Origin: an uncultured Candidatus Bathyarchaeia archaeon
Lineage (GTDB): Archaea > Thermoproteota > Bathyarchaeia > 40CM-2-53-6 > DTGE01
NCBI GenBank assembly: GCA_964346575.1
Contig: CAYFVN010000234.1
Coordinates: 1-57,051 of the forward strand
Direction of reading: 5' to 3'
DNA: 57,051 nucleotides
In this document: positions 1 to 57,051 of the stretch, in pieces
Position numbering within the stretch: the first letter of the stretch is position 1
Layout of the letters: each line of letters opens with the position of its first letter
Program-made: the position numbers and the translations under genes
The notes under the pieces: model-generated
Told to the model about the DNA's origin: nothing
Database searches by the model: none
Seen by the model: only the letters and a program-made list of their open reading frames with translations

Positions 1-45
1 ATAAAACATACCGTTACCCTAGAGGGAGGGGTATCTAGAGAAAAG

Positions 46-360
46 ATGTCACAAGTTCTTGATTATGTAGAACTTATGGGTGGATCCTTACATAATTCTT
101 CAAATATAATCAAAAAAAATGTTTCAGATAGTAAATTCAATCGTGTTAGACGTCTTGTGTTAAATGAGTTCAGCGGTAAGATATTCAACTCTAGAGATGC
201 TCAAGTATCTTATTTTGATGCTTATCAAGAGAAGATACCTCTAAGCACTATATCGACTTATTTATCCAGACTATCAGATAGGGGTCTTTTAAATAGAGGA
301 GGATCATCAGGGGAGTGGCATTACGCTTTAGCGTATAAAGGTGAAAATACATATATTTAA
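46..360 (+). CDS. hypothetical protein, possible winged-helix DNA-binding protein
   Basis: 104-aa ORF in the very AT-rich left-end island. The C-terminal segment IPLSTISTYLSRLSDRGLLNR resembles a wHTH recognition helix plus wing. No family recognised. Confidence 0.35.
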   Translation: MSQVLDYVELMGGSLHNSSNIIKKNVSDSKFNRVRRLVLNEFSGKIFNSRDAQVSYFDAYQEKIPLSTISTYLSRLSDRGLLNRGGSSGEWHYALAYKGENTYI

Positions 361-364
361 TTTT

Positions 365-754
365 TTATTTCTTATAATATTCCTTTCCCGAAGCCATTTC
401 CTCTACTTCATTAATTAATGTATTTAATATATTATTTTTAAGTTCATAATTATTATATAATTTTATATTATCCTTAAACGATTTTAATTTACTTGAAACT
501 TCAATAAAAGGTTCTAATTGAGGTGTATCTAGTAAACCAATATATCCCAAGAGCATTATTGTATATACTGATTTTACTATATTTCTTATAGATTGTTTCC
601 TAGTTCTATTAAAAGATCCTCTACTAATTTTTTTTCCAACTCTTTGTATTGTTTTAAAATCTTTACTTATATTATCTTTATTTTCTCTATTATATAGGTC
701 TAATAGAAGTGTTTCTAATTGAATTTCAGTTAAACAACTATTTTTTAAAAGCAT
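365..754 (-). CDS. hypothetical protein, possible HTH regulator
   Basis: 129-aa ORF convergent with 46..360. The N-terminal LTEIQLETLLLDLY...ISRGSFNRTRKQSIRNI resembles sigma-70 region 4 / Tfx-type HTH. Very AT-rich. Confidence 0.3.
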   Translation of the reverse strand: MLLKNSCLTEIQLETLLLDLYNRENKDNISKDFKTIQRVGKKISRGSFNRTRKQSIRNIVKSVYTIMLLGYIGLLDTPQLEPFIEVSSKLKSFKDNIKLYNNYELKNNILNTLINEVEEMASGKEYYKK

Positions 755-817
755 TTCAATTATGGGGTCTTTTTTAATGGATATTAAATAATCTCTTAAG
801 GTATCTATTTGAACTAA

Positions 818-869
818 GGATTGCGTATCCTTCCTCCCTCCAATTGGATACGCTTTTGTATCCTAGGAT
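818..869. promoter_or_regulatory. cluster of GGAT/ATCC half-site palindromes in a divergent spacer (candidate operator)
   Basis: GGATtgcgtATCC (818..830), GCGTATCC / GGATACGC inverted repeat (823..830 and 846..853), and ATCCTAGGAT (860..869). Lies between the divergent 365..754 ORF and the glycosyltransferase. Confidence 0.3.
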
Positions 870-2169
870 ATGTTACAACTTTATTTATCTCACCAACTCA
901 ATTAAGCAGTTGAATATGATATTAATTTTACATATGAAAGCTTTAATTTACTATGAACAGTACACAAAAGTTCTAGGAAAAGTTGTAAATATCATAACAA
1001 AAATTGGAAAAATGGAAATAAGAAATATGTTTACATTGATTAAATATACTAAACCAGTAATACCTATATTTACATTCACAATATTGTCTATTCTAATAAT
1101 ACAAGCCTACAATCAACCTTTATTTGATGAGGTATGGTATGTTCCAGCTGCCAAAACTTTTCTATCTTCAAGGAAATATGAAAGACTTGAACATCCACCG
1201 TTGGGACAGTTATTGATATCATCAGGGATATTTTTTCTAGGAGATAACCCTATAGGATGGCGTTTTTTAAGCTTAATATTCGGTGCATCTTCACTTTTCA
1301 TGATATACCTTATATCTCTTAAGCTCACAAAAAACGAACTTACAGCTTTTACATCTTTAATATTACTCTCAATTGATAAAATGTTTTTTACCTTCTCAAA
1401 TCTAGGCGTTTTGGACATATTCTTCATATTTTTCTCGCTTCTATCCATATACATGGCGCTTAAAAGATGTGTATTGATCTCGGCATTTGCTATGGCTGCT
1501 GGGCTGTGCTGCAAACTAACTGCAGTCATTATGGCTCCTGTAATTCTCGTAATAATCTTTAAAGTAGGAGAATTTAGTACATCTAAACGGCATAGTATTA
1601 TTAATGTAGGTTTGTGGCTGACATATTCAACAATATTTTTCTTAATTTTACTTTATGCGTTAAACAACTTATATTCAAGTGTAGGAGTTGAACATATACT
1701 TAGAAGTCCTATCAATCATATATTCTATATGATAGGTGTTCATGCATCAAGTAATTGGCCTATAGGATATGGCGAGCCTCCATGGAATTGGCTTATTCGT
1801 CCTCAAAACTACTATATAAGTGGAATGTCTCTAATTAATATCGGTTTTCTAGAGACTTTTAATCCAATAATATATGGTCTTACTTTCTTATCAATTCCAA
1901 ATGCTATATTCAAGTCATTGAAATTAAAGGATTTCAGTGCAATCATAACATCAATATGGTTTATATTTTCTTACATAGTTTGGATACCAATATATTTTCT
2001 TATATCTCGTCCAATCTTTTCATTCTATCTTCTTTCTACTATACCAATTATATGCATAACCGTTGCTGCATTCGTAGATGGAGAAAAGAAGCTTCAATAT
2101 TCATTCATAACTGTTAATGTAATCTTATTTTTATTTTTTCAATATCCAATTAATATAATTTTATTATAG
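844..2169 (+). CDS. GT-C fold membrane glycosyltransferase (PMT/GT39-like, dolichyl-phosphate-mannose-protein mannosyltransferase family)
   Basis: Polytopic membrane protein. The loop after the first TM, DEVWYVPAAKTFL...ERLEHPPLGQLLI...GDNPIGWRFLSLIFG, is typical of the PMT_2/ArnT-like family. The real start is probably the internal ATG at 1012 (MEIRNMF...). Confidence 0.6.
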   Translation: MDTLLYPRICYNFIYLTNSIKQLNMILILHMKALIYYEQYTKVLGKVVNIITKIGKMEIRNMFTLIKYTKPVIPIFTFTILSILIIQAYNQPLFDEVWYVPAAKTFLSSRKYERLEHPPLGQLLISSGIFFLGDNPIGWRFLSLIFGASSLFMIYLISLKLTKNELTAFTSLILLSIDKMFFTFSNLGVLDIFFIFFSLLSIYMALKRCVLISAFAMAAGLCCKLTAVIMAPVILVIIFKVGEFSTSKRHSIINVGLWLTYSTIFFLILLYALNNLYSSVGVEHILRSPINHIFYMIGVHASSNWPIGYGEPPWNWLIRPQNYYISGMSLINIGFLETFNPIIYGLTFLSIPNAIFKSLKLKDFSAIITSIWFIFSYIVWIPIYFLISRPIFSFYLLSTIPIICITVAAFVDGEKKLQYSFITVNVILFLFFQYPINIILL

Positions 2170-2258
2170 GTTACATTGAAAGACCGGTATACTTAAACAA
2201 ATGTTTTTTCTTCTAATACTTAATTGAAATATACTTTAGAATATAAAAGGGGTTTAAT

Positions 2259-2504
2259 TTGGGGAGGAGACGAAGGCGAATAGTTAAGATAGTTAAGAAG
2301 AGATTGCCTACGGTATTTGACTGCCCGGCATGTAGTGAAAACTCTATTAAAATTACTATAAACAAGAACTCAGGGAAAACATTAATTCAATGCGCAGCCT
2401 GTGGATTGAAGGAGGAGTTGGAGTCTACTAAGTCTTCTGAACCAATAGATATATACTGCCTATTTACTGATAGATTTTATAAATTAGCTAAATCAACACA
2501 ATGA
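2259..2504 (+). CDS. elf1: transcription elongation factor Elf1 homolog (zinc ribbon)
   Basis: Basic N-terminus MGRRRRRIVKIVKKRLPTVFDCPACS...QCAACG, i.e. a CxxC-x21-CxxC ribbon, followed by EPIDIYCLFTD, matching the eukaryote/TACK Elf1 pattern. TTG start. Confidence 0.75.
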   Translation: MGRRRRRIVKIVKKRLPTVFDCPACSENSIKITINKNSGKTLIQCAACGLKEELESTKSSEPIDIYCLFTDRFYKLAKSTQ

Positions 2505-2636
2505 AACTCAAGATAATATAATCTCTAATTGTAAAATTGATTTAAACCAAATTCAATTATATATGAAAGATTATCCTCCAACCTTACAACACACATTAAA
2601 TTTAGCAGAAAAATCACTAGGGAGGAATTAATATAA

Positions 2637-5600
2637 TTGCAAATGGATGAAGATGACTCATTTGAAAGTTATTTTCAACTAATTGAAAAGAAGTTTTCTG
2701 AAGTCTACTCTATAGCATCAAATGCAAGAGCTATAGGTTTGGACCCGGAGCTTGAACCTGAATCCAGAGTTACAAAGGATCTAGCTGAACGTGTTGAAAA
2801 GTCTGTGGGACCTGAAGGCGTTGCTGAGCGGATAAGAAGCTTAAGTAAGGTTATGCCTAGGGAGGAAGTTGCATTTAAGATATCTGAAGAGATAGTGGGG
2901 AGTAGTCTTCAAGAAAATAATATATCAACTGCAGATCAGGCGGTAAGAACCGCTCTAGCAATATTGGGTGAAGGAGTAACTGTAGCTCCAATTCAAGGAA
3001 TAGTCAAAATCGATGAGAAGATAAATCCAGATGGCACTCGACATTTATCTATATATTTTGCAGGGCCTATCCGATCAGCTGGAGGTACTGAGATGGCTTT
3101 GACGATAATAATAGCTGACTTTATCAGACAATTGCTAGGATTAGATCGTTATAAAGCTACTGAAGAGGAAGCCAAACGCTTTCTAGAAGAGTTAAGAATA
3201 TACGAAAGGGAGGTAGCTCGTTTTCAATATAAATTTCCTGATGATCTTGTGTATAATGCTATAATTCGTTTACCTGTCGAAGTTACAGGAGTTGAAACAA
3301 ATCATGTCGAGGTACCTACCTTCAGGAACCTAAAAAGAGTAGAAACTAATAGAGTTCGCGGAGGAGCTCTAAGGGTATTAAATGACGGCATCCTAGGGCG
3401 CGCTAATAAAGTTATAAAGATAATCGATAAACTTGGAATTTCTGGTTGGGAGTGGCTTAAAGATATAAGAGAAGGTTTTAAAAATTCAGAAGCTTCTGGG
3501 GATTCGATGTTCATGGAGGATGTCATAGCAGGTCGACCTGTATTCTCATTTCCATCTATGGAAAGGGGCTTCAGGCTAAGATATGGCCGATCTAGAGACA
3601 CCGGATTAGCAAGCTACGGCGTTCATCCTTCAACCATGAAGATATTGAGAGGGTTCATGGCTACAGGCACTCAAATACGACTTGAGAAACCCGGAAAGGC
3701 TGGAATAGTTGTACCTGTAGACACTATAGAACCGTCTATAATTAAACTTAAAGACGGCTCTACGGTCAGATCTGATGAAATATCCGAGAGAACAGCAAAA
3801 GAATCTATAGAGAAGATACTTTTCTTAGGAGACATTCTGGTAGGATTTGGTGAATTCATTGAGAACAATAAACATTTAGATCCTCCTGGATATGTTGAGG
3901 AATGGTGGGCTGAAGAGTTAAAATCTAAACTAGTCGGAGAAAACTCTAAAAGGATATGTAACGAAGCTGGAATCTCCGAAGACAGGTTAACACGGTTTTT
4001 AAGTGAACCATTCAAAACTAAACCAAACTTAGATGAGGCGTTCAAGTTATCTCAAATCCTCAGAATTCCTCTACATCCTTGCCATGTCTATTTCTGGGAT
4101 TTAGTTAAACCCCAAGAGATACTCCTACTAAGAGAGAAAATAGCAAACGCAGTAAACAAAGAGGATGATAAAAAAGAAATCCGTATCACTGAAGAGGAGA
4201 AAGTTAAAACACTACTGGAAAAGATGTGCGTACCACACAATTCTGAAGAAGGTTATTTAATATTTAAGAGAGAAGAAGCCTTAATTCTCAAAAAAATTTT
4301 AACTTCGTCTCCATTTAAATCTGAAGATGCAAATAATTACCAATCTTCCCTAGAGCTTTTAAAAGCTTTATCAGGAGTAGAAATCAGGGCAAAAGGAGGT
4401 ACCTTCATAGGTGCCCGTATGGGTAGACCTGAAAAGGCTAGACCAAGGGAAATGAGACCTCTAGTGCATGTACTATTTCCTATAGGATTGGCTGGAGGAT
4501 CGAGACGCAACCTCATTGAAGCTGCAAATTCAGAACGAATATCTACAGAAATGGTCAACCGATTCTGCTCCACATGCCAAACGGAGGAGTTCTCAAGTAT
4601 ATGTATAAAATGTGGATCAAAGACTCTGATAAAATATGTCTGCCCCACTTGCAGCTTCGAATCAATGGAAGATGGATTATGCCCAAAGTGCAGAGTTTCC
4701 TTATCCAGCCATTCTAGAAGATATTTAAATTTAAATAATTTTATCTCAATGGCACGTGAGCGTTTAGGGCTAGTTGATCTTCCTGATATTATTAAAGCAG
4801 TAAAAGGACTAACGAACGAGCTTAAGATTCCAGAGCCGTTGGAGAAGGGGATACTAAGATCAGTCTTAGGACTTTCTCTATTTAAAGATGGTACAATAAG
4901 ATTTGACTCTACAAACGCGGTTTTAAGCCATTTCAAACCTTCAGAGATTGGATTAAATATAGATGAAGCTTTATGGCTAGGATACACTCACGACTATAAA
5001 GGAGAACCTCTAAAAGATCCTGAGCAGATATGTGTCTTAAAACTTCAGGATATAATAGTCCCTAAGAGCTGTGGTGAGTATCTACTCAGAGTATCAAGAT
5101 TCATAGATGAACTTCTAGTAAAATTCTACAAGCTTCCGTCATTCTATAATGCTCATAAAAAAGAAGAATTATTGGGGCGACTAGTTGTTGGTTTATCCCC
5201 TCATACCTCTGTAGGAGTCATAGGTAGAATAATTGGATACTCAGATACTAACGTATGCTTTGCTCATCCAATTTGGCATGCCGCTAAGAGGAGGGATTGC
5301 GATGGGGATGAAGATAGTATATCTCTAGCTCTAGATATATTACTAAACTTCTCTAAAAAATATCTTCCATCGAAGATAGGCGGACTCATGGACGCCCCCT
5401 TATTAATGACTGTGAGGATATTACCTACAGAAGTGGCAAGGCAGGCATTCAACATAGAGGCCGTCTGGAGATTTCCACTGCAATTCTACGAGGCTTCTTT
5501 AAATGGTATGGACTCGAAGGATGTTGCTGAATATGTGGAACTGGTGTACCCTAGGTTATATACAACAAAACAGTTTGACAATATACCCTTCACCAACGAC

Positions 5601-6074
5601 ACAACGAACATAAATAAAGGTAACCATAAAAATGCTTATAGTGAACTTCCAACTATGATTGACAAAGTAAATGAGCAACTGGAACTGGCTGACGCTATCT
5701 CAGCAGTAGACGCTAGAGAAGTGGCTAAGAAGGTTGTTTCAACCCATTTCATGAGGGACCTAGCGGGAAACTTAAAGGCATACTCGGGTCAGAAAGTAAG
5801 ATGTAAAAAATGTAATGCAAAGTATAGGCGTATACCTTTGAAAGGTAAATGCTTTAAATGCAAAGGAGAACTCTCACTAACAGTTTATAGGGGATCTGTA
5901 GAGAAATACTTAGAGATAGCACGAAGAATAATTCAAAAGTATAATACAGGAGAATACCACGAGCAAAGGCTTAAACTAATAGCAAACGAAATAAACTCCC
6001 TCTTTAAAGATAAGCTAAATAGCGAGATAAGTATAAACGGATACGAACAGAGAGGGCTGTCTGACTTTATGTAA
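2637..6074 (+). CDS. polC: DNA polymerase II (PolD) large subunit DP2
   Basis: 1145 aa, the normal intein-free DP2 length. Conserved DP2 blocks are present (GPIRSAGGTE, FRLRYGRSRDTGLA, GRPEKA, HPIWHAAKRRDCDGDEDS) plus C-terminal Zn fingers CKKCNAKYRRIPLKGKCFKCKG. A GGGAGG SD sits upstream; an alternative ATG lies at 2643. Confidence 0.95.
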   Translation: MQMDEDDSFESYFQLIEKKFSEVYSIASNARAIGLDPELEPESRVTKDLAERVEKSVGPEGVAERIRSLSKVMPREEVAFKISEEIVGSSLQENNISTADQAVRTALAILGEGVTVAPIQGIVKIDEKINPDGTRHLSIYFAGPIRSAGGTEMALTIIIADFIRQLLGLDRYKATEEEAKRFLEELRIYEREVARFQYKFPDDLVYNAIIRLPVEVTGVETNHVEVPTFRNLKRVETNRVRGGALRVLNDGILGRANKVIKIIDKLGISGWEWLKDIREGFKNSEASGDSMFMEDVIAGRPVFSFPSMERGFRLRYGRSRDTGLASYGVHPSTMKILRGFMATGTQIRLEKPGKAGIVVPVDTIEPSIIKLKDGSTVRSDEISERTAKESIEKILFLGDILVGFGEFIENNKHLDPPGYVEEWWAEELKSKLVGENSKRICNEAGISEDRLTRFLSEPFKTKPNLDEAFKLSQILRIPLHPCHVYFWDLVKPQEILLLREKIANAVNKEDDKKEIRITEEEKVKTLLEKMCVPHNSEEGYLIFKREEALILKKILTSSPFKSEDANNYQSSLELLKALSGVEIRAKGGTFIGARMGRPEKARPREMRPLVHVLFPIGLAGGSRRNLIEAANSERISTEMVNRFCSTCQTEEFSSICIKCGSKTLIKYVCPTCSFESMEDGLCPKCRVSLSSHSRRYLNLNNFISMARERLGLVDLPDIIKAVKGLTNELKIPEPLEKGILRSVLGLSLFKDGTIRFDSTNAVLSHFKPSEIGLNIDEALWLGYTHDYKGEPLKDPEQICVLKLQDIIVPKSCGEYLLRVSRFIDELLVKFYKLPSFYNAHKKEELLGRLVVGLSPHTSVGVIGRIIGYSDTNVCFAHPIWHAAKRRDCDGDEDSISLALDILLNFSKKYLPSKIGGLMDAPLLMTVRILPTEVARQAFNIEAVWRFPLQFYEASLNGMDSKDVAEYVELVYPRLYTTKQFDNIPFTNDTTNINKGNHKNAYSELPTMIDKVNEQLELADAISAVDAREVAKKVVSTHFMRDLAGNLKAYSGQKVRCKKCNAKYRRIPLKGKCFKCKGELSLTVYRGSVEKYLEIARRIIQKYNTGEYHEQRLKLIANEINSLFKDKLNSEISINGYEQRGLSDFM

Positions 6075-6214
6075 CATCAAGTTATGGGAGTCATTTTTGT
6101 GTCTCTACAACAATCTGAACATTAAATTTCTACTATATTTTTCATTCCTCTTATCTGCTCTTCAAAATATACAAAACAATAAATTAGATATTATATATTC
6201 AATACTTTGGTGAG

Positions 6215-7543
6215 GTGTTTGGGCTGTTGAATGCCAGGGATTATTATGATAGGTTGTTCACTCTCTTAGGTGATCACCATAAATGGTTTTCGGAATCGAT
6301 CCCGTTAATAGCTAGTGAGAACGTTCCAAGTGCTGCTGTTAGGGAGGCAATTACAAGTGATTTTGGGAACCGTTACGCTGAGGGATGGCCAGGAGAGAGA
6401 ATCTACGCTGGTTGTATATACATAGACCAAGTAGAGAACATGTGCATTGAGTTGGCTAAGAAACTCTTCAAGGCTGAGTTCGTTGATGTAAGGCCTACGT
6501 CGGGTGTTTGTTCAAACCTTGTAGCTTACACCGCCTTCACCAAGCCTGGTGACCTAATAATGGCGATTTCGATTCCTAATGGAGGGCACATAAGCTATGG
6601 AAAGATGGAGCTTGGAGGGACTGCGGGAGCTGTTAGAGGTCTAAGACTCACATACTTCCCATTTAATCATGAGGAGATGAATATAGACGTAGATCGGACT
6701 ATTCGTAAAATTAAGAAGCTTAAAAAGGATGGTAAGGAGCTTAACATGGCTATGTTTGGCGCCTCGGTGTTTACATTTCCACACCCAATAAAAGAGTTAG
6801 TGGGACATCTGAGAGATGCAGGAGCAACTATATGCTATGACGCAGCTCACGTATTAGGCCTGATCGCGGGTGGAGTCTTCCAGGATCCATTGAGGGAGGG
6901 TGTCGATCTTGTGACCGGTAGTACTCACAAGACATTGTTTGGACCTCAAGGCGGTATAGTAATGTCTTGGGACCGTTATGCTGATGATATAAAGAAGGCT
7001 ACATTCCCAGGGAATGTAAGTAATCATCACCTACATAATTTAGCGGGTAAAGCTGTAGCATTCGCAGAGATGCTTGCTTTCGGTAAAGATTATACTCGTC
7101 AAATAGTTAGGAACGCTAAGGCATTCGGTCAAGCTCTATATGAGAGGGGTTTCCAAGTTTTAGGAGAGAAGAGAGGCTTCACTGAATCTCACACAATACT
7201 TGTCGATATAGTTAAGTATGGAGATGGTGGAAAGATCGAGAAGAAGCTTGAGAGTGCCAATATTATACTAAATAGAAATCTTCTACCGTACGATCTTAAA
7301 TTTGATCGTCACTTCGAAGCTCCGGGTGGAATAAGATGTGGTCTATCTGAGTGTACTAGGCTTGGCATGAAGGAGAACGATATGGATCAGATAGCTGAAT
7401 TCATAGAAAGGATTGTTGCAAAAGGCGAGGATCCAATCGAAGTAAAAAATGAAGTAGCTGAGTTTCGTAAAAGTTTCAGAAGAATCATCTACGCTTTTGA
7501 AACTAATCGAGATGCTTATGAATACTTCAAGCTGAGAATGTAG
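6215..7543 (+). CDS. glyA: serine hydroxymethyltransferase
   Basis: LIASENVPSAAVREA...NRYAEGWPGERIYAGC and the PLP-lysine block GSTHKTLFGPQGG. GTG start preceded by GGTGAGG. Confidence 0.95.
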   Translation: MFGLLNARDYYDRLFTLLGDHHKWFSESIPLIASENVPSAAVREAITSDFGNRYAEGWPGERIYAGCIYIDQVENMCIELAKKLFKAEFVDVRPTSGVCSNLVAYTAFTKPGDLIMAISIPNGGHISYGKMELGGTAGAVRGLRLTYFPFNHEEMNIDVDRTIRKIKKLKKDGKELNMAMFGASVFTFPHPIKELVGHLRDAGATICYDAAHVLGLIAGGVFQDPLREGVDLVTGSTHKTLFGPQGGIVMSWDRYADDIKKATFPGNVSNHHLHNLAGKAVAFAEMLAFGKDYTRQIVRNAKAFGQALYERGFQVLGEKRGFTESHTILVDIVKYGDGGKIEKKLESANIILNRNLLPYDLKFDRHFEAPGGIRCGLSECTRLGMKENDMDQIAEFIERIVAKGEDPIEVKNEVAEFRKSFRRIIYAFETNRDAYEYFKLRM

Positions 7544-7656
7544 ATGAAAGGAAATAAATTTAAATAATCACTTTACATACCCATTTAAGGTTATTTGAAT
7601 TAAGAGGGTGCTGAAGCCTGAGTAAACGAGAGAAGCGTCGTAAGAGAGAAGCTCCC

Positions 7657-7794
7657 ATGCCAGCTGCCAGTGCAGGGCTCCTTCGATTCTTTGAAGAGGA
7701 GACTACAGGGATAAAAGTGAGACCGGAGGTACCGATAATGATGGCAATAGGTCTCATAGCCCTTAGCATTCTGGCTTATATATCTTTTAGATAG
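7657..7794 (+). CDS. secG: preprotein translocase subunit Sec61beta (SecG); too short for the ORF track
   Basis: Manual translation gives MPAASAGLLRFFEEETTGIKVRPEVPIMMAIGLIALSILAYISFR*, the canonical archaeal Sec61beta core plus a C-terminal TM. The in-frame upstream codons (from 7615) encode SLSKREKRRKREAP, the family's usual basic N-terminus. A CTG at 7618 lies 7 nt after GAGGGTG and may be the real start. Confidence 0.7.
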   Translation: MPAASAGLLRFFEEETTGIKVRPEVPIMMAIGLIALSILAYISFR

Positions 7795-7854
7795 GAATCG
7801 TAGCGCGCGATAAGATGGTAGGCTTGCCTCGATTTTGATAATTTCAGAATGTCG

Positions 7855-8871
7855 TTAAGTGAACTCTAATAACTCTCTCTGAGAGATTGAGGGTAGAGGT
7901 CCAGCTTCTAATCCCTTCCTCCTAAGATACTCAGAGAATTCATTAACGAAACCTGTAAATACGTATACTCTTTCTGCACCTGTATCCTCAACGAATTTAC
8001 TCAGCTGGTTAAAGTCTGCGTGACCGCTTAAGGGAAAAGCTTCTACTCCAAGCCTTCTCATTCTTAGAGCCCAACCTGTAGCTCTAGCCTCAGAGAACCT
8101 TCCTCCAACGTAATGGCGTCGGCTTGTCACGTATATTAAAGGCTCTGACCTTTTGGCAGGCTCACTTTCAGAAGCCTCCCAAATCAACTTAAACCCTCCA
8201 TCATTGCATATTTCATTGACTGAGTTGATATTATAATCAGAGAATACGGGAACACTCGTATATTTATTGAATAACTTCACTATCTCCTGCGCTTTACCGG
8301 TAGCATAAACTCTAAAACATGGAGTCCTTCCATGTTTAACTTCATCTAAGGCCCACATTACAATATCAGAGTAAACTTTAGTTCTAGATGGAAAACTGTA
8401 TATAGGGGTTCCGTAGGTTGCCTCTGTTACTAGTAAGTCACATTCCTCAGGTTCAGCGGCCTCACCTATTAAGCTATCAACATAATTTAAATCTCCTGTA
8501 TAGAGTATTGAAACTTCAGGAGTTGAAATTTTAAACTGAGCAGCACCTATCACATGTCCTGAATTCAAAGCTTCAACCTCCATGTCCCCGATCTTTATAG
8601 AAGAGTTAATCGATAATTCTCTAAAGTTCTTAACCTCCCGTCCTGTTAATACCTCAAATATTCTTTTAGTTTTGTATGTCGAAATCTTAACATTAGGAGA
8701 GTTGAAACCTTGAGTATGATCGGCATGGGCATGAGATATTAAGGCTACAGCATCTTTTGGAAGGTGTGAAGTATTAGAATCTATAACTAATCTAGCCTCT
8801 TCGGTTCTAATATGTAAACCTTTAAGCCAACCTACCAGCAGGGACCTAATCATCAAGGTACCTTCCTCCAT
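7855..8871 (-). CDS. short-form metallo-beta-lactamase / beta-CASP nuclease
   Basis: MBL motif ISHAHADHTQG, beta-CASP motif A LLVTEATYG and motif C PLSGHADFNQL. The 338-aa size matches short beta-CASP exonucleases of the ligase-associated / mRNA 3'-end processing factor-like group. Confidence 0.7.
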   Translation of the reverse strand: MEEGTLMIRSLLVGWLKGLHIRTEEARLVIDSNTSHLPKDAVALISHAHADHTQGFNSPNVKISTYKTKRIFEVLTGREVKNFRELSINSSIKIGDMEVEALNSGHVIGAAQFKISTPEVSILYTGDLNYVDSLIGEAAEPEECDLLVTEATYGTPIYSFPSRTKVYSDIVMWALDEVKHGRTPCFRVYATGKAQEIVKLFNKYTSVPVFSDYNINSVNEICNDGGFKLIWEASESEPAKRSEPLIYVTSRRHYVGGRFSEARATGWALRMRRLGVEAFPLSGHADFNQLSKFVEDTGAERVYVFTGFVNEFSEYLRRKGLEAGPLPSISQRELLEFT

Positions 8872-8984
8872 CGGATAAGCATGAAGTGGCTGTAACCCTC
8901 ATTATCTAAGAGGTTCAATTAGATTATTAATTTAATTAAACAAGACTAAATATTATTTCATAGAACTATGAAGGGCATAAATAG

Positions 8985-9467
8985 GTGTTTTCCTTGAAGC
9001 TTGATAATTTAGATTTTAAGATATTGTGTATGCTTCAAGAGAACTGTAAATTAAGTGCTAGAGAAGTAGCTTCCAGTCTAGATATCCCTGTCACTACCGT
9101 GTATAGTAAAATTAGAAGAATGGAAGAGGGGGGGTTTATAGAAGGCTATAAAATGCTTTTAAACTTTAAGAAACTAGGAAAGGGAACAACAGCCTTTATC
9201 CTAGCTTCGGTAGCTTATACGCATCCAAGACGTTCAGAGATAGTATCACAAAGAGAAGTAGCTGAGAAAGTATCTGGTTTTCCTGAAGTACAGGAAGTAC
9301 ATATAATATCTGGAGATTGGGATCTATTGATAAAAGTTAAAACTGAGGATGTAGAGACAGTTGGGCGCTTCATAATAGATAAACTAAGAACTGTTGAAGG
9401 CGTTGAAAAGACGTTAACATGCATGGTATTTGACACATTAAAGGAGGAATTCACCGTAAATATCTGA
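8985..9467 (+). CDS. Lrp/AsnC family transcriptional regulator
   Basis: LDNLDFKILCMLQENCKLSAREVASSLDIPVTTVYSKIRRMEEGGFIEGY HTH followed by a RAM/ACT-like C-terminal domain (VQEVHIISGDWDLLIKV). Confidence 0.85.
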   Translation: MFSLKLDNLDFKILCMLQENCKLSAREVASSLDIPVTTVYSKIRRMEEGGFIEGYKMLLNFKKLGKGTTAFILASVAYTHPRRSEIVSQREVAEKVSGFPEVQEVHIISGDWDLLIKVKTEDVETVGRFIIDKLRTVEGVEKTLTCMVFDTLKEEFTVNI

Positions 9468-9775
9468 TGGTGTATGCGCGCGCTCTTATAAATTATAACT
9501 CATTTCTTATTTATTAGAGTTAATATGGCTGATGATTCAATCTTTAAAAACTATAAACTGGTTATATTTAAAAAATTTAAAACTTTTAATATTAAACGTA
9601 ATACTTAAAATAAATCAAGCTTTATATTTCACTTAAATATCGTCTTTTTTGCATAATTCTAATAAATTACGTACAAATGTTAAGTAATTACCATGCTAAT
9701 GCTTATAAACATGATAGTGGGTGATCTTACCCTTTAAGGTAGAAGGTACTTAACGACGCGTTAGGAGGTCTAGAA

Positions 9776-10051
9776 TTGAGTCAAAGGAGTCAGATCTTAA
9801 TAGGTCAAAAACCTCTAATGAACTATGTGGTAGCTTGTTTAACAGTTTTCAATCATGGAGAGAGTGAGCTAATAATCAGAGCGCGAGGGAGGGCGATTTC
9901 AAAGGCTGTAGACGTAGCTGAAATGCTGAGAAGGATGTTTATAAAGGATCTTAATGTAAAGTTAATTACAATAGGCTCCGAGGAGCTCAAACGTCCTGAA
10001 GGATACACCACAAACATATCGATAATGGAGATAACCCTAAGCAAAAAATGA
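9776..10051 (+). CDS. albA: DNA/RNA-binding protein Alba
   Basis: 91 aa with ILIGQKPLMNYVVACLTVFNHGESELIIRARGRAISKAVDVAEMLRR, the typical Alba fold signature. Preceded by a 300-bp AT-rich spacer and an AGGAGG SD. Confidence 0.9.
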   Translation: MSQRSQILIGQKPLMNYVVACLTVFNHGESELIIRARGRAISKAVDVAEMLRRMFIKDLNVKLITIGSEELKRPEGYTTNISIMEITLSKK

Positions 10052-10216
10052 GCCATGCTCCTAAATGACTTTCGCCTTCATATAACGACTTGGATAGAAA
10101 AATAGTTTTTCAACTTTTAAACTAAGCTGATTAATGTTTGCTCCTTCCATTCTACGATTTAATAAATTAATTTGGAGATAAAACTCAAGTCAAATTCACA
10201 TCATAGTTGAGTTTTG

Positions 10217-11029
10217 TTAAATTTTATTTAATACAGTTCCTCTGTCAGCATGAATCTCAACCATATCATTCAAAATGTTAATTTTAGCGTTTAGAATCAT
10301 CAACGAGTCGCCAACTCTGATCGATGAAAGTTCCTCGACCTTATCATCCCATGCAACTAGAATGGAAGTCGAAGTCGTGGAGTGGTCTGAAACCATGATG
10401 CGAGCTACCCTACCCTCCTCACCGTTGCTCCTGTTGAATACTATGATTTGAGGAGTTTCTTCTATGTGACAGCGTAAGTTTACTCTTCTCTCTTCACTCT
10501 TCACATCTGCTATACGGCTTATGAAGCTATCCAAGCTGGGTATTATATGATCCTCAGCATTTGATATTAAGTTGATCTCTCCACGTTCACCTATATGAAG
10601 TTCTACATCTCCAGTTAAACCTTTACGAGTGTATCCGTGAGCGATCTTTACAATTCTATCAAAGAGTTCTCCTCGCGAGTTTAAGTTTAGAACTTCGCTG
10701 GCGGGGTTCCAGAATGCGCACATTGTTTTACCGGTATTATCCACTATTAGAAGCCTAAGTAGAGTACCATTTCCTCCGCCAGGACGGTTAAAACTCTTCA
10801 AAGGCCAAATAGTTATAATACGGCCTACAACTGTAACATCGTTGAGACCTGGAACAAGTTTTTCTAGTGGTAGAGTTTCTTCGACCTTTCCGTCACAAAA
10901 CTCGATAGACAGATCTTGAGCTACTAGATGTACAGCGCCTTCATCTGATAAAAATCCCATATATATTTTCTTCTTTTCATCTACCATTTTTCTGATGTTA
11001 CTTTCATCTAGATCTTTTCTAACCTTCAA
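10217..11029 (-). CDS. replication protein A-like ssDNA-binding protein (two OB folds)
   Basis: N-terminal helical segment (LSDEGAVHLVAQDLSIEF) followed by OB-like blocks (VTVVGRIITIWPLKSFNRPGGGNGTLLRLLIVDNTGKTMCAFWN, and a second one, RVARIMVSDHSTTSTSILVAWDD). TTG start. The family call rests on motif resemblance only. Confidence 0.55.
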   Translation of the reverse strand: MKVRKDLDESNIRKMVDEKKKIYMGFLSDEGAVHLVAQDLSIEFCDGKVEETLPLEKLVPGLNDVTVVGRIITIWPLKSFNRPGGGNGTLLRLLIVDNTGKTMCAFWNPASEVLNLNSRGELFDRIVKIAHGYTRKGLTGDVELHIGERGEINLISNAEDHIIPSLDSFISRIADVKSEERRVNLRCHIEETPQIIVFNRSNGEEGRVARIMVSDHSTTSTSILVAWDDKVEELSSIRVGDSLMILNAKINILNDMVEIHADRGTVLNKI

Positions 11030-11183
11030 TATACGTTTGATGAGATAGCCTGTTGAGCCCAGAGGAGCTGCACTCTCCCTCAGTTTAAATTTTATATTAC
11101 ATTATTAAAGATAGCGAACATCGAAAAGATTATAGAAATCCCACCTATCATTTTATCCTCTTTACAACCAGAGGATTATCAAG

Positions 11184-14033
11184 ATGAAAACTGCCTTTTC
11201 ACTCTTACAGAGACCTATACTCAAGCGTCTTAGAGATGAGGGTATAATCAAGCCGAGTGATGTTCAAGAGATGGCGATACCTAAGATAATTCAAGGTAAG
11301 AATCTTCTTGTCGTAGCACCTACAGGAGTTGGAAAGACGTATGCTGCCATGCTTCCAATATTTAGTATGTATATATCCGCTAGAGCGTTAAGTAAGACTA
11401 AACCTATATCGATTCTATACATTACACCGTTAAGAGCTTTAAACAGAGATATATATAGACGTCTCATTTTATTAGGCAAGGCACTTGATATAAGAGTCGA
11501 TATTAGGCACGGAGACACTCCTAAGAGTGCTCGTTACACGCAGTCTATTTCTCCTCCTGAGATGCTTATAACGACCCCTGAAACTCTGCAGGCTATCCTC
11601 CCAGGTTCTCGAATGAGAGGGCATTTGAAGAACGTTATGTGGGTTATTGTCGATGAGGTTCATGAGTTAGCTTCTGATAAGAGGGGTTCCCAATTATCAT
11701 TAGCTTTGGAACGTCTCCGTAATCTAACTTACGTCGACTTTCAGAGAGTAGGTTTATCCGCTACAGTAGAATCACTGTTTCAGGTAGGTTGTTTCCTTGC
11801 AGGCGAGGGTAGACTCTTTGAAGTTATCAAATCACCAGAACTTAAAGATGTAGAAGTATATATAGAGTTTGTTAAGCCTACCGAAGTCGACAATTACAAA
11901 GCAAACCGATTTGCCATCCCTCCATCGAATGTAGCTAGGGCTCGTAGGATAATCGAATTAATATCCGAGCACAAGTCAACGTTAATTTTTACCAACACTA
12001 GAGAGCACGCGGAGTCTTTAGGCTCCCTGATACACGCTTTAAACATCGATCTTCCTGTACTTGTGCATCATGGATCATTATCTAAGGAGATCAGAGAAGA
12101 GGTTGAAAACAGGTTCCAGAAAGGCGAAATTAAAGCGATTGTATGCACATCATCCCTTGAGCTGGGCATAGATGTAGGATCAGTAGATTTTGTTCTTCAA
12201 TATATGTCTCCCCGAAGGTCTACTAGGCTTACTCAGAGGGTAGGGCGGAGCGGCCATACCTTAAAAGCACGATCTAAAGGCGTTATAATAGCCGGTTGGG
12301 CTGACGATATACTTGAATCGAAGGTTTTAGTTGAAAGGCTGGAAAAGGAGGATTTAGAGCGGACTCCGACGTATCCTAAACCATACGACGTTTTAGCTCA
12401 TCAGATCGTAGGTTTAACTTTAGACTTTAGGGGAGTCTATATTAACCAGATATATGAAACTATTAAAAAGGCTCATCCATATCGCGACCTTGCAATCGAA
12501 GAGTTGCTAGAGGTATTAGAGATTCTGGAACGTATAAAGTTGGTTAGAGTTGAAGGGGATATAGTAAGACCTCGAACTCCCAGATCATATAGATATTATT
12601 ACGAGAACCTATCCGTAATTCCAGATGTTAAGCGTTACATAGTATACGATTTCATAACAAAGAGACGTATAGGCACGTTGGATCAGGAGTTCGTAGCCCG
12701 TAGATGCCGATACGGTGTGGATATAATCATGTATGGATGTACTTGGAAGGTTCTAAGGGTAGACGATGACAATCTTAGACTGGATGTAGAACCTACTACG
12801 CCAAGCCTAGAGGCAATCCCTACCTGGGAAGGAGAGATGATTCCAGTAGAGTATTGCACAGCTATGAAAGTTGGAAAACTTAGGAGACTCATCGCTGAGG
12901 GCTGGGCTGCTAAGGGCCACTCTGAATTTCAAATATTGGAGGGGCTTTCAGAACAGGCTATTGAAAGGCTATCAGAGACTATAAGAGAGCATGCAAATTC
13001 ATACCCGTTGCCTACAGACAATAAAATCTTAATAGAACGCTTCGAGAACACAATGGTCGTCCATTCTTGTCTAGGAAATAGAGCTAATGAAACATTAGCT
13101 TTAGTCTTATCTACATTACTGAACTCGGAGTATGGAATAGTCGCCAGCTACCAAGTTGACCCTTATAGAATAGCCTTAACAACCCCCTATAAAATAGAGG
13201 CTGAGACTATCAGTAAACTTCTACGATCATTAACCCCTGAATCACTGCTTAAAATAGTCGAGAGTACTATAGAGGAGTCAAATCAATTTGCGTGGAGGCA
13301 TTGGCATATAGCTAAACGATTTGGAATAATCGAACGTAAGGCCGACTACCGCCTGAACAAAGCTAGAACACTTATCAGAATATTCAGAGATACTCCGGTG
13401 TCATCAGAAGCCAGGAAAGAGACGTTTATAGAGCAGTTAGACATAGAATCGTTAAGTGAGTTCTTGAAATCTTTGAGGGAGGAAAATATATCTATAAACA
13501 TCATGGAGGAAAGTATAGATGGATCCTGCACTCCGCTTGCAACTCCTATACTGGATAAGGTAGTGCCTCACGACCTACTTAGACCGGCATTACCTACCGG
13601 ATCTTTAATAGAGATCGTAAAACAGCGCATAGATAAAAGTTTAGTAAAGCTTGTATGCGTTCACAAAGGCGATTGGGAAACCTTAAAGATAGTTGAAAAA
13701 TCACCTGAGATTTTGAGATGTCCTAAATGTAAGTCGACATTGGTAGCTGTTGCAAACCCTAACGATAGAGACCTTTTAACAGTAATTAAGAGAAGGCTTA
13801 ATAGACGACGGTTAAGAAACGAGGAGTACGAGAAGTGGGAGCAAGCTTGGAAAAGCGCTAGTCTAGTTCAGGTATACGGTAAAAAGGCTGTTACAGCTTT
13901 AGCTGGAAGGGGTGTGGGTCCTAAGACTGCTGCGAGACTTCTAAGGAGGCCCTTACACAAAGAGGAGGAACTATATGTTGAAATATTAAAGGCTGAACGG
14001 CTCTACGCGAGGACACGAGCATTCTGGGATTAA
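11184..14033 (+). CDS. lhr: Lhr-type (aLhr2-like) SF2 DEVH-box helicase
   Basis: Motif I VVAPTGVGKT, motif II VDEVHE, motif VI QRVGRSGH. It has the long DEAD/H-associated C-terminal region with a Zn ribbon (CPKCKSTL) and an HhH-like GRGVGPKTAARLL. 949 aa. Confidence 0.85.
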   Translation: MKTAFSLLQRPILKRLRDEGIIKPSDVQEMAIPKIIQGKNLLVVAPTGVGKTYAAMLPIFSMYISARALSKTKPISILYITPLRALNRDIYRRLILLGKALDIRVDIRHGDTPKSARYTQSISPPEMLITTPETLQAILPGSRMRGHLKNVMWVIVDEVHELASDKRGSQLSLALERLRNLTYVDFQRVGLSATVESLFQVGCFLAGEGRLFEVIKSPELKDVEVYIEFVKPTEVDNYKANRFAIPPSNVARARRIIELISEHKSTLIFTNTREHAESLGSLIHALNIDLPVLVHHGSLSKEIREEVENRFQKGEIKAIVCTSSLELGIDVGSVDFVLQYMSPRRSTRLTQRVGRSGHTLKARSKGVIIAGWADDILESKVLVERLEKEDLERTPTYPKPYDVLAHQIVGLTLDFRGVYINQIYETIKKAHPYRDLAIEELLEVLEILERIKLVRVEGDIVRPRTPRSYRYYYENLSVIPDVKRYIVYDFITKRRIGTLDQEFVARRCRYGVDIIMYGCTWKVLRVDDDNLRLDVEPTTPSLEAIPTWEGEMIPVEYCTAMKVGKLRRLIAEGWAAKGHSEFQILEGLSEQAIERLSETIREHANSYPLPTDNKILIERFENTMVVHSCLGNRANETLALVLSTLLNSEYGIVASYQVDPYRIALTTPYKIEAETISKLLRSLTPESLLKIVESTIEESNQFAWRHWHIAKRFGIIERKADYRLNKARTLIRIFRDTPVSSEARKETFIEQLDIESLSEFLKSLREENISINIMEESIDGSCTPLATPILDKVVPHDLLRPALPTGSLIEIVKQRIDKSLVKLVCVHKGDWETLKIVEKSPEILRCPKCKSTLVAVANPNDRDLLTVIKRRLNRRRLRNEEYEKWEQAWKSASLVQVYGKKAVTALAGRGVGPKTAARLLRRPLHKEEELYVEILKAERLYARTRAFWD

Positions 14034-14235
14034 TCCACTAATCTTCGGTGCCTTTCCTGCTTATATATACAAAAATAGCTATCATAGATATAAAACCTAA
14101 AGCCATAATTAAAGTTTGAATCAGGTTGTAAAACTCGTCAGGTGTCATCGCTTGATCGCATTAGGTTTGTCTCTCCATATTAAAAAATATATCCTTACAA
14201 AAGATCTAAAGATTTTAATTTTTTAAGGTTCAAAG

Positions 14236-14658
14236 TTAGGTCTCAGTTTTGGCCAATACTTCTCTGTATAGCTTGTCTGGTAGTTCTTTCTCTACGAACT
14301 TGCTTAAAGTTGAAGCTAGGATTTGAGCTATTATATGATAACATACGCCGCGTTTTCCTCCTAGTACTCGAAAATAGAAATCATCACAGCTACAGTAAAG
14401 TGTAGTAGGCATTATCTGATAGATTCCGCTCTGCCCCCTAACGGTCCAGACTTCGCGACCGCTAGGTTCAAAATTATATTTTGTAACTCTCTTCTCATCA
14501 ACTATTCTTATAGCTCTTTCAAATCTATTAGAAAAGACCTGAGATAAGAGGTTCCTTTCTTCCTCTCCAAGTCTACCTTTACTGTGTATCTTAACGATTA
14601 TTTTATCTAATTTATCTAACTCATCCGGAGCTGGATTCGCCATAAAATTATTCCTCAA
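14236..14658 (-). CDS. SWIM zinc-finger protein (small archaeal family)
   Basis: CxC-x(n)-CxH signature YCSCDDFYFRVLGGKRGVCYH in a 140-aa protein. Confidence 0.7.
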   Translation of the reverse strand: MRNNFMANPAPDELDKLDKIIVKIHSKGRLGEEERNLLSQVFSNRFERAIRIVDEKRVTKYNFEPSGREVWTVRGQSGIYQIMPTTLYCSCDDFYFRVLGGKRGVCYHIIAQILASTLSKFVEKELPDKLYREVLAKTET

Positions 14659-14715
14659 ACTTTCGCTTATACGTGACTTTTATATTATCATTGTCCTCTT
14701 AAACAGGTATGATAA

Positions 14716-15513
14716 ATGTATCCTTTAACTCCCTTCCCTGCGCTACTAATAGAAAAAGATAAAAAGATTCTTGTTATTGCAGATCTCCATATCGGATGGG
14801 AAGTATCTCTAGCCCATCAAGGTATACATATACCCTCCCAAGTGAACCGTATAATATCTAAGACTTTAGCTGTTCTAGAATCGTCAGGGGCTGAAGAGCT
14901 GCTGGTTCTAGGCGACGTAAAACACACCGTTGCGAAAGCTGAATTTGAGGAATGGCGTGATGTCCCATTTTTCTTTGAAGAAATATTGAAGACAATAAAT
15001 TCAGTATCTATAATTCCAGGAAATCATGACGGTAACTTAGAAGCTTTACTTCCGGCAGGTGTTAAGCTTCTTCCATCTGTTGGGTCGTCTATAAGTAAAA
15101 TAGTATTGTTTCACGGTCATAAACTTCCATCTCCAGAACTGTTAATCAAATGTAAACGGATAATTATGGGGCATATGCATCCAATGATAGCGTTGAGGGA
15201 TAGGGTAGGCTTTAAAACTATGCAGCAGGTCTGGGTTAATGCTTCGTGTAGAAGTGAAGAGCTGCTTCAGGCTCTGAAGAAACGTTTCAAGAGTGTGAAG
15301 TTAAAAGAGTTGTTTGCATCTCAGATCAGCTGTACAATTGTTCCCTCTTTCAATGATCTTTTAGGTGGGAGGGCTGTAAACCTAAGTTATGGTGATGACC
15401 AATATATGGGGCCTTTAGTGAGGTCAGGAGCTGTTAACATCGATGAGGCTGAGATATTCTTACTTGATGGAACCTACCTAGGAAGAGTTACACGGCTGAA
15501 ATCTGCTTTATAA
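14716..15513 (+). CDS. metallophosphoesterase (ICC/SbcD-related, MPE-like)
   Basis: Calcineurin-like motifs ADLHIG, GDVKH, GNHD, GHKLP and GHMHP appear in the canonical order. Confidence 0.7.
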   Translation: MYPLTPFPALLIEKDKKILVIADLHIGWEVSLAHQGIHIPSQVNRIISKTLAVLESSGAEELLVLGDVKHTVAKAEFEEWRDVPFFFEEILKTINSVSIIPGNHDGNLEALLPAGVKLLPSVGSSISKIVLFHGHKLPSPELLIKCKRIIMGHMHPMIALRDRVGFKTMQQVWVNASCRSEELLQALKKRFKSVKLKELFASQISCTIVPSFNDLLGGRAVNLSYGDDQYMGPLVRSGAVNIDEAEIFLLDGTYLGRVTRLKSAL

Positions 15514-15655
15514 ATTGAATATTGTAATTTAACATATTTATATGGACAAAAAGATGAACGCAGAGAATTTATTATCTACCTATATTTGATTATCCCATAT
15601 TATTTCGAATATAATACACGTTGAGTTGAAGCATCTCTGAAGGTGTCGATGGGGT

Positions 15656-17026
15656 TTGAAGTATGACGTAGTGATAGTAGGGGCGGGTCCAGCCGGTATA
15701 TTCACTGCTTTAGAGCTTGTCAGGAATGGCGTGGAGAGCATCCTTATGCTTGATATGGGTCCTGAAATCAACAAGAGGGAGTGTCCATCAAGTAGGGGAA
15801 TGGGTTGTGTAAGATGCGATCCGTGTTTTTTACTCTCAGGTTGGGGTGGTGCTGGTGCTTTCAGTGATGGTAAACTTACCTTGTCTACAGAGGTAGGGGG
15901 ATGGCTTAACGAGTATATAAGCGAAGAACGTCTATCGGAACTAATAAATTATGTAGACAGAATATATCTCGAGTTTGGAGCTCCTTCTCACCTTTACGGT
16001 ACAGACGTTGATAGAATAGATGAGATACGGAGAAGAGCCTTATCTGTGGGGCTCAAACTAATACCTGAGAAGATAAGGCATCTAGGGACCGAGATCTGTC
16101 CTCAAATATTAAGCGGAATGGAGAAAGATCTGAGTAAACATGTAGATATAAGGCTTAGGATGCGGGTTAAGGACATCAGAGTTGAAAGAGGCTCAACTAA
16201 AGGTATAGTTACGAATAACGGTGAGAGAATAGAAAGCAGATACGTAGTCGTTGCACCTGGTAGGGGAGGTGCGGAGTGGCTCAAATCATTAGCCCAAACC
16301 TTAAGGTTAAAGACTATAAACAATCCGGTGGATCTCGGAGTTCGCGTTGAAGTTTCAGCCTCCGTCATGAAAGAACTTGCGGAGGTTCTTTATGAACCTA
16401 AGTTAATATATTTCTCAAAGTCTTTTGACGATAAGGTTAGGGTATTCTGCTTCAATCCAAGCGGAGAGGTGATAACTGAATTCTATAACGGAGTCTTAAC
16501 GGTGAATGGTCAGGGCTACGCTAAAAAAAAGACTGAAAACACGAACTTCGCCATTCTGGTTAGCACGTCATTCACAGAACCTTTCAGAGAGCCCATCGCT
16601 TATGGAAAATATATAGCTAGGCTTGCTAACTTGTTAGGTGGCGGTATAATAGTTCAACGTCTAGGTGATCTGGAGGTTGGTAGACGCTCAACAGAGGAGC
16701 GGATAAGACGTAACGTGGTAAACCCTACTTTAGCGACGGCGACTCCTGGAGATTTGAGTTTCGTATTACCTTATCGGTACCTCTCTGATATAAAAGAGAT
16801 GCTTCAAGCTATGGATAGGGTGGCTCCAGGACTATACGCGAAACAGACCTTACTATATGGTGTCGAGGTTAAGTTCTATTCTTCGAGGCTTGAGCTTAAC
16901 GATAACCTCGAAACTAAAATAAGAAACCTGTTCGCAGCAGGTGATGGGGCGGGGGTTACAAGAGGTCTTATACAGTCATCTGTATCAGGAGTTATAGTCG
17001 CCAAGGAGATAGCTCGTCGTATGTAA
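15656..17026 (+). CDS. FAD-dependent oxidoreductase (COG2509-like)
   Basis: Rossmann motif YDVVIVGAGPAGIFTA, a cysteine pair CVRCDPC, then GWGGAGAFSDGKL, and a C-terminal FAAGDGAG. TTG start. Confidence 0.75.
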   Translation: MKYDVVIVGAGPAGIFTALELVRNGVESILMLDMGPEINKRECPSSRGMGCVRCDPCFLLSGWGGAGAFSDGKLTLSTEVGGWLNEYISEERLSELINYVDRIYLEFGAPSHLYGTDVDRIDEIRRRALSVGLKLIPEKIRHLGTEICPQILSGMEKDLSKHVDIRLRMRVKDIRVERGSTKGIVTNNGERIESRYVVVAPGRGGAEWLKSLAQTLRLKTINNPVDLGVRVEVSASVMKELAEVLYEPKLIYFSKSFDDKVRVFCFNPSGEVITEFYNGVLTVNGQGYAKKKTENTNFAILVSTSFTEPFREPIAYGKYIARLANLLGGGIIVQRLGDLEVGRRSTEERIRRNVVNPTLATATPGDLSFVLPYRYLSDIKEMLQAMDRVAPGLYAKQTLLYGVEVKFYSSRLELNDNLETKIRNLFAAGDGAGVTRGLIQSSVSGVIVAKEIARRM

Positions 17027-17088
17027 AAATTACGGTCAATCGCGCCGCTAAATATTGCGAGCGCTATTTTTAAATTTTCTATATTTGA

Positions 17089-17199
17089 TGGGGCGGGCGG
17101 GATTTTCATGGTTTATTAGCCGTTTTGAACCCGCGATCTCCGACTTACCCTCCAACGGACCCGAGGCCGGGATCTTAGACCAAACTGGACCACCGCCCC
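17089..17199 (-). tRNA. tRNA-Pro (anticodon CGG) with two introns (canonical 37/38 and T-loop)
   Basis: Manual fold: acceptor GGGGCGG/CCGCCCC, discriminator A, anticodon stem CCGGC/GTCGG, loop CU-CGG-G then a 14-nt insert (17146..17159). The T stem GCGGG/CCCGC encloses 28 nt instead of 7, implying a ~21-nt intron at about 17103..17123. No encoded CCA. AT-rich TATA-like TTTTTATTAAA lies about 21-31 nt upstream (17220..17230). Confidence 0.8.
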
Positions 17200-17953
17200 C
17201 AATAGTTTTTAAGAGGTTGTTTAATAAAAATATCAAGGTTCCCCTATTAGGCTTGGTAATTTAAAATTTTAAGTTCGTTTCATGAGTCTAAATATCGGTT
17301 ATAGACCGATTTTTAAATATTCTACTGAAAAGATTGTTGATAAGAAAGCTTAAAAGAAAAAAATAGGGTTGGAGGAGGCTTTCCTTGGGTCTCCTATCTC
17401 TTGGACTAACTAATTGATATTTTCAATCAGGTAGCTTATAATCTGTAGTATTTCCAAGCTGTTTTTTCATAGTTCAAGAAGTAATCCCTCATCTCCTCCC
17501 CTAATAAAAGGTGAAGCTCTGTTTTGTTATTCCCATCATAGTCAAAAACAATGATCTTTCGCTGTAAAGTTTTGTCACTGAACCTTGTATATTACTTTCC
17601 CGCGTTTCATTCGAGGTCTATAACTTCTAGAGAGCACCAGAAGCTACTAATCGGACGCGCTTAGACTAAAATTTCTAATCAATATTTATATCAGTCAATT
17701 ACATTTGTTTTCTGAATATTAATCTGCCCTAACATATACTTTAGAATGAAATAGATGTCTGACAAAGAAAGATCGAGGATTCAAGGCGGTACACATTCAG
17801 AGCTATCAGTCTTTAGGGCCATGATAAGGATGATTGAATATTTCACGTGCGAGTCATGATAGCTAAAAACAACAAATGTCATCGAAATCCAAAACACGCC
17901 GTATTCAATATATTTAATTTTTTAAAGTAAGTTGATAGCTAATATTATAGGAT

Positions 17954-20188
17954 TTGAGTAGATTGAAGCGTTTGGAGGGGATGAGCTCTAAAATACTCGA
18001 CGCAGCCTCCTCATCTGTTCGCTTAAGCATTCTAAGATTGTTATCACATAAGGGGCAACTTCAATACACCGAGTTGATGTTCGCCGTGAACCTTGACCCA
18101 GTGAGAGATGCAGGTAAATTCGTTTACCATCTAAAGAGTTTAATAGACGTAGGTCTGCTCAAGCTTGACAAGAAGAGTAAGAAGTACTCATTAACGGAGT
18201 TAGGAGAGATAGTCGTAAAGTTCTCAAGAGACTTAGAAGAGTACTTGGCAGTAAAGAAGGGGAGGCTCTTCGTAAGGACATCGAAACTCGCCATTGAAGA
18301 GTTCGACAGATCGAAGATAGTAGATAGTCTAGCTAGAGAAGCAGGAGTACCCTTAGAATTAGCTAGAGATATAGCTGCTGAAGCTGAGGATCGTCTGATG
18401 AACACTAAAACGAGACATCTCACAGCACCTCTAATAAGAGAGTTCATAAACTTCCTTCTACTAGAAAAGGGGTTAGAGGAGTATCGTCATAGGCTGACTC
18501 GTCTAGGCATGCCCGTGTACGATGTAACCCAAGTCATCGAGGAAACTGGAAGGAGAGGCTCACCAGTATCCGCAGTGAAAGAGGCCGCCAGCTCCTCAGT
18601 CCTAAAAGAATATGTACTGCTTAAAGGCGTCCCAAGAGAAGTAGCAGATGCACACCTCTCCGGACTAATACACATAGACACAGCGGAGAGCTGGCTGCTC
18701 AAGCCTGAATCTATATCCTATGACCTGAGATCCTATCTAATTTCACCAGATCAGGTTAGGAAGATCCCTGATGACCTAAATGGCGTATTGAAGCTACTTG
18801 AGAAGATTTATAGGCGATCTACAAATGAAGTTACCAGCGGTGAAGTCCTTCCATTCCTAAACCTGATTCTTGCACCTTTTGTGGCGGGTTTAGAAATTAA
18901 TCTTGTAGAGAAGCTTCTAAGGATTTTCATCGAGGATTTGAATGAAGAGGCGCTTATCAATCCATTCACGCCTAGAGTCTCTATAGGCGTTTCTTTGAAG
19001 CTTCCTAGAGAACTCGAAAGTGAATCAGCCCCAAACCCTAGGGGGGAAGATACTACATATGGAGACTTTCATGAAGAAGCTGTTTTGTTGGCCTCCATCA
19101 TATTGAAGCAAGCCTATAGAATATCCAGTAGGATGCCTCTACTCAACCCATTATTGACTGTAAAGTTGAAGGGTGGAGATGAAGAATCGCTGGAGACTCT
19201 CAGCGCTTTAGAGGCTGCACATGGATCCATATATCTAGATTTTACGGGAGATACTGAAGCTGTATACCATGGAAATGGCATCCGCCTCTGCACAGGTTGG
19301 TCCGGAGATTGGCATGCAGACATCTTGAGGACAGGTCAGGCTGGAACTGTATTTCTGAACCTGTCTAGGATAGCTCTTGAGTCTAGAGGAAACTTCGAGC
19401 GTTTTAGGAAGATCTCAGACGACGCTGTACGATTGGCTGTGGAAGCACTAAAGGCTAAAAGGGCTTCCTTAATCGAGCATCTTCGTGGTGGACTTCTTCC
19501 TACTTTAAAAAGCTTTAACTTCTCAGTAGAGGATTCTCAGTATGGAATAGGGATACTAGGATTAAGTGAGGCTGCTTCCATCTATGCTGGATCCGCTATA
19601 GGTACAAGCGATAAGGCTTTGGAATTCTCCCTTAAAATTTTGAAATATCTAAGCGAGTTGACTTCTGCATCGTCCAAAGAGTTGGATATGCGTATAAATC
19701 TCGTACAGAAACCATGTGAAGAAGGTAGTTCACGCTTAGCCAAACTAGACTTGGAATCCTTTGGTAGGGGAGCCACGAAGTTTCAGGGTCTTAAAAGCAA
19801 CCCATACTACACTGATGTGCCTATAATACCTTCAAAATCGAATGTGCCTCTAGAAGCTCGAGGAGAGCTTGAAGGAAAGTTTCAACAGTACCTTGATGGC
19901 GGCCACCTATGCCTTTTCCGACTATCCGAAGCTGAGCCCAAAGCAATTGGGAGATTCTCTGCTAAACTTGAGTCTATGGATATACGCTTCGCAACATATT
20001 CCAAAGAGTTATCACACTGCAAAGCGTGTATGACCTTGACCCAAGGGCTTATACAAATATGTCCTATATGTGGATCGTCGTCGATTCAACGATATGGAGC
20101 TTCGTCGGCTCTGCTTAAACCTCTAAAGATATGGCCTTCTTCAAATGTTAAGGAGATGGATGAATGGGTTAGATATCCCATTAAGTAA
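17954..20188 (+). CDS. nrdD: class III (anaerobic) ribonucleoside-triphosphate reductase NrdD homolog with N-terminal wHTH and ATP-cone
   Basis: ArsR-like wHTH (LSILRLLSHKGQLQYTELMFAV...YSLTELGE), then an ATP-cone (LFVRTSKLAIEEFDRSKIVDSLAREAGVP...). NrdD-like blocks follow: RLCTGW...GQAGTVFLNLSRIALE, KPCEEGSSRLAKLD, PYYTDVPIIP and a C-terminal Zn ribbon CKAC-x12-CPIC. The glycyl-radical region reads IQRYGASS rather than RxxGY. Confidence 0.7.
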   Translation: MSRLKRLEGMSSKILDAASSSVRLSILRLLSHKGQLQYTELMFAVNLDPVRDAGKFVYHLKSLIDVGLLKLDKKSKKYSLTELGEIVVKFSRDLEEYLAVKKGRLFVRTSKLAIEEFDRSKIVDSLAREAGVPLELARDIAAEAEDRLMNTKTRHLTAPLIREFINFLLLEKGLEEYRHRLTRLGMPVYDVTQVIEETGRRGSPVSAVKEAASSSVLKEYVLLKGVPREVADAHLSGLIHIDTAESWLLKPESISYDLRSYLISPDQVRKIPDDLNGVLKLLEKIYRRSTNEVTSGEVLPFLNLILAPFVAGLEINLVEKLLRIFIEDLNEEALINPFTPRVSIGVSLKLPRELESESAPNPRGEDTTYGDFHEEAVLLASIILKQAYRISSRMPLLNPLLTVKLKGGDEESLETLSALEAAHGSIYLDFTGDTEAVYHGNGIRLCTGWSGDWHADILRTGQAGTVFLNLSRIALESRGNFERFRKISDDAVRLAVEALKAKRASLIEHLRGGLLPTLKSFNFSVEDSQYGIGILGLSEAASIYAGSAIGTSDKALEFSLKILKYLSELTSASSKELDMRINLVQKPCEEGSSRLAKLDLESFGRGATKFQGLKSNPYYTDVPIIPSKSNVPLEARGELEGKFQQYLDGGHLCLFRLSEAEPKAIGRFSAKLESMDIRFATYSKELSHCKACMTLTQGLIQICPICGSSSIQRYGASSALLKPLKIWPSSNVKEMDEWVRYPIK

Positions 20189-20370
20189 AATGCATGAATG
20201 TTAAATATCGACAAAACTAAAAAATGTTGAGAATTACTCCTATTAGAAAACCAAAAATCCCTGATATGAGAACTATGATCAATGTTTTCTTGAAATCATT
20301 TATGACATCTCGAGTTTCATTCCCTCTTAATGTCATTCTAGTCTCTTCCATATATTCAGACGCTATATTT

Positions 20371-20417
20371 ATATAACAGTGTTATATGAATATTTGTATG
20401 TAACATACGTATGTTAC
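20371..20417. repeat. two adjacent perfect palindromes in AT-rich intergenic DNA
   Basis: ATATAACA-g-TGTTATAT at 20371..20387 and GTAACATAC|GTATGTTAC (an 18-bp perfect palindrome) at 20400..20417. Confidence 0.85.
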
Positions 20418-20784
20418 TTTATTTATTTTTTTAAAATAGCAGCAACATAAGCAAACAATATTCCTTCCCATATATAGAAAAAATATGTAGGGTACGAACG
20501 TGCCTAAGAATAAATGCAGCTCATAAAATTAATTCTGTTCTTTGAATGAATTTTCTTATGATTCAAAGTGGTATTATACTATACGCTCATAGTTGCATTC
20601 GGAAAGCTTATCTTTCAGTTTTTCTAGATGCCTGCAGTCTTACCTTGTCACATATATCTTTACTTGCTCCCGATCTATATAATAACTAGAATAAATTTCA
20701 ATGTCTTCTATAAGTTTCATAAGGAAAATTTACAGCCTATCCTTATTAATATATTATAGGCTCGCGTTAAAAGTTACCGAGATA

Positions 20785-21093
20785 TTATTTTTGTTTGACC
20801 TTGTCCAAATCTTTCTTTATACCATCCAGTGTATACTTTACCAAAGCTGCATAAAAACTTAAACTCGACAAAAATAGAAATAATACAATAATAAGTCCAA
20901 CGATAAGAAATTCATTTAAATAGAAAATTTCTGATATTCTATTCTGCATAATATAATCATTAATTAATTTTATTTCAATTTTAAAATAAGTCGATAGTAC
21001 TAATCCTGCAATAATAATCCATAATATTGAAAATATAAATCCTATAATTAAACCACAAAAAGCTATCCAATAAGATTTTACCCAGCTAGACAT
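20785..21093 (-). CDS. hypothetical small membrane protein
   Basis: 102 aa with two or three strongly hydrophobic segments and a Lys-rich C-terminus. Lies in a ~28% GC island. No family recognised. Confidence 0.4.
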   Translation of the reverse strand: MSSWVKSYWIAFCGLIIGFIFSILWIIIAGLVLSTYFKIEIKLINDYIMQNRISEIFYLNEFLIVGLIIVLFLFLSSLSFYAALVKYTLDGIKKDLDKVKQK

Positions 21094-21309
21094 ATTCTAA
21101 TTATTTTACATTGGTTACTATTAAACTTAATATTTAATTTAGCTTACGTTGAAGAATTTATATGGGGATTAAGAAAGTCAATAACAAACGCCCAATGGAT
21201 ATCTTTTCAACTCGCTCTGAAGAAGATCGCTGGATTTTAGAAAAAAAGAAAGGATGCACTCTAAAAGTTGTGACATGCCTTATAAAAAAGGAGGGAATGT
21301 TTACCGCTA

Positions 21310-21498
21310 TTATGTTGTCTGGTCTTCGATCTCGGCGGCTGGGGCGTTCGTTTTAACCGACTCTATACCGTTCATACAAGCGGCCTTGCTCGTATAGGCC
21401 TCGCTCACAGCGATGATCTCCATATTTGCAGCCCTCAACCTGAAGCGGAACTGTCCGCTAGTATCCTTATAGACTTCAAACTTTGCAGGCATATTCAT
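21310..21498 (-). CDS. YegP/DUF1508 (UPF0339) family protein
   Basis: KFEVYKDTSGQFRFRLRAANMEIIAVSEAYTSKAACMNGIESVKTNA matches the YegP repeat consensus (F.iykd..g.yRFrLkA.NGeiia.Se.Y.sk......I.svk.na). Confidence 0.7.
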   Translation of the reverse strand: MNMPAKFEVYKDTSGQFRFRLRAANMEIIAVSEAYTSKAACMNGIESVKTNAPAAEIEDQTT

Positions 21499-21854
21499 CG
21501 AAGCATAATATTACCTTAACTCACTTAAAAATATGTCACTGCCTCCAGTAAGAAAGCGACAAGGAATACGTCATTTCGGTTATACTATCCTATCCCCTTC
21601 TTTGGGGATCTATCCCTAACACTCTGTTCAGCTGTGCAAGTAGGGGTTCCAATCGAATGCAGAACTCGTCTACGGCCTTTTTGTATTCAGGCAGGTCTTT
21701 CTTTATTGAAGGTGAGATCCTCTATAATTTCCGGATAGGCTGTGATTCGTTCTACTTGTGGTTCCTTAACCTTTTTTAGTTTTCTAAATCTTATGTGAAT
21801 GGCATATAGGTTGATTCACGGTTAAATGGATAAATCGTTTGGATGTGAAAATCG

Positions 21855-22667
21855 ATGAAGATAGCTCTAATTCAGCGACACGCTACCCTGAACAGGAAGG
21901 ATAATATTATTCGTGGAATAAAAGCATTAGAGGAGGCAGTTTCTCATGGAGCCAAATTAGTAGTTTATCCTGAATTATCCTTCAACTTGTTTCTTCCACA
22001 ATATCCCGCTTCTAAGAGAACTCTTAACTTGGCTGAGGCAATACCAGGTCCTACGACGAAGATATTCTCTGAAAAAGCAGCTGAGTTGAATGTCGCGGTA
22101 GTTCTTAATATCTTTGAAAAAGAAGGTCGGCTAACCTATGATTCTTCTCCTGTAATAGATGCGGATGGGAGGATAGTAGGGAAGACTAGGATGGTTCACA
22201 TACTTGAGGCTCCCTTTTTCCAAGAAAAGGAATATTACTCACCGGGTAATCTTGGAGCAGGGGTATTCGACACGGCGGCGGGAAGGATTGGGATAGCTAT
22301 CTGCTATGACCGTCATTTCCCTGAGTATATGAGAGCTCTGGCTATTAAGGGTGCTGATTTGGTCGTGGTTCCTCAAGCAGGAGTCGTTGATGAGTGGCCT
22401 CATGGAATATTTGAAGCTGAACTTCAAATTGCCGCCTTCCAGAATGGTTATTTTACAGCATTAGTCAACAGAGTGGGTAAAGAGGACAATCTAACCTTTG
22501 CAGGGGAATCTTTCGTCACCGACCCTGAAGGGCAAGTTATTGCTCGTGCCCCAAGAGGAAAAGATCACATTCTCTACGCTAATATAGACTTCAAGAAACT
22601 CAAGAGATGCCCCGCCAAAAAACATTTCCTGTTAGATCGAAGACCAGACATTTACCCCATTCTTTAG
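21855..22667 (+). CDS. carbon-nitrogen hydrolase (nitrilase superfamily)
   Basis: MKIALIQ..., catalytic Glu in VVYPELS, and catalytic Cys in GIAICYDRHFPE. 270 aa. Confidence 0.85.
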   Translation: MKIALIQRHATLNRKDNIIRGIKALEEAVSHGAKLVVYPELSFNLFLPQYPASKRTLNLAEAIPGPTTKIFSEKAAELNVAVVLNIFEKEGRLTYDSSPVIDADGRIVGKTRMVHILEAPFFQEKEYYSPGNLGAGVFDTAAGRIGIAICYDRHFPEYMRALAIKGADLVVVPQAGVVDEWPHGIFEAELQIAAFQNGYFTALVNRVGKEDNLTFAGESFVTDPEGQVIARAPRGKDHILYANIDFKKLKRCPAKKHFLLDRRPDIYPIL

Positions 22668-22828
22668 AAACTTTAGAATAAAACTCTAAGGATATACCTT
22701 TCCGTGATCTCATTTCGATTTTACTGATCAGTAATATCACATTCTAGAGGGGATTGGTTAGGTACATCTTTGATAGCATAAACTAACTAAACACCTTACA
22801 ACATTACAGGATATTCCATTGAGTAAAT

Positions 22829-23806
<978 letters not shown>

Positions 23807-23823
23807 TTACCATGATCATGTAG

Positions 23824-24312
23824 GTGTCCCAAATGGTCGGGGGTAATCTAAAGAGGGATGAGCTTTACGTCAAGAAGATAAGAGATGGCACCGTTATAGA
23901 TCACATATCTGCCGGCTTAGCCCTCAACGTGCTTAAAATATTAAAAATAACCGGTAAGGATGGCCGCACAGTCAGCGTGGCCATGAACGTCCCAAGCGGA
24001 AAATACGTTAGGAAAGATATCATTAAAGTCGAAGATAGAGAGTTGAAACCTGTGGAAGTGGATAAAATAGCTCTAATAGCTCCTAAATCTACTATAAACA
24101 TAATAAGGAACTATGAGGTTCACGAGAAGAAGAGGGTAAAACTACCGGAAGTTATTAAGGATATTACAAGGTGTAGTAACCCTTCTTGTATAACGAACGC
24201 CAATGAGCCTGTTGAACCCATGTTCAAGATTGAAAAGACAGAGCCGTTATGTTTAAGATGTCTCTACTGTGGTAGAATCACGGAACAGGATGCCATACTC
24301 AGTCAGCTCTAA
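23824..24312 (+). CDS. pyrI: aspartate carbamoyltransferase regulatory subunit
   Basis: LYVKKIRDGTVIDHISAGLALNVLKIL allosteric domain plus a Zn domain CSNPSCIT...CLRCLYCG. GTG start at 23824, or ATG at 23833. Head-to-head with pyrB. Confidence 0.9.
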   Translation: MSQMVGGNLKRDELYVKKIRDGTVIDHISAGLALNVLKILKITGKDGRTVSVAMNVPSGKYVRKDIIKVEDRELKPVEVDKIALIAPKSTINIIRNYEVHEKKRVKLPEVIKDITRCSNPSCITNANEPVEPMFKIEKTEPLCLRCLYCGRITEQDAILSQL

Positions 24313-24441
24313 GTAGTTCATAGATCGCCTTCTCAGTCATCCTCAAGGTATAATATCCCGAATATCTAACCTTCATCGAGTTAATTGAATTAAAATAGCT
24401 TCGGTAAAATAGCTTATATAACTCTACGGATGCGCGTTTCT

Positions 24442-25005
24442 TCATGTGAAGGTTAACCTGAGTCTAATGGCGTCTAGTACTGTACTCCAGTCAACATCGG
24501 TGTTGACACATCCATCTCTTTTCAGTCTGATGGTTTGAATGGCTATATCGAACTTTTTAGCGACGAAGCTACCTAAGACTAGTTCGTTGAGACAAGCAAC
24601 TCCTAAGCACGCTTTAGGAGTTAACATCTTGAATATCTTCTCTACGATTCTTCCTCCACTCAATATGTAAGCGCCTTTATAGCCTAGCTTTTCGGCTTCC
24701 TCTAAAGCCTCCCAGATCCTACATCTTCCACATTTAGTGCATATGTAGCCGTACTCGCTGAGCTCTGCAGGGCAGTTCCTAGACCTTAAACACTGTGGAA
24801 GTAGTAGAACCCTTTTAGAGTAGGGCGCAGATGCGAACATCTTCTTATGAGCCCCATTCTTAACAGAAATATATAGATCTAGAAGCTCCTCCTCCTCTAT
24901 TCCAGTCTTTGCTGCAATACGTTCCAAATTTATGAGTATAGTTTCACCGGGCTTGAAACGAGCGATCTTTTCTATAATTTGCATAACGGTGCTCCTAGGA
25001 GGCAA
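24442..25005 (-). CDS. DUF116 family Cys-rich protein
   Basis: KRVLLLPQCLRSRNCPA...YICTKCGRCRI...GYKGAYILSGG...LGVACLNELVLG matches the DUF116 pattern as I remember it. Function unknown. Confidence 0.55.
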   Translation of the reverse strand: MPPRSTVMQIIEKIARFKPGETILINLERIAAKTGIEEEELLDLYISVKNGAHKKMFASAPYSKRVLLLPQCLRSRNCPAELSEYGYICTKCGRCRIWEALEEAEKLGYKGAYILSGGRIVEKIFKMLTPKACLGVACLNELVLGSFVAKKFDIAIQTIRLKRDGCVNTDVDWSTVLDAIRLRLTFT

Positions 25006-25534
25006 GTTCTCTTCGCCGCTCGTTACTTATGGATACGCCTATTAAAAGCTCTTACTGAACTAAATGTTAATGATATCAGCTCGTATACTAACTTTTTTGA
25101 GTGTTTAGCGTGTTTAGTGTCAAGTATGGGGAAATAGAGGATCTTTATATGGTGGGAACCTTGACGGAGGAGCGGAAACTCGAGATCCTTCTTGGTTTTT
25201 ATCTTGTCTGTAAAGGGTGCTTCAAGGGAATTTGAATCTGGAACATGAAAATCTACGTAATATAGTTGAAATCGATTTTCCAGTAAGTCTATATTATAAA
25301 ACTTAAGGCTTGGCGCTCGAGGGCTCCTGTGATTTTGGTTTGTTTACAGTTTCATCTTGATTGGTTGTCGAGTTTGATGAGGAGGCTGGGGAGAAGGGTT
25401 TCAAGGGTCATAGTACTGTAAGATTGGGTTTAAATAGCCTGGAAGTGAAGGGTTAATTTTTATCAAAAGAGGAAAGCATGAAGATAAAGGGAAAAAGAAT
25501 AAATGATAGGTTTGGTGGTTAAGAGTACAGAAAA

Positions 25535-26665
25535 GTGTCTTTTATGGATTTAGGTTTTACCAGTATGAAGGCTTTAGTGGCAGAGTGTAAGCTTCACGAC
25601 AAGCCGTCGAGGCTGGAAGAAGTTGTGAGTATGGCTAGGACTATAGGGTATGATGTGGCTGCTAAAGTTATCCAGAGTAGGGGTAGTGTTCACCACTCCT
25701 ATACAATTGGAAGTGGTAAGCTTGAGGAAATTAAGCAGACAGTGAAAGAAACTGGGGTTGAGACGGTCATATTCTCCAATACGTTGCCTAGTTCTCACGT
25801 ATTTAAGGTTCAACGTAGGATCGGTAATGATGTGAAGGTTGTCGATAGGAACCTCCTTATACTTGAGTTGTTCGAAAGGAGGGCTATGACCGTTGAGGCT
25901 AAGCTTCAGATCCAGCTTGCCCGTCTTAAGTATACGTTCTCCTGGGGTAGGGAGTATTTAAAGCTTAAAGGGATTCTGGGAGAGCAGGTTGGATGGAGTG
26001 GACCTGGCGACTATCCCTTCAAGGAGTACGAGAAGGCTGCTCGTAGGAGGATAAGCCGTATAGTGAGTAGGCTTGAGGAGATAAGGTTTAAGAGGGATCT
26101 ACTCAGGCTTAGGAGGAGGGAGCTCGGATATCCGATAGTTGCCTTGGCTGGATATACACAGAGCGGCAAGACCACACTCTTTAACAGGCTTACCTCTGAA
26201 GAGAAGACTGTTGGATTAGGTCCCTTCACAACACTCTCCACATTCGCTCGACGCGTCGACTCTCTTAATGGAAGATCCTTCATACTGGTTGACTCGATAG
26301 GCTTCATAGAGGATATGCATCCTATCATAGTAGATGCCTTCACAGCCACCCTGAGGGAGATAGCTGACTCCAACCTGATACTTCTTTTCTTTGACGCCAG
26401 CGAAGATCCAGAAACTATGGCTAGGCACGTCAACTCCTCTGATACGATCCTTAGGAGAATAAGCGTCAGGGGTAAGATAATAGTATGCCTTAACAAGGTT
26501 GACCTAGTGGATGAAGAGCATCTTAAATTCGCCGTGGACATTGTAGCCAACCGCTTCTTAGGGTCACCTATAACCCTTTTTAGCTCCAAGACAGGAGCTA
26601 ACGTGGATTGTCTTATTATGGAGATCCAAAATGCCTTAAAGACGGCTACTCCACTGATGATGTGA
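25535..26665 (+). CDS. hflX: GTPase HflX
   Basis: HflX N-domain (IGSGKLEEIKQ...DRNLLILELFERRAMTVEAKLQIQLARLKY) and G domain (G1 GYTQSGKTTLFN, G3 DSIGF, G4 NKVD). The likely true start is ATG 25565 (MKALVAEC). Confidence 0.9.
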   Translation: MSFMDLGFTSMKALVAECKLHDKPSRLEEVVSMARTIGYDVAAKVIQSRGSVHHSYTIGSGKLEEIKQTVKETGVETVIFSNTLPSSHVFKVQRRIGNDVKVVDRNLLILELFERRAMTVEAKLQIQLARLKYTFSWGREYLKLKGILGEQVGWSGPGDYPFKEYEKAARRRISRIVSRLEEIRFKRDLLRLRRRELGYPIVALAGYTQSGKTTLFNRLTSEEKTVGLGPFTTLSTFARRVDSLNGRSFILVDSIGFIEDMHPIIVDAFTATLREIADSNLILLFFDASEDPETMARHVNSSDTILRRISVRGKIIVCLNKVDLVDEEHLKFAVDIVANRFLGSPITLFSSKTGANVDCLIMEIQNALKTATPLMM

Positions 26666-27104
26666 AACTACTTCAGCTTTGGCCGGATTTACTTCTCTTC
26701 AAAAGCAAGCTTATGGAAGATCCTTATAGCTCATGCTCTTTTTATTTCCTGAATAGTAAAGACTCAAGCGTTTCTTTAATCAGTTGTAAGTTATTGGATT
26801 ATTGCCTATTCGAACAATGTGTTCGCTTACAGAATATGATGATATTTAACCTCTCTCATAAAAGAATACAATCTGTAATCAAAGTGAATTTGTTTAGGCT
26901 CTCTGAAGATAATGCAAGAGTCAAGGAAATTATGTATTTCAGCAAAAACTTCGTCTACAGAGCTCAACACGTACTTACTCAATAAATATTTTTTAGTGCG
27001 CGCTTAACAGCATGGAAAATACAATGGATTCCTATAACTTAGAAAAAGAAACAACTCTGCAAATCTGTATTAGTTAAATATTTCTTGACTCTTCAAAAAT
27101 CGTA

Positions 27105-27250
27105 TGGTGGGCCGGCCCGGATTTGAACCGGGGACCCTTCAGCCCTCCTCTTCTTTGATGAGGGTTTCTGCGTCTCCTGGGTTGGCTACTTGTCAGGCAG
27201 ATGTCCTAATTATTCCATCATTTAGGATGTCCAAACTAGACGACCGGCCC
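27105..27250 (-). tRNA. tRNA-Val (anticodon GAC) with three introns (D-loop, anticodon loop, variable region); CCA encoded
   Basis: Manual fold: acceptor GGGCCGG/CCGGCCC, A, CCA. D stem GTCT/GGAC encloses 31 nt, implying a ~21-nt insert at 27208..27228. Anticodon stem TCTGC/GCAGA with loop CU-GAC-A and a ~18-nt insert at 27173..27190. A ~29-nt insert at 27138..27166 precedes the variable loop GGGTC. T arm CCCGG-TTCAAAT-CCGGG. TATA-like TTAATAAT lies 18-25 nt upstream (27268..27275). Confidence 0.8.
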
Positions 27251-27425
27251 TCTCTCCTTCAAAGCGTATTATTAACATAATATACAGGTATATTAAATCT
27301 AAGGTGGAGTTGAATAGATAGAGCGCACTAAACTTCCAGAGATTTTAAAATCCAGATAAATGAGGTTTCAGCCTTTTTAATATGAGTATTAAAGCTATTT
27401 ATTTATAAGGGTTTGTTGAGACAGG

Positions 27426-27614
27426 TCATATTATGCGGATTCTGTTGACTTTCTTATTATGCCATGAGTATGACCTGATTCTTTTTGATTCTCCTAAGCC
27501 GCATGCTGCGCATTGCTTCTTTCTTATATGATATGAATGTCTGCCACATCTTCTGCATATTATATGCGTCTTCGATCTACTCCTCTTACCGAAAGATGGA
27601 GTCCCTTTGCCCAT
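27426..27614 (-). CDS. rpl37e: 50S ribosomal protein L37e
   Basis: [39 protein letters not shown], the diagnostic L37e zinc ribbon. Confidence 0.95.
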
Positions 27615-27643
27615 TTGACATTCCCCATAACGACTTACTCTTT

Positions 27644-27877
27644 TTATTCTTTGCTTGGAGGGGGTGATACTAGAACTATATTATCTCCCCTTACTATGAT
27701 GGTACCCAGTTTTCTTGTATCGTTGTTGGAGGTTATTTCCTCGGCCTCTTCTAGGACTAGATTCATGTGCTGATCGAAGCTGAAGAGCTCTCCCCTAATG
27801 CTTCTGCCTCCTTTAAGTTCTACTAAGACTATTCTTCCAAGGATGTCTCCGAAGGCCCTGGTTGCTACGTCTGACAT
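27644..27877 (-). CDS. Sm-like (LSm/SmAP) RNA-binding protein
   Basis: Sm1 motif [31 protein letters not shown] and Sm2 motif [12 protein letters not shown]. Sits directly upstream of L37e, the conserved archaeal LSm-L37e operon. Confidence 0.9.
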
Positions 27878-27983
27878 CTCACATCAGTCCTTTGTAAACT
27901 ACAACTTTAAGGGTGGGTGGGGGTGATTTAAAGCTTATCATGAGACTTATTTTATTTTCTGACCTGATGCCGGGGTATTTTCC

Positions 27984-28496
27984 TTGAGACGTGTGAATTT
28001 GAAGGCCAAGGAGGTCAGGCGTATCCTTCGGGTTTTTTCGGATTATTATCCATGGGTTAGAGGTTCTATTGGTATACGTTCTAGGGTTGAGGCCGCGAGG
28101 ATTGATGGTTCACGCCTCTTGTATGTGGAGGGAGTCCCCCTTATACTTGAGGTTGAGAGGCTTATGGTTCCTACTCTCATATTCGATGATGTTTTGGGGG
28201 GTCTTCCTAGTGTAGTAGTTGATATGGGAGCTGTGCCTCATGTTTGTAGGGGAGCTGATGTCATGGCTCCAGGTGTTAGAGATGTGGAAGGCTCTTTTGG
28301 AGAGGGTGCGGTAGTACGAGTGGTGGATGAGCGTTACAGAAAAGCTTTGAGTGTAGGTATAGCTTTAACTTCCTCCTCTGGCATGTCTAGGCTTGAGCAG
28401 GGCAGGGTGGTTAAGAATTTGCATCATGTTGGGGATGGAGTTTGGATGGTTTTGAATTCAATTAAGGCAAAAAAGTTTAAAACATTGTACAAGTAA
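27984..28496 (+). CDS. PUA domain RNA-binding protein (MCT-1/Tma20-like)
   Basis: N-terminal LKAKEVRRILRVF... and a C-terminal PUA block VPHVCRGADVMAPGV...GAVVRVVDERYRKALSVGIAL. Confidence 0.7.
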   Translation: MRRVNLKAKEVRRILRVFSDYYPWVRGSIGIRSRVEAARIDGSRLLYVEGVPLILEVERLMVPTLIFDDVLGGLPSVVVDMGAVPHVCRGADVMAPGVRDVEGSFGEGAVVRVVDERYRKALSVGIALTSSSGMSRLEQGRVVKNLHHVGDGVWMVLNSIKAKKFKTLYK

Positions 28497-28520
28497 GTCA
28501 AATTTTATAGGGCGGTAAAG

Positions 28521-28826
28521 TTGGCTGCGGCATCCAGCCTACAGGTGAGTGGGGGTTTCCTAAAGACGGAGGGTCGTTCAACTTATTTTAAGGTGGTTCC
28601 TATGAGGGAATCATCTGATGTCGATAAGATAAAGGCTGAAATATCAGAGGGCAACATACTCATCGTGAGGATCACACCAATAGCAAAGCGTAGCTTCGAG
28701 GAAACCAAGCAGGCGGTGAACGAGCTTAAAAGCTTCATATCGGAGCTAGGAGGAGACATAGCCCGCCTCGGCACAGAGAGGATCGTGATAACTCCTCCTG
28801 AAGTGAAGATATGGAGAGGCGAATAA
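28521..28826 (+). CDS. sepF: cell division protein SepF homolog (DUF552)
   Basis: YFKVVPMRESSDVDKIKAEISEGNILIVRITPIAKRS...AVNELKSFISELGGDIARLGTERIVITPPEVKI lines up closely with archaeal SepF (e.g. DVIAIKDAVYDGNLVIADIT...DIVQKGDDQIVITPTGISI). TTG start. Confidence 0.7.
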   Translation: MAAASSLQVSGGFLKTEGRSTYFKVVPMRESSDVDKIKAEISEGNILIVRITPIAKRSFEETKQAVNELKSFISELGGDIARLGTERIVITPPEVKIWRGE

Positions 28827-28873
28827 CCTAGCAAGGCCTTCCTTCAAAGCGAAAAAAACTTCGGATTAACTAT

Positions 28874-30796
28874 TTACCTGAGCCTCATAGTCTCGCCGAG
28901 CTCTGGAGCCGAAGCCTTTACCTTCATATTCACGTCAATAGCCTGAGTTAAATCCTCGCATTTCCTCTTCTCGCCGTGTATCACCAGTATCCTCTGAGGT
29001 TTGGGGGTCATCCTATGTATGAATTTGAGTAGTTGCTTCCTATCCGAGTGGCCTGAGAATCCATCAACCATACGCACCTTCGCTTTAATCTTCACTACCT
29101 CCATCTTCCCAGCGTGCCCGGCTATTGATACCTCCTCTAGACCGTTCTTCACCCTAGATCCGAGCGTACCTTCGATCTGATAGCTTACGAATACCATTGC
29201 GTTGCTTTCTTCAGAGGCCAGATGCCTGAAGTAGTCGACTGATGGCCCTCCCTCCAGCATGCCTGAGGTAGCTAATACTACGCATGGCCCTCCGGCAGTT
29301 ATCTCTTCCCTCTCGCTTGGATGGGATACTATGGTGAAATACTCGGACTCGAAGGGGTTTGCATCCTTCTTGAGTATCTGGTTTCTGACATCCCTCGCCA
29401 GGTACTCCGGATAGGCCGTGTGGATTGCTGTAGACTCAGAGATCATACCCTCAATGAATATTGGTACCTCAGGTATGAAGCCATCCCTTATATATCTGTC
29501 AAGTACCAGCATTACCTCCTGAGCCCTACCCACAGCAGGGACAGGGATCAGGACTTTGCCTCCCTGTTTAACCGTATCCAATATAATCGATGCGAACTTC
29601 TCCTCTACAGCACGTCTCTCGGGCATCGTATCATCGGAGCCACCGTATGTGCTCTCCATGATCAGGGTTTCAGCTCTAGGGAAGACCGTTGATGCAGGTT
29701 CCAGCAGCACAGTCTCACCGAACTTGAAGTCTCCAGTATAGACTATGTTATGGAATCCTTCACCTATATGGAGGTGTGCCATGCCCGAACCCAGTATGTG
29801 ACCTGCATTATGAAGGGTTAACTTTATGTCTGGAGCCAAATCGGTTACCACACCGAATTTGAGGGGCACCGTATGTAGAACCGCATTCTTAACATCCCTT
29901 TGATCATAGGGAGGATAAACACCCTCCTTACCTGCTACATCCAAATAGTCCAGTTGAAGCAGGGTCATTAGGTGGGCCGTGGGTTCAGAGCAGTATACGG
30001 GTCCATCGTATCCATACTTATACAGAAAAGGCGTTATACCGCAATGATCTAAATGAGCGTGAGAGATTATCACGGCATCCAATCGTTCCAAATCGAACTT
30101 AGGATCATCCAGTCTAGGATACATGTGAGATGGATCGTTTGAACTCAAGTTTAACCCACAGTCGAGGAGGATCGTGCTCTCCCTCGTCTGAACTAGGACA
30201 GCCGACCTACCAACCTCTTTCACACCGCCTAAGGGTGTTAACATTACAAAGTCAGATCCACCAAGAGTAGGCCTGAAGATCCGCTCACCTACGTTGCGGA
30301 GTATACGTCCCCTCTCCTCTCCTTCGGAGTGCAGCACATGCCTTGTGGTGGCTATGATCTTAGAAGGTAAGAGGGGTGCCCTCACAACCCTAGGTCTCCA
30401 CTTTGTCTTCTTAAGGATCTCCTGTAATATGATACCTTCTCTACCTATAGCCAAACCAGGTTTTCTAGCCTCTAAGGCCACGTCACCCAGGTTCTTATCG
30501 AAGAGTAGGTTTGAAACCCCCGCCTCTTGAGGCATCAAATCCTTAATAGCCTTCTCAGCGTTCACCTCGTCCATCCTTATAGAAGGATCCGAACGGATCA
30601 CAACTCTCTTATGGAGGGCGTTAACAATATCTGTCACTATATAGCTCTGATCCAGAATTATATCAGCATTCTTCACGTATATCGCCAGTGTTGGCCCCTC
30701 AAACTCTATCCTTGTAACCTCAGCGTCACGAGGCATATGCTCTATAATAGCCTCCCTGGCCTTCGCATGGGCGTTATTCAACATTAGTGCAGGCAT
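28874..30796 (-). CDS. fttA: aCPSF1 / FttA beta-CASP ribonuclease with N-terminal KH domains
   Basis: 640 aa. N-terminal KH-like region, MBL motif ISHAHLDHCG, beta-CASP motifs IMESTYG and FSGHSD. This is the universal archaeal CPSF73 homolog architecture. Confidence 0.9.
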   Translation of the reverse strand: MPALMLNNAHAKAREAIIEHMPRDAEVTRIEFEGPTLAIYVKNADIILDQSYIVTDIVNALHKRVVIRSDPSIRMDEVNAEKAIKDLMPQEAGVSNLLFDKNLGDVALEARKPGLAIGREGIILQEILKKTKWRPRVVRAPLLPSKIIATTRHVLHSEGEERGRILRNVGERIFRPTLGGSDFVMLTPLGGVKEVGRSAVLVQTRESTILLDCGLNLSSNDPSHMYPRLDDPKFDLERLDAVIISHAHLDHCGITPFLYKYGYDGPVYCSEPTAHLMTLLQLDYLDVAGKEGVYPPYDQRDVKNAVLHTVPLKFGVVTDLAPDIKLTLHNAGHILGSGMAHLHIGEGFHNIVYTGDFKFGETVLLEPASTVFPRAETLIMESTYGGSDDTMPERRAVEEKFASIILDTVKQGGKVLIPVPAVGRAQEVMLVLDRYIRDGFIPEVPIFIEGMISESTAIHTAYPEYLARDVRNQILKKDANPFESEYFTIVSHPSEREEITAGGPCVVLATSGMLEGGPSVDYFRHLASEESNAMVFVSYQIEGTLGSRVKNGLEEVSIAGHAGKMEVVKIKAKVRMVDGFSGHSDRKQLLKFIHRMTPKPQRILVIHGEKRKCEDLTQAIDVNMKVKASAPELGETMRLR

Positions 30797-30941
30797 ACGT
30801 CCTCATCCCCTATCAGCATTCACCTTGCTAATTGCATTCTCTATTTCTTAATGTTCATCGTATGGCTTAGATCATCATAATCTCAACTTTGCGACATCAT
30901 TAAGTCTGAAAGGATAAGTCTTAAAGTGTAAGCGGCTAATA

Positions 30942-31667
30942 TCAACCTTCCAATATTGCCTTCTTCTCCTTCTCCTCAAGCTCTCTATATCCTTCTCTGG
31001 TTATTAGAGAAACGTCAAAGCTGTCACCGCTGGCTGCATCCCTCTTCATTGCCGAGCTTATAGCTTTAACAGCCACCGATAGAGCCTCCTTGACCGTAGA
31101 GTCGTCCCTTAAATCCGACTCTAACACGCCGTAGGCCACGGGTGAGCCCGAACCCGTCGATACATACTTCTCCTCCATCAAGCTTCCCAGCGGATCCAAT
31201 GCAAATACATGGGAGCCTTGGTCATCTATTCCCCCTACCACCGCTTGGAGTAAGAGGGGCATAAACCTTGAAGAGAAGAGTATGTTAGCCGCTAGACGTG
31301 CATTCGACCTGACAGGCATAGGCTTACCATTCTCATACTTGTATAGTTGGGCGTTTACCTTTAAGGTCTCCACAACTGATTGGGCATCCCCTACTACACC
31401 TGCTATGGTCACTGCTATATGGTCGTCTATTTGATATATCTTCTTAGCACTCTTATGGGCTATGAAGTATCCCATCGTAGCCCTCGTATCCGTGGTTAGT
31501 ACTACACCGTCCTTACAGGCTACGCCTATAGTCGTAGTGCCTCTTAGTGTCTGCTTGGATGATAGATTTTTAGACCACACATTATCAATGTTTTCCATTA
31601 AGCTAGGGGCCTCCAATACGTGATATACGAGAATTCCTCGCAGTGGAAGATTTTTATTATCGTGCAT
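30942..31667 (-). CDS. psmB: proteasome subunit beta (paralog 1, long propeptide)
   Basis: RG/TTTIGVACKDGVVLTTDTRAT active-site Thr after the propeptide, plus GSGSPVAYGVLE. Confidence 0.9.
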   Translation of the reverse strand: MHDNKNLPLRGILVYHVLEAPSLMENIDNVWSKNLSSKQTLRGTTTIGVACKDGVVLTTDTRATMGYFIAHKSAKKIYQIDDHIAVTIAGVVGDAQSVVETLKVNAQLYKYENGKPMPVRSNARLAANILFSSRFMPLLLQAVVGGIDDQGSHVFALDPLGSLMEEKYVSTGSGSPVAYGVLESDLRDDSTVKEALSVAVKAISSAMKRDAASGDSFDVSLITREGYRELEEKEKKAILEG

Positions 31668-31739
31668 TAGAAACTCTTTGCACGCAAGATCTTGAAGAGA
31701 TAACCGGATACTTAAAAAGGTTTCGAGGCTGATCGGAGA

Positions 31740-32180
31740 TTGACGAAGATGAAGGTGACGGTTCTAGGTAGAGCCCAGGCTAGACAAGGTTACTCATTCA
31801 GGTTCCACGACACCCCTAGAATCTGTAAAAGATGTGAGTATATAACCGCCTGCCTAGATAATCTAGAGAGGGATAGAATCTACACTGTTAAACGGGTGGT
31901 AGATAGAGAGTTACCATGCACATTAAGGGGTGATAGAGCTCTCCTAGTTGAAGTTGAGGAGGCAGAGATTACTATCCCTACAATTGCTGAAGCTGCCATT
32001 CCAGGCGCCATACTCACCTATGAACCTCATGGTTGCAACATAGAATGCTGGAGTTACAGTCTCTGCAATCCTAAAGGCTTGAAGCCTGGTGATAAATGCA
32101 TAATACTAGAGGTTGGAGGGGTCCACGACTGTGCTGAGAGAATGAGGCTTATCTCCGTGAAGGTTCGGAGGGTTACTTAG
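31740..32180 (+). CDS. UPF0179 family protein
   Basis: VTVLGRAQARQGYSFRFHDTPRICKRCEYITACLDNLERDRIYTVKRVVDRELPCTL...LLVEVEEA matches the UPF0179 pattern as I remember it (small Cys-containing archaeal protein). TTG start. Confidence 0.55.
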   Translation: MTKMKVTVLGRAQARQGYSFRFHDTPRICKRCEYITACLDNLERDRIYTVKRVVDRELPCTLRGDRALLVEVEEAEITIPTIAEAAIPGAILTYEPHGCNIECWSYSLCNPKGLKPGDKCIILEVGGVHDCAERMRLISVKVRRVT

Positions 32181-32856
32181 ACTTCTTAAACCGCTCTATA
32201 AATGATATCCCCACGATTCCAGGTATATATCTCTGGACCTCAGAGGCTATCTGTTTCTTAGCAAGTTGTAGACCTTCTGTTAAGAAGACCTCTTCAGGAA
32301 GTTCTACAGTAACCTCACTCTGAGATACCTTCAATCCAACCTTATCCAAATCAAGGTTGGGAAGCCTCCTATGTATCGAGGCCTTAACTTTTTCAGCCCT
32401 TGTACGCAGGATCTTCTCAACGGTCACCTCATATAACAGAGTTTTACCTGCAAGAGGATGGTTAAAGTCTATCTGAACTCTTCCAGCCCCTACAGCTCTA
32501 ACTGTGGCTGGTTTACCATCGACTTGGATACGCATACCAGGTACAGGATTTACACCCTCACGGGTGAACCTCCTGAGAGGGAAAAGCCTTACCTTAGATT
32601 TGTCGCGTTCGCCATAACCCTTATCCGGGTATACCTCTACTTCAATCCTACGGCTTACCTCTGAACCCTCAAGTGCCTCATCCAAACCCTTAGGAACCCA
32701 TCCCTCACCTACAACCACTAGGAGAGGCTCAGGGATACGCTCCTCTCCCTTCTCATGGTGTCCTTCCATCTCCATTGTGGAGTCAATTACCTCACCTGTT
32801 TCCTTGGCCTTGCATACGTAATTGATAGTTACGAAGTTACCTTTCTTTACTGGCAA
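32173..32856 (-). CDS. FKBP-type peptidyl-prolyl cis-trans isomerase (long archaeal SlyD-like type)
   Basis: FVTINYVCKAKETGEVIDST, VVVGEGWVPKGLDEAL and FNHPLAGKTLLYEVTV, with an IF-insert and a C-terminal domain. Confidence 0.85.
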   Translation of the reverse strand: MPVKKGNFVTINYVCKAKETGEVIDSTMEMEGHHEKGEERIPEPLLVVVGEGWVPKGLDEALEGSEVSRRIEVEVYPDKGYGERDKSKVRLFPLRRFTREGVNPVPGMRIQVDGKPATVRAVGAGRVQIDFNHPLAGKTLLYEVTVEKILRTRAEKVKASIHRRLPNLDLDKVGLKVSQSEVTVELPEEVFLTEGLQLAKKQIASEVQRYIPGIVGISFIERFKKSK

Positions 32857-32900
32857 TCGGATCCCCCGCCAAAATAGATCCTAAACCCTTAATTTAATAT

Positions 32901-32939
32901 TTACCCATCTGAATGGAAATTCTTTGATCAGATGGGTGG
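32901..32939. repeat. strong inverted repeat in the divergent FKBP/aminotransferase spacer
   Basis: ACCCATCTGA (32903..32912) pairs with TCAGATGGGT (32928..32937): 10 WC pairs plus 2 possible G.U, with a 15-nt loop. Confidence 0.8.
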
Positions 32940-33093
32940 TTCAGACGGTACGACATTCCTCTAACCTCTTTTTCATCCAAGCCGGAACACTTTAACCCTT
33001 AATTCTTCATCACTTTAAAATATTCTTTAGTGCACACGATTCCTACCGTAAGTCTTAAAAGATTATTATAGTGGATTCGGTTAGGGATCACCG

Positions 33094-34173
33094 GTGAAGA
33101 TGAAGCTCTTTACTGTAGGGCCTGTCCCCTGCTATCCCGAGGTCTTGGAGGAGATGGGCCGTCAGATGCTAAGCCATAGAAGCAAAGAGTACAGGCAACT
33201 GCATAGGGAAACGGTCGAAAAGCTACAGAGACTTCTCGAAACCGATAGTCCTGTCTTTCTATTTCCAAGCTCGGGAAGTGGAGTTATGGAAGCATCCGTC
33301 CGAAACTGCGTCGAGAAGAGGATGCTGTGCTGCATAAACGGGGCCTTCGGTGAGCGTTATCTCTCAGTCGCCGAGTCTAACGGCAAGAATACTGAGATCC
33401 TTAGGACTAAGCTTGGGGAACCTATTCTACCTGAGGTTCTAGATGAAGCTTTGATTAAATTTCCAGATGTGGAGGCGGTTTCAATCACGTACAACGAAAC
33501 AAGTGTGGGATTGCTTAACCCTCTAACGAAACTTGCGGAGACAGTAAAGGAACATGGTAAACTATTGTTTGTAGACGCCGTTAGCTCCATGGGTGGTGTA
33601 GAACTTGAAGTGGATGAGTGGGGTATTGACGTTTGCTTCTCAAGTTCTCAGAAATGCTTTGGTCTTCCTCCTGGTCTGGCTGTAGGGAGCGTTAGCAAAG
33701 AAGCGTTAGACAAGTCCGAGAAAGTTAAGAATAGGGGATGGTATTTTGACTTTAAGCTGTTCGAGAAATATCAGGCTAGGGAGTGGAGTACGGCTATGAC
33801 ACCCGTTATTCCACAGATCTACGCTCTTCGAAGAGTCTTGCAGATGATAGAGCGTGAGGGGAAGAAAAAGCATTTTCAACTCTACAGGGAGAGGAGTCTA
33901 AGGATCAGGGATGGGGTGGAGAAGCTAGGGTTCACTTTATTCCCAAAGAAGGGATTCGAGAGTCCAACTGTGAATTGCATAAATGCAATAGCCAAACCTA
34001 GTGGTATTGAGGTTTACGAGAGAATGCGTGAGAAAGGTTTTGAACTTGCTAAAGGATACGGCGCCGTTAAGGAAAGAACTTTCAGGGTAGGGAACATGGG
34101 ATATGTTAAAATGGAAGATATCGATTCCATGCTGTCCGCTTTGAAGGAAGTTGTAGACGAATATAGGGATTGA
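33094..34173 (+). CDS. class V aminotransferase (serine-pyruvate/alanine-glyoxylate type)
   Basis: TVGPVPCYPEVLEEM..., NETSVGLLNP, FVDAVSSMGG and the PLP-lysine block SSSQKCFGLPPGL. Confidence 0.85.
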   Translation: MKMKLFTVGPVPCYPEVLEEMGRQMLSHRSKEYRQLHRETVEKLQRLLETDSPVFLFPSSGSGVMEASVRNCVEKRMLCCINGAFGERYLSVAESNGKNTEILRTKLGEPILPEVLDEALIKFPDVEAVSITYNETSVGLLNPLTKLAETVKEHGKLLFVDAVSSMGGVELEVDEWGIDVCFSSSQKCFGLPPGLAVGSVSKEALDKSEKVKNRGWYFDFKLFEKYQAREWSTAMTPVIPQIYALRRVLQMIEREGKKKHFQLYRERSLRIRDGVEKLGFTLFPKKGFESPTVNCINAIAKPSGIEVYERMREKGFELAKGYGAVKERTFRVGNMGYVKMEDIDSMLSALKEVVDEYRD

Positions 34174-34652
34174 AGACGTTTCATATATTGAGTTCTAAGA
34201 TATACCCTTGAAATGAGATCTTAAGAAGGATATTCCCCCCCTAATTATTGTAAAGGATTGTAGATTACTCTTTTTTCGTCGAAGTGGGGGAGTCATAGGA
34301 ATTTCTCTTTATTGCGGTTAATTTCGTTTTCTCTGCTTTTGGATAGGGATCCAACTTGTGTAATCTATTGAGGACTACACTAATGAAGTATGATCTCGGA
34401 GACACCTGGGCAAGCCGCGTATGCAAGCAGGAGAATAGGATCTCTTTTAACCGACTCATCCTTAGTTAGTGGTACTTCTGGAGGCTTAAATAGACGTGAT
34501 AAGTAAAATCAATTGGAACAAGTGGAACATATGGAAAAGTAATCGGAGGCGCAGGGTCTGATCTTACATTTAGCGTTCGCGTTTATCCTTGCTTCATAAA
34601 TAAGTGGGACGACGATTAATAAAAAGTTATGAATGTGGATTAAAACTAATGC

Positions 34653-34844
34653 CTACTTGTTTTCTGCTGCCTTGGCTTTTCTGACCACGAATTTATCGTC
34701 TCCTTTTTCGAAGCTGATCTCAACCTTGAGTGAGGACTCTACGGGTATGGGGAACATGGTGTCCTCCGCCAAGGCTTTAGGGAGATGCATCAGGTACTGC
34801 CCGTCCTTCCTCTTGAAAAGCGATCCCCTAGCTCTATCAACCAT
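34653..34844 (-). CDS. hypothetical small protein (possibly AbrB/SpoVT-like)
   Basis: 63-aa ORF in a gene-poor 1-kb stretch. YLMHLPKALAEDTMFPI...LKVEISFE faintly resembles a swapped-hairpin AbrB-type module. Weak evidence. Confidence 0.3.
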   Translation of the reverse strand: MVDRARGSLFKRKDGQYLMHLPKALAEDTMFPIPVESSLKVEISFEKGDDKFVVRKAKAAENK

Positions 34845-35221
34845 TCACATCCACCTCCATCCATGTCATACACGAACATTTAAACGATGTTAAATAAGCG
34901 ACGTTATAAAACCTCACTCTTAAAGTTTTCTATATCATGAAACATTTCATAATCCAATCACGCGTATAACTAATTTCAAAAATAACACAGAATTAGATTT
35001 TAATTATAATCTCCATGTTTAATTTTTATACATAAATGATAAAGCTATTTCCTTGAAGTATCGGTCCAGAACTCCATTCCTAGATCGTGACATGTCTACT
35101 CCAGACATGTGAGGGCAAACATCGGGAGAATGAGTATAAAGGTAAACATATACTCAACTCTAGGAATAGAGGTAAAACAACCGTGTAGATATCATTTAAT
35201 GTATTAAGGTGATGTTGTTAT

Positions 35222-36025
35222 ATGCGACCAGTTATAACGCTCCTAACTGATTTTGGGTTTAGGGATTCCTATGTAGCTGAAATGAAAGGTGTTATTCTCG
35301 AGATATGCCCTGAGGCTGTACTTGTCGACATAACCCATGAGATCGAGAAGTTTAACGTATTGATGGGAGCCTTCACATTGGCTTCGGCTATCAAGTTCTT
35401 CCAGAGGGGCTCAATACATCTGGCTGTGGTGGATCCAGGCGTGGGCGGTGCTCGTAAACCCATAATAGTAGAGACGGATCGCGGATATCTAGTAGGCCCA
35501 GATAATGGTCTTCTATCCCTCTCAGCCGATAAGAAGAGTGTTAAAAGGGTTTATGAGATTAAATCTTGCAGATATACTAGGAGAGAGATCTCAGCCACCT
35601 TCCACGGCAGGGATATCTTCGCTCCTGCTGCGGCCTACTTGGCTAAGGGTGTTCATCCTAAAAGGATGGGGTTCGAAGTTAAGGGCTATATGAAAATTAG
35701 CTTCGTGAAACCTGTAATTCGTAAAGGCTTTGTCGAATGTGAGGTTCTACACGTGGATTCCTTCGGTAACGTAATAATAAACCTGTCTTGTGGGGATTTG
35801 GATGAAGCGGAGGTATCAGCAACTTCGAAATTCGACGTGACCGCTCATAACCGTACATTTGAAGCCTCAAAGGCTTCAACCTATTCTGAAGCAGACGAGG
35901 GGTCGCTTGTAGTTGTACCATATGGAAGCCATGGGTTTATAGAGTTGTCTGTAAACAAAGGGAGCGCGGCGCAGCTCCTAGAGGTTGTAGCTGGAAGCAG
36001 ACTAGCTCTTAAGTTTAGATCTTGA
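35222..36025 (+). CDS. SAM hydroxide adenosyltransferase / SAM hydrolase (DUF62 family)
   Basis: ITLLTDFGFRDSYVAEMKGVI, VDITHEI, HLAVVDPGVG and VGPDNGLLS are hallmark DUF62 (fluorinase/chlorinase-like) motifs. Confidence 0.85.
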   Translation: MRPVITLLTDFGFRDSYVAEMKGVILEICPEAVLVDITHEIEKFNVLMGAFTLASAIKFFQRGSIHLAVVDPGVGGARKPIIVETDRGYLVGPDNGLLSLSADKKSVKRVYEIKSCRYTRREISATFHGRDIFAPAAAYLAKGVHPKRMGFEVKGYMKISFVKPVIRKGFVECEVLHVDSFGNVIINLSCGDLDEAEVSATSKFDVTAHNRTFEASKASTYSEADEGSLVVVPYGSHGFIELSVNKGSAAQLLEVVAGSRLALKFRS

Positions 36026-36565
36026 CTATACGGATTTTGGCTTATCGTTGGAGGCTAAAACTTTGACTCGCCGGTCACCCTTTATGGATTTTATGAACTC
36101 CGCCACTGGATGAGGGATAAGCTTCTCCCAAGGCTTACCGTTTAGGATACGCTGTCTTATCTCCGTGGCGTAGTATCTACCCCTATCGAAGAAGGGTATA
36201 TCTTCAACTTGATAACCCGCATCCTCGAAGAGCTGTCGTGTCAGAGGCTCGTTAGAGTAGACTATTTGGAAGCTGGGCACCTTCGATACTAAATGGGATA
36301 CCCAGACCGCGTGAATGTTCACATCCTCGACAGGTATCAGATAGTACCTGCTTGTGTCTACATCCTCTCTGTCTAAAGCTCTACGGATCATCTCAATTCG
36401 CTCTCCGGCTGTGAAGGGATTCTCAAGTGAGTGGCTGTACTGAGCGCTTCCTACCACAATTATCACCTCTGTCTCCCTTGATAAGATATACTTAACTGCC
36501 TCTAGATGACCTAAATGGAATGGTTGGAACCTACCGACAAATAATCCTCTACTCGCTCTCTCCAA
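36026..36565 (-). CDS. nadM: nicotinamide-nucleotide adenylyltransferase (archaeal NMNAT)
   Basis: GLFVGRFQPFHLGHLEAVKYIL (the (T/H)xGH nucleotidyltransferase motif). 179 aa. Its stop codon abuts the DUF62 stop codon with no gap. Confidence 0.9.
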   Translation of the reverse strand: MERASRGLFVGRFQPFHLGHLEAVKYILSRETEVIIVVGSAQYSHSLENPFTAGERIEMIRRALDREDVDTSRYYLIPVEDVNIHAVWVSHLVSKVPSFQIVYSNEPLTRQLFEDAGYQVEDIPFFDRGRYYATEIRQRILNGKPWEKLIPHPVAEFIKSIKGDRRVKVLASNDKPKSV

Positions 36566-36895
36566 TTTGAACCCTCAAAAAGCATTCAAGTGGAATCCTC
36601 ACGCCACTAAACTTGGTACCCTCATTCCTTAGTGGGATTCGTTTAAAATTATTTTCTTTCAATCCTATCATCATACCTTCTTTAAAGAACATCTCCTTAG
36701 GGTCCAACCGCTTGTAGATACCGTGAAGCATATGTCATCATCCACAGCCGAGTATACGCGTATAGGCTTCATCGTAGTGGCCGTCAACTCTCCTCTATGA
36801 TAGGTCTTAAAAGGTTTTGAGATGGAGGTTTTAAATTGTATGTAACTTAAAAGTTGATCGTTCGAAGGCTATAAACTCTGTCTGGGTGTGAATAG

Positions 36896-37969
36896 TTGGT
36901 TAATGTGCCTGGTGACATGCTTGAAGGAGGCGGGCAGATTATAAGGACGTCCATAGCTCTCGCAGCCCTACTGGGGGAGGAGATTGATATATCCAATGTT
37001 AGGGGTAAACGCTCACCTTCAGGGTTGAAGGCTCAGCATTTGACCGGTGTGAAGGCGGTTGCATCCGTATCTGGGGCTGAGATTGAAGGTCTTAGGATAG
37101 GCTCAACAAGACTCGTATTTAAACCTCGCATGAGGAGGGGGGGCATCTTACGATTCGATGTAGGAACTGCTGGAAGCGTATCCCTAGTGTTACAGGCGTT
37201 GATGCCAGCAGCTGCTTTCGCCTCTGAACCTCTGCGGGTCATTATAACAGGGGGAACCGATGTCCGATGGAGCCCCACTATAGATTACATGCGTCTCGTA
37301 GCCCTGCCAGTGCTGGCGAAGATGGGCTACAAAGGTGATATCATAGTTGAGAAGAGAGGCCATTACCCCAGGGGCGGAGGATACGTAGCCTTTACAGCCA
37401 CACCCGTACGAGTGTTGAGTCCTATAACCCTGGAGGAGAGAGGTATAGTAAAGAGGGTAGGCGGCTGTAGCCACTGCGTCAAGCTTCCAAGATATGTAGC
37501 TGATAGGCAAGCTGAAGCGGCGTTCCAAACCCTTAAGGAGGCGGGTATCCGAGACATTCAAGTTGATGTGGAATGGTACCCTTCTGGTAGTGATCCTCAC
37601 ATAGGCCCTGGCAGCGGGATAACCCTGCACGCTGTAACCTCCGCTAATGCTATGCTTGGTGCAGACGCCCTCGGAGAGAAGGGGAAACCTGCTGAGGAGG
37701 TTGGAGGGGAAGCCGCCTCTAAACTTCTGGAAGAGCTGGACACGGGTATGGTCTTGGACCGTCACATGGGAGACATGATAATACCCTACCTTGCTGTTGC
37801 GGACGGAAGGTCGAGAGTTACAGTTTCGCAGCTAACTCTGCATACGATGACAAATATCAAGGTTACAGAGATGATCTCAGGCGTCTCCTTCAGGGTTGAG
37901 GGAGAAATAGGAAGACCTGGCAGTGTAGAAGTGGAAGGAATAGGCCTAGTTACACCGTATTCAGCATAA
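36896..37969 (+). CDS. rtcA: RNA 3'-terminal phosphate cyclase
   Basis: LEGGGQIIRTSIALAALLGEEIDISNVRGKRSPSGLKAQHL and the catalytic-His region VLDRHMGDMIIPYL. Confidence 0.9.
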   Translation: MVNVPGDMLEGGGQIIRTSIALAALLGEEIDISNVRGKRSPSGLKAQHLTGVKAVASVSGAEIEGLRIGSTRLVFKPRMRRGGILRFDVGTAGSVSLVLQALMPAAAFASEPLRVIITGGTDVRWSPTIDYMRLVALPVLAKMGYKGDIIVEKRGHYPRGGGYVAFTATPVRVLSPITLEERGIVKRVGGCSHCVKLPRYVADRQAEAAFQTLKEAGIRDIQVDVEWYPSGSDPHIGPGSGITLHAVTSANAMLGADALGEKGKPAEEVGGEAASKLLEELDTGMVLDRHMGDMIIPYLAVADGRSRVTVSQLTLHTMTNIKVTEMISGVSFRVEGEIGRPGSVEVEGIGLVTPYSA

Positions 37970-37981
37970 ATTGGGGTAAGC

Positions 37982-38251
37982 TCAGCTGCCGCTACGTGAT
38001 TTTCTACTCCTCCATAGAACCTCACCTGTGAGGGAGTCCATCACCTCATGAACTCTATGGAATGGTATCGGAGAATCCTCCTCCCCTAGGATTACAAACC
38101 AGCCTTTCCTCACATGGCTTACCTCTGAGAGAAGTATCTCCCTAATATCGTTGGGAGCTCCCCTATGTACGTATCGAATAGTGAATCGGTTCTTTTCGCC
38201 CTCAGTCCACTTCAATCTGTTTAATATATCTCTAAGCGGATGCTTCTTCAA
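37982..38251 (-). CDS. UPF0248 / DUF504 family protein
   Basis: HPLRDILNRLKWTEGE...FTIRYVHRGAPNDIREI...IPFHRVHEV fits the small archaeal DUF504 pattern. Confidence 0.65.
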   Translation of the reverse strand: MKKHPLRDILNRLKWTEGEKNRFTIRYVHRGAPNDIREILLSEVSHVRKGWFVILGEEDSPIPFHRVHEVMDSLTGEVLWRSRKSRSGS

Positions 38252-38410
38252 TCACAACCACCAACCTAACAGGGAAGTTAACAGCCACCGGATTAAATAA
38301 TGAAAATAAAAATACAACTTTATTGTGGGATGACCAACGGCATATTTAATAGTTTGCTGATGAAACTCCTTTAAGGACCGCCTGAATAACAGATTTGGGG
38401 ATACGATGAG

Positions 38411-39019
38411 ATGAGTAGAGAAGTATCATATATGCCGGGCGCCACTACTCTAGGCTTGGTCTGTAAAGACGGCGTAGTGCTCGCCTCTGAAAGGAGAGTA
38501 TCCTACGGCTACTTCATTATGAGCAAAACGGGTAAGAAGATCTTCAAGATAACCGATAGGATAGGGGCCGCGTCCGCCGGCTTGGTAGGAGACATGCAAG
38601 TCCAAGTTCGAGAAGTAGTCGCTTACCTTAACATTTACTCCTACGAGGCGGGTAAGGTTCCATCCGTAAGGAACACGGCTAAACTTATGAGTAACCTACT
38701 CTTCCGTAGAAGGTTTTCTCCCTATCTAACCCAGACCATAGTGGGTGGTGTAGACGACAAGGGACCGAGCATATATGTTTTAGATCCCCTAGGCTCAGTT
38801 ATAGAGGACAAGTACGCCTCAGTAGGCTCAGGCGCTGAGATCGCAGTAGGGATATTGGAATCCGATTACAGAGACGGTCTAAAAATAGATGAGACTGTGA
38901 ACTTGGCTAGGAAGGCTGTTAAATCAGCCGTCTCCAGAGACATCGGCAGCGGCAATGGCATAGATGTGCTCATGATAACACTTGACGGCATTCGAGAGGA
39001 GTTCACACCTCTCCAATAA
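38411..39019 (+). CDS. psmB: proteasome subunit beta (paralog 2, short propeptide)
   Basis: MPGA/TTLGLVCKDGVVLASERR active-site Thr, plus GSGAEIAVGILE. Confidence 0.9.
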   Translation: MSREVSYMPGATTLGLVCKDGVVLASERRVSYGYFIMSKTGKKIFKITDRIGAASAGLVGDMQVQVREVVAYLNIYSYEAGKVPSVRNTAKLMSNLLFRRRFSPYLTQTIVGGVDDKGPSIYVLDPLGSVIEDKYASVGSGAEIAVGILESDYRDGLKIDETVNLARKAVKSAVSRDIGSGNGIDVLMITLDGIREEFTPLQ

Positions 39020-39116
39020 TATTTTCTCCAAATGAAACCCCAAAGAAGAGTGCGATACAAGCATCGAAGAAAAAGATCAGATCTTATCCGATAAGGAAGA
39101 TAAGAATAGACAAGAA

Positions 39117-40151
39117 ATGAAACGAAACGATGATGAAGCTGTGAGAAGTAGCGTTGAGATTCAGGATAAGCCTAAGTTACTTTCAAGAGTAAAGCGGTCA
39201 GACCCGGACAATTTATTCCGTCAGATCCTGAAGAGACAGAAGTATCAGCTCGTAGGCCGCCACTCCGCAGTTAAGAAGTGTCGTTGGCTGCATAAGAGCC
39301 TAACCGAAGACCTCCACTGCTATAAGCAGGAGTTCTACGGCGTAGAGAGTCACCGATGCCTCCAGATGGCACCATGCCTCAAATGTAATTTCCAATGTCT
39401 CTTCTGTTGGAGGACCCATCCAAAGGATTTAGGGGTTAAGGATACAACTAGAATCGAAGGCTGGGAAGACCCAGGAAGCATTGTTGATGAGTCTGTGAAG
39501 GCGCAGAGAAGGATACTATCTGGATATAAATCTCACGTCCTAGACGGGAAGCTCGAGGAATCCAAGTATTTAGAAGCGCTGAACCCTCGACATGCGGCTA
39601 TAAGCCTCGATGGAGAGACCACGTTATACCCTATGATAGGCGGGCTTATAAGTGAGTATTCTGGTAGAGGATTCACCACGTTCCTAGTTACCAATGGCAG
39701 TAGCCCGAAAACCTTGAACAATCTGGAAGAGGAGCCCACCCAGCTCTACCTGTCCTTATACGCGCCTGACGAGGAAACCTTCAAGGCCTTATGTAAACCC
39801 CTGAACATGAAGTTCTGGAAAAGCATTAGGGAGTCACTGATATCCATAAGGAACTTTAAATCTCCGACGGTTTTGAGGTTGACACTGGTTAAAGGCTTCA
39901 ACATGAAGAATCCCGAAGGATACGTCAAACTTCTAAGGGATGCAGAGCCTACGTATATAGAGGCTAAAGCCTACATGTACGTAGGATACTCTAGGACACG
40001 GCTTACATACTCCGCGATGCCAAGCTACAATGAGGTGGAGGAGTTCGCTGAAACTTTAACTGAAGAACTTGGATACCGAACCATAGCCTCGTCCGAGGAC
40101 AGTAGAGTCGTACTGTTAAGCAGGCTTAAAACACCTAAGAGACTAAGATAG
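39117..40151 (+). CDS. taw1: tRNA 4-demethylwyosine synthase (radical SAM, Taw1/TYW1)
   Basis: GRHSAVKKCRWLHKSL...YKQEFYGVESHRCLQMAP...CNFQCLFCWR (radical-SAM cluster plus the auxiliary-cluster Cys). Confidence 0.9.
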   Translation: MKRNDDEAVRSSVEIQDKPKLLSRVKRSDPDNLFRQILKRQKYQLVGRHSAVKKCRWLHKSLTEDLHCYKQEFYGVESHRCLQMAPCLKCNFQCLFCWRTHPKDLGVKDTTRIEGWEDPGSIVDESVKAQRRILSGYKSHVLDGKLEESKYLEALNPRHAAISLDGETTLYPMIGGLISEYSGRGFTTFLVTNGSSPKTLNNLEEEPTQLYLSLYAPDEETFKALCKPLNMKFWKSIRESLISIRNFKSPTVLRLTLVKGFNMKNPEGYVKLLRDAEPTYIEAKAYMYVGYSRTRLTYSAMPSYNEVEEFAETLTEELGYRTIASSEDSRVVLLSRLKTPKRLR

Positions 40152-40350
40152 AGAAGTACACGCTATAATTAGGGGGAGATCCAACCCAAGAATCCTGGAG
40201 GGTTAAACGTACCTTAAAAACGGCTTTAATTCGCTATCTAGTCTATGAAGGCAGCTTAACCAGTTTGTTTTAATCTTAGCTTGAGCGATTTAAGTAGAGG
40301 ATTAAAGGGTTAATCTATACGTACGCCTCCTGTTTGGAGGAGGGCTAGGA

Positions 40351-41049
40351 ATGTTGTTTAAAGGGGATTTGGAGAGGATTCAGGAGGATTTAGCTGGCTA
40401 CGACTCCGCTAGGGAGAAGCTTCTCGCCGTATCTCGTAATGCTACTAGACTAGCCGGCAGGGCCATGCTTCAGGTGCATAAGATGCAGCTTCGGGAGGCT
40501 GAGGAGACCCTGAAGAGAATTGAAGAGACTATAAGTGAGATGGAGAAAGGCGTGAATGCCTTTCCGGAGCTGAGCCATCACGCGCAAGCCTTAGTAGCTT
40601 ACCAGGAGTATGTGGAGGCAAAAGCGCTATATACCCTTTCTACTGAGGGCAGGCTATGCACATTAGAGGAGGTTAAGGTACCCTCAAACCAGTACCTCTT
40701 GGGGTTGCTGGATCTCGTTGGGGAGCTTAGAAGGCTGTCCCTTGAGTGTCTGAAGCGTGGTGACCCTGAGTCGGCTGAGGATAAGATGAATGTTATGGAG
40801 GAGATCTACGAGTCCTTAATGTCTTTAGAACATACCTCTATGATACAGAATTTCCGGCGTAAGATGGATACGGCCAGGAGGTTAATAGAGGCTACCAGGG
40901 GTGATGTGGTGACCGGTCTAAGAAGATGGAGCCTTGAGAAGGCTATAAACGGTTTAAGCCTTTCTATGAGCCGTCGAGGAAGGGGGGGGAGAGACGGAGT
41001 TGATGTTCTCAACCGTGAAGGCCAAGAGAGCTCAGCTAATGATGGCTGA
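40351..41049 (+). CDS. translin family protein
   Basis: All-helical 232 aa with YDSAREKLLAVSRNATRLAGRAM..., YQEYVEAKALY and YLLGLLDLVGELRR, the translin/TRAX signature. The Arg/Gly-rich tail overlaps nfi by 50 nt. Confidence 0.7.
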   Translation: MLFKGDLERIQEDLAGYDSAREKLLAVSRNATRLAGRAMLQVHKMQLREAEETLKRIEETISEMEKGVNAFPELSHHAQALVAYQEYVEAKALYTLSTEGRLCTLEEVKVPSNQYLLGLLDLVGELRRLSLECLKRGDPESAEDKMNVMEEIYESLMSLEHTSMIQNFRRKMDTARRLIEATRGDVVTGLRRWSLEKAINGLSLSMSRRGRGGRDGVDVLNREGQESSANDG

Positions 41050-41620
41050 GCTTGTGGAGGAGAAACCCATCATAGTTGAGGAGGTCAAGAGTATTGCGGG
41101 GGTGGACGTGGCTTACCGCGATGGATTAGCTGTGTCCGCCGCGGTCCTGGTTTCAGCTCAAAGCTTAACTTTGTTGGAATCCTCATCGGTCCGCTTGAAG
41201 GTTAAGGTTCCTTATCTTCCGGGTCTTCTTGGCTTCAGAGAAGCACCTATAATGGCCGGGGCTGTTATGCGCCTAAGGAATAGGCCTGACGTTGTATTGG
41301 TGGACGGTCACGGGTTGGCCCATCCTAGAAGGTTCGGATCAGCATGCCATACAGGGATAATCTTGGACAGGCCTACCGTAGGGGTGGCTAAATCCAGGCT
41401 ATACGGTTTAGAGTCGGGGAGAATACTGGCAGACGGCTCAGGAGAACCTATAGCTCGGATCGTCAGGGATCGTACAGGTAAATGCTACTACGTCAGTATA
41501 GGCCATAAAGCTACTCTCCGGGATGCAGTGGGGGTGGTTGTGATGTGCATGGGTGATCATGGTCCTGAACCTTCGAGGCTGGCTCATTTAAAGGCTAGGG
41601 AGGCTTTCAGGGATCATTGA
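41000..41620 (+). CDS. nfi: endonuclease V
   Basis: IAGVDVAY, PYLPGLLGFREAP, VLVDGHGLAHPRRFGSACH and VGVAKS. Confidence 0.9.
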   Translation: MMFSTVKAKRAQLMMAELVEEKPIIVEEVKSIAGVDVAYRDGLAVSAAVLVSAQSLTLLESSSVRLKVKVPYLPGLLGFREAPIMAGAVMRLRNRPDVVLVDGHGLAHPRRFGSACHTGIILDRPTVGVAKSRLYGLESGRILADGSGEPIARIVRDRTGKCYYVSIGHKATLRDAVGVVVMCMGDHGPEPSRLAHLKAREAFRDH

Positions 41621-42303
41621 AGCCTCAACTTCTACTTACCCTGATATACTCGGCCGAGCTATCCAGGGAGAGGCTCGGATCGTCCGTTACGACGAAGTTG
41701 ATCGCTGAGAGGCTTGGAGTATCCCAGCAGACAGCCTCAAGACGTCTGATAGAGCTTGAGAGGCTCGGCCAAGTATCGAGGATAAGGGTTCCGGGAGGGG
41801 AGCGGATCAAGCTTACACGCCAAGGATGGACTGAGCTTAAGAATCTATACGCTGTCCTGGGGGGCCTCATAGAGCCCTACACGGGCGGCTTCACCCTTAA
41901 GGGTATAGTCTTCACAGGCCTAGGTGAGGGCGCCTACTACGTGAGTCAGCAGGGCTACCTCCGACAGTTCCACGAGAAGCTTGGGTTCAAGCCTTACCCG
42001 GGAACCCTGAATCTGAAGCTTATAGGCAGCTACATATCCGAGAGGAAGCTCTTGGACAGGTCTACTCCTATAACTATGGAGGGCTTCAAATGCTATGATA
42101 GAAGCTTTGGAGCCGTTAAATGCTACAGGGCTTCCTTAAACGATTCTGAGCTCTGCGTGGTTATAACGGCTCTCCGAACCCACTACGGCGAGGAAACCTT
42201 GGAGATAATCGCTCCTCAAAATCTGAGGGAGAGGCTTAAACTTAAGGACGGAGACACGGTCACCGTCCGGGTCTTCGCCACCCCTCAACAACCCTCCTCT
42301 TGA
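41617..42303 (+). CDS. ribK: CTP-dependent riboflavin kinase fused to an N-terminal wHTH (RbkR-type)
   Basis: N-terminal HTH (TTKLIAERLGVSQQTASRRLIELERLG), then the archaeal RibK/DUF120 domain GIVFTGLGEGAYYVS...GFKPYPGTLNLKL. Its start overlaps the nfi stop (ATGA-type coupling). Confidence 0.85.
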   Translation: MKPQLLLTLIYSAELSRERLGSSVTTKLIAERLGVSQQTASRRLIELERLGQVSRIRVPGGERIKLTRQGWTELKNLYAVLGGLIEPYTGGFTLKGIVFTGLGEGAYYVSQQGYLRQFHEKLGFKPYPGTLNLKLIGSYISERKLLDRSTPITMEGFKCYDRSFGAVKCYRASLNDSELCVVITALRTHYGEETLEIIAPQNLRERLKLKDGDTVTVRVFATPQQPSS

Positions 42304-42736
42304 TCTCGCTGGAGCTGCCCAGCTCTCTAGGACCGAACCGTCCTATACGGATAACCTCCACTTTAAGTCCTCCCTCTTCTATTATACGTTTGACCTCATC
42401 GTATATGTCGTCCTGATCGTATCCCACAGCCACTATATCTGGCTTCACAGCCCTCAATACTTCAGGAACGTTGAGGTCCTCAAACCCCAGTAAAGCCTCG
42501 TCTACGGGCTTCAAAGCCTCAACTAGGATCCTCCTCTGCGCTTCAGGCATAACAGGTTTAATCCCCTTTCTAGCTTCGACGGTCTTATCCCTGGCTACAA
42601 CCACTATGAGCCTAGCACCCCCTCCTCCAGCCTTCTTAGCCTCTTCCAAGAACCTTAAATGGCCGTAATGGAGTAGATCGAACATACCGGCGGCTAAGAC
42701 GACTTTACTTCTTCTCTGCTCAGCCTCATCCTTCAC
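42260..42736 (-). CDS. ribL: FAD synthase (FMN adenylyltransferase, RibL; cytidylyltransferase fold)
   Basis: VLAAGMFDLLHYGHLRFLEEAKKAG (HxGH). 158 aa. Its 3' end overlaps the convergent ribK by 44 nt. Confidence 0.85.
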   Translation of the reverse strand: MKDEAEQRRSKVVLAAGMFDLLHYGHLRFLEEAKKAGGGGARLIVVVARDKTVEARKGIKPVMPEAQRRILVEALKPVDEALLGFEDLNVPEVLRAVKPDIVAVGYDQDDIYDEVKRIIEEGGLKVEVIRIGRFGPRELGSSSEIKRRVVEGWRRPGR

Positions 42737-42996
42737 CGTTGCTCACTCTCCTCAGGCCACTTAAACTCGGTTAAACCTAAAAGCCTCAGGGAGTCCAATA
42801 ACCCCTCCGCATAGGAGGCAGCCGCCAAGGCGGCTAGATAAGACCTCTTATCGAAAAAGAAGCGGCTGTCACACAGGTATCGGCTGGCCTCCTCTATCAC
42901 TTTAGAGGCCATCCCGCCTTTCTGAGTTAAACCTTTCAAGACCTCATCCACCTTGGAGATGTAGTTCATCGCCAACCTCCCGGCGTCACCGGCCAT
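42733..42996 (-). CDS. DUF357 family protein
   Basis: 87 aa, helical, with YLCDSRFFFDKRSYLAALAAASYAEGLLDSLRLLGL fitting DUF357. Overlaps ribL by 4 nt (operon). Confidence 0.6.
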   Translation of the reverse strand: MAGDAGRLAMNYISKVDEVLKGLTQKGGMASKVIEEASRYLCDSRFFFDKRSYLAALAAASYAEGLLDSLRLLGLTEFKWPEESEQR

Positions 42997-43813
42997 CTCC
43001 TACAACCTCCTCTGAGGCTCCAGCTAAAACCTTCAAAGCCTCGGACTCCATGAAATGTAACCTCCCAGGAGCCACGATGCAGTGGGGAGGCCCCCCAAAA
43101 CTGAACATGCCTAAACGGTCAAACCTATCTGCTCTAACTATCTGATCCGGGCCTCCAAGCCGCGCCACACCCACCATTAAACGGTCTCCTGTGAACACAT
43201 CCTCTCCTCTTACGTCCTCAAGCTCAGACAGTATCTTCAAAGCTTCAGACACTGGCATGTAACGCTCCTCCTCAGCCCTCACATCCAAGAGGATCAACGA
43301 GTGCAATCCTAACATCATATTGCTCTTACAGTAGTCGTAGACCGACCCTGGAAGGGATCCACCGTCGATGAATGGCAAGGTTACGCTACGCCCAAACTTG
43401 TAGCTCTGCAGTCCAGTCGCACCCGGCACAGCCGACGATACAGAGGCCGCGTGTACGACACGAGTAGCTATACCGGTGACTTCAGCTCTAAGCCTTAAAT
43501 CCATGTGCGTAGTAGCGTTCATGGGATCCCCTGGAACTAGGAGGCATACCCTACCCCCTAGAGCGGGCTTCAATATGAGTCTCTCAGCATCCTCCTCTAC
43601 GTTCCTCCTCAGAAGAATCCTCACGTGCTTACCTATTAAAGACTCAAGCCTAGACGGTGAAAAGCCGGGCATCAGACTCGTATAGAGCTCAGCGAACACC
43701 ACGTCCGCTCTCTTAACCTCCTCCAGCCCTCTGAGGGATAACCCGCACTCGTCGAATAATCCCAAGCCCACAAATACAAGCAACCCTTCCAGTAACCCTC
43801 CTAATTCAAACAC
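42986..43813 (-). CDS. dphB: diphthine synthase
   Basis: LVFVGLGLFDECGLSLRGLEEVKRADVVFAELYTS, LVPGDPMNATTH and GLHSLILLD (tetrapyrrole-methylase fold, DPH5 family). Confidence 0.9.
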   Translation of the reverse strand: MFELGGLLEGLLVFVGLGLFDECGLSLRGLEEVKRADVVFAELYTSLMPGFSPSRLESLIGKHVRILLRRNVEEDAERLILKPALGGRVCLLVPGDPMNATTHMDLRLRAEVTGIATRVVHAASVSSAVPGATGLQSYKFGRSVTLPFIDGGSLPGSVYDYCKSNMMLGLHSLILLDVRAEEERYMPVSEALKILSELEDVRGEDVFTGDRLMVGVARLGGPDQIVRADRFDRLGMFSFGGPPHCIVAPGRLHFMESEALKVLAGASEEVVGDGR

Positions 43814-43894
43814 CTAATTCGAACTAGAAGGAACCTTTATTTAAGGGAGACCCATCCACCTACAAACCCAGCGAGAAGAAGGGGAAATGGGTGA

Positions 43895-44081
43895 GGGCCC
43901 GTAGCTCAGCCAGACCCAACGTCCACTCCTACGGGCTGAATGGTGGGCGTGGATCCTGAAGAGGTAGAGCAGCGGACTTCGAAGCCTGACGAGGGGAGGC
44001 TGAAGCTCTTAACCCGAAAGGACGGTGTTGAGGCATCGCCCTGGGGAGAGGTCCGGGGTTCGAATCCCCGCGAGCCCGCCA
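43895..44081 (+). tRNA. tRNA-Lys (anticodon CUU, best manual fold) with three introns; CCA encoded
   Basis: 5' GGGCCCGTAGCTCAGCCAG ... GGTAGAGC (D arm split by a ~49-nt insert, 43914..43962). Anticodon arm GCGG|G-CTCTTAA-CCCGA is split by a ~29-nt insert (43976..44004). A ~31-nt insert (44018..44048) precedes AGGTC. T arm CGGGG-TTCGAAT-CCCCG, then CGAGCCC-G-CCA. Two non-WC pairs (C5.A68, G27.A43) lower confidence in the isotype. Confidence 0.7.
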
Positions 44082-44245
44082 AGACCTAAGTGAGCGCATT
44101 ATAACTGTTACCATAAATAAACATATTTTTCGATAGTTCACCTGAAGCATTCTTTTAAATATTCGACACAAATCCGGTGATAATTAAGGTTTAAAAGAGT
44201 TTTCTGCAGTTAACTCAATTAACTATTGATGTTCATGTATTCAGA

Positions 44246-44285
44246 AAAACGTTCAAATGTTCATTAAAACGTTCAAATGTTCAAA
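44246..44285. repeat. tandem 20-bp direct repeat (AAAACGTTCAAATGTTCA-NN) x2, part of a cluster of five GTTCA pentamers
   Basis: Copies at 44246..44265 and 44266..44285 are 18/20 identical. GTTCA occurs at 44231, 44251, 44259, 44271 and 44279. Located about 165 bp 3' of tRNA-Lys. Confidence 0.8.
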
Positions 44286-44587
44286 TGATCAATAGATAAA
44301 GGATACATATTTGGATTCTATTATTTCAACTCTACTCTAAATGCTCGTATTTACTTATAATATACCTCTCATTATTGAGGTCAAAAAATTACTAAACTAG
44401 ATCATGAAATAAAATATTTAAGCGTCCTTAAATCGCCTTCACATAAGCTAAACAGATTTTGCATATCGGTTTTATGCCTTCCTTGAAATAAATTCTATCA
44501 AGCTTTCCTCGATGTTACTACTGGTTATTTTTAATTTATTATTGGTTAAAAGCGTGAGTTAATTTAATTAAGTCATAGATACATCGA

Positions 44588-44980
44588 TTGGTATGTGTTG
44601 GCTATATCAATTTATATCACCTTTTTTTCTCTAATAAGTTCTATAGGGGTGTTTACTTGGCTGTTGTCAAGGGGAGAGTTGTAAGAGTAGACGACTACTT
44701 CGAGTTTAAAGTTGGAAACCGAGGTAAGGCTGATTATTGTCCGATTACGCTACGATGCGATGACGGGGATCTAATTCAGATTTCAATGGATGTGAAGGTT
44801 ATGATGGAGAAGACGTACATGGTTAACAGCGAAACTGGAAACCCCATTCAGGTAGGTATGATCAAGCCGAAAGTTGGAGATTTGCTTGAAGTTGAAGGAG
44901 CGGTATATAAAAGTTATAACGGTGTCCATTCGAAAAAGATGAGATACGTTAAGAAAATAACGAGAACAGTCGACCGATAA
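44588..44980 (+). CDS. hypothetical beta-rich (possibly OB-fold-like) protein
   Basis: ORF in the low-GC island. The likely start is TTG 44657, 5 nt after AGGGGTG, giving 107 aa (MAVVKGRVVRVDDYFEFKVGN...). No family recognised. Confidence 0.4.
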   Translation: MVCVGYINLYHLFFSNKFYRGVYLAVVKGRVVRVDDYFEFKVGNRGKADYCPITLRCDDGDLIQISMDVKVMMEKTYMVNSETGNPIQVGMIKPKVGDLLEVEGAVYKSYNGVHSKKMRYVKKITRTVDR

Positions 44981-45079
44981 ACTATTTATTGAGTTTAAAC
45001 TGCTCTCCATCTTGAAACTTTTCAACTCACATTCCCCACCATCATTTTTTAATTATACTAAAAAATACGGTGTTAAACA

Positions 45080-45149
45080 CGTCAAATAGGTCAGAATCGC
45101 CGTCAAATACTTTAAATGAGTACAGAAACGTTAAAATCATCGTCAAATA
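45080..45149. repeat. three direct copies of CGTCAAATA (iteron-like)
   Basis: Exact 9-mers at 45080..45088, 45101..45109 and 45141..45149 (spacings 21 and 40 bp), in the spacer between convergent genes. Confidence 0.8.
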
Positions 45150-45267
45150 TAAAAGATTCCACCATCAGGATAGTTCCCTGATGTCTACATATATTACCCA
45201 TCCGTATTACTATATCCTCCTCTTGAGGTAATAGCGCGCGCCTTATTGCTTTGCATTTCAAGCTTCA

Positions 45268-45305
45268 TTGACGATAGTTGTCTGATAATTTTGACGGCTG
45301 TTGAC
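45268..45305. repeat. inverted-orientation copies of the same core (TTGACG x2, TTGACT x1)
   Basis: TTGACG at 45268 and 45291, and TTGACT at 45301, are reverse complements of the CGTCAA core. They face the direct copies across a hairpin (45163..45183) and a GCGCGCGC block (45234..45241). Confidence 0.6.
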
Positions 45306-45439
45306 TATAATTATTAAATCAATTCCAAGTATAATCTGGAGTCGTTTATGAAGAATAAGTACTTTACATTCAGTCAATTTGAATAGCCATCTCAGGATTT
45401 AATTTGGTAGTTCATCGAATCTAAACATGTAATTAATTG

Positions 45440-46591
45440 TCATCTGATTAACCCTTCAAGTTTTGAGTTGTATTCAACTATTTTTTCTTCGCAGACTTTG
45501 ACATCTTCATCCTTCTTCTTCTTTGTTTTTATAGCGTTGTCGAGTCCTTCTCTCTTTTTCTGTAGTTCTTTCTTAGCCCTTTCAAGCTCTGTCTTCTTTT
45601 CTATCGTTCCCAAATCTTGAAGTCTACGATCTTTCTCTACGAAATCGTTGAACTTTTCCATGTATTTCTTTATTTTATCCTCCTTCAAGATACTTGAGAT
45701 GGCTTCTATAGCCTTCCTGTTTCTTGAACTCTTTAAATTCAGCTTCCTTTCCTTCAACAACTCTCGGAGATAGACTAAAGCTTCCTCTAGGATCTTTTCA
45801 TCTACAATGTTTAATAGCATATCTCTGGGGTCGTCGATAAACCTTCCAAGTTGTATAGCCTTTTGCAGATCGTAATCGACTGATCCACGTTCAGCCAACT
45901 TAAGTGTTTTAAAGACGGGCTTCTCCAGATACCTAAGCTCTCTCTTAACTCTCTCCTCGAATGTTCTCTCGTCTTCTTTAAACTTTTCAACCTTAATTAG
46001 GTCCTCCTTCTGCCCCAGGCTTCGTATCACTTCCTCGTGTTCTTCAATCATCCTCCTCGTCTTCTTCATGTTCTTCACTGTATCATCTAGAGCATCTCTC
46101 TTAGCTGATAACTCTGCTTTAAGTTTGGATATTTTATCAACTATGTTCTCAGCTCTTTGCCATCTTTTCAGCTCGCTCTTATAATTTGAAAACATATCCT
46201 TGAGATCTTGCGTCAGATTTTGAACTCGCTTTCTATCGTCTTCAATTCTTGTAATCTTAATTTTACGCTTGAAGCCGATCCTTCTAACCCACTTAGCCCC
46301 GTAATACATGATCTCCTTTTGAAAATTGTCCAAGGCATCGATATACGTGTCAATATCTCGAAGACCAATCTTATCAGGCCTTTTAATATCTGAGGCTAAG
46401 GATCCTGCTTTACTGCCGAACTGCTCCGCAAAGTTGTCTCCGGAACCTTCAAGTTTTCCCGATTCAGAGACTATAGATTCTAGAGCTTCTTGAATTTTAT
46501 TCAAGACCTCTTCGAATCCGTTTTCGACATCAGCAAAACTACGCTGTACCCTCTTATTTAGATCATGAACTTCATCTTTATCAGACTGCAA
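45440..46591 (-). CDS. hypothetical long coiled-coil protein
   Basis: 383 aa, extremely K/E/R/D-rich with heptad-like character. No NTPase or other catalytic motif is visible. Lies in the low-GC island. Confidence 0.5.
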   Translation of the reverse strand: MQSDKDEVHDLNKRVQRSFADVENGFEEVLNKIQEALESIVSESGKLEGSGDNFAEQFGSKAGSLASDIKRPDKIGLRDIDTYIDALDNFQKEIMYYGAKWVRRIGFKRKIKITRIEDDRKRVQNLTQDLKDMFSNYKSELKRWQRAENIVDKISKLKAELSAKRDALDDTVKNMKKTRRMIEEHEEVIRSLGQKEDLIKVEKFKEDERTFEERVKRELRYLEKPVFKTLKLAERGSVDYDLQKAIQLGRFIDDPRDMLLNIVDEKILEEALVYLRELLKERKLNLKSSRNRKAIEAISSILKEDKIKKYMEKFNDFVEKDRRLQDLGTIEKKTELERAKKELQKKREGLDNAIKTKKKKDEDVKVCEEKIVEYNSKLEGLIR

Positions 46592-46721
46592 TAACCACCG
46601 TATACCCCCATTTTCCTATACTCGACTCGTTTATTTAACCTACATTTCAGGGATTAATAATTTAATCGATAACACGGTAATAGAGACTTAAGCGATATTA
46701 TATCTTATTGTTAGATTACAA

Positions 46722-47267
46722 ATGAGTGGTGAAGGCATGGATTCAATACCTCGCGCAGGTACTATTGTTTATGATTTAATCTATGGTGATGATGAACAAG
46801 AAAAGATTGCCATCAGAAAATTTCAGCTTTTAAATTCCTATATTTTAGTCCCCCTCTATCGTATTGGTCTCTTGCCCATAATGGGTTTTAGCAGAATATT
46901 TTTACTTCTTGAGACTGTTGGACGGAAAACTGGTTTCAAACGTGTTACCCCTTTAGAGTATCACAGGATTGATGGTGTAATTCACATTATTTCGGCCAGA
47001 GGAAAGAGATCGGATTGGTTTAAAAATTTACAAAAAAATCCCGATATGGTTTCAGTTAAACTTGGATTTCACAGTTTTAGTCCCCGAATAGAAATCATAG
47101 ATGATCCGAAGGAAAAATTGAAAGTTCTAAAATGGTACGTGACAACTCATCCAACTTTGGCCAAGCACTTAATCGGCTGGGATAGCAGAACAGACGATGC
47201 AGAATCAGGTTTATTAAGTCCTCTAGTCAAATTATTCCAGATCATCAGATTATACGAAGCAAAATAA
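46722..47267 (+). CDS. nitroreductase-family deazaflavin-dependent oxidoreductase-like protein (DUF385)
   Basis: RIFLLLETVGRKTGFKRVTPLEYHRIDGVIHIISARGKRSDWFKNLQKNPDMVSVKLG matches the DUF385/Ddn-like core (llLtT.GRkSG..R.tPl.y......vvaS.gG...Wy.NL.anP.v.v). Confidence 0.6.
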   Translation: MSGEGMDSIPRAGTIVYDLIYGDDEQEKIAIRKFQLLNSYILVPLYRIGLLPIMGFSRIFLLLETVGRKTGFKRVTPLEYHRIDGVIHIISARGKRSDWFKNLQKNPDMVSVKLGFHSFSPRIEIIDDPKEKLKVLKWYVTTHPTLAKHLIGWDSRTDDAESGLLSPLVKLFQIIRLYEAK

Positions 47268-47296
47268 GGATCTACACCATCAAACGTGTAGATTCT
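47267..47296 (+). terminator. stem-loop immediately after the DUF385 stop codon
   Basis: AGGATCTACAC-catcaaac-GTGTAGATTCT, about 11 bp including one G.U. Archaeal termination does not require hairpins, so the function is uncertain. Confidence 0.3.
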
Positions 47297-47449
47297 AGGT
47301 TCGTTACTATTCTATTTGAACTGATCGATGAACGATTGATAAACTTACCAATACCTTTATGAGAACGTGACGACAACATTCTCCCCCACGATTCGTAGTC
47401 TTCTGGCTCAGGTTACTGAGTAGTAAACCTTTGTGAGGCTTGTTATTTA

Positions 47450-49231
47450 ATGGTTAAGTGGAAATGCACCGTTTGTAGCTACATCTACGATGAAGAGAAA
47501 GAAGGCATAAGATTCAGAGATCTTAGTCCCAGTTGGGTGTGCCCGGTTTGTGGAGCCCCTAAGTCGGCTTTCAATAGAATTGGTAGGAGGATAGAGGAAG
47601 AGAAGGCTGTCGCTGTCCCAACCGTGGCTGATAAAATAATTGAACAATTGTCGGCGATCGGCGTAAAATACGTCTACGGAATACCGGGCGATTCTAATCT
47701 ACCCTTCGTAGAGGCTTTGAGCAAACAAAACAAGATCAAATTCGTATTAACAAGGCATGAAGAGACGGCTGCCTTCATGGCGTCGGCCCACGCGAAACTA
47801 ACCGGTGAGATCGGAGTCTGTCTTTCCATTGCAGGCCCTGGAGCCACCAACTTGGTTACAGGGTTGATGGACGCCGCAACAGATGGAGCGCCGGTTCTAG
47901 CTTTGACTGGGCAGGTTCCCCAAGTTTTTTTGGGAAGCGAGTCCCTACAAGAGATCGACCAGATCGAACTGTTCGAACCATTCACGGTTTTCACTGAAAC
48001 AATCGCAATGCCTGGCCAAGCGATCAATCTGACCATGTTGGCCGTGAAGAATGCATACCTCAAACGGGGAGTGGCACTGTTAAGCCTGCCCACAGATGTT
48101 CTATCCGAAGAGCTGGAGGATGAGATTTGGAGACCGGAGGAGCATCTTTTCAAACAAATCGTGACGCCTACGGATGTATACATAGAGGAGGCAGCCGAGC
48201 TCATTGACAAGAGTAGTAGACCGATCATTCTGGGTGGTTGGGGGATAAGAGACTGTGGTAAAGAGGTTATTGAACTTGCGGAAAGGATATCTGCGCCAAT
48301 TGCGACCACCTCCAGGGCTAAAGGCGTCATACCGGAAACTCATGACTTGGCTGTAGGAGTTTTGGGATCCATAGGCACCCGTTTCGCAGCCAAGGCGATG
48401 ACCAAGGCGGACCTCGTCATCGTTGTGGGGTCAGGGTTTAGGCAGAGAAATCTCGTACCAAACTTGCCGATAGTTCAGATAGACATTGACGGTGTGAAGC
48501 TTGGGAAAAGTTTTCCGATAAAGGTTGGTCTAATAGGTGACGCAAAGTCGGCTTTGGAAAAGCTGATCAAGAAGGTGTCCGCGAAGAAACAGGATAAACA
48601 GTATTTTGATGAGATCAGGAAGATTAAAGACGCGCATCTCAAAGAAATAAGAGAAGACTCCGAAAACATGTCCGTTCCTATACACCCGGGGTACGTTATT
48701 CAAGCCATAAAAAGGCACGCCGAAAAGAACGCCGTCATCTGCGTCGATGTTGGGGACCATACGTACTGGTTCCATAAAAAATACATATGCGACGGCGAAG
48801 AAACCCTCATGTCAGCCAACATGGCGAGCATGGCATTCGGTTTACCCGCCTCCCTCGCAGCCCAGATAGACTTCCCAAACAGGCAGATAATATGCGTCAC
48901 GGGAGATGGGGGATTCGGCATGCTCATGGCCGACTTCACCACGGCCGTCTACAACAGGCTACCCGTAAAGATCGTGCTATTCAACGACGGTAAACTGAAG
49001 AACATAGAGAAGGAACAGATGATGTATGGGTTTAAAGAGTTTGGAACGGAATTCGTGAACCCGAACTTTGCAGAGTTTGCAAAGTCCTGCGGTGGAGAAG
49101 GCTATCGCGTAGAGAAACCAGAGGAATTGGATAATGCCTTGAAAAAAGCTTTAGAACCGGGTAAGCCAGCTATAGTTGACGTTGTTGTAGACCCTGAGAA
49201 GACATCTCCAATAGTTAAGACGGCTCCTTAA
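47450..49231 (+). CDS. thiamine-diphosphate enzyme (pyruvate oxidase / acetolactate synthase-like) with an N-terminal rubredoxin-like domain
   Basis: N-terminus WKCTVCSYIYDEEKEG...WVCPVCGAPKSAF (two CxxC knuckles). It is followed by the POX/ALS three-domain body (GIPGDSNLPF, GPGATNLVTG) and the ThDP motif GDGGFGMLMADFTTAVYNRLPVKIVLFNDG. Confidence 0.85.
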   Translation: MVKWKCTVCSYIYDEEKEGIRFRDLSPSWVCPVCGAPKSAFNRIGRRIEEEKAVAVPTVADKIIEQLSAIGVKYVYGIPGDSNLPFVEALSKQNKIKFVLTRHEETAAFMASAHAKLTGEIGVCLSIAGPGATNLVTGLMDAATDGAPVLALTGQVPQVFLGSESLQEIDQIELFEPFTVFTETIAMPGQAINLTMLAVKNAYLKRGVALLSLPTDVLSEELEDEIWRPEEHLFKQIVTPTDVYIEEAAELIDKSSRPIILGGWGIRDCGKEVIELAERISAPIATTSRAKGVIPETHDLAVGVLGSIGTRFAAKAMTKADLVIVVGSGFRQRNLVPNLPIVQIDIDGVKLGKSFPIKVGLIGDAKSALEKLIKKVSAKKQDKQYFDEIRKIKDAHLKEIREDSENMSVPIHPGYVIQAIKRHAEKNAVICVDVGDHTYWFHKKYICDGEETLMSANMASMAFGLPASLAAQIDFPNRQIICVTGDGGFGMLMADFTTAVYNRLPVKIVLFNDGKLKNIEKEQMMYGFKEFGTEFVNPNFAEFAKSCGGEGYRVEKPEELDNALKKALEPGKPAIVDVVVDPEKTSPIVKTAP

Positions 49232-49296
49232 GAAATTTCCAGTTATATCGATCAAGCTACCAATATATCCCTAAAAAGTATATATAACAAAAAAGG

Positions 49297-50607
49297 GTGA
49301 CTAACTATAGGGGTTGTGGTGTATACTTGAAAAGTAGAACCGTGGAGGTTGCTATCCCATACGGCGAAGACAGCTTAACGATCGAGTTGCCTAAGGATAA
49401 TCTAGTATTCGATGTGGATATGGCCTCCCCTTCTCCTCTTCCGAATGTACGTGAAGAGGTTCTCCGTTCCCTACGTAATCCTATAGGGATGGAACCGTTG
49501 GATAGCGTCGTAGGCAGGGATGATAAAGCGATAATTATGGTAGACGATTTGACGAGGCCGACTCCCCAGGACCAACTGGTTCCACTAGTGCTCAAGGAGC
49601 TTAACCGAATCGGCATACCGGATTCAAATTTAAAGATTGTGATAGGTCTGGGCACTCACCGTTTCATGACTGAAGAAGAGATAGAGGTCAGGTTTGGAGC
49701 AGGAGTGGTAGATAGAGTCGAGATCGAGAATCATCCGTTCAACGAGCCAGAGGTCCTCGAGTATCTCGGTGAAACACCCTCTGGCGTCCCAGTCCATATC
49801 AACAAGGAGATACGTAAAGCAGACTTCTCGATAGCGGTTGGGAACATTGTGCCACACCTCTACGCAGGATGGGCTGGGGGCGGCAAGATGATTCAGCCCG
49901 GGGTATCCGGTGAAGAGACCACCGGTATGACCCATCTAAACGCGGGTAAGTATAAGCCCTTCGGAGAGCTGCTGGGAAACCTAGATCAAGAGATGAGACG
50001 GGAGATCGATCAAGTCGCATTGAAAGCCGGGTTAAACTTCATCCTCAACACCGTATTAAACAAGGATAGGGGAGTGGTGTATGTAACTGCCGGGGATCCA
50101 TTGAAGGCTCATCGCCGAGGCGTCGAGGTTGCGAAGAAAATCTATATTAGATCGATACCCGAATTGGCTGACATAGTCATAGTGTCAAGCCATCCAGCCG
50201 ACATAGACTACTGGCAGGCCCTTAAGGGTGTAGCCTCAGCGCGCAGAGCGGTCAAAGAAGGAGGAAGAATAATCCTCGTCACACCCTGTCCAGAGCGTAT
50301 ATCTCCCATCCACAGTATAGTTGGAGATTTCGGAACGGCCGAATACCCAAAGTTGGTTGAAATGGACGAAAAAAGACACGTCGACGATATGGTCGGCCTC
50401 GGAACCCTTTTCGCTCACTCCCAGCTCAAGGAGAACGTTCAGATCCTCTGCCTGTCTCACGGCCTAACGCAGAGGGATAAAGATTCGCTGGGATTCACCC
50501 AAATATCCTCGATGGAAGAAGGGTTGGAGGAGGCCCTTCGAGATCGTGGCCGAGACGCTACTATAGGAGTGTTAAGAGGAAGCGAGGTGATGGTCGTACC
50601 ACAGTAA
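49297..50607 (+). CDS. LarA-like nickel-pincer (NPN) dependent 2-hydroxyacid racemase/epimerase family protein (DUF2088)
   Basis: VDDLTRPTP, IGLGTHRFMTEEE and NIVPHLYAGWAGGGKMIQPGV (His and the cofactor-tethering Lys context of LarA). The likely true start is TTG 49327 (MKSRTVEVAIPYG). Confidence 0.8.
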   Translation: MTNYRGCGVYLKSRTVEVAIPYGEDSLTIELPKDNLVFDVDMASPSPLPNVREEVLRSLRNPIGMEPLDSVVGRDDKAIIMVDDLTRPTPQDQLVPLVLKELNRIGIPDSNLKIVIGLGTHRFMTEEEIEVRFGAGVVDRVEIENHPFNEPEVLEYLGETPSGVPVHINKEIRKADFSIAVGNIVPHLYAGWAGGGKMIQPGVSGEETTGMTHLNAGKYKPFGELLGNLDQEMRREIDQVALKAGLNFILNTVLNKDRGVVYVTAGDPLKAHRRGVEVAKKIYIRSIPELADIVIVSSHPADIDYWQALKGVASARRAVKEGGRIILVTPCPERISPIHSIVGDFGTAEYPKLVEMDEKRHVDDMVGLGTLFAHSQLKENVQILCLSHGLTQRDKDSLGFTQISSMEEGLEEALRDRGRDATIGVLRGSEVMVVPQ

Positions 50608-50674
50608 ATCCTTATCCCCCTAGGTGCATATCCTTATATATACATCACATGTACATCCATAGCTGTGGAAAATC

Positions 50675-52180
50675 ATGTCTTCTGAAAAAACTAATAGAAG
50701 AGGATATGTAAAGACAGCTGCTGCTGGTATTGTAGGCGTTGCGATAGGAGCCGCTGCAGGCTACTCCGCTCCGAAAAAAGGACCAGTTATAACCCAAACT
50801 GAGACAGCCTTCCAGACCGTAACTAAGACGGCTGCCCCAACGCCGGTGCCGACTCCAAAGCCAACCCCTACAGGTCCACTCGCTGATTACTTAATTGCTG
50901 ACATTGATTGGCGTCAATTCGAGGGCAAAGAAATAAACATACTCTTATCGACGCATACCTTCTTCAAGACGTTAAACGCTAGAACTGATGAGTTCACTGA
51001 ATTGACGGGGGTAAAGGTAAATTTTGAGCATCTACCGCCTCGTCAATTACGTGAGAAGACGCTTTTAGACTTCGAAGCTGGAACCGGTCTCTACGACGTA
51101 CACGCTATGGATGAGAGTTCTATACCGTTATACATCGCCAATGAATGGATTGAAGATATAAACAAGTTCATAGATGACTCAAAGCTGACGGATAAAGAAT
51201 GGATAGATACCGACGATTTCCAGAAGCCTCACTGGAACATGGATCATGAAAAAGGGAAGCTGGGCGCGCTTCCTTTCAGCGGAATGGTAGGCATTCTCTA
51301 CTACCGGAAAGACCTATTCGAAAAGGAAGGACTCTCTCCGCCAAAAACATTCGATGAGGTATTAGAAGCCGCCGATAAGTTGCACGACCCACCGAACGTT
51401 TATGGAGCTGAAACACGTGGAATGAAAGGACAAGGACAGAACGCATGGATCATGGGGGGCATCCTACAGTCCTATAACTCACATAACGGTGCGGATAACT
51501 GGCCAAGTTGGTTCGACAAAGAATGGAACATATACATCAACACAAAGGAATCGTTTGATGCCCTAAAGATGTACACCGACATGGTGTCCTATGCTCCCCC
51601 TGGTGTAGAGACTTGGAACTGGCCTGAGTGCGTCGCTGCTTTCCAACAAGGAAAAGTCGCCATGTATTATGATGTGTCGGAGCACGCGTATCTGATCGAA
51701 AAACCTGATGAATCACTAGTATCCGGTAAAGTCGGATACACGTTGGCGCCTTTGGGCGGCGTACCCGAGAGGTGGGCAGGCATCTTCAACTGGGCCATGG
51801 GAATGAACAACTCATCAAAACAGAAGGAAGCTACCTGGCTTTGGCTTCAGTGGGCTACATCAGCGCCAAACATGAAGAGAATGCTGACAGAGCATCCCTT
51901 CACCTATGCTTCACCGACGAGGTTAAGCGTTCTAACATCACCCGAATACATGAAGGACTACAATTTCGGAGAAGGAGCATTCGTCAAAACCCTGGATGAA
52001 ATGTACAAGATACCATACCTATGGAAGTTTAGGCCGAGAATACCTGAAGGAAAAGAGATCCAAGAGCTCTATGCGATAGCCATCCAAGACGCTCTAGTGA
52101 AAGGAGACCATCAGAAGCAACTGGACATCTGCTACGATGAAGTAAAAAAGGTCATGACTAAAGCAGGTTACTACGGCTAA
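50675..52180 (+). CDS. ABC transporter solute-binding protein (family 1, sugar type), membrane-anchored
   Basis: N-terminal TM (AAAGIVGVAIGAAAGY), then a Thr/Pro-rich linker (TAAPTPVPTPKPTPTGP) typical of archaeal SBPs. A family-1 SBP body follows (GKVAMYYD, NWAMGMN). Confidence 0.85.
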   Translation: MSSEKTNRRGYVKTAAAGIVGVAIGAAAGYSAPKKGPVITQTETAFQTVTKTAAPTPVPTPKPTPTGPLADYLIADIDWRQFEGKEINILLSTHTFFKTLNARTDEFTELTGVKVNFEHLPPRQLREKTLLDFEAGTGLYDVHAMDESSIPLYIANEWIEDINKFIDDSKLTDKEWIDTDDFQKPHWNMDHEKGKLGALPFSGMVGILYYRKDLFEKEGLSPPKTFDEVLEAADKLHDPPNVYGAETRGMKGQGQNAWIMGGILQSYNSHNGADNWPSWFDKEWNIYINTKESFDALKMYTDMVSYAPPGVETWNWPECVAAFQQGKVAMYYDVSEHAYLIEKPDESLVSGKVGYTLAPLGGVPERWAGIFNWAMGMNNSSKQKEATWLWLQWATSAPNMKRMLTEHPFTYASPTRLSVLTSPEYMKDYNFGEGAFVKTLDEMYKIPYLWKFRPRIPEGKEIQELYAIAIQDALVKGDHQKQLDICYDEVKKVMTKAGYYG

Positions 52181-52253
52181 AAAGTTACTAATCAAAACTC
52201 CTCTTTTTTATTATTATTTTGCGATTAAACAACTCTGATATATGTCCCCTATT

Positions 52254-53390
52254 TCAAATATCAATTCTCATCGAAGCTACAGTAGCGTCATCGATTTCCA
52301 CTCCCTGACCGGGTGTGGGTAGTATAGTTGCTTTAGATGAAGACATATTGAATCCTCCTTTTACAGGTTGCTGCTTGAACCAGAGGTGGCTGTCCACAGA
52401 GCAAGGAAATACGTCTCTCGCATTGACAGCCACATGACACGTAGCTGTATCGATCATTTTGCTATTAGGTGTACAGTCAAATCTCACGCCCAATCCCGCG
52501 GCTTCAGCGATCGTCATGACCTTAATTGCCTTATATATCCCGCCGACGCGTGTAAGCTTTATATTCACCATATCAGCGGCTTCAAGGCGAGCGATCATCA
52601 AAACACTCTCAGGAGAAAGTACACTCTCATCGGCTATTATCGGTAAGTCTAGGTTCCTCGTGGCTTTAGCCAATCCATTCAGGTTATGAAAGTGAAACGG
52701 TTGTTCGACCAGTAGGTTCGGGAAACCTTCAAAAGGACGCAAGAAACCTATGAGGGCTTTCACGCTACGGAAGGCCTGGTTGAAGTCTACTATTACCGGG
52801 ATGCTATCGTCCACAACTTCCAGAACTTTTTTCAGCTCTTCAGCCTCATTCTTAAGAATCTCTCGCCTAGGTCCATCGATATCATGTAACCTTGGGTCAC
52901 ACTTAACCTCAACTGATCTATAACCTTTGGCGATCTGATCTTTTACGACAGTATTTCTGGAATGCTGATAGAATATATGAGCAAGCAGGTCAACATCGGT
53001 CCTATAACCACCGCCAAGAAACTCGTAAACAGGATTATTAGTGGCTTTTCCCATTATGTCGTACAAAGCCAAGTCGATGGCTGTATTGGCGGCTTTGCGC
53101 GACATATTCCTTGATAAACGATCCATTTTCTCGTGAATATCCGCTATCTTAAACGGATCCTCACCCTTCAGGGCCTCCCAGTACTTGGATAATCCCGTTA
53201 AAATATGCGCGTTCGTTTCACCGAACCTAAAATTGGCTACGCCCTCTCCTATACCGGATATTCCATTATCCGTTTGAAGTTTCACTATAACCGAGTCCAT
53301 AGTTGGATATGGATTACCTGGCAAGACCGACTCAAAGCGGATTGTAGCCGTCTCCATTTTAGCCAGCTTCAAGGTTAATACACCATTCAA
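52254..53390 (-). CDS. enolase-superfamily enzyme (mandelate racemase / muconate lactonizing enzyme family; possible sugar-acid dehydratase or epimerase)
   Basis: Metal-ligand blocks VIVDFNQAF, LVEQPF and IIADES. There is a conserved Lys in VNIKLTRVGG, and the usual KxK region reads VEVKCD. Confidence 0.85.
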   Translation of the reverse strand: MNGVLTLKLAKMETATIRFESVLPGNPYPTMDSVIVKLQTDNGISGIGEGVANFRFGETNAHILTGLSKYWEALKGEDPFKIADIHEKMDRLSRNMSRKAANTAIDLALYDIMGKATNNPVYEFLGGGYRTDVDLLAHIFYQHSRNTVVKDQIAKGYRSVEVKCDPRLHDIDGPRREILKNEAEELKKVLEVVDDSIPVIVDFNQAFRSVKALIGFLRPFEGFPNLLVEQPFHFHNLNGLAKATRNLDLPIIADESVLSPESVLMIARLEAADMVNIKLTRVGGIYKAIKVMTIAEAAGLGVRFDCTPNSKMIDTATCHVAVNARDVFPCSVDSHLWFKQQPVKGGFNMSSSKATILPTPGQGVEIDDATVASMRIDI

Positions 53391-53597
53391 GAGTTATCTG
53401 TTGTGTTGGTTTTTTAAAGTTGCGAGAGAATAAAGTTAGATCTAGTAACTTAATGGCTTCCAAATCTTCCAGTGATCCACATCTTCTAGGGTGATCTATT
53501 AGCCAGTTGATGGTCCAGCTCAAAGGTGATTGGAATCATCTCTTAAGGAAATCTTAATTCAAAATGTTTATATTAATTCTCAAATAGTGAGACCTTT

Positions 53598-54692
53598 ATG
53601 TCTGTTAAAGCTACAGTCTACGTTGGACCTAATCTTCCTTTTGAGATTCGAGAGCTTCCATTTCCCGTTGTCGAGTCGAATGCGATTTTGTTAAAAGTTA
53701 GGATGGCGTGTGTCTGTGGATCGGATTTGCACCTATGGCAGGGAAGGAGGCCGGAGCTGACACCGCCGAGGATTCTAGGCCATGAAGCCATGGGTGAGAT
53801 CTACGAGATGGGAGAGAATGTACAAGCTGATTCGCTTGGAAATTCTGTAAGCGTTGGTGATCGCGTGGTCTACGAGTACATTCTCTTCTGTGGTAGATGC
53901 TACTACTGCCTGATGAAGAGGGAGCCTACACTATGCCTCAACTGGAGGGGATTAGGTACCATGAGCTGTGACGACCCTCCTTTTTTGAACGGTGGTTTTG
54001 CACAGTATGTATATCTTAGACCTGGCCACGCATTTTTCAAAGTACCTGATGAACTGTCCGACGAGGTTGTTGCGCCAATAAACTGTGCACTTTCAAGTAT
54101 GATCAACGGCCTTGAGAAGGTAGGTCTTGAGCTTGGAGATAAGGTGGTAATACAGGGTGCTGGCGCGTTAGGTCTCTACGCCATCGCGTTGGCTAGGGAG
54201 ATGGGTGCAACTTCAGTAATCGTTATTGATGGCTTGAAGGAAAGATTGAGGATGGCGGAGGAGTTCGGCGCGGACTATACACTCGACCTCTCTGAGTTTG
54301 AATCCACTGATTCACGTGTGGAGGAGATAATGAATTTAACCGGAGGATTCGGCGCGGACCTATGTATCGAGGTAGCCGGTACACCCGAAGCGGTTCCAGA
54401 AGGGCTACAGATGCTTCGTAGGGGAGGACGATACTTGGAGATGGGGACAATATTCAAAGGAGCCTTCACCTCTATCGATATCTCTTGGCTCATCATGAGA
54501 GCTCTGAGAATTGTAGGTGCTAGGAACTACGAACCTAGACATCTAGCGAAAGCTCTAGATTTTCTCATGAAAAACAGGAGTAAATACCCATTTAAGAAGT
54601 TGATCACGAAAAAATATGCACTGGCAGAGATAAACGAGGCGTTCAAGACAGCCTTGAAACGCACCGAGCTGAGAGTGGCGGTCACGCCTTAG
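53598..54692 (+). CDS. zinc-dependent medium-chain dehydrogenase/reductase (MDR)
   Basis: Catalytic Zn CVCGSDLH...GHEAMGEI, structural Zn CGRCYYCLMKREPTLC, and Rossmann motif VIQGAGALG. Confidence 0.85.
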   Translation: MSVKATVYVGPNLPFEIRELPFPVVESNAILLKVRMACVCGSDLHLWQGRRPELTPPRILGHEAMGEIYEMGENVQADSLGNSVSVGDRVVYEYILFCGRCYYCLMKREPTLCLNWRGLGTMSCDDPPFLNGGFAQYVYLRPGHAFFKVPDELSDEVVAPINCALSSMINGLEKVGLELGDKVVIQGAGALGLYAIALAREMGATSVIVIDGLKERLRMAEEFGADYTLDLSEFESTDSRVEEIMNLTGGFGADLCIEVAGTPEAVPEGLQMLRRGGRYLEMGTIFKGAFTSIDISWLIMRALRIVGARNYEPRHLAKALDFLMKNRSKYPFKKLITKKYALAEINEAFKTALKRTELRVAVTP

Positions 54693-54833
54693 TTTAGTTT
54701 ACATTTGATCATCATGAAAACGTAGAAAGTTGATGTTAAACTCCGATCTCTGCCAGCATCTATAGAAGGCGCAGCGTAAATTCTAAACACTTATTAAGAT
54801 ATATTCCTTTTTACCGCTAAGTGTGATGAAAAA

Positions 54834-55994
54834 ATGCCGGGTGGACCTATCTCCGTTGAGTCGAAGTACTTGCCAGAGAGCGAGTTCAAAAAGAGGGAAG
54901 AAAATATTAGGAGAATAATGGTTGAACGAGGTCTGGATGCCCTCTTCATATACGGGGACGAGTATCGATACGGCGACTACGTGTACATAGCAAACTATAA
55001 AGGCCTCAATATAGTCGAGGAAGCCCCATACTACATATTCTTCCCGTTAGAGGGAGACTCCATTATGTTCACAGGGCGATTCAACATACAGCCGGCAACG
55101 AAGCATTCTCGCATCGAGGATGTGAGATGCTTATGGGATCTAGAACAGCATATCAAGGACATTGCACGATTAAATCTGAAAAAAATCGGTGCTGTTGGAG
55201 TAGATATTACTCCATATCCAACATACGAAACAACCGCGAAAGGATTGCCAAATGTAAAGATGGAAGAGGCGAACGAAATCATACAGCAACTACGTTTGAG
55301 AAAGAGTGATAACGAGGTCAAGTTGATGAGAAAAGCGGGAGAAGTAGCCGATGCGGGCATGAGGGCTGGACGCGAAGTCTTGGTAGAAGGAAACACGGAA
55401 TGGGAGGTACTCGCCAGAGCTGAGGATGCATGTAGGCGTTTGGGAGGCGACAATCCATTCTCGAACATGATGGGTTCCGGAGAGTCTCTAACTGACCGAG
55501 TGTTTCTTGCGAGCGACAATAAGTTAAGGGAGGGAGTATTAGCGTGCGTAGGTCTCCACCCAAACTTCCGATACTACTGCAACGATACAGAGAGAACCTG
55601 GCCGATAGGTAAGGTTTCCGATGAGCAGTTAAATGCTTTAAAGGCTGCCAATAGGATAATGGAGGAAGAGATAGATTATATCGCCCCGGGAAGAACTTGG
55701 CTTGAGCTCGTCGAGCATTACCGTGAGTTGATTGATCGTGAAGGGTACCTTAAATACTGGGCAAGCTACGAGGAGGAGGTTCGCGGCCACGCTCTAGGCC
55801 ATGGGATAGGACTGGATATGGTCGAATGGCCACGCCGTTATCCACGTGACTGGAATATTAAGATGGAACCCAACATGACTGTGGCCATCAAATCAGAGAT
55901 GCACGGGTTCAGCTGGGGCGGAATTAGGCAAGAGTCAGTCGTGCTGGTGACGAAGAGCGGATCAGAAGCATTGAACAAAGTCGAATATATCTAG
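54834..55994 (+). CDS. M24 family metallohydrolase (Xaa-Pro peptidase / creatinase-like)
   Basis: Creatinase-type N-domain (RRIMVERGLDALFIYGDE), then a pita-bread domain with HALGHGIGLDMVEWP and a late E...E pattern. Confidence 0.8.
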   Translation: MPGGPISVESKYLPESEFKKREENIRRIMVERGLDALFIYGDEYRYGDYVYIANYKGLNIVEEAPYYIFFPLEGDSIMFTGRFNIQPATKHSRIEDVRCLWDLEQHIKDIARLNLKKIGAVGVDITPYPTYETTAKGLPNVKMEEANEIIQQLRLRKSDNEVKLMRKAGEVADAGMRAGREVLVEGNTEWEVLARAEDACRRLGGDNPFSNMMGSGESLTDRVFLASDNKLREGVLACVGLHPNFRYYCNDTERTWPIGKVSDEQLNALKAANRIMEEEIDYIAPGRTWLELVEHYRELIDREGYLKYWASYEEEVRGHALGHGIGLDMVEWPRRYPRDWNIKMEPNMTVAIKSEMHGFSWGGIRQESVVLVTKSGSEALNKVEYI

Positions 55995-56055
55995 AAAAAC
56001 AAATATCCAACATTTATTATTTTATTATAGGAATGTTCTATAGAGTTCAATAGAA

Positions 56056-56928
56056 ATGAAAACAAAATACACGATAATTCTACTCTTACTACCCTACGTA
56101 AGCGCAATGTGCATTATTATGGGCTATCCAATGCTCGAAGTATTTCGACTATCTTTCTTCTCGTATAAACTAACAACCGGAACTTCAAGTTGGACGGGCT
56201 TAAGTAACTATATGGCAATGTTTGACGATTATAGATTTTGGAATTCGGCGTACCTCGTACTTTACCTAGTCATATCCACGGTAACTTTGCAAGTCCTGTT
56301 TGGTCTTGGAATTGCAATGTTATTTAGTGGAGCTGTCACGCGTGCGGGCTCTTTCAGAGGACAGAGAGTATTACGGTCACTTGCTATACTTCCAATGGTT
56401 ACGACACCAGTAATCGTTGGGATTATATGGAGAAACTTCATGTTTGAACCTATGTGGGGGATGGCCAACTACTTTATAGGATTAGTTGGGATCAAACCCA
56501 TTCACTGGATTCACAGCTATGAATTAGCCATGCCTTCCTACATAATCGTACATACATGGCAGTGGACTCCCTTCGCGTTCCTAATATTGTTCGCCGGTCT
56601 ACAAGCGTTGCCTAAAGAGCCATTTGAAGCGGCACAGATAGATGGAGCGGGTAGATGGCATACGTTCAGACACCTGACGTTGCCACTAATGAAACCAGTT
56701 ATAATGCTCACAATAATCCTTCGGACGATAGAGGCGATGAAGGCATTTCCATCATTGTACTCGCTTACCGAAGGAGGGCCCGGCATCGCTACTGAAACTC
56801 TTAACTTATACATCTACTACGTTGCGTTCACATCATATGATCTAGGATACGCATCTGCCCTCGGGGTCGTATTTACAGTAATAATTGCGTTTTCAACTTA
56901 TTTGCTTTTAAAGGTAGGTGCAAGATGA
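56056..56928 (+). CDS. ABC transporter permease (MalF/UgpA-like, sugar type)
   Basis: Six TMs with the EAA loop PFEAAQIDGAGRWHTFRHLTLPLMKP. Confidence 0.9.
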   Translation: MKTKYTIILLLLPYVSAMCIIMGYPMLEVFRLSFFSYKLTTGTSSWTGLSNYMAMFDDYRFWNSAYLVLYLVISTVTLQVLFGLGIAMLFSGAVTRAGSFRGQRVLRSLAILPMVTTPVIVGIIWRNFMFEPMWGMANYFIGLVGIKPIHWIHSYELAMPSYIIVHTWQWTPFAFLILFAGLQALPKEPFEAAQIDGAGRWHTFRHLTLPLMKPVIMLTIILRTIEAMKAFPSLYSLTEGGPGIATETLNLYIYYVAFTSYDLGYASALGVVFTVIIAFSTYLLLKVGAR

Positions 56929-57051
56929 CTTTGAGGTTCTCGAAACTTAACTTGGCGGGTGTAACAATAGTCATGACGTTATTTCTCGCCTATAGCCTTT
57001 TCCCGGTTTTCTGGACTTTCTTAACCTCTTTCAAAGAGCCTCTGGACACTT
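56925..57051 (+). CDS. ABC transporter permease 2 (MalG/UgpE-like), 5' fragment running off the window
   Basis: ATG at 56925 overlaps the previous stop (ATGA). It translates to MTLRFSKLNLAGVTIVMTLFLAYSLFPVFWTFLTSFKEPLDT, the typical N-terminus of the second sugar permease. Confidence 0.7.
   Translation, partial: MTLRFSKLNLAGVTIVMTLFLAYSLFPVFWTFLTSFKEPLDT

Follow-up and report, generated by a model that had tools for sequence, protein, structure and literature searches.

A tRNA-Pro(CGG) gene of a Bathyarchaeia archaeon with probable introns in the anticodon loop and the T-loop

Can a tRNA gene whose T stem encloses 28 nt be functional, and how would its transcript be processed? The question is raised by the minus strand of a 57,051-nt contig (C234; the whole of this stretch of DNA is called the window) from a Bathyarchaeia metagenome-assembled genome (MAG) of 1.50 Mb in 328 contigs, which is ~67% complete and has 44.9% G+C. 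An earlier note on this DNA had read a tRNA-Pro(CGG) gene here, with a canonical intron of 14 nt after G37 and an intron of ~21 nt in the T-loop near 59/60. We consider it very probable (roughly 93%) that the locus is a functional Bathyarchaeia tRNA-Pro(CGG) gene, whose 111-nt minus-strand precursor contains two protein-spliced introns. The anatomy of the sequence, the perfect cloverleaf that excision restores, the conserved and covarying motif in positional orthologs and the occurrence of the enzymes in the lineage are shown below. That the gene is transcribed, and that its transcript is cleaved at exactly these bonds, ligated and aminoacylated, is what we infer.

Structure and identity of the gene

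The features of the gene are listed in Table 1. The coordinates, strings and lengths given in the earlier note were exact on re-reading of the minus strand, and the T stem GCGGG/CCCGC indeed encloses 28 nt (6 + 21 + 1). The 5' part of the gene reads GGGGCGG-UG-GUCC-AGUUUGGUCUA-AGAU-C-CCGGC-CUCGGG[uccguuggagggua]A-GUCGG-AGAUC, and the 3' part reads GCGGG-UUCAAA[acggcuaauaaaccaugaaaa]U-CCCGC-CCGCCCC-A (inserts bracketed). The acceptor strand GGGGCGG is followed by U8 and G9. The D arm GUCC/AGAU has a 13:22 C.A mismatch and an 11-nt loop with A14 and G18G19, and C26 precedes the anticodon stem CCGGC/GUCGG. The three exons are colinear within 111 nt; thus, the gene is neither split nor circularly permuted. 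According to the spacing of archaeal promoters, the A/T-rich box upstream of G1 is a candidate TATA box for pre-tRNA-Pro. CCA is not encoded by the window copy, in which TCA comes next (17086-17088). The CCA after the discriminator is encoded in many Pro(CGG) orthologs (loci L002, L004-L007, L009 and others) and is absent in some others, as in the window.

Table 1. Positions of the tRNA-Pro(CGG) gene and its parts in the window
Feature	Position	Strand	Description
tRNA-Pro(CGG) gene, whole	17089..17199	(-)	G1 = 17199, discriminator A73 = 17089; 111 nt, spliced 76 nt
Exon 1, 40 nt	17160..17199	(-)	acceptor 5' strand, D arm, anticodon stem 5' strand, loop C32-G37
Anticodon C34 G35 G36	17163, 17162, 17161	(-)	within exon 1
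Intron 1, 14 nt, UCCGUUGGAGGGUA	17146..17159	(-)	canonical 37/38 site; relaxed BHB
Exon 2, 22 nt	17124..17145	(-)	A38, GUCGG, variable loop AGAUC, T stem GCGGG, T-loop U54-A59 (UUCAAA)
Intron 2, 21 nt, ACGGCUAAUAAACCAUGAAAA	17103..17123	(-)	59/60 in T-loop; strict 3-4-3 BHB core
Exon 3, 14 nt	17089..17102	(-)	U60, T stem CCCGC, acceptor CCGCCCC, discriminator A73
A/T-rich box TTTTTATTAAA	17220..17230	(-)	21-31 nt upstream of G1; sequence inspection

ARAGORN in its default mode found no tRNA anywhere in the 57-kb window, and neither the default nor the -i mode, run on the window and the genome, gave a call at 17089-17199. No match at the locus was obtained with Rfam, at the gathering score or at E<=10. 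When both inserts were excised, ARAGORN called a 76-nt tRNA-Pro(cgg) with a canonical cloverleaf, in which all four arms, U8, A14, G18G19, U33, G37, UUCAAAU and A73 are present. The anticodon is CGG, and G1-G4 are paired with C69-C72. The sequence CUCGGG is kept in 23/23 Pro(CGG) orthologs. Rfam at E<=10 gave no ribozyme family either, and the inserts are only 14 and 21 nt; thus, they do not qualify as self-splicing group I or II introns.

Acceptance by ARAGORN was dropped as the sole filter of excisions, as it was too permissive and gave many contradictory isotypes; therefore, explicit cloverleaf scoring was used together with decoys. [quoted passage not shown] The top parse was Pro(CGG) with introns at 37/38 and 59/60 at a score of 55.5, against 40 for the runner-up and at most 29.5 for decoys with shuffled interior (n = 12). 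Intronless tRNAs of the same genome score 56-59, and the spliced tRNA-Pro scores about 56. The Pro(CGG) identity proposed earlier is thus borne out by the 76-nt call after excision and by the top parse. In the window sequence alone, runs of A make excisions from 56/57 to 59/60 yield an identical product. The site of the second intron was fixed at 59/60 because of the BHB register and of orthologs whose introns end in ..tg, ..ag and ..cg, and the expected T-loop intron was thereby confirmed at 21 nt.

ARAGORN accepted several other excision combinations and, once the T-loop insert was removed, its -i mode proposed a tRNA-Thr(CGU) with an anticodon-loop intron at 34/35. Every alternative of this kind lies at least 15 points lower in the cloverleaf scoring, most orthologs have no GU at the place required for Thr(CGU), and only the order CGG-G37, intron, A38 fits all 23. 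The GGGGCGG acceptor, A73 and G37 also fit archaeal tRNA-Pro and would be identity elements for its ProRS. A different exon structure or identity therefore has next to no chance of being correct. With regard to other genes for the same codon, no second tRNA-Pro gene was recovered in the MAG (~67% complete), which thus cannot show the window copy as the only Pro(CGG) decoder.

BHB motifs and orthologs of the two introns

In the T-loop intron, A58 A59|A and A A|U60 form the two bulges. U54U55C56A57 (17129-17126) and UGAA (17108-17105; intron nt 16-19) make up the central helix with all four pairs, and the outer helix is the T stem of 5 bp. The inner helix h' of the window copy consists of two G-C pairs beside a C.A mismatch, where relatives have U-A. 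The boundary thus shows the BHB geometry, with H 4/4, h 5 bp and h' 2 bp after the mismatch. In the anticodon-loop intron, the central helix is formed with an AGGG tract (C32-G, U33.G and C34-G) and contains a G35xA mismatch (H 3/4); because of this mismatch, the BHB is a relaxed form. Its outer helix is the anticodon stem (5 bp), and its inner helix is CC/GG (h' 2). Positions 32-35 are paired with the intron tract in 22/23, 23/23, 19/23 and 13/23 orthologs, and the conserved partner of C32-U33-C34(-G35) is an AGGG, AGAG or CGAG tract before the last two intron nucleotides. This pairing is the normal BHB central helix. The 14-nt intron after G37 stands, and the pairing of its CCG with the CGG anticodon, which had been suggested along with it, is rejected because the hairpin loop would be 2 nt and because the pairing is not conserved (C34 and intron nt 4 are paired in 3/23 orthologs).

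These motifs suggest the following pathway. The precursor would present each intron in a BHB motif using the adjoining exon helix as the outer stem, namely the anticodon stem for the 37/38 intron and the T stem for the 59/60 intron. In the T-loop, the universally conserved U54-U55-C56-A57 would pair with the UGAA that lies close to the intron's 3' end, so that each cut would fall after the second nucleotide of the 3-nt bulge. The endonuclease EndA, most likely an alpha-beta heterotetramer tolerant of non-canonical sites, would cut both bulges of each motif. Then RtcB would join the three exons, and the CCA-adding enzyme would add CCA, giving a standard 76-nt tRNA-Pro.

The unconstrained MFE fold of the precursor contains the stems and small inner hairpins, without the A/U-rich 4-bp central helix, and its z of -1.3 is uninformative. 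The central helix of a BHB is usually absent from MFE folds. The same fold shows a large T-loop with a 2-bp hairpin, which would agree with an insert that stays in the mature tRNA, either enlarging the T-loop or forming an extra arm. A T-loop of 28 nt, however, would destroy the elbow between the T-loop and the D-loop. Moreover, the conserved feature is the 3-4-3 BHB geometry that marks EndA sites and not a stable extra arm, the length varies from 12 to 24 nt, and orthologs of other families have a plain 7-nt loop. Retention of the insert is extremely improbable for these reasons, and its removal as an intron is preferred.

Covariation was analysed in 39 distinct T arms with a 59/60 intron, which belong to Pro(CGG) and to the second tRNA-Pro, Glu(CUC) and Trp(CCA) genes of relatives. 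The extra T arms were found through the intron by BLAST, and the second tRNA-Pro has the acceptor GGGGCAG and, where readable, the anticodon GGG. All these introns are built as a-[h' stem]-loop-[h' stem]-UGRR-nn. Pairing of the central helix is seen in 36-39 of the 39 T arms, and the h' positions are paired in 37/39, 36/38, 32/37 and 28/35 with 4-6 pair types each. In total, 133/149 h' cells are paired, compared with 93 +/- 3.7 in column shuffles (maximum 107, n = 2000), and when the 3' partner is slid by one base, the pairing collapses at most positions. This covariation is the strongest evidence that the T-loop insert is a structured and selected element, i.e. an intron.

The interrupted T arm and acceptor were searched for in 185,579 species genomes using the pattern GCGGGTTCAAA-N8-38-CCCGCCCGCCCC. 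Among the 20 matches, 14 are Ca. Bathyarchaeota/Bathyarchaeia MAGs and six are bacterial; the latter are taken to be chance matches, about as many as the complexity of the pattern predicts. A BLAST search against 40 relatives of the same order gave near-whole-gene matches including both inserts, with 78-84% identity, in 13 genomes of the families f1, f2, f4 and f9, and a partial match in one further genome. T-loop-interrupted Pro(CGG) genes amount to 21 distinct ones (the window copy and 20 others in Bathyarchaeia MAGs). The site is always after UUCAAA and before U60, and the insert is 12-24 nt long. Two orthologs, in G019 and G037 (families f7 and f10), have no T-loop insert and show a plain UUCAAAU loop; these score 47.8 and 50.5 bits as tRNA in Rfam, which does not call the window copy.

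At most ortholog loci, the tRNA-Pro gene is flanked by genes for an FAD-dependent oxidoreductase (68-89% amino-acid identity) and an NrdD-like protein, as in the window, and the oxidoreductase neighbour is present at 21 of the ortholog loci compared. The genes are thus positional orthologs, and their T-loop intron is an inherited one. This intron is old, with vertical descent within at least four families, and in others it has been lost or was never gained. The ortholog in G003 (L011, G003:C2:~35056-35196) has a third intron of 36 nt in the D-loop, and its T-loop intron is cut to 12 nt, giving a bulge-helix-loop form without the inner helix.

The locus could also be a decaying tRNA pseudogene, disabled by a 21-nt T-loop insert that is not spliced. 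The rejection of the locus by the standard finders and the weak inner helix of the window copy are in line with decay, and another Pro(CGG) gene could exist since the MAG is incomplete. Against this, the insertion is at the same bond in 21 distinct genes of at least four families with conserved synteny, and the exons are nearly invariant, with the intron interior changing by compensatory substitutions. A BHB motif and perfect exons would not be kept in a pseudogene. We therefore regard decay as very unlikely, and a functional gene with two spliced introns remains the preferred reading.

tRNA introns and splicing enzymes in the genome and its relatives

The survey of the MAG covered T arms, uninterrupted or interrupted, with a downstream acceptor strand able to pair with a 7-mer further upstream, and the tRNA-Lys(CUU) gene of the window, which has one acceptor mismatch, was added separately. 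The resulting counts are estimates by our own heuristic, with uncertain exact boundaries for C33, C198 and the 36/37 intron of Val: 25 tRNA genes are recognisable, 21/25 are interrupted and ~15 have two or more introns. One intron is found in ~6 genes, two in ~9 and three or more in 5 or 6; the four intronless genes are Asp, Met, Arg-UCU and Val-CAC. In the 24 resolved genes, 40 introns were counted (1.67 per gene). Their median length is 21 nt, and about one in four lies at 37/38. Except for one gene on C228, the other 20 interrupted genes parse in the same way as tRNA-Pro. In the decoy test, the real scores (55-63.5) exceed every decoy (<=54) in 17/18 distinct interrupted genes, the exception being again C228; the His, Trp and Lys-CUU genes (153-191 nt) were too long for this test. 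The earlier note had read each of the three tRNA genes in the window as split more than once and had suggested that this is a property of the whole genome. Both statements hold, with two introns in Pro, three in Val(GAC) and three in Lys(CUU), and with the numbers of the census, which had been proposed as a check. It had also called T-loop introns near 59/60 rare, which is not the case in this lineage. The genome has three of them, i.e. those of Pro, Phe(GAA) (22 nt at 59/60) and His(GUG) (27 nt at 58/59), and in relatives 59/60 introns also interrupt Pro(GGG), Glu(CUC) and Trp(CCA) genes.

Several of these genes deserve description. The tRNA-Val(GAC) gene of the window (27108-27250 (-), 143 nt) has introns of 21 nt in the D-loop, 18 nt in the anticodon loop and 29 nt in the variable region, with a solver score of 60.5 against a decoy maximum of 50. 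In the tRNA-Lys(CUU) gene (43895-44078 (+), ~184 nt), CCA is encoded at 44079-44081, the acceptor has the mismatch C5xA68, and the best parse gives introns of 50 nt in the D-loop, 29 nt at 30/31 and 31 nt at 43/44; ARAGORN -i mislabels this gene as Val(cac) with a 97-nt intron. Outside the window, the tRNA-Trp(CCA) gene of the same genome (G000:C233:1186-1376 (+)) has four BHB introns, at 10/11, 28/29, 37/38 (69 nt) and 45/46. Its ortholog in G034 (L052, G034:C1:69670-70230) has a fifth, which is 22 nt long and lies at 59/60 in the T-loop within a perfect BHB, and both genes splice to the same kind of 74-nt tRNA. Two tRNA-Asp(GUC) genes are present in the MAG (G000:C5:694-768 and G000:C82:381-486), only one of which is interrupted, by a 34-nt D-loop intron. 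A few exon positions differ between the two, and they could be a true duplicate, strain heterogeneity or the result of a mis-binned contig. The exceptional gene (G000:C228:3479-3628 (+)) is tRNA-like and 150 nt long; its acceptor (GCGGGGG) is of the Leu type and its T arm is intact. The strict 3-4-3 BHB solver gives no parse of it that beats the decoys, and its motifs may be relaxed or its introns nested.

An archaeon is expected to have roughly 46 tRNA genes. Among the relatives G001-G040, the Rfam tRNA model finds only 10-30 genes per genome even where the genome is at least 90% complete, and because of this the richness in tRNA introns looks order-wide.

Genes with an EndA domain were found as two paralogs in each of eight relatives, a strong one (92-101 bits) and a weak one (35-56 bits). 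The strong paralog of G005 (187 aa) has its best match in chain B (186 aa) of the Aeropyrum pernix enzyme (3P1Z_B/3AJV_B, E about 1e-47) and also resembles the Sulfolobus and Pyrobaculum chains. The divergent weak paralog (194 aa) is similar to other EndA chains and bears a faint resemblance to Sen54, a structural subunit of eukaryotes. The matched A. pernix chains are labelled simply "tRNA-splicing endonuclease"; we take 3P1Z and 3AJV to be alpha-beta heterotetramers with chain B as the catalytic subunit. The pair of paralogs suggests that the EndA of this lineage would be of the alpha-beta heterotetramer type. This type is tied to non-canonical and multiple introns (PMC4090602, PMC4033280, PMC5829648). 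In the MAG of the window itself, no EndA gene was found, which says little because that MAG is only ~67% complete; RtcB is present in it (G000:C110:1144-2454, 581.8 bits).

The introns were also compared with each other for a transposition-like spread within the genome, a check proposed in the earlier note, and the result was negative. In the all-against-all local alignment of the 40 introns of the MAG, the best score was 22, compared with a mean maximum of 18.2 and a highest value of 22 in shuffles, and no look-alike of the Pro T-loop intron was seen among them. Between genomes, a consensus a-UGGC...GCCA-UGAA-aa is common to the 59/60 introns found in Pro, Glu and Trp genes, and the Glu intron in G009 is ~76% identical to the T-loop intron of the window. 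Common descent of the 59/60 introns through transfer between tRNA genes is plausible from this resemblance, and no more than plausible because the UGAA strand is dictated by the T-loop sequence itself and the h' stem may reflect a structural preference.

Comparison with other intron-rich archaea

Multiply interrupted tRNA genes are a known kind; what is new is the lineage, most of whose tRNA genes are interrupted in this manner. The tRNA-Pro gene alone brings no new mechanism, and its splicing is ordinary for intron-rich archaea. In the case of the Thermoproteales (Pyrobaculum, Thermofilum, Caldivirga), short BHB introns also occur at canonical and non-canonical sites with several per gene (Sugahara 2007/2008 and Fujishima 2010, reviewed in PMC4033280 and PMC4090602), the EndA is of the alpha-beta type that is suggested for the present lineage, and the genes are likewise missed by simple tRNA finders. 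Their tRNA genes have 0.84 introns on average, with a record of 71 introns in 46 genes (1.54) in P. calidifontis (PMC8450103), and reviews give up to three introns per archaeal tRNA gene (PMC4033280). The genomes studied here, in contrast, are Bathyarchaeia from mostly mesophilic soil and sediment MAGs. That of the window has an estimated ~1.7 introns per gene and four introns in Trp, whose counterpart in a relative has five, and it shows no sign of recent intron transposition.

The intron-rich Asgard archaea are similar in that most genes are interrupted, over half have several introns, up to five occur per gene and standard software under-calls them. In Asgard lineages known since 2024, 92-95% of tRNA genes are interrupted with ~2.2 inserts per gene, many of them in the T arm, and five introns in one tRNA gene have been reported only there (PMC11291895; bioRxiv 10.64898/2026.10.13.758758). 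T-loop introns are common in these archaea (bioRxiv 10.64898/2026.10.13.758758). The present lineage, however, belongs to the phylum Thermoproteota/TACK, so its accumulation of introns would be independent. In the circularly permuted tRNAs of Thermofilum pendens and Cyanidioschyzon merolae, the same 59/60 bond and a BHB on the T stem are used (PMC3218864), but the 3' half lies upstream of the 5' half, whereas the tRNA-Pro gene is colinear with an ordinary intron. Ca. Caldiarchaeum subterraneum (TACK) and other crenarchaea share the non-canonical D-, V- and T-arm introns, although the load in Caldiarchaeum is lower, with 13/45 genes interrupted and three having several introns (PMC3293823). In the literature searched, no report of such tRNA introns for Bathyarchaeia was found, and the load in this group is apparently order-wide and unpublished.

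One consequence concerns Bathyarchaeia MAGs: quality criteria that rely on tRNA genes, and conclusions about codon usage, are biased, with systematically low tRNA counts, because Rfam finds 10-30 genes and ARAGORN finds none of the three in the window. Intron-aware tools or curation are needed for these MAGs. Another is that a third intron-rich archaeal lineage, with positional orthologs differing in the presence, length and number of introns, offers material on the gain and loss of BHB introns, a question left open by the most recent Asgard study (bioRxiv 10.64898/2026.10.13.758758).

On balance, we lean slightly towards the view that the Bathyarchaeia, at least as a whole order, are an undescribed and independent hotspot of introns, and that in addition one old 59/60 family was spread by transposition or gene conversion. 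At ~1.7 introns per gene on average and four to five in some individual genes, the load would then match the record Thermoproteales and Asgard families. The 59/60 family would now reside in Pro(CGG), Pro(GGG), Glu(CUC) and Trp(CCA), and the near-identical T arms would have been its route. If this is true, the syntenic Pro(CGG) locus would record dated steps of intron gain, change in length and loss.

The arrangement of FAD-oxidoreductase, tRNA-Pro and NrdD genes is syntenic across the order. In the window, the last of these (17954-20188 (+)) encodes a homolog of the class III (anaerobic) ribonucleotide reductase NrdD, in which an N-terminal winged-helix domain (DUF7347/HTH_45) precedes the ATP cone.

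Follow-up and report, generated by a model that had tools for sequence, protein, structure and literature searches.

The open reading frame described here encodes a protein that is, with a probability of about 0.6, a DNA-binding regulator tied to deoxynucleotide/pyrimidine metabolism and built on a dead RNR. It lies in a window of 57,051 nucleotides, the whole stretch of DNA that was analysed, from an uncultured Candidatus Bathyarchaeia archaeon. Its product, the query protein, carries an ArsR/SmtB-like winged helix-turn-helix (wHTH) and an ATP-cone ahead of a body homologous to class III RNR (NrdD). The gene and its domains are placed as follows.

17954..20188, forward strand: open reading frame of the wHTH, ATP-cone and NrdD-like pseudoenzyme, 744 residues from the TTG at 17954
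17996..18238, forward strand: ArsR/SmtB-like winged helix-turn-helix, residues 15-95 (Pfam, profile, AF2)
18272..18484, forward strand: ATP-cone of the 'VRTS' variant, residues 107-177 (Pfam and alignment)
18578..20158, forward strand: NrdD-like ten-stranded barrel body and C-terminal domain, catalytically dead (Pfam NRDD, AF2, Foldseek)

Domain architecture and fold

The open reading frame is a real gene. Alternative starts were found at TTG 17963 and ATG 17981, and public gene calls begin at the latter, giving 735 residues. [quoted passage not shown] Its own reservation, that the wHTH might be an artefact of a wrong start, does not hold, because all the candidate starts precede the wHTH and more than 1500 homologs also have it. 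The Pfam NRDD match covers residues 209-735 (E 3e-51), and the protein reaches only 184 of the 326 bits that the equivalog model TIGR02487 requires. The AF2 model has a pLDDT of 87 overall and mostly above 90 in the barrel body, and it shows both elements of the class III RNR fold, the ten-stranded alpha/beta barrel and the four-Cys zinc ribbon. The best Foldseek matches are the NrdDs of T. maritima, P. copri, S. thermophilus and T4, with E 1e-26 and TM 0.70-0.76 to the solved NrdDs 4coj, 4col and 8p2s. Given this fold and model confidence, and the full-length open frames kept by relatives, a reading of the query as a pseudogene was rejected.

Loss of the catalytic residues

Aligned with active class III enzymes, the query shows the following sites.

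20018..20071, forward strand: zinc ribbon C689-x2-C692-x10-C703-x2-C706, retained, all four Cys invariant
19277..19285, forward strand: finger-loop tip G442-I443-R444, aligned with the canonical M-G-C-R / C-C-R
20099..20113, forward strand: remnant of the glycyl-radical loop, A716-S-S-A719-L720, aligned with R-I-V-G-Y
18710..18712, forward strand: position of the beta-A catalytic Cys (Tm C125), here Ser253 (alignment)
18551..18583, forward strand: position of the NxN substrate flap, motif absent in the query (alignment)
18671..18682, forward strand: remnant of the HxHD triphosphate motif, H240-I-D242-T243, second His and Asp lost

The finger loop of class III NrdD holds the thiyl-radical Cys in the motif MGCR or MCCR (PMC9669993). 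In the query this position is I443, and in most of the family it is Leu; the loop reads N-G-I-R in the query and T-G-[LISVMF]-R in the family, against QCCR or GCR in the intact neighbouring paralogs. C446 of 'LCTGW' is no counterpart of the thiyl Cys; it falls three residues past that position and is unconserved, with Ser, Asp, Thr or Asn elsewhere. The radical loop of the query has Ala for Gly, Leu for Tyr and Ala for Arg, and the class III fingerprint R-[VI]-x-G-[FWY] is missing, whereas the intact paralogs read SR[IV]TGY. The Gly position holds Ala in 50, Ser in 35, Tyr in 22, Asn in 6, Phe in 3 and Gly in 2 of 119 family members. The preliminary description was right that the R-x-x-G-Y region is non-consensus, but it had misplaced the motif; the aligned segment is A716-S-S-A719-L720, and G715 stands one residue before the Arg position. 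Similarly, it had given the zinc ribbon as CxxC-x12-CxxC, where the spacing is in fact CxxC-x10-CxxC.

The remaining catalytic and substrate sites showed the same pattern. The beta-A Cys is conserved in 92.6% of class III RNRs, and all 16 intact paralogs have it; of the 119 family members, 111 have Glu instead. The NxN flap motif (PMC11226230) reads N-A-N in all 16 intact paralogs and occurs in none of 28 dead members. The loop-2 substrate readers (Arg/Gln/aromatic) and the specificity-site Gln are replaced in the query and across the family. Taken together, NxN, the HxHD triphosphate motif (PMC4493059, PMC11226230), the loop-2 R/Q/F and the specificity-site Gln are kept in 0-3 of the 28 dead members and in 15-16 of the 16 intact ones. 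Judged from these residues, the query protein and its family are catalytically dead NrdDs and no RNRs, since the radical/redox positions and the substrate motifs are replaced and, as shown below, the activase is absent.

Activase and distribution of the family

The absence of an NrdG-type activase from the window, as reported in the preliminary description, was confirmed, and the sole radical-SAM reading frame there is TYW1. A weak NrdG match at about 39.6 kb falls in this frame (39117..40151; 386 bits to TYW1) and was discarded. In the query MAG as a whole, NrdG reached at best 50 bits (cut-off 131) and 27 bits (cut-off 126). Because this MAG is only 67% complete, the test of NrdG absence is carried by near-complete relatives: NrdG is absent from nine genomes of 91-100% completeness that have the dead form only, including three of the query's own family (G028, G100 and G115). 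NrdG2 scored above the cut-off only in genomes with a second NrdD match or with an intact NrdD alone, and the second NrdD paralog was intact in all six NrdG2-bearing genomes examined for it. A second NrdD in the query genome was rejected: the one further Pfam NRDD match, on contig C131, reflects a zinc ribbon in a membrane protein. An intact Gly motif together with nrdG elsewhere in the genome, the combination that the preliminary description had set against its own proposal, was thus not found. The query genome does contain a fragment of a class II RNR (contig C133). A class II RNR is present in 24 of 26 relatives, and the other two have nrdD and nrdG.

Full-length open frames of the family were found in nearly all of 151 genomes of the class and in 160 of 251 genomes of the phylum. 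The pseudoenzyme family is thus near-universal in Bathyarchaeia, and it reaches the aerobic Nitrosopumilaceae, where the ammonia oxidisers Nitrosotenuis, Nitrosopumilus and Nitrosopelagicus carry it. The Nitrosopumilaceae members end at the zinc ribbon and have no radical loop at all.

These data bear on the question of whether the protein could still be a working class III RNR to which a DNA-binding domain was added, using non-canonical radical residues and an activase encoded in the third that the MAG lacks. The NrdD fold is complete, the zinc ribbon is kept, the MAG is incomplete, and the public annotation of the family is 'anaerobic ribonucleoside-triphosphate reductase'. However, all three radical/redox positions and all substrate-contact motifs are replaced, the nine near-complete genomes with only the dead form lack NrdG, family members live in obligate aerobes, and the equivalog score is far under its cut-off; we therefore give this explanation almost no weight. 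The first reading offered in the preliminary description, a true RNR that autoregulates, was rejected on the loss of radical and substrate residues, the missing activase and the relatives in aerobes.

The replacement of the radical Gly has a precedent in the aminoacyl-radical enzymes (AAREs), homologs from the GRE superfamily with Ala, Ser or Thr at this position that were shown in 2024 to form stable radicals (PMC11528403). By analogy, the Ala or Ser of the present family, found in the query (Ala) and in 85 of 119 relatives, might bear a backbone radical and support a new radical reaction. AAREs, however, keep R-V-x-[AST]-[FWY], with its aromatic residue after the radical site; they also retain the catalytic Cys and have an activating enzyme encoded nearby as partner (PMC11528403), and the pseudoenzyme family has none of these. 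Tyr, Asn and Phe also occur at its Gly position, the residue after it is non-aromatic, the query's subclade lacks the Arg, the catalytic Cys is absent, no GRE-type activase was found in the genomes, and the Nitrosopumilaceae members do without the loop. An AARE-like function is accordingly barely credible.

Gene neighbourhoods

The genes next to the pseudoenzyme gene point to nucleotide metabolism. In all 10 loci examined, the pseudoenzyme gene lies in tandem upstream of an intact nrdD, and about 20 genomes have both genes on the same contig. A class II RNR lies directly downstream of it in one Bathyarchaeia family (G005) and in Nitrosotenuis. In about 26 loci the gene is adjoined by pyrB/pyrI, and in two further lineages the two are divergent. 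In the query window, pyrB/pyrI is located 2.6 kb downstream of the pseudoenzyme gene, with a carbon-nitrogen hydrolase and a small ORF inserted between them. Some of this linkage could be inherited from the gene order that a tandem duplication of nrdD left behind.

In bacteria, RNR genes are repressed by NrdR, which consists of a zinc ribbon and an ATP-cone (PMC9110341, PMC12176259). NrdR is rare in archaea. NrdR (TIGR00244) had no match in the query genome and was found in 6 of 61 Bathyarchaeia. NrdR and the pseudoenzyme occur together in five Bathyarchaeia genomes of one family, so they are not simple substitutes for each other. A conserved, enzyme-derived and predicted DNA-binding protein beside nrdD, nrdJ and pyrBI is a concrete candidate for an archaeal RNR regulator.

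Predicted DNA-binding head and ATP-cone

The N-terminal domain matches the Pfam family DUF7347 with 34.7 bits (cut-off 27.6), and HTH_45, HTH_20 and HTH_5 also match. The N-terminal profile of the family matches the ArsR structures 6j05 (E 5e-4) and 1y0u. In the AF2 model the wHTH consists of helices 3-9, 12-24, 29-35 and 44-56 and a beta wing at 60-71, and the features of the ArsR/SmtB group (the HTH, the beta wing and the signature xHLxxLxxAGL) are all present. The recognition helix, ...RDAGKFVYHLKSL, is invariant across the pseudoenzyme family. None of the family-conserved positions in the wHTH is changed in the query, and all 28 losses specific to its subclade lie outside this domain. The domain occupies the place of the first (outer) ATP-cone of related active enzymes. 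We infer from these features that the wHTH probably binds DNA in a sequence-specific manner.

The ATP-cone (PF03477) of the query scores 22.9 bits, just below the Pfam cut-off of 25.8, and those of relatives score 31-37 bits. Its phosphate-binding K-R dyad is replaced by T-S, preceded by an Arg, and the Glu and Lys-Ile positions are retained. The T-S variant was also found in intact, active archaeal NrdDs, and residues of the cone and the linker are identical between dead and intact archaeal NrdDs. The cone is the most conserved region of the family (column identity 0.86). With the K-R dyad replaced and the specificity and active sites lost, a role of the T-S cone in ATP/dATP sensing is no more than possible.

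Promoter and operator search

The following feature precedes the gene.

17909..17926, forward strand: promoter, with the TATA-like TTTTTTAAA at 17918-17926

The TATA-like element stands 27-36 nt ahead of the candidate TTG starts. The query promoter is the counterpart of a box conserved among orthologs, ACTCTA-N-TTTTTTAAA(C/G), of which the upstream part reads ATATTTAAT in the query. Across 61 genomes the 16-mer ACTCTNNTTTTTTAAA has 14 occurrences, of which 12 lie at the promoter of the pseudoenzyme gene, and in one family it takes the form of a palindrome, CCACTCTAA-N4-TTAGAGTGG, downstream of the TATA box. ACTCTA is absent from the query's own promoter, from the pyrB-pyrI spacer and from the nrdJ upstream region, and it was not enriched in the nrdJ upstream regions of relatives (0.87 versus 0.5-0.6 per kb). 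A regulon defined by the T6A3 box TTTTTTAAA was rejected; this box also precedes adk, purA, nrdJ, aIF5A, ABCE1 and other genes, and its sharing by such unrelated housekeeping genes suggests a strong TATA box of general use. ACTCTNNTTTTTTAAA was likewise rejected as a shared regulon box, being unique to the pseudoenzyme orthologs and found at no nrdJ or pyr gene. The search thus returned no operator common to the pseudoenzyme gene and other genes, nor any tandem operator resembling an NrdR box, and conservation of the promoter box may mean no more than a strong BRE/TATA region.

A 10-bp direct repeat flanking the TATA box, TGATAGCTAA, was set aside: it has six exact copies genome-wide, which is about the number expected by chance, and none of the genes downstream of its other copies belongs to nucleotide metabolism. 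The 930-bp gap upstream of the gene gave nothing by Rfam or ARAGORN. A tRNA appears in this gap only after manual removal of two inserts.

Proposed function

As its second reading, the preliminary description had a catalytically dead RNR taken over as a dNTP/ATP-sensing transcription factor. The catalytic death stands, the role in transcription is plausible from the wHTH and the gene linkage, and the sensing is hypothetical. Because NrdD is a dimer, the barrel is proposed as a dimerisation module and scaffold, so that a pair of wHTH heads would face the DNA. A nucleotide-dependent or other conformational signal would reach these heads through the cone and the linker. The targets would be the regulator's own promoter and neighbouring nucleotide genes, i.e. 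the adjacent nrdD or nrdJ and pyrBI. Since the query genome lacks nrdD and nrdG, the candidate targets there are the class II RNR on the other contig, pyrB/pyrI and the gene itself. The most specific form of this proposal is a phylum-wide archaeal transcription factor, from Bathyarchaeia to the ammonia-oxidising Nitrosopumilaceae, derived from a dead RNR that controls RNR and pyrimidine genes in an NrdR-like role, with the VRTS cone as sensor and the barrel as dimer scaffold; we advance it tentatively, at somewhat less than even odds.

Dead paralogs often regulate their active relatives. The protein might instead be a non-catalytic partner or scaffold, either a regulatory subunit paired with the active RNR (the nrdD or nrdJ product) or a tether of nucleotide-metabolism enzymes to DNA or chromatin, in which case the wHTH would make non-specific contacts with DNA or protein. 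Its tandem arrangement with intact nrdD or nrdJ in many genomes, the identity of its linker and cone surfaces with those of the active paralog and the failure to find a shared operator are in line with such a role. On the other hand, genomes without nrdD (those of the query's order) still keep the family with its wHTH conserved, and heterodimers with class II RNR are unlikely because the dimer geometry of that enzyme differs (PMC9669993). The invariant recognition helix and the gene-specific promoter box also fit sequence-specific binding better. Overall, we consider a partner or scaffold role unlikely, although it is a serious alternative.

Alternatively, the barrel might have evolved a new pocket for a ligand, or some new non-radical activity, with no relation to nucleotides, and the wHTH regulator would then sense some other metabolite. 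The canonical nucleotide sites are lost, and the family has conserved polar residues of its own in the barrel, namely the beta-A Glu, R-S-S in the Gly loop and, following the finger loop, W-E-x-D-C-x-R-T-G. However, just such family-specific residues (E244, E287, C448, P462 and R707) are lost again in the query subclade while the wHTH and the cone are intact, which indicates that a barrel pocket is not essential there, and the gene neighbourhoods indicate nucleotide metabolism. This makes a new pocket distinctly improbable. The regulator of nucleotide metabolism proposed above is the reading that we retain.

NrdR is the functional analogy for such a nucleotide-responsive RNR regulator. Both proteins join a DNA-binding module, predicted here, to an ATP-cone and are encoded near RNR genes. 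NrdR has about 150 residues and a zinc-ribbon head, whereas the pseudoenzyme has an ArsR-type wHTH, no K-R dyad and a dead body of 530 residues. In architecture the protein resembles enzyme-derived transcription factors such as MocR/GabR, in which a wHTH is joined to an inactive aminotransferase-fold domain, and the ROK repressors. These have an N-terminal wHTH on a full-size, non-catalytic enzyme fold that serves dimerisation and effector sensing; in the pseudoenzyme this fold is the glycyl-radical RNR barrel. To our knowledge, such a barrel has no earlier description as the body of a wHTH regulator, and a literature search on wHTH-NrdD fusions, NrdD pseudoenzymes, DUF7347 and NrdD in Bathyarchaeia or Nitrosopumilus returned nothing relevant.

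More than 1500 sequence clusters of the family carry the reductase label in databases. As a result, metabolic reconstructions wrongly credit Bathyarchaeia and aerobic ammonia oxidisers with a class III RNR and anaerobic dNTP synthesis. Archaeal NrdDs with one or two N-terminal ATP-cones, which are the neighbours of the pseudoenzyme in Bathyarchaeia, share with it the barrel, the zinc ribbon, the inner 'VRTS' cone, the linker ...YRHKLTRLGMPVYDV and the blocks DAHxSGxIH, HDLR, LNLPRIA, RLAxLD and YYT. In contrast to them, the pseudoenzyme lacks the thiyl Cys, the beta-A Cys, the Gly-Tyr loop, NxN, HxHD, the loop-2 readers, the specificity Gln and the activase, has the wHTH at the place of the outer cone, and occurs in aerobes. 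Tandem duplication, loss of radical chemistry and exchange of the outer ATP-cone for a wHTH are all clearly seen in this family, with intermediate evolutionary states preserved side by side in living genomes.

With respect to conservation along the protein, the wHTH and the cone are the best-conserved parts, above the barrel, and the barrel has decayed further in the query's subclade.

Domain architecture of the query protein

The open reading frame under study (the query) and its Pfam modules are as follows.

17954..20188, plus strand: ORF encoding a winged helix-turn-helix (wHTH), an ATP-cone and an NrdD-like body, 744 aa from TTG
Residues 15-95: winged helix (Pfam DUF7347, 34.7 bits; HTH_45, HTH_20 and HTH_5 also match)
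Residues 107-177: ATP-cone (Pfam, 22.9 bits, slightly under the cut-off)
Residues 209-735: NRDD (Pfam, E 3e-51)

These three modules bear out the architecture read from the DNA in the preliminary description. The NCBIfam NrdD equivalog model gave 184 bits, well short of its curated cut-off of 326. The public gene call (P0001) starts at ATG 17981 and yields 735 aa; because an L-K-x-L-E peptide is conserved at TTG 17963 among close relatives compared with the query, TTG 17963 may be the true start. The wHTH is in frame from any candidate start and is thus not an artefact of a wrong one.

Loss of catalytic and substrate-binding residues

We aligned 119 full-length relatives of the query and used 57 of them as a profile (A1), which was compared with solved NrdDs, with 50%-identity representatives, and with intact NrdD paralogs, which keep the catalytic residues, from related genomes. 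The wHTH-bearing homologs of the query are called the dead family.

Functional positions in intact NrdD, the query and the dead family
Finger-loop thiyl Cys: intact GCR or CCR; query G442-I443-R444; dead family G-[LISVMF]-R
Radical loop (T. maritima G621): intact R-I-V-G-Y; query A716-S-S-A719-L720; dead family, Gly position, A50/S35/Y22/N6/F3/G2 (n=119)
Beta-A Cys (Tm C125): intact Cys 16/16; query Ser253; dead family Glu 111/119
NxN flap (motif as given in PMC11226230): intact N-A-N 16/16; query absent; dead family absent 28/28
HxHD triphosphate motif: intact HxHD; query H-I-D-T; dead family, second His in 1/28
Loop-2 Arg/Gln/aromatic, substrate-base readers (Tm R221, Q224, Y227): intact conserved; query and dead family replaced
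Effector-site Gln (Tm Q207/Q210 region): intact conserved; query and dead family replaced

The glycyl-radical motif had been described as non-consensus, and the alignment agrees, with A-S-S-A-L in the query where intact NrdD reads R-I-V-G-Y. The Cys of LCTGW, which had been listed among the NrdD-like blocks, does not serve as the thiyl residue: it lies three residues beyond that position and is not conserved. Among 114 representatives, a Cys-bearing finger loop always occurred with SRITGY and with ATP-cones only, and both the Cys and SRITGY were missing from all wHTH-bearing sequences. The alignments show a protein incapable of ribonucleotide reduction.

Absence of an activase

The window's own genome (G000) is a 1.5-Mb MAG, 67% complete, in which the best matches to NrdG, the radical-SAM activase of class III RNR, scored 50 bits with TIGR02495 (cut-off 131) and 27 bits with TIGR02491 (cut-off 126). 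The sole radical-SAM ORF up to 20 kb downstream of the query gene, at 39117..40151, gave a weak, spurious match to NrdG2; it is TYW1 (4-demethylwyosine synthase, 386 bits), so the earlier remark that no activase lies near the gene holds. Because G000 is incomplete, the pattern was tested in 22 relatives. NrdG2 exceeded the cut-off only alongside a second NrdD hit or in genomes with intact NrdD alone, and the six second paralogs examined in NrdG2-positive genomes were all intact. NrdG2 was not found in nine genomes, 91-100% complete, in which the dead form is the only one; the window's own family accounts for three of the nine. One genome, 84% complete, is the sole exception to the pattern.

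These data show that the query has no activase. Two alternatives would keep it an enzyme: an active RNR, including the autoregulating one entertained in the preliminary description, and an aminoacyl-radical enzyme (PMC11528403). Both fail, because each would need the Cys and the activase that are missing.

The search for other RNR classes in G000 found a class II RNR whose cone has the canonical K-R-D-G (contig C133, 1-1353, minus strand); its gene is truncated where the contig stops. Of 26 relatives, 24 have a class II RNR, and the other two have nrdD and nrdG. The promoter of the G000 class II gene contains AAGATTTTTTAAACG flanked by several CACAC/GTGTG repeats. Another NRDD candidate in G000 (L002; contig C131, 59-1585, minus strand) was rejected: it is a membrane protein of 508 aa containing several CxxC zinc ribbons, which passes the Pfam threshold narrowly by the ribbon alone and is a trap for automatic annotation.

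Fold and conservation of the wHTH-cone module

The AlphaFold2 model built from A1 has a mean pLDDT of 86.9, with the barrel mostly >90, and its closest structures are the NrdDs of T. maritima, P. copri, S. thermophilus and T4 (E down to 1e-26; target-normalised TM 0.70-0.76). The C-terminal ribbon noted earlier is present, although its spacing is CxxC-x10-CxxC rather than x12, and its four Cys are invariant across the aligned relatives. Rather than a gene in decay, the query is a pseudoenzyme that is conserved and well folded.

The N-terminal profile of the dead family retrieves ArsR regulators from the PDB (6j05, E 5e-4; 1y0u) and contains the usual recognition-helix signature xHLxxLxxAGL; the stretch P40-x-x-D-A-G-x-F-V-Y-H-L is invariant. 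The lid of the ATP-cone reads V-R-T-S instead of the canonical V-x-K-R-D-G, a variant that intact Bathyarchaeial NrdDs also have, together with the entire linker ...YRHKLTRLGMPVYDV. Each cone and linker residue conserved in intact NrdDs is retained by 27 or 28 of the 28 dead members. The closest active relatives have two ATP-cones, and the wHTH stands at the place of the outer one.

Column conservation is highest in the cone (0.86), followed by the wHTH (0.78), the N-terminal NrdD part (0.65) and the barrel (0.57). The window's subclade (relatives 61-66% identical) has further barrel losses, at E244, E287, C448, P462 and R707, which the remaining dead family keeps, and zero changes at conserved wHTH positions. 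Given this ranking, together with losses in the barrel and none in the wHTH, selection acts mainly on the wHTH-cone module. The fold, zinc ribbon, cone and DNA-binding-type head are shown to be kept under strong constraint.

Distribution

With A1, a full-length open frame was found in most of 151 Bathyarchaeia genomes; a few families have intact NrdD only. A2, a profile restricted to the wHTH, detected fused frames 535-850 aa long in 160 of 251 genomes from the phylum. Carriers outside the class include the Nitrosopumilaceae Nitrosotenuis (one complete genome of a named strain among them), Nitrosopumilus and Nitrosopelagicus, which are aerobic ammonia oxidisers. Their protein, about 700 aa, terminates directly after the zinc ribbon, so that the radical loop is wholly absent; this loss in aerobic organisms is independent evidence against any glycyl-radical function. 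Three contigs filed as Methylomirabilota, Acidiferrales or "bacterium" MAGs (L117, L125, L170) also carry the gene, with 38-42% identity to the query in the best tblastn segment, and are probably mis-binned Bathyarchaeia contigs.

Gene neighbourhood

Ten genomes with a second paralog were examined, and in each of them intact nrdD comes directly after the dead gene, in the same orientation; profile-hit coordinates gave about 20 same-contig pairs versus 4-5 separated ones. The pair is followed by convergent pyrB and then pyrI; in nrdD-less genomes pyrB abuts the dead gene. Class II RNR is immediately downstream on the same strand in Nitrosotenuis and in the Bathyarchaeia family of genome G005, and in two further lineages the dead gene and an aspartate/ornithine carbamoyltransferase gene are arranged divergently. 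The window keeps the ancestral order (Lhr helicase, metallophosphoesterase, ..., dead nrdD, ..., pyrB, pyrI), with an insert that its closest relatives, in which pyrB directly abuts the dead gene, do not have.

20189..22828: 2.6-kb insert between the dead gene and pyrB
20785..21093, minus strand: small membrane-like ORF in the insert
21855..22667: carbon-nitrogen hydrolase in the insert
22829..23797, minus strand: pyrB

Because the linkage to RNR and pyrimidine genes spans deep divergence, it supports a role of the dead gene in nucleotide metabolism, although it may in part be gene order inherited after a tandem duplication.

Promoter and upstream region

17918-17926: T6A3 TATA-like box, 27-36 nt ahead of the candidate starts
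17857..17866 and 17933..17942: 10-bp direct repeat TGATAGCTAA, two exact copies with the TATA box between them

In orthologs, ACTCTA precedes the T6A3 box. In 61 genomes of the order there are 14 copies of the 16-mer ACTCTNNTTTTTTAAA, of which 12 are at the dead gene's promoter; its reversed control occurs once. One family has instead a perfect palindrome, CCACTCTAA-N4-TTAGAGTGG, directly downstream of its TTTATAAA box; in the ortholog L041 (genome G068, family f3) N4 is AAAA, and the inverted repeat includes ACTCTAA, found ahead of the TATA box in other families. In the Nitrosopumilaceae promoter CTGATC is repeated, with a density of 10 per kb compared with 0.3 per kb in coding sequence. Such patterns would fit autoregulation.

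No regulon could be defined from the promoter boxes. The plain T6A3 box was rejected as a mark, being also present ahead of unrelated housekeeping genes, and no enrichment of ACTCTA was found upstream of the class II RNR gene nrdJ. In G000 the ACTCTA-type box has diverged to ATATTTAAT, and ACTCTA was not found at the dead gene's promoter, in the pyrB-pyrI spacer or upstream of nrdJ. TGATAGCTAA has only its two copies in the 57-kb window and six in the genome, about the chance number; it too was rejected, the remaining copies not being near any nucleotide-metabolism gene. In a Nitrosotenuis-type genome (L183) and at loci L188-L225, the Nitrosopumilaceae member lies directly upstream of class II RNR, with two copies of AAATCTGAAA in the spacer before nrdJ.

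Farther upstream, at about 17088..17199 on the minus strand, is a tRNA-Pro(CGG)-like gene that short inserts interrupt at two places, behind position 37 and in the T-loop. As it stands the gene escapes both Rfam and ARAGORN; after in silico removal of both inserts ARAGORN calls tRNA-Pro(cgg). These 120 nt are 75-90% conserved ahead of the orthologous gene in several families, and in relatives the tRNA is only about 150 bp from the dead gene. The interval 17205..17905 (~700 bp) contains no ORF >=60 aa, gave no Rfam hit, has no similar sequence in relatives, and looks like a lineage-specific insertion between tRNA and promoter.

Proposed function

We propose that dead NrdD would bind DNA as a dimer on the NrdD dimer scaffold and regulate its own gene and nucleotide-metabolism genes, with the cone and linker transmitting the signal. 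The cone's residue-for-residue match to active paralogs argues that it does the same job in both proteins. Nucleotide sensing is the weakest step, because the barrel has lost both of its canonical nucleotide sites, and the cone is missing the K-R dyad that contacts phosphates in P. copri NrdD. The idea of a dead RNR reused as a dNTP/ATP-sensing transcription factor is supported as to catalytic death, plausible as to transcription control and weakest as to sensing. Possibly the barrel binds a new ligand; dead NrdD could also be a non-transcriptional partner or scaffold.

Searches of a paper library returned no account of a wHTH-NrdD fusion, an NrdD pseudoenzyme or DUF7347, nor of a dead-NrdD gene in Nitrosopumilus or the Bathyarchaeia. 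The two large papers on RNR phylogeny sort class III by the MGCR/MCCR motif and leave wHTH-NrdD proteins unmentioned. As a regulator, dead NrdD would resemble MocR/GabR, already known wHTH regulators derived from enzymes, but differ in its enzyme part; the new element would be a dead glycyl-radical RNR in that role. The bacterial RNR repressor NrdR is found in only 6 of 61 Bathyarchaeia, and five of these, all of family f15 (G008, G032, G038, G067, G075), carry it above the cut-off together with the wHTH-bearing dead NrdD. Given this co-occurrence, the two proteins are not simple substitutes.

Follow-up and report, generated by a model that had tools for sequence, protein, structure and literature searches.

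Comparison with related sequences confirms the tRNA-Val(GAC) gene predicted here as a genuine gene with three introns. It lies in the window, by which we mean the whole stretch of DNA analysed, 57,051 nt from an uncultured Candidatus Bathyarchaeia archaeon. The pre-tRNA gene occupies positions 27250..27105 on the minus strand and measures 146 nt for a mature tRNA of about 78 nt, with inserts of 21, 18 and 29 nt in the D loop (19/20), the anticodon loop (37/38) and the variable loop (44/45). An earlier note on this DNA, which named no strand, had claimed a tRNA-Val gene with three introns of these sizes, two of them outside the canonical site 37/38, and its reading agrees with the spliced cloverleaf, the orthologues and the bulge-helix-bulge (BHB) motifs described below. 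We are highly confident that the gene is functional, a tRNA-Val(GAC) gene of Bathyarchaeia from which three BHB-type introns would be spliced by proteins. The exons alone form a canonical cloverleaf, as is the case for introns of the BHB/EndA type, and with introns at 19/20, 37/38 and 44/45 the gene belongs to those with multiple and partly non-canonical introns. It is not a split or permuted tRNA gene, as the four exons are colinear within 146 nt of one strand.

The gene begins with GGGCCGG and ends with CCGGCCC-A-CCA, the CCA being encoded (27107..27105). A perfect T arm (CCCGG-UUCAAAU-CCGGG) is located directly 5' of the 3' acceptor strand, and the anticodon GAC is found at 27194..27192. 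The predicted parts of the locus are:

27105..27250, minus strand: whole pre-tRNA-Val(GAC) gene, from the sequence and the ARAGORN call on the spliced product
27231..27250, minus strand: exon 1 (GGGCCGGTCGTCTAGTTTGG), acceptor 5' strand, D-stem 5' strand and D loop to G19; equals the first 20 nt of the intronless gene L123
27210..27230, minus strand: intron 1 (ACATCCTAAATGATGGAATAA), 21 nt, D loop 19/20, from the BHB scan and the intronless orthologues
27192..27209, minus strand: exon 2, end of the D loop, D-stem 3' strand, position 26, anticodon-stem 5' strand and loop to C36
27174..27191, minus strand: intron 2, 18 nt, anticodon loop, in the BHB register cut between 36 and 37
27166..27173, minus strand: exon 3, A37 and C38, anticodon-stem 3' strand GCAGA, and A44
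27137..27165, minus strand: intron 3 (ACCCTCATCAAAGAAGAGGAGGGCTGAAG), 29 nt, variable loop 44/45, from the BHB scan and the orthologues
27105..27136, minus strand: exon 4, G45-C48, T arm (CCCGG UUCAAAU CCGGG), acceptor 3' strand, A73 and CCA
27267..27285, minus strand: candidate archaeal TATA box, AT-rich (TATATTAT, TTAATAATA), 17-35 nt upstream of the gene
27095..27099, minus strand: candidate oligo-T terminator of five T, 6 nt past the CCA

Two small ORFs are located upstream on the same strand (27426..27877), the tRNA gene lying 175 nt downstream of them. By eye, the product of 27877..27644 (77 aa) looks like an Sm-like (LSm) protein and that of 27614..27426 (62 aa) like ribosomal protein L37e.

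Standard search tools do not report this gene. ARAGORN found zero tRNAs in the whole 57-kb window, and with its intron option (anticodon-intron mode) it found no tRNA on the raw locus. There was no Rfam match at the gathering threshold in the window and, at E<=10, no relevant match near the tRNA-Val site. When the three inserts were removed as placed in the earlier note, the remaining 78-nt sequence was called tRNA-Val(GAC) by ARAGORN, with four of four stems paired and the encoded CCA. Because deleting segments until a cloverleaf appears proves little alone, the case for tRNA-Val rests on its orthologues. For a second tRNA gene in the window, described below, brute-force removal of BHB-like segments followed by ARAGORN yielded a 'tRNA' in 118,887 of 690,895 combinations, with many identities; this procedure was dropped as evidence, being far too permissive.

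Metagenome contigs were scanned for the 3' exon, which gave at least 120 loci (numbered with the prefix L), and for most of them the extent of a tRNA gene could be determined. Two intronless genes, L123 and L114/L173, each match the spliced window gene at all but one of the 78 positions. With the exact junctions modelled, the spliced product is thus 77/78 identical to L123 and L114, and the stem pairing worked out in the earlier note survives. Both intronless genes are called tRNA-Val by ARAGORN and by Rfam. The Rfam tRNA score falls with the number of introns, from 66 bits for genes with none to 44–46 bits for those with two and below the threshold for those with three, and ARAGORN finds no tRNA in the contigs L002, L155 and L162, whose tRNA-Val genes have introns. 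Standard tRNA finders miss the window gene and probably many others in Bathyarchaeia, an abundant class in sediments and hot springs. As a consequence, metagenome-assembled genomes of this class may score as lacking tRNAs and appear less complete than they really are, and tRNA counts for Bathyarchaeia are likely underestimated.

The genomic location of the gene is conserved as well. In L119/L124, whose FttA is 80% identical to that of the window, the gene order is the same: FKBP-type isomerase, UPF0179 protein, proteasome subunit, FttA, SepF, PUA protein and tRNA. There, the tRNA-Val(GAC) gene is intronless and shows one compensatory pair swap in the anticodon stem. The same neighbourhood is found in L002/L115 (FttA 65%) and in L155 (57%), where introns are present at 37/38 and 44/45 only; their positions are shared with the window and their sequences are different. 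Across the versions with no, two and three introns, the exons are near-identical and the introns resemble each other only at the ends that form the BHB motif. The exons are conserved, the introns are free to vary, and their presence or absence differs among orthologues.

The window sequence is most likely derived from a metagenome assembly, so that an artefact of assembly or binning, for instance a chimeric join of tRNA fragments, has to be considered. This can practically be excluded because an independent contig from another assembly, L162 (JABAOF010050186.1), repeats the three-intron gene within flanks that are 99.6–99.8% identical; in the tRNA gene itself, the only change is a substitution in the intron-2 loop. 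In addition, two-intron versions are present in more than 10 independent metagenome contigs. The alignment of L162 to the window consists of two blocks and skips approximately 30 nt (about 26622..26653) near the end of the HflX gene, which suggests a small indel between strains.

The junctions were placed by a BHB scan, in which each possible pair of cut sites was scored for bulge-helix-bulge geometry: on each strand, from 5' to 3', a flanking helix, four central bases, a 3-nt bulge cut after its second base, and a flanking helix. This geometry was checked by hand on the canonical 37/38 intron of the tRNA-Ser gene in L007/L008. For intron 1, the highest-scoring register joins G19 to U20 and forms a strict hBHBh' motif (4/4/4 bp) with an outer helix of 4 bp, the central helix GUUU/GAAU, the inner helix CAUC/GAUG and the bulges GGA and AAU. 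Its removal leaves the D loop AGUUUGGUUA, exactly as in L123. The inner helix CAUC/GAUG is replaced by CACC/GGUG in L166, a compensatory change.

Intron 2 has a central helix CCUG/CAGG on positions 31–34 (C31-G34/CAGG) and a 5' bulge of 3 nt. It is strict only with a shifted outer helix of 2 bp and with a mismatch beside the inner helix; with the alternative outer helix of four anticodon-stem pairs the 3' bulge becomes 5 nt. This motif is a relaxed BHB. A canonical 37/38 BHB, with the central helix on 32–35, was also tried and rejected, as it reaches at most one of four pairs. The central helix on 31–34 recurs in 12 further homologues, with U-A changed to U·G in some. By the 37/38 convention the intron extends over 27190..27173, the boundaries already given in the earlier note, and in the BHB register over 27191..27174; both cuts yield the identical product here and in all other genes except L002, in which the BHB register gives G37.

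Intron 3 is best cut after A44, with the central helix GCAG/CUGA (three of four pairs, one mismatch), the bulges AAA and AGG, an inner helix CCCUC/GAGGG (5 bp) and an outer helix GAC/GUC (3 bp). These cut sites produce the variable loop AGGUC and match the intronless genes; the variable base before GGTC falls within the intron. The register is constant in twelve further homologues wherever intron 3 is present (L166 is without it). In L002 the central helix is perfect over 4 bp, and the inner helices of homologues read CGCC/GGCG, CGCU/AGCG, CGC/GCG or CG/CG instead of CCCUC/GAGGG. Altogether, the best BHB register is at the same tRNA positions in 13 intron-bearing members of the family, one of which, L162, almost duplicates the window gene. 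The variable loop is AGGUC in 10 of these 13; the exceptions are L155 and L127, which deviate at position 44, and L002, with G37.

The earlier note had placed intron 1 at 27228..27208, that is 2 nt downstream, and intron 3 at 27166..27138, off by 1 nt. Despite a valid cloverleaf, both placements were rejected. They score poorly as BHB motifs, and splicing there yields a D loop and a position 44 unlike those of the intronless genes. The hBHBh' motifs it had asked for at each junction are thus obtained in strict form for intron 1, whereas intron 2 is relaxed and intron 3 has three of four central pairs. For the same reason, its argument that an enzyme for relaxed BHB motifs is needed is only partly borne out, intron 1 being strict and introns 2 and 3 deviating.

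Since the cut sites of each intron are known independently from the orthologues, chance can be judged at one fixed pair. In shuffled sequences, a BHB of the observed quality occurs at such a pair with a frequency of <1e-6 for intron 1, 1.4e-3 for intron 2 and 7.5e-6 for intron 3, and a motif as good as that of intron 1 was seen zero times among 927,600 shuffled position pairs. The BHB conformers lie 4–6 kcal/mol above the local minimum free energy (MFE) structures and were not recovered by minimum-energy folding of the locus. Folding of the precursor as a whole is only moderately more stable than that of shuffled sequences (z = -2.27).

That the BHB folds are not minimum-energy structures would fit a decaying pseudogene, a one-time tRNA-Val gene in which insertions have built up and from which no working tRNA is produced any more. 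So would the failure of ARAGORN and Rfam to make a call at the locus, and the fact that L166, with the same D-loop intron, has 6 extra nt and may be defective. Nevertheless, we consider a pseudogene very unlikely, since 77 of 78 exon positions agree with intact intronless genes whereas the introns vary freely in sequence, each insertion sits exactly in a BHB motif, and compensatory changes are found in the intronic helices. Moreover, the gene occupies a syntenic site at which relatives keep tRNA-Val(GAC), and its CCA end, the AT-rich stretch upstream and the T-run downstream are all intact.

One may also ask if all three inserts are true introns. An insert such as the 21-nt one in the D loop could be retained as an expansion, or two inserts could be removed as one unit. 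Indeed, local MFE folding gives the D region no BHB but a continuous 7-bp helix that includes a 4x4 internal loop, and one spurious BHB candidate of 66 nt exists within the gene. However, removal of these 66 nt would delete the anticodon, and none of the three inserts has a better BHB than the one in the D loop, with its outer, central and inner helices of 4 bp each and predicted cuts that restore exactly the D loop of L123. To our knowledge, no tRNA has a D loop of 31 nt. Fewer than three introns therefore appear highly improbable, and we keep to the reading of a functional gene with three separate introns.

If the established archaeal pathway applies, a 146-nt transcript would be made from the AT-rich promoter 17–35 nt upstream and would end at the T-run 6 nt past the CCA. 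EndA would then cleave each 3-nt bulge behind its second base and generate 2',3'-cyclic phosphate and 5'-OH termini, and the RtcB ligase would join the four exons. The motif of intron 3 uses G39-G42, which is the 3' strand of the anticodon stem, and its outer helix is built from the last two bases of intron 2 together with C38. It is incompatible both with the anticodon stem and with the outer helix of intron 2, which argues that the RNA would refold between the cuts and that splicing probably is stepwise. The locus may thus illustrate how one pre-tRNA could refold to present overlapping BHB motifs in turn.

The ORFs of at least 100 aa in the window include neither EndA nor RtcB. When all collected loci were searched by phmmer with an approximate M. 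jannaschii EndA query, there were matches only in L130, L076 and L186, which hold different, intronless tRNA genes and belong to a lineage other than that of the window. Elsewhere in the window there is a run of RNA-related genes at 36896..41620 on the plus strand:

36896..37969, plus strand: RtcA RNA 3'-terminal phosphate cyclase
within the run 36896..41620, plus strand: proteasome subunit
39117..40151, plus strand: radical-SAM enzyme with wyosine-formation domain (Taw1/TYW1-like)
40351..41049, plus strand: translin-family protein
41000..41620, plus strand: endonuclease V

RtcA makes the 2',3'-cyclic phosphate ends that are used in the RtcB ligation pathway.

The window further encodes the large subunit of PolD, SepF, HflX, NrdD, Lhr and FttA/aCPSF1. 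In a scan with FttA, covering one genome per species, the closest sequences come from Bathyarchaeia MAGs, namely L001 with 82% identity, followed by others with 65–56%. PolD and SepF, named in the earlier note as present in this genome, are both found in the window, and both are normal for the class Bathyarchaeia. The surprise then expressed at three-intron tRNAs in a different lineage is not supported in this form: Bathyarchaeia belong to the kingdom Thermoproteati, i.e. to TACK, and (αβ)2 EndA as well as multi-intron tRNAs had already been reported widely. The (αβ)2 endonuclease with its specificity loop has been reported across TACK and Asgard (PMC5829648, PMC7714728). Thermoproteales are the classic case of tRNA genes with as many as three introns (PMC4033280, PMC4090602), and multiple-intron tRNAs are known also from other Crenarchaeota, Nanoarchaeum, Methanopyrus, Methanothermobacter, Korarchaeum and ARMAN (PMC4033280, PMC4090602; for Nanoarchaeum, Methanopyrus, Korarchaeum and ARMAN see PMC4033280). 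In the Asgard Atabeyarchaeia and Freyarchaeia, 92–95% of the tRNA genes have introns and more than half have several (PMC11291895). Because the host is within TACK and multi-intron tRNAs are known outside Thermoproteales, the argument from an unexpected lineage is weak. A three-intron tRNA in Bathyarchaeia is rather to be expected in kind, as multi-intron genes and (αβ)2 EndA are so widely reported. A full-text literature search found no paper on tRNA introns in Bathyarchaeia. The gene adds a lineage, not a mechanism.

The closest parallel in architecture is with Thermoproteales (Pyrobaculum, Thermofilum, Caldivirga; Sugahara et al. 2008 via PMC4033280, PMC4090602). Their tRNA genes, like the window gene, contain up to three short BHB-flanked introns, combine canonical with non-canonical positions including the D arm and the variable region, show a fast turnover between close relatives and are missed by standard tRNA finders. 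The window differs in that its host is a member of Bathyarchaeia. Furthermore, the sites 19/20 and 44/45 are not among the examples given in PMC4090602, which names the neighbouring 20/21 and 45/46. With Atabeyarchaeia and Freyarchaeia (PMC11291895) the window shares a position outside the classical Crenarchaeota and intron-rich tRNA genes, often with non-canonical introns and several per gene; its host, however, is in another superphylum, and here two genes of one window are seen. Intron 2 can be compared with the canonical 37/38 intron of strict hBHBh' type (Marck & Grosjean 2003, as cited in PMC7714728). It also lies in the anticodon loop, gives the standard product and has a central helix of 4 bp and a 5' bulge of 3 nt. 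Unlike in that canonical type, the central helix is on 31–34 instead of 32–35, and the 3' bulge has 5 nt if the full anticodon stem is kept. The tRNA-Ser gene of the related contig L007/L008, read by hand, has the standard canonical geometry, unlike intron 2.

A second disrupted tRNA gene in the window, missed by ARAGORN and Rfam, was recognised from its T arm and 3' acceptor strand at 44049..44081 (+):

43895..44081, plus strand: second disrupted tRNA gene, 187 nt, probably a three-intron tRNA-Lys(CUU)
43912..43961, plus strand: candidate D-loop intron, 50 nt, the removal of which leaves the typical GCUCAGCCAGGUAGAGC
43976..44004, plus strand: 30/31 intron, 29 nt, with a perfect hBHBh' motif
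44018..44048, plus strand: probable third intron at about 43/44, 31 nt, less certain

Spliced in this way, the 77-mer forms a tRNA-Lys(CUU) cloverleaf with two mismatches, C5·A68 and G27·A43. The gene probably encodes a tRNA-Lys(CUU) with three introns; its decoding is less secure than that of tRNA-Val because no orthologue was found. A further gene of this kind in the window, and a Bathyarchaeia host within TACK, for which (αβ)2 EndA has been reported, both favour the reading of tRNA-Val as a spliced gene. In Nanoarchaeum equitans and Staphylothermus, tRNA-Lys(CUU) is split into two genes at 30/31 (PMC4090602). The second gene of the window, probably the same isoacceptor, is interrupted at the same position; here, in contrast, the parts are contiguous and would be joined in cis by way of an intron, not in trans.

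Intron 3 of tRNA-Val (27137..27165, minus strand) and the 30/31 intron of tRNA-Lys (43976..44004, plus strand) are both 29 nt long and share a 3' module GA.GAGG.GAGG.CTGAA, which reads GAAGAGGAG-GGCTGAA in the former and GACGAGGGGAGGCTGAA in the latter; GGGCTGAA occurs also within the D-loop intron of tRNA-Lys. Pairwise comparison of the six window introns gave one nominal match, as good as which were 5 of 500 shuffles, and this is not significant after 15 comparisons. The shared module may be a hint of intron transposition. If real, the similarity would represent transposition of introns between tRNA genes at a young stage. Downstream of the tRNA-Lys gene, the AT-rich intergenic region has a short direct repeat at 44230..44290 (+), with AAAACGTTCAAATGTTCA present twice and an extra AATGTTCAAATGA.

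The distribution of the introns over the relatives indicates that, as judged from these sequences, they are gained and lost on a short time-scale. Intron 1 is absent from L123, L114, L119 and L002 and, among the matches listed, is confined to the strain cluster of the window and L166; the D-loop intron looks young. Introns 2 and 3 are shared with relatives down to 57–65% FttA identity and yet are missing from the relative with 80%. Being common to distant relatives but absent from the closest, they point to both gain and loss. The 'heavy intron gain' of the earlier note thus agrees with the D-loop intron only, the other two pointing to loss too. The orthologues with no, two and three introns at one syntenic locus constitute a natural series for the study of intron gain and loss. 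In L166 (JABAOF010103102.1) the tRNA gene ends near 1940 (+) and has a homologous D-loop intron of 23 nt. It contains an unexplained 6 nt in the region of the anticodon loop (CTGACACGGACACGCAGA), too short for a BHB intron, which look like a small duplication or the remnant of an intron; the gene may be defective.

It is tempting to speculate that this clade of Bathyarchaeia is in a phase of active gain of tRNA introns and that several introns are present in most or all of its tRNA genes. In favour are the observations that both tRNA genes of the window appear to have three introns, that the D-loop intron is restricted in its distribution and that a module is shared between two 29-nt introns. 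We regard this as a tentative and rather doubtful proposal. If true, it would make the clade a third heavily intron-laden archaeal lineage beside Thermoproteales and Atabeyarchaeia/Freyarchaeia.

Further long tRNA-like genes were found in two related Bathyarchaeia contigs, L003 (136 nt, minus strand, reverse-complement coordinates 3643..3778) and L006 (207 nt, minus strand, reverse-complement coordinates 11920..12126), both with intact acceptor and T arms. They probably carry several introns. ARAGORN found no tRNA in either, and stricter BHB filters did not lead to a convincing decoding of these two genes. At 13 further loci matching the 3' exon, no 5' acceptor strand was located in the 400 nt upstream; the contig may end there, or the acceptor stem of the gene may itself be interrupted. 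Finally, several tRNA genes share the T arm and acceptor with the window gene and have inserts elsewhere (L134, L176, L104/L107/L188/L193, L138, L165, L084, L086 and L174/L177). The sites are directly after acceptor position 7 in L134 and L176, after the D arm in L174/L177 and within the anticodon stem in the L104 group.

Follow-up and report, generated by a model that had tools for sequence, protein, structure and literature searches.

A predicted tRNA-Lys(CUU) gene with three bulge-helix-bulge introns in a Bathyarchaeia-like archaeon

Archaeal tRNA genes carry up to three bulge-helix-bulge (BHB) introns, 30/31 is a known intron site, and TACK archaea have mainly a broad-specificity (alpha-beta)2 splicing endonuclease (PMC8450103, PMC4033280, PMC4090602, PMC7714728). 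Three introns each are found in the tRNA-Glu(UUC) gene of Pyrobaculum calidifontis and in the tRNA-Pro(UGG) gene of P. islandicum (PMC4390854, PMC4090602, PMC4033280, PMC8450103). In Nanoarchaeum equitans, Staphylothermus marinus and S. hellenicus the tRNA-Lys(CUU) gene is split, and its two halves are trans-spliced (PMC3218864).

We analyzed a stretch of 57,051 nt (the window) in which positions 43895..44081 (+) very probably represent a genuine tRNA-Lys(CUU) gene with four exons and three archaeal-type introns. The introns follow positions 17, 30 and 43 (17/17a, 30/31 and 43/44), all of them non-canonical sites. A sequence-only reading had proposed a 187-nt tRNA-Lys(CUU) gene with these coordinates and intron sites. 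BHB geometry, the ARAGORN call on the spliced product and covarying orthologs all support it, and ARAGORN with introns allowed picks identical boundaries. The four exons are collinear on one strand inside 187 nt, which excludes a split or permuted tRNA gene.

Neither ARAGORN with default settings nor Rfam at gathering thresholds found a tRNA anywhere in the window, so that the unspliced locus was missed; in a permissive Rfam scan the tRNA model reached only 14.3 bits (E 4.2). The spliced exons, 77 nt with CCA (a 74-nt body plus CCA), are called tRNA-Lys(ctt) by ARAGORN with default settings. The predicted product is a canonical cloverleaf with U8, A14, G18G19, U33, the T-loop TTCGAAT, a discriminator base and CCA, and C5·A68 and G27·A43 are the only mismatches in its stems. 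The predicted exon-exon junctions are GCTCAGCC^AGGTAGAGC, AGCGG^GCTCTTAA (also written GCAGCGG^GCTCTTAACCCGA) and CCCGA^AGGTC (also CCCGA^AGGTCCGGGG). The TATA-box-like element upstream is not certainly that of the tRNA, because it lies between divergent genes; A/T-rich TTTAT(T/C)TAAG elements are also present ∼40–60 nt upstream of the gene in the related loci L002, L025, L031 and L053.

Table 1. Predicted features of the tRNA-Lys(CUU) locus and of the adjoining low-GC stretch (window coordinates).
Feature	Coordinates	Strand	Remarks
TATA-box-like TTTATTTAA	43836..43844	+	51–59 nt upstream of mature 5′ end; candidate promoter element
Exon 1	43895..43911	+	Positions 1–17; ends at BHB cut site; exon shared by orthologs; acceptor 5′ strand GGGCCCG, U8 A9, D-stem 5′ strand GCTC, D-loop AGCC
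Intron 1	43912..43961	+	50 nt; D-loop, between positions 17 and 17a
BHB1 helix H	43906-43909 with 43956-43959		TCAG with CTGA
BHB1 bulges	43910-43912, 43960-43962		CCA, AGA
BHB1 h′	43913-43917 with 43951-43955		GACCC with GGATC, one C·A mismatch; extension 43920-43926 with 43943-43949
Exon 2	43962..43975	+	Positions 17a–30; A GG TA, D-stem 3′ strand GAGC, A26, anticodon-stem 5′ strand GCGG
Intron 2	43976..44004	+	29 nt; at 30/31; strict textbook hBHBh′
BHB2 helix h	43966-43969 with 44006-44009		AGAG with CTCT, both exonic
BHB2 helix H	43970-43973 with 43999-44002		CAGC with GCTG
BHB2 bulges	43974-43976, 44003-44005		GGA, AAG
BHB2 h′	43977-43980 with 43995-43998		CTTC with GGAG
Exon 3	44005..44017	+	Positions 31–43; G31, anticodon loop CTCTTAA, anticodon-stem 3′ strand CCCGA; anticodon CTT at 44008-44010
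Intron 3	44018..44048	+	31 nt; at 43/44; relaxed HBh′-like BHB, no exon-side helix h
BHB3 helix H	44012-44015 with 44043-44046		ACCC with GGGG; 3 pairs plus outer A·G
BHB3 bulges	44016-44018, 44047-44049		GAA, AGA
BHB3 h′	44019-44027 with 44034-44042		AGGACGGTG with CATCGCCCT; 9 bp, one A·C mismatch
Exon 4	44049..44081	+	Positions 44–76; variable loop AGGTC, T arm CGGGG-TTCGAAT-CCCCG, acceptor 3′ strand CGAGCCC, discriminator G73; CCA genomically encoded
Low-GC stretch	44082..47400		GC 0.36–0.38; directly follows tRNA; context, not part of gene
ORF in low-GC stretch	44588-44980	+	No family assigned
ORF in low-GC stretch	45440-46591	-	No family assigned

The position of intron 1 was obtained by an unconstrained BHB search, and the cut sites of its motif yield the D-loop AGCC|AGGTA. 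The motif is HBh′-like, because the exon-side helix h has only 1 bp. The D-loop insert had been taken to be ∼49 nt long; the insert is real, but its length is 50 nt by the BHB cut sites and by the sequence of locus L017, which lacks a D-loop intron and reads GCTCAGCCAGGTAGAGC. Because intron 1 is 50 nt long, 110 of the 187 nt are intronic, instead of the ∼109 counted before. The 8-bp hairpin described inside it (ACGTCCAC at 43919..43926 with GTGGGCGT at 43943..43950) is present, with 7 Watson-Crick pairs and one G·U. At 30/31 the 29-nt insert was correctly recognized, but the hairpin drawn there (CTTC-AGCCT...AGGCT-GAAG) does not represent the splicing structure; what is conserved is the BHB. 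The 31-nt insert at 43/44 is likewise present; this site is equivalent to 44/45, since the junction base A is repeated, and the outer pair of its helix H is mismatched, A·G (or A·C), in every ortholog.

A BHB consists of a 4-bp helix flanked by two 3-nt bulges and is either strict (hBHBh′) or relaxed (HBh′ or hBH). The BHB motifs at the three introns exceed chance. In 20,000 shuffles of the introns with the splice junctions fixed, the pairing of H plus h′ matched or beat the observed pairing in a fraction of 0.002 for intron 1, 0 for intron 2 and 0.012 for intron 3. The thermodynamic stability of the local BHB domains was not above that of shuffles (z-scores of -0.6 to -1.2). The BHB1 conformer is at most 0.3 kcal/mol from the local optimum, and the BHB2 conformer lies ∼4.9 kcal/mol above the local minimum free energy (MFE), the local fold shifting the inner helix. 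For the whole precursor the global MFE (-78.6 kcal/mol at 37 °C) corresponds to a different fold, in which the 5′ acceptor strand is paired with a complementary stretch of intron 1, and the arrangement with three BHBs has -63.6 kcal/mol. When C/D-box guide RNA motifs were sought by eye in the window's introns, CUGA boxes but no RUGAUGA box were seen, and a guide-RNA role of the introns was dropped for that reason.

Orthologs were collected by a genome scan and a metagenome scan (Bathyarchaeia MAGs and metagenomes), which gave 61 parsed genes including that of the window. The gene of the window itself did not occur in the genome collection scanned. All labelled relatives with an interrupted tRNA-Lys gene in the genome scan are Bathyarchaeia MAGs, and a hot-spring bathyarchaeon is the most likely host; a host among the Thermoproteales (Caldivirga/Vulcanisaeta), considered on the basis of GC content, was rejected on the same evidence. 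Introns at the same three sites are present in 7 of the 61 genes, and the remaining genes have one or two. The 30/31 intron occurs in 61 of 61 genes, with a length of 15–38 nt across the family, although the metagenome search required an insert there. Fixed exon bases on either side of 30/31 were part of both scan patterns; that helices h and H5 do not vary, and that every gene of the sample has the 30/31 intron, is therefore partly by construction. Gains and losses are seen at 9/10, 17/17a and 43/44, and 30/31 is constant.

Orthologs without intron 1 read exactly the predicted junction GCTCAGCC|AGGTAGAGC, and those without intron 3 read exactly CCCGA|AGGTC. Among the three-intron orthologs the exons are identical at 72–74 of 74 positions, whereas the introns are only 40–74% identical. 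The exons of the window match those of L002 and L025 at 73/74 and those of L066 at 72/74 positions; intron 1 (50 nt in the window vs. 32, 33 and 20 nt in these three) and intron 2 (29 vs. 17, 16 and 15 nt) differ in length, and the flanking protein genes are ∼69% identical in DNA to theirs (∼30% diverged). Within the family, covariation is also seen in the acceptor stem (GGGTCCG/CGGACCC, GGACCCG/CGGGTCC).

The BHB helices also covary. At intron 1, six distinct orthologous cores are 96.7% paired (23–53% after sliding), with double-sided changes in 3 h′ pairs. With 31 distinct cores, intron 2 is 92.9% paired vs. 21–51% slid; all 6 of its h′ pairs change on both sides, and none of 500 shuffles reached its covariation score. 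Results were similar for intron 3 (four distinct cores, 87.5% paired vs. 22–50% slid, 3 h′ pairs changing on both sides). These data show, at the level of sequence, (i) the exon-intron structure of the predicted gene, the BHB geometry at each junction and the exact product that splicing would yield; and (ii) selection, among the orthologs, on the exons and on the pairing of the BHBs.

What is established about tRNA splicing in archaea suggests how the locus would be expressed, and by which enzymes, with what cleavage chemistry and in which order it would be spliced. One precursor of at least 187 nt would be made. In it the D-stem strands and the anticodon-stem 3′ strand would be paired with intron sequence, held in three adjacent, non-overlapping BHB motifs, so that only the acceptor stem and the T arm could form. 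EndA, the archaeal splicing endonuclease, presumably of the broad-specificity (alpha-beta)2 type in this host as in other TACK archaea, would cleave each 3-nt bulge on the 3′ side of its second base, making six cuts, and the RNA ligase RtcB would join the four exons, after which the cloverleaf could fold.

The 3′ end of the tRNA is a synteny breakpoint. Diphthine-synthase-like and RibL-like genes adjoin tRNA-Lys in most loci, in conserved synteny. Downstream, GC falls from 0.53 (43001-44000) to 0.36–0.38 (44001-47000). The gene had been described as the left border of a low-GC island; the composition is as described, but nothing in the window marks a mobile island. An origin of 44082..∼47400 as a genomic island, or as what remains of a mobile element integrated at the 3′ end of tRNA-Lys, is consistent with the fall of GC from 0.53 to 0.36 exactly at the end of the tRNA, with the lack of a downstream match in any related locus where the upstream genes are syntenic in most, and with the sister contig L076, which stops 1–2 nt past CCA. 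In six more distant relatives an ORF of 432–436 aa, which matches a PHROG integrase family (phrog_1, E 7e-10), begins ∼50–60 nt after the same tRNA; it matched phrog_1 only, with no match in Pfam or PDB.

However, tblastn with this integrase-like ORF detected no homolog in the window (best E 0.15), nor does the window contain, at any place, a repeat of the tRNA 3′ end (att repeat) longer than 10 nt. The ORFs of the low-GC stretch belong to no Pfam or PHROG mobile-element family, integrase included, and gave one sub-threshold coiled-coil-type match only. Comparison of the region with related loci by blastn and tblastn gave no match: none of these loci shares the downstream genes and none shows an "empty site", L076 ending at the tRNA. 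None of the viral contigs carries this tRNA 3′ end, and the relatives' loci with the integrase-like ORF have no att copy within 10 kb downstream. GC varies widely over the whole window regardless (0.28–0.54). We consider an integrated element at this site unlikely.

The two non-Watson-Crick pairs, C5·A68 and G27·A43, were already noted in the sequence-only reading, which left the choice between an unusually processed tRNA and a decaying copy. The first description holds and the second is improbable, since G27·A43 is conserved and only A68 (position 44075) is private. A decaying pseudogene, with inserts that are junk and mismatches that reflect decay, would fit the C5·A68 pair, which is unique among the 61 genes, and the location of the gene, which adjoins both a break in synteny and a low-GC stretch. 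Against it, G27·A43 is shared by 13 of 13 distinct mature sequences of the family and, as judged from these sequences, is a conserved lineage trait of tRNA-Lys(CUU) rather than a sign of decay. All three inserts keep covarying BHB geometry. Compared with L002, L025 and L076, A68 is the only substitution (1/74 nt) and all else is identical, with flanking genes ∼30% diverged from those of orthologs; accumulated disabling substitutions in conserved positions or stems are thus not seen.

The acceptor stem is fully paired in all other family members found (with G68, or with compensation at another pair), and in the sister contig L076 (99.3% identity over 2.4 kb) this gene carries G68. If A68 is not an assembly error, the acceptor stem is probably only slightly weakened by C5·A68. 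There is no second tRNA-Lys(CUU) copy within the 57-kb window, and the genome scan returned one interrupted copy matching the anticodon-arm pattern per Bathyarchaeia genome, one assembly submitted as a complete chromosome (CP070659.1) included, with no second copy bearing the same anticodon arm among its matches in related genomes. The locus is, with high confidence, a functional-type tRNA gene from which three introns are predicted to be removed by proteins.

Class I tRNAs have variable loops of 4–5 nt, a length that bears on how intron 3 would be cut. In an alternative register of more canonical appearance, with helix H formed by CCCG/TGGG and bulges AAA and GAG, the product would be a tRNA of 79 nt whose variable loop has 7 nt. 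This register has 3 Watson-Crick pairs plus a G·U in H and clean 3-nt bulges, it can be drawn in 4 of 4 orthologous versions, and ARAGORN still calls its product tRNA-Lys. It is nevertheless very improbable: orthologs without intron 3 read CCCGAAGGTC, with a 5-nt variable loop, so that the alternative product would be 2 nt too long, and the BHB3 conformer that leads to the orthologous product is at most 0.2 kcal/mol from the local optimum. For intron 3 it is the orthologous product, and not geometry alone, that decides the register; as ARAGORN accepts products of 77, 78 and 79 nt, splice registers are settled by the orthologs.

A tRNA-Val(CAC) with a single 97-nt anticodon-loop intron, the fold with another anticodon that emerged when a better one was sought, and ARAGORN's only call with introns allowed (-i; same boundaries), can practically be discarded as an artefact contradicted by the orthologs: it is forced because ARAGORN models one intron only, it places C rather than U at 33, closes a tiny loop with a D stem that contains a mismatch and yields a 90-nt "mature" RNA in which ∼20 unpaired bases replace the variable loop, and its CAC falls within a part of intron 1 that is absent from L002, L025 and L066.

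A tRNA-Lys(CUU) gene with three introns has consequences for annotation. It escapes Rfam and default ARAGORN, and with introns allowed ARAGORN wrongly reports a tRNA-Val; to any tool that is not BHB-aware, the genomes of this lineage would seem to have no tRNA-Lys(CUU). The three distinct tRNA genes sampled in the window and close relatives are all interrupted (Lys by three introns, Val by three in a hand parse, Ser by one), and no uninterrupted tRNA was found in these ∼100 kb. The highest reported intron load is that of P. calidifontis, with 71 introns among 46 genes. The range of heavily interrupted tRNA genes grows from Thermoproteales and Thaumarchaeota to Bathyarchaeia-like archaea, and a family with one to three introns offers a ready-made series for the study of intron gain. 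By itself the gene is a clean but expected case of archaeal multi-intron architecture, and its significance is modest.

An interruption of tRNA-Lys(CUU) at 30/31 is common to the cis-introns of Bathyarchaeia-like archaea and the trans-split genes of Nanoarchaeum and Staphylothermus. In the 30/31 BHB, A21–G24 and C32–U35 form the exon-side helix h. Since the 3′ strand of the D arm and the loop of a CUN anticodon make up this helix, the tRNA would be pre-adapted to accommodate an intron, or a split, at this very site. Tentatively, and somewhat short of an even chance for the two together, the 30/31 interruption may be either a single ancient feature or a recurrent one imposed by the site, and this hot-spring lineage may equal Thermoproteales in its richness in introns. 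A cis-intron at the junction of a split gene bears on whether the split genes of Nanoarchaeum and Staphylothermus arose from genes with introns or the reverse.

The arrangement is rare but already known, and we found no published description of it for this lineage. Like the multi-intron genes of Thermoproteales, the gene has three short introns of BHB/HBh′ type, the reported maximum, at non-canonical sites that include 30/31, with collinear exons on one strand and presumed removal by EndA and RtcB. Unlike them, it belongs to a Bathyarchaeia-like host, as judged from the labelled MAG relatives. The P. islandicum gene combines one canonical with two non-canonical introns, whereas the gene in the window has none at the canonical site, 37/38; 17/17a and 43/44 do not appear among the example intron positions of a review whose list ends in "etc." A eukaryotic nuclear tRNA gene likewise has three ectopic BHB-dependent introns, one of them in the D arm, although the positions differ. 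The split tRNA-Lys(CUU) genes share the isoacceptor and the 30/31 junction, with a canonical hBHBh′ there (PMC3218864), but consist of two separately transcribed halves, in contrast to the cis-intron and two further introns in the window. With multi-intron genes and 30/31 introns in Thermoproteales, and with split tRNA-Lys(CUU) genes interrupted at 30/31, the gene belongs to a known type.

No tRNA was detected anywhere in the 57-kb window by ARAGORN with its default model or by Rfam at gathering thresholds, and in a permissive Rfam scan the tRNA model scored merely 14.3 bits (E 4.2). When introns were allowed, ARAGORN called 43895..44081 as a tRNA-Val(CAC) with one 97-nt intron, the boundaries being identical to those of the sequence-only reading, which had proposed a three-intron tRNA-Lys(CUU), either unusually processed or a decaying copy. 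The tRNA-Val(CAC) call, with its different anticodon, was rejected as the worse fold: position 33 is C instead of U, the D stem is mismatched, and ~20 unpaired bases replace the variable loop. It arises because the one-intron model is forced into it, and its real parts are the acceptor stem and T arm only. The three-intron layout is GGGCCCGTAGCTCAGCC-(50 nt)-AGGTAGAGCAGCGG-(29 nt)-GCTCTTAACCCGA-(31 nt)-AGGTCCGGGGTTCGAATCCCCGCGAGCCCGCCA, and the predicted spliced product, GGGCCCGTAGCTCAGCCAGGTAGAGCAGCGGGCTCTTAACCCGAAGGTCCGGGGTTCGAATCCCCGCGAGCCCG+CCA, is called tRNA-Lys(ctt) by the default ARAGORN model.

Archaeal tRNA introns are cleaved at bulge-helix-bulge (BHB) motifs, in which a 4-bp helix (H) lies between two 3-nt bulges and is flanked further out by helix h on the exon side and h' on the intron side; each cut follows the second bulge base. 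All position pairs in the segment were enumerated for this geometry, and the motifs were then refined intron by intron.

Features of the tRNA-Lys(CUU) locus, other interrupted tRNA genes and related loci (L-numbers, ortholog loci from Bathyarchaeia MAGs or metagenome contigs, with their own coordinates)
Feature	Position	Strand	Details
Intron 1	43912..43961	+	50 nt, between positions 17 and 17a; H TCAG/CTGA; bulges CCA, AGA
Intron 2	43976..44004	+	29 nt, position 30/31; textbook hBHBh'; h AGAG/CTCT; H CAGC/GCTG; bulges GGA, AAG; h' CTTC/GGAG
Intron 3	44018..44048	+	31 nt, position 43/44; H ACCC/GGGG (three pairs and outer A.G); bulges GAA, AGA
BHB motif spans	43906-43962; 43966-44009; 44012-44049		introns 1, 2, 3
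Intron 1 loop	43928..43940		holds CTACGGGCTGA; complementary to 43897..43911
TATA-like TTTATTTAA	43836-43844		51-59 nt 5' of mature tRNA-Lys end
AT-rich tandem repeat	44240..44292		non-coding, 3' of tRNA-Lys; 20-nt unit TTCAGAAAAACGTTCAAATG x2.2, overlapped by 8-nt unit AAATGTTC x3.2
Second interrupted tRNA gene	27109..27250	-	CCA to about 27106; inserts by hand parse: 21 nt D-loop (strict BHB), 18 nt ~36/37, 29 nt 44/45
Shared intron 3' ends	43956..43961; 43999..44004; ~27141..27146 (-)		Lys intron 1; Lys intron 2; tRNA-Val
107-nt interrupted tRNA gene	L025 3645..3751 (-); L073 2502..2608 (+)		~2.3 kb past tRNA-Lys
Integrase-like ORF	L045 8779..10086	-	also L037, L044, L051, L055, L075
Upstream spacer	L025 6243..7843; L077 3119..4721		~1.6 kb, diphthine-synthase-like gene to tRNA-Lys

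The BHB of intron 1 is of the relaxed HBh' type, because helix h is only 1 bp; its h' (GACCC/GGATC, one C.A) is extended by CGTCCAC/GTGGGCG, the hairpin that the sequence-only reading had already recognized. At 30/31 the 29-nt insert of that reading was retained, but the hairpin it drew gives way to a BHB as the splicing structure. Intron 3 has a 9-bp h' with one A.C and is without helix h. In 20,000 intron shuffles with the junctions fixed, scored on H and h' pairing, the fraction that matched or beat the observed value was 0.002, 0 and 0.012 for introns 1, 2 and 3, respectively. The motif spans do not overlap, and the three BHBs could form simultaneously. Judged from the coordinates, together they take up the whole D stem, on both strands, as well as the anticodon-stem 3' strand, so that the cloverleaf would fold only after splicing.

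Folding energy by itself gives no support to the three-BHB structure; the case therefore rests on BHB geometry and comparison. For the 187-nt precursor, the fold with the global MFE (-78.6 kcal/mol at 37 C) is not the three-BHB arrangement (-63.6); in it, the 5' acceptor strand is paired with CTACGGGC within intron 1. The three local domains showed no extra stability over dinucleotide-shuffled sequences (z -0.6 to -1.2). For introns 1 and 3 the BHB conformer lies ≤0.3 kcal/mol from the local optimum, and for intron 2 ∼4.9 kcal/mol above it. The misfold is due to pairing of CTACGGGCTGA with exon 1: it matches the complement of tRNA positions 3-10 (GCCCGTAG) and, in an overlapping stretch, that of positions 12-17 (TCAGCC). 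L002, L025 and L066, whose intron 1 is shorter, lack such pairing, so the complementarity may have arisen by chance or through an insertion specific to the lineage.

Orthologs were collected by two scans. The genome scan (one genome per species, anticodon-arm exons as the pattern, with an insert of 0-30 nt permitted at 30/31) yielded 17 matches. Inserts were present in four of them (L002, L007, L012 and L017), all Candidatus Bathyarchaeia/Bathyarchaeota MAGs; the insert-free matches come from other archaea and bacteria and differ at position 43. A host among the Thermoproteales was accordingly rejected. The metagenome scan, which required a 10-40-nt insert at 30/31, gave 60 further loci, one being a chance match. 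Among the 61 genes parsed, window included, an intron was present at 30/31 only in 38, at 9/10 and 30/31 in 14, in the D-loop and at 30/31 in 2, and at D-loop, 30/31 and 43/44 in 7 (window, L076, L002, L025, L077, L073 and L066). The intron-free L017 site reads GCTCAGCC|AGGTAGAGC, exactly the predicted D-loop junction, so the insert proposed by the sequence-only reading stands but is 50 nt long, not 49. ARAGORN cannot choose the register of intron 3, since 77-, 78- and 79-nt products are all accepted; it was selected because L007, L012 and L017, without this intron, read CCCGA|AGGTC, exactly the predicted junction. At the level of sequence comparison, the predicted splice junctions are confirmed.

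The exons are under selection; they are identical to those of L002 and L025 at 73/74 positions and of L066 at 72/74, compared with 40-74% identity for the introns (lengths 50 vs. 32/33/20 nt and 29 vs. 17/16/15 nt) and ∼69% DNA identity for the flanking genes. Within the family, covariation is seen in the acceptor stem (GGGTCCG/CGGACCC, GGACCCG/CGGGTCC), and all 13 distinct spliced products were called tRNA-Lys(ctt). The predicted BHB helices likewise covary at all three intron sites; at 30/31, invariance of h and the H exon strand is uninformative because part of the exon sequence was preset in the search patterns.

Covariation of the BHB helices, in registers picked from the few that yield the same product
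Site	Distinct cores	Paired in register	Slid 1-3 columns	h' pairs changed both sides	Shuffles reaching covariation score
30/31	31	92.9%	21-51%	6/6	0/500
D-loop	6	96.7%	23-53%	3	0/500
43/44	4	87.5%	22-50%	3	8/500

Two stem mismatches bear on whether the gene is a decaying copy. G27.A43 was found in 13/13 distinct mature sequences and is a lineage trait of tRNA-Lys(CUU), not decay. C5.A68 (A at 44075) occurs in the window and in none other of the 61 related genes. L076, an independent metagenome contig from the same species (JABAOH010125753.1) with 99.3% identity to the window across 2,387 nt, carries the same 187-nt gene bar one base, G68; A68 is thus either a private single-base (strain) variant, lying in a stem that is otherwise strongly conserved, or an assembly error. 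The mismatch costs the cloverleaf ∼3.7 kcal/mol (nearest-neighbour model; approximate, as it is scored as a forced pair), and is expected to be tolerated because six G-C pairs remain in the acceptor stem. With the small corrections given above, the sequence-only observation is confirmed. BHB geometry and ortholog comparison support 43895..44081 as a three-intron tRNA-Lys(CUU), and a pseudogene is unlikely.

The upstream genes are archaeal housekeeping genes: a tetrapyrrole-methylase-family (diphthine-synthase-like) gene, a RibL-like cytidylyltransferase, a CTP-dependent riboflavin kinase, a translin-like protein and endonuclease V. In most loci tRNA-Lys(CUU) keeps its synteny with the diphthine-synthase-like gene (33 loci) and the RibL-like gene (25 loci). 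Close orthologs have A/T-rich elements similar to TTTATTTAA ∼40-60 nt upstream; as divergent genes lie on either side, TTTATTTAA is a putative tRNA-Lys promoter element. The gap between the diphthine-synthase-like gene and tRNA-Lys is merely ∼0.1-0.3 kb in the window and L002, and the ∼1.6-kb spacer of L025 and L077 looks like a sub-lineage insertion.

Downstream, GC drops to 0.36-0.38 over ∼3.3 kb. The two ORFs in this stretch match no Pfam or PHROG family, and 0/5 downstream ORFs match any related locus, so the tRNA-Lys 3' end marks a synteny breakpoint. The L076 contig (its positions 1-7) stops 1-2 nt past the CCA, at the very point at which the window's low-GC stretch starts and all other loci cease to be syntenic, which is compatible with strain heterogeneity downstream. 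The low-GC island proposed by the sequence-only reading is real as composition; as a mobile element it is unproven, with no integrase homolog or copy of the tRNA 3' end in the window and no viral contig matching that end. Six relatives that are more distant carry a conserved ORF of 432-436 aa, which begins ∼50-60 nt past the CCA and matches the PHROG integrase family (phrog_1, E 7e-10) but nothing in Pfam or the PDB; within 10 kb downstream in these loci, the tRNA end has no att-like copy. The presence of this ORF suggests that the tRNA-Lys 3' end may be an integration hotspot.

The interrupted gene at 27109..27250, also missed by ARAGORN and Rfam, shows a fully paired 7-bp acceptor stem together with a good T arm, and was parsed by hand as tRNA-Val(GAC) with three inserts; it is probably the tRNA-Val to which the sequence-only reading refers. 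The 107-nt gene of the close relatives L025 and L073, missed by default ARAGORN, was hand-parsed as a class II tRNA-Ser(GCU) that is interrupted once, near 38/39. The tRNA genes sampled in the clade (Lys, Val, Ser) are all interrupted. CTGAAG or GCTGAA(G) forms the 3' end of Lys introns 1 and 2 and of the Val intron at 44/45, and these ends pair with exonic CAG-containing tetramers (TCAG, CAGC, GCAG). The shared ends could reflect intron transposition to matching exon sites, as proposed for Thermoproteales, or BHB constraints.

The three-intron architecture itself is already known: archaeal tRNA genes carry up to three introns, mainly in Thermoproteales, e.g., P. calidifontis tRNA-Glu(UUC) and P. 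islandicum tRNA-Pro(UGG) (PMC4390854, PMC4033280, PMC8450103), and BHB introns at non-canonical sites are known from many tRNA positions, 30/31 among them (PMC4090602). No paper describing multi-intron tRNAs in Bathyarchaeia was found in the full-text literature searched, a coverage outside which the primary intron-position catalogues lie. The gene is of moderate interest for annotation, for how far heavily interrupted tRNA genes reach outside Thermoproteales, and for how 30/31 introns relate to split tRNA-Lys(CUU) genes. The helix h of a 30/31 intron must pair 21-24 with 32-35, here AGAG with CUCU. Since the D-arm 3' strand and the CUN-anticodon loop already supply this helix, the 30/31 site of tRNA-Lys(CUU) may, judging from the gene family studied here, be pre-adapted for interruption. 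In Nanoarchaeum equitans and two Staphylothermus species, a split tRNA-Lys(CUU) is joined at 30/31 via a canonical hBHBh' (PMC3218864); isoacceptor and junction match those of the conserved cis-intron of the window's gene family.

Follow-up and report, generated by a model that had tools for sequence, protein, structure and literature searches.

A predicted rubredoxin-tethered, PoxB-like ThDP/FAD enzyme encoded by an uncultured Bathyarchaeia archaeon

The gene and its downstream neighbour

The window analysed here, a stretch of 57,051 nucleotides from an uncultured Candidatus Bathyarchaeia archaeon, carries on its + strand a gene (47450..49231) whose 593 aa ORF was assigned, by means of Pfam, PDB, AF2 and Foldseek, to a putative rubredoxin-tethered, PoxB-like ThDP/FAD enzyme, hereafter the Rd-ThDP protein. 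The start codon, ATG at 47450, is the first one past the upstream stop, the open frame being only 10 codons longer on the 5' side. The preliminary description of this DNA had considered that translation might start downstream of the N-terminal Cys motif, but this ATG lies upstream of it.

The protein begins with a rubredoxin domain (PF00301, residues 3-41, 47456..47572 of the + strand) containing Cys6, Cys9, Cys31 and Cys34, which is followed by a flexible, poorly conserved linker rich in Glu, Thr, Lys and Gly (residues 42-57, 47573..47620, +, delimited by its low column identity and AF2 pLDDT) and by a three-domain ThDP enzyme. In the latter, Pfam recognised TPP_enzyme_N at residues 58-174 (PF02776, E 2.5e-38), TPP_enzyme_M at residues 245-372 (PF00205, E 6e-36) and TPP_enzyme_C at residues 433-578 (PF02775, E 4.5e-37). 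They correspond, all on the + strand, to the Pyr (N-terminal ThDP) domain with the catalytic Glu104, equivalent to PoxB Glu50 (47621..47971), the central FAD-type domain (48182..48565) and the PP (C-terminal ThDP) domain (48746..49183). The AF2 model of the whole protein, built as a monomer, had a pLDDT of 89 and a pTM of 0.88. The fusion of an N-terminal 4-Cys rubredoxin to a three-domain ThDP enzyme, as initially proposed, was thus borne out by the Pfam architecture, by the match to solved iron rubredoxins and by AF2 and Foldseek.

The GC content of the gene was 0.487, and both GC and GC3 resembled those of the neighbouring housekeeping genes. No signature of recent horizontal transfer was found at this gene within the window by GC/GC3, nor was there a nearby tRNA, and the patchy phylogeny described below was the only sign of mobility.

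A LarA-like gene with Lar_N and LarA_C domains in Pfam (49297..50607, +) follows in the same direction after a gap of 65 nt. The two genes had been presented as a pair, which stood as far as their orientation and spacing are concerned; their adjacency was conserved in none of the 80 related loci. A conserved Rd-ThDP/LarA operon was consequently discarded, as no LarA homologue was detected within 8 kb in these loci, including those of relatives at 82-86% identity, and the LarA-like gene was a singleton among their neighbours. The phyletic patterns of the two genes also differed, the LarA-like gene being found in 22 of 41 related genomes and the Rd-ThDP gene in only one of them, and no other gene of the window was shared by the loci where relatives carry their best LarA homologues. 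The co-directional arrangement and the nearness of the LarA-like protein to malate and lactate racemases would suit a two-gene pathway, in which racemisation of a 2-hydroxyacid feeds the oxidation of a 2-oxoacid. We regard such a pathway as highly improbable, given the absence of LarA from the vicinity of the Rd-ThDP gene in all 80 loci, the differing phyletic patterns and the lack, between the two genes, of a dehydrogenase linking the hydroxy acid to the oxo acid. The LarA-like protein scored under every NCBIfam cut-off for LarA homologues, the best being that of the malate racemase LarAH6 (308 bits vs 500), and LarC, required for cofactor synthesis for LarA, was not found in the source genome, which is 67% complete.

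The rubredoxin domain and its linker

Residues 3-41 matched PF00301 with an E value of 7.4e-8 and 32.8 bits, above the Pfam gathering threshold of 23 bits (35.5 bits in the genome-wide scan), and residues 1-44 alone could be aligned end to end with the P. abyssi rubredoxin 1yk5 (E 1.9e-14). The aromatic core was intact, since W4, Y11, Y13, F22, W29 and F41 were all matched in 1yk5. When compared with free rubredoxins (P. abyssi 1yk5, P. furiosus 1brf, C. pasteurianum and the short-type 6rxn), the domain had in common both Cys knuckles, the aromatic core and the C-terminal KxxF, and it differed from them in being covalently joined to an enzyme and in an 8-residue deletion between the knuckles. 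This loop deletion, the sole difference from solved iron rubredoxins, falls in a region that is also reduced in naturally short rubredoxins of 45 aa, 6rxn among them; the full-length loop was present in more distant fused lineages (P0125 and P0218). The free rubredoxin encoded by the same genome was 44% identical to the fused domain. A structural Zn ribbon had been named as the alternative to a rubredoxin, but the score above the Pfam cut-off, the alignment with iron rubredoxins and the intact aromatic core identify the N-terminal Cys motif, at the level of sequence, as a genuine rubredoxin rather than a generic Zn ribbon, and it is predicted to hold iron.

The domain was also well conserved. 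Among 78 homologues, C6, C9, C31 and C34, which form the knuckles CxxC and CPxCG, were invariant, and the mean column identity was 0.77 for the rubredoxin domain vs 0.69-0.76 for the catalytic domains, while the linker had a mean column identity of 0.31 and a length of 13-21 aa. More than 100 clusters of homologues, with identities of 57-85%, had the same N-terminal pattern, M-x-K-W/F-R/K-C-T-V-C. In comparisons with close relatives, the ratios of synonymous to non-synonymous changes were 11:4, 14:9 and 20:10 in the rubredoxin codons, whereas they were reversed in those of the linker (3:7, 3:8 and 1:12), indicating that the Cys motif is translated and under purifying selection. The AF2 model placed a folded rubredoxin (pLDDT 78-88) on a low-confidence tether, with a pLDDT below 50 for linker residues 46-53. 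The rubredoxin domain was cleanly lost from some Methanoperedens copies and is therefore dispensable in at least one lineage.

The predicted ThDP/FAD enzyme and its nearest relatives

The best PDB sequence match of the Rd-ThDP protein was E. coli PoxB (E 8e-95), and the top Foldseek match was PoxB delta-23, its proteolytically activated, tail-less form (TMt 0.93-0.94). Both sequence and fold matches appeared in the order PoxB, C. glutamicum PQO (pyruvate:quinone oxidoreductase, formerly called 'pyruvate dehydrogenase (cytochrome)') and Lactobacillus plantarum POX. With PoxB and PQO the protein shared 31-36% identity, the three-domain ThDP/FAD fold (TM 0.91-0.94 to tail-less forms), the catalytic Glu, the GDG..N and FAD-site motifs, the R-x-K and the equivalent of E469. 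The fold was also common to the pyruvate oxidases of L. plantarum and Aerococcus (TM 0.82-0.84), which are phosphate- and O2-dependent and yield acetyl phosphate and H2O2; however, both active-site Phe positions of the L. plantarum enzyme, which we take to be Phe121 and Phe479, differed in the Rd-ThDP protein (L166 and N518). The large subunit of acetolactate/acetohydroxyacid synthase (ALS) had in common the superfamily, the FAD-binding middle domain and about 30% identity, but its characteristic Trp was replaced by Glu and its M-G-L segment by R-A-K, and no gene for a small regulatory subunit adjoined the Rd-ThDP gene.

The top NCBIfam matches were pyruvate oxidase and pyruvate dehydrogenase models, all of them under their cut-offs. 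The best one was PRK08611 (NF006377; 501.9 bits vs 742), and the PoxB equivalog NF006591 (405.9 vs 792), TIGR02720 for phosphate-dependent pyruvate oxidase (355.9 vs 637.85) and the ALS equivalog TIGR00118 (371 vs 538) also fell short, so that no NCBIfam equivalog covers the family. In the tree, the fused family (node value 100) and its sister clade were together sister to the PoxB clade, and ALS and Gcl fell outside the POX-branch clade (node value 98). The POX-branch residues R289/K291 and E522 were kept, where ALS has M/L and W/Q. Tree and residues place the enzyme, as far as sequence can tell, in the POX/PoxB branch and not with ALS.

E104 and the motif G485-D486-G487-G488...N512-D513 were invariant in the family, as were R289-x-K291, G306, G309, F330-R331 and D345 of the central domain. 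We compared the FAD site by means of a residue list that we assume to represent the FAD contacts of PoxB; the positions aligned with PoxB G252, F276 and D292 were invariant, and the non-FAD paralogue Oxc had a gap at the G-x-x-G segment of the central domain. The enzyme is thus predicted to bind FAD. FAD without a redox role is nevertheless common in the ThDP superfamily (PMC5298238), and since ALS and Gcl bind it in this manner, the FAD motifs are no proof of redox chemistry.

This raises an alternative in which the rubredoxin-like domain has a structural or regulatory part to play, as a Zn site or as a sensor of redox state or iron, and the enzyme is a non-oxidative ThDP carboligase or lyase, with a vestigial FAD as in ALS or glyoxylate carboligase. 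It would agree with the non-redox FAD of relatives, with the Methanoperedens copies devoid of rubredoxin, with a metal identity that cannot be read from sequence and with the loss of PoxB Phe465, presumably a residue implicated in ThDP-to-FAD electron transfer. We consider it decidedly unlikely, because the domain is a canonical rubredoxin conserved as well as the catalytic core, the tree groups the enzyme with PoxB and not with ALS, the ALS specificity Trp is Glu as in PoxB, and the neighbouring genes encode redox proteins, several of them fused to rubredoxin themselves.

The PP domain bore a family signature, K517-N518-I519-x-K521-E522, in which PoxB G464/F465 were replaced by the invariant K517/N518 and PoxB E469 was retained as E522; R331, K521 and H437 were also family-specific. 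With an invariant Asn at the Phe465 site, a Lys before it and these three residues, the active site is not a copy of that of PoxB, and the substrate may differ from pyruvate. A variant of the oxidative reading would keep the architecture and the electron path but take a different 2-oxo acid as the substrate, dicarboxylic or otherwise polar, such as 2-oxoglutarate; in some lineages the electrons would go to a fumarate reductase or to an FMN enzyme working reductively instead of to O2/ROS detoxification. It is favoured by the invariant polar or basic K517, N518, K521, R331 and H437 in place of the hydrophobic G-F of PoxB, and by some of the gene neighbourhoods (see below). Against it, all the characterised close relatives (PoxB, PQO and POX) use pyruvate, the neighbourhoods vary by lineage and none of them occurs in this window, and we consider it rather unlikely.

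The C-terminal amphipathic segment of PoxB (about residues 531-572) gates its activity and gives access to the quinone. The Rd-ThDP protein stops 8 aa past the residue aligned to PoxB 532, so the lipid-binding tail was missing; neither the fused clade as a whole nor its sister clade had it, whereas the PoxB-clade members P0127 and P0128 did. The Rd-ThDP protein hence differs from PoxB and PQO in having no C-terminal amphipathic lipid-binding segment and in carrying a tethered N-terminal rubredoxin, and the hosts of its family differ in being mostly strict anaerobes.

Distribution, gene neighbourhoods and proposed function

The fused family was found in Bathy-, Asgard- and Thermoplasmata archaea, Methanoperedens, Aminicenantes and Clostridia, a wide but patchy distribution; among the relatives of the source genome it was missing from 40 close ones. 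The hosts were overwhelmingly anaerobes, cultured methanogens included. Judging from the homologues, the fusion is not peculiar to the source genome and defines a large, uncharacterised family, and no published description of a fusion between rubredoxin and a pyruvate oxidase or ThDP enzyme was found in the literature searched. Nor was a separate rubredoxin gene found beside the unfused sister enzymes of the Odin-, Hermod- and Halobacteriota loci (L074, L077 and L080).

None of the neighbouring genes was universal across the 80 related loci, the commonest cluster occurring in 15 of them. The recurrent neighbours encoded a membrane c-type cytochrome, SdhA/B-like proteins, a CDGSH plus 4Fe-4S protein, an FNR-like protein and two kinds of rubredoxin-fused proteins, one glutamate-synthase-like with FMN and the other FTR-like. 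Genes of these kinds made up 16% of the ORFs within 3 kb vs 3.7% at 3-8 kb, the clusters having been chosen after the fact and the loci being related by descent. Three kinds of neighbourhood would fit the oxidation of a 2-oxo acid other than pyruvate, namely the SdhA/SdhB-like and class II fumarase genes that adjoin the Rd-ThDP gene, and in some cases overlap its start codon, in about 12-15 of 80 loci, the 2-oxoacid:ferredoxin oxidoreductase genes adjoining in 6 loci, and the gene for the rubredoxin-fused glutamate-synthase-like FMN protein, located directly downstream in Methanosarcinaceae and Actinomycetes MAGs.

The POX/PoxB branching, the FAD-site motifs and the absence of a quinone/membrane tail fit an electron outlet independent of O2 and quinone, and O2 is an unlikely acceptor in the hosts of this family. 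We favour, with somewhat more confidence than doubt, a soluble 2-oxoacid (probably pyruvate) dehydrogenase in which electrons would run from ThDP to FAD and then to the tethered rubredoxin. In such an enzyme, ThDP would decarboxylate the 2-oxo acid, pyruvate being the likeliest substrate, and FAD would take up two electrons from the hydroxyethyl-ThDP intermediate, just as it does in PoxB and POX. The FAD would then pass them singly to the Fe(Cys)4 rubredoxin on its flexible N-terminal linker of about 16 residues, which would stand in place of the membrane tail and quinone of PoxB and of the O2 of lactobacillar POX and would deliver the electrons to lineage-specific partners. The source genome encodes a superoxide reductase-flavodiiron protein-rubredoxin operon plus a rubrerythrin, and superoxide reductase, flavodiiron protein and rubrerythrin, all of which depend on rubredoxin to detoxify O2/ROS, stand out here as candidate partners. 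The substrate, the product (acetate or acetyl-phosphate), the direction of electron flow and the partners are what we infer from the comparisons above.

An Fe(Cys)4 one-electron module is likewise fused to a redox enzyme, serving as its electron port, in the flavorubredoxin NorV, in rubrerythrin, in the rubredoxin-fused hydroxylamine reductase 7e0l and in the rubredoxin-fused FTR-like proteins of methanogens; here the fusion partner is predicted to be a ThDP/FAD oxidative decarboxylase. In rubrerythrin, flavorubredoxin and 7e0l the rubredoxin domains act as electron inlets, and by analogy electrons might flow inwards, the rubredoxin reducing or re-activating the flavin (redox activation or repair) or supporting a reductive reaction. 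With a carrier near 0 V as the acceptor, pyruvate is oxidatively decarboxylated with a large release of free energy, which rubredoxin could not feasibly reverse, and to our knowledge no reductive reaction has been described for the POX/PoxB enzyme branch; inward flow therefore seems very unlikely.

The known outlets of the pyruvate oxidase lineage are O2, in lactic acid bacteria, or a membrane quinone, in PoxB and PQO. The conserved combination of a built-in rubredoxin with a missing membrane tail, spread over strict anaerobes among both archaea and bacteria, suggests that these enzymes have another physiological acceptor. More tentatively, and with doubt prevailing, the family may represent a third class of outlet in this lineage, a 'pyruvate:rubredoxin oxidoreductase' independent of CoA, ferredoxin, quinone and O2, which would plug 2-oxoacid oxidation into the rubredoxin networks of anaerobes. 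If so, its electrons would go to superoxide reductase, flavodiiron protein and rubrerythrin in the removal of O2/ROS; elsewhere, depending on the lineage, the outlets would be fumarate reductases of the soluble or membrane kind, c-type cytochromes or rubredoxin-fused reductive flavoenzymes. Asgard archaea, Bathyarchaeia, ANME and methylotrophic methanogens would then be able to draw reducing power from pyruvate by an oxygen-tolerant route while PFOR, which is sensitive to oxygen, is out of action. In archaea it is not well established what reduces the rubredoxin pool, above all where it serves the oxidative-stress enzymes, and the family points to a link, so far missing, that would tie this pool to central carbon metabolism. 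The hypothesis is directly testable because cultured strains of Methanococcoides, Methanolobus and Methanohalophilus carry the fused gene.

The database names of the family members were generic ('thiamine pyrophosphate-binding protein', 'pyruvate oxidase' or 'rubredoxin'), and reconstructions of Asgard, Bathyarchaeia and Methanoperedens MAGs label such genes 'pyruvate oxidase' or 'poxB', implying a use of O2 or quinone that the sequence does not support.

The rubredoxin domain and its tether

The gene for the rubredoxin-ThDP enzyme fusion (Rd-ThDP; 47450 to 49231, + strand) has 593 codons and an ATG start at 47450, which is the earliest start possible past the upstream stop, only ten further codons being open on its 5' side. 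The domains recognised by Pfam were Rubredoxin (residues 3-41; 32.8 bits against a curated cut-off of 23), TPP_enzyme_N (58-174), TPP_enzyme_M (245-372) and TPP_enzyme_C (433-578). When residues 1-44 were used alone, solved iron rubredoxins were matched, first that of P. abyssi (1yk5, E 1.9e-14) and next those of P. furiosus and clostridia, and naturally short rubredoxins of 45 residues, such as 6rxn and 6nw0, were also among the matches. The alignment with 1yk5 ran from end to end and took in the two Cys knuckles together with the aromatic core, its sole gap being one of 8 residues in the inter-knuckle loop. These matches, the Pfam score and the 44% identity with the free rubredoxin of the same genome together indicate a true rubredoxin and not a generic zinc ribbon. 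The preliminary description of an N-terminal rubredoxin-type Cys motif was thus borne out, its coordinates included, and the start codon, when checked, was found to lie upstream of this motif.

The same N-terminus was present in more than 110 homologue clusters (formed at 90% identity), at 57-85% identity. Among 78 aligned homologues, C6, C9, C31 and C34 were invariant, and mean column identity was 0.77 in the rubredoxin, 0.69-0.76 in the three catalytic domains and 0.31 in the linker, which was 13-21 residues long. In three relatives of 74-86% identity, the synonymous to non-synonymous changes were 11:4, 14:9 and 20:10 in the rubredoxin codons and 3:7, 3:8 and 1:12 in the linker. Judged by its codons and columns, the rubredoxin is translated and constrained. 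A purely structural or regulatory function, on an enzyme whose chemistry is not oxidative, is considered improbable for it. In the AlphaFold2 model obtained with the 78-sequence alignment as input (pLDDT 89, pTM 0.88), the rubredoxin was folded (block means of pLDDT 78-88) and residues 46-53 fell below 50, so that a structured rubredoxin carried on a flexible tether is predicted. A 506-residue 'hydroxylamine reductase' (PDB 7e0l and 7wsx), whose N-terminal rubredoxin matches query residues 3-44, provides a solved structural precedent for such a domain joined to a redox enzyme.

Affiliation and active site of the enzyme part

None of the NCBIfam equivalog cut-offs was reached by the protein and no curated equivalog covers the family; the top model was pyruvate oxidase PRK08611 (502 bits against a cut-off of 742), the pyruvate dehydrogenase/PoxB models gave about 406-408 bits and the ALS models ranked lower. 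The best sequence match of solved structure was E. coli PoxB (E 8e-95; query 58-585 aligned with PoxB 4-532), and the top Foldseek match was PoxB in its tail-less form, as activated by proteolysis (target TM 0.93-0.94), followed by the truncated C. glutamicum PQO (0.91) and then lactobacillar POX (0.83). When the ThDP part alone, with the rubredoxin removed, was placed in a tree by maximum likelihood, the core fused family formed a fully supported clade of 26 fused rows and two Methanoperedens sequences in which the rubredoxin has been lost secondarily. Its sister was a mixed group of distant fused lineages and unfused Odin-, Hermod- and Halobacteriota ones, and both together were sister to the PoxB clade, with ALS and Gcl outside.

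The catalytic Glu (E104) and the GDGG...ND Mg-ThDP motif were kept, as were the central-domain positions matching PoxB G252, F276 and D292. Also kept were R289-x-K291 and E522, residues of the POX branch that stand in place of the M-x-L and Trp/Gln of ALS. In contrast to PoxB, the protein stops eight residues past the equivalent of PoxB 532, showing that the amphipathic lipid-binding tail is missing, a lack common to all of the fused clade and of its sister; moreover, G464-F465 of PoxB are replaced in the fused family by an invariant K517-N518, and R331, K521 and H437 are further invariants specific to it. From the residues kept and those changed, the active site is POX-like in plan and not a copy of that of PoxB. 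The polar set K517/N518/K521/R331 leaves room for another 2-oxo acid, and the same chemistry with another substrate or sink is a lesser but appreciable possibility.

On balance we favour a soluble 2-oxoacid (probably pyruvate) dehydrogenase of the PoxB branch, with electrons passing from ThDP to FAD and to the tethered rubredoxin. By homology to PoxB and POX, ThDP would decarboxylate the 2-oxo acid and hydroxyethyl-ThDP would then reduce FAD; the architecture suggests that the tethered, presumed Fe(Cys)4 centre could re-oxidise FAD, one electron per step, and swing out to reduce partners differing by lineage, the rubredoxin replacing the tail and quinone of PoxB. Oxidation of pyruvate by a carrier near 0 V is strongly exergonic and irreversible, as would befit an enzyme serving, like PoxB, for overflow or protection; a flow of electrons inward seems very unlikely.

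Several homologues in the representative library (P0122, P0140, P0143, P0151 and others, about 1080-1170 aa) were double-length, with two ThDP-enzyme modules per chain.

Neighbouring genes and candidate acceptors

The LarA-like gene (49297 to 50607, + strand; Lar_N and LarA_C) begins 65 nt downstream of the Rd-ThDP gene, and the best NCBIfam model for its product, malate racemase LarAH6, stayed under its cut-off. The two genes had been noted as a co-directional pair; no LarA gene was near the fusion gene in any of the 80 related loci, relatives of 82-86% identity included, ruling out a conserved unit. Since LarA-like genes are also common in the lineage (22 of 41 genomes), the pair is a local juxtaposition, and a functional pairing is extremely unlikely. 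LarC was not found in the source genome (67% complete). With the LarA-like gene begins an island for the catabolism of sugars or sugar acids (49297 to 57051), which also encodes a sugar-type solute-binding protein, a glucose-dehydrogenase-like Zn-MDR, an M24 hydrolase, an ABC permease and, on the opposite strand, an enolase-superfamily enzyme. Upstream lie a gene for a 181-aa F420H2-dependent quinone reductase family protein (46722 to 47267, + strand; PF04075, a mainly actinobacterial family) with GC 0.37 and GC3 0.31, its neighbours having about 0.48 GC, and one for a Lys/Glu-rich, probably coiled-coil protein of 383 aa (45440 to 46591, - strand) with no significant Pfam family.

No universal neighbour was found among the 80 loci; the recurring neighbours are electron-transfer proteins, and of the 75 usable loci 37 had at least one of them inside 3 kb. 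Of the proximal ORFs, 16% belonged to their clusters, which were chosen post hoc and come from related loci; at 3-8 kb the share was 3.7% (Fisher p 2e-9). They comprised a membrane-anchored c-type cytochrome (Aminicenantes and allies), a CDGSH and 4Fe-4S protein directly upstream (Methanococcoides, Thermoplasmatales and Methanosarcinaceae), a rubredoxin-fused ferredoxin:thioredoxin-reductase-like protein, an FNR-like flavoprotein, 2-oxoacid:ferredoxin oxidoreductase subunits, and SdhA/SdhB-like flavoprotein and Fe-S subunits with class II fumarase, which overlap the gene's start codon in some genomes. The Rd-ThDP gene closes such an sdh-type operon in Coatesbacteria-like bacteria and in one Bathyarchaeia MAG (loci L060:4849-9755, L056, L064 and L014:2582-9767), its start overlapped by the sdhB stop; also present is a membrane cytochrome c protein, or else fumarase together with a nitroreductase and an FNR-like protein. 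Directly downstream of the gene in Methanosarcinaceae and Actinomycetes MAGs (L069:9780-11264, L021:9980-11467, L047:2563-4071 and L048:3010-4518) lies a second uncharacterised rubredoxin-fused flavoenzyme, with an N-terminal rubredoxin and a glutamate-synthase-type FMN domain (PF01645), which is possibly a redox partner.

The source genome (67% complete) encodes one free canonical rubredoxin (53 aa), directly 3' of a superoxide reductase (Desulfoferrodoxin family) and a flavodiiron protein in one operon (contig C156:1726-3607), as well as rubrerythrin and PFOR-type enzymes. With superoxide reductase, flavodiiron protein and rubrerythrin encoded, rubredoxin-dependent O2/ROS-scavenging enzymes are natural candidate acceptors for the fused domain.

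Distribution and variants

The scan of one genome per species, which returned the 80 loci, placed the gene in archaea (Bathyarchaeia, Hod-, Heimdall-, Prometh(Loki)- and Thorarchaeota, Methanoperedens, ANME-2 and Thermoplasmata), including the cultured Methanococcoides sp. FTZ1, Methanolobus sp. ZRKC3, Methanohalophilus euhalobius and Methanohalophilus sp. RSK, and in bacteria (Aminicenantes, Clostridia/Bacillota, Actinomycetes, Eisen-, Coates- and Stahlbacteria, and Dehalococcoidales), whose sequences were nested among archaeal ones in the ThDP-part tree. The host lineages are anaerobic almost throughout, and a few MAGs carry the labels Nitrososphaerales or Nitrosopumilales. The distribution is patchy: the gene was absent from the 40 nearest relatives of the source genome and present in eight of 301 genomes of the phylum, the other seven carrying a distant fused lineage (42-45% identity). 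No compositional anomaly was found in the window copy. Clustering of the library at 50% identity left a single representative of the core family, and five more distant fused representatives (34-42% identity) were recovered, two with a full-length rubredoxin loop.

Database names are generic ('thiamine pyrophosphate-binding protein', 'pyruvate oxidase', 'pyruvate dehydrogenase' or 'rubredoxin'), and a full-text literature search found no description of a rubredoxin fused to a POX/PoxB-type enzyme. The protein belongs to the POX/PoxB branch, with a rubredoxin added as its proposed electron outlet, and does not open a new category; that domain databases already show the architecture makes it less surprising. 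Its interest rests on its wide occurrence, in Asgard archaea, Bathyarchaeia, ANME and cultured methanogens, and on its direct testability.

Five Methanoperedens homologues (P0086, P0087, P0092, P0097 and P0100) had cleanly lost the rubredoxin in frame, reading MAKF joined to EKIG, whereas sister sequences of more than 90% similarity read MAKF-RCTVC...SAF-EEIG; these copies are a natural delta-Rd variant of the enzyme. The orthologue of Methanohalophilus sp. RSK (L032:8001-9779) contains one in-frame TAG at codon 386, a position filled by E or D in relatives and lying in a weakly conserved stretch between domains; its host family uses pyrrolysine, and the TAG could reflect read-through, a pseudogene or a sequencing error.
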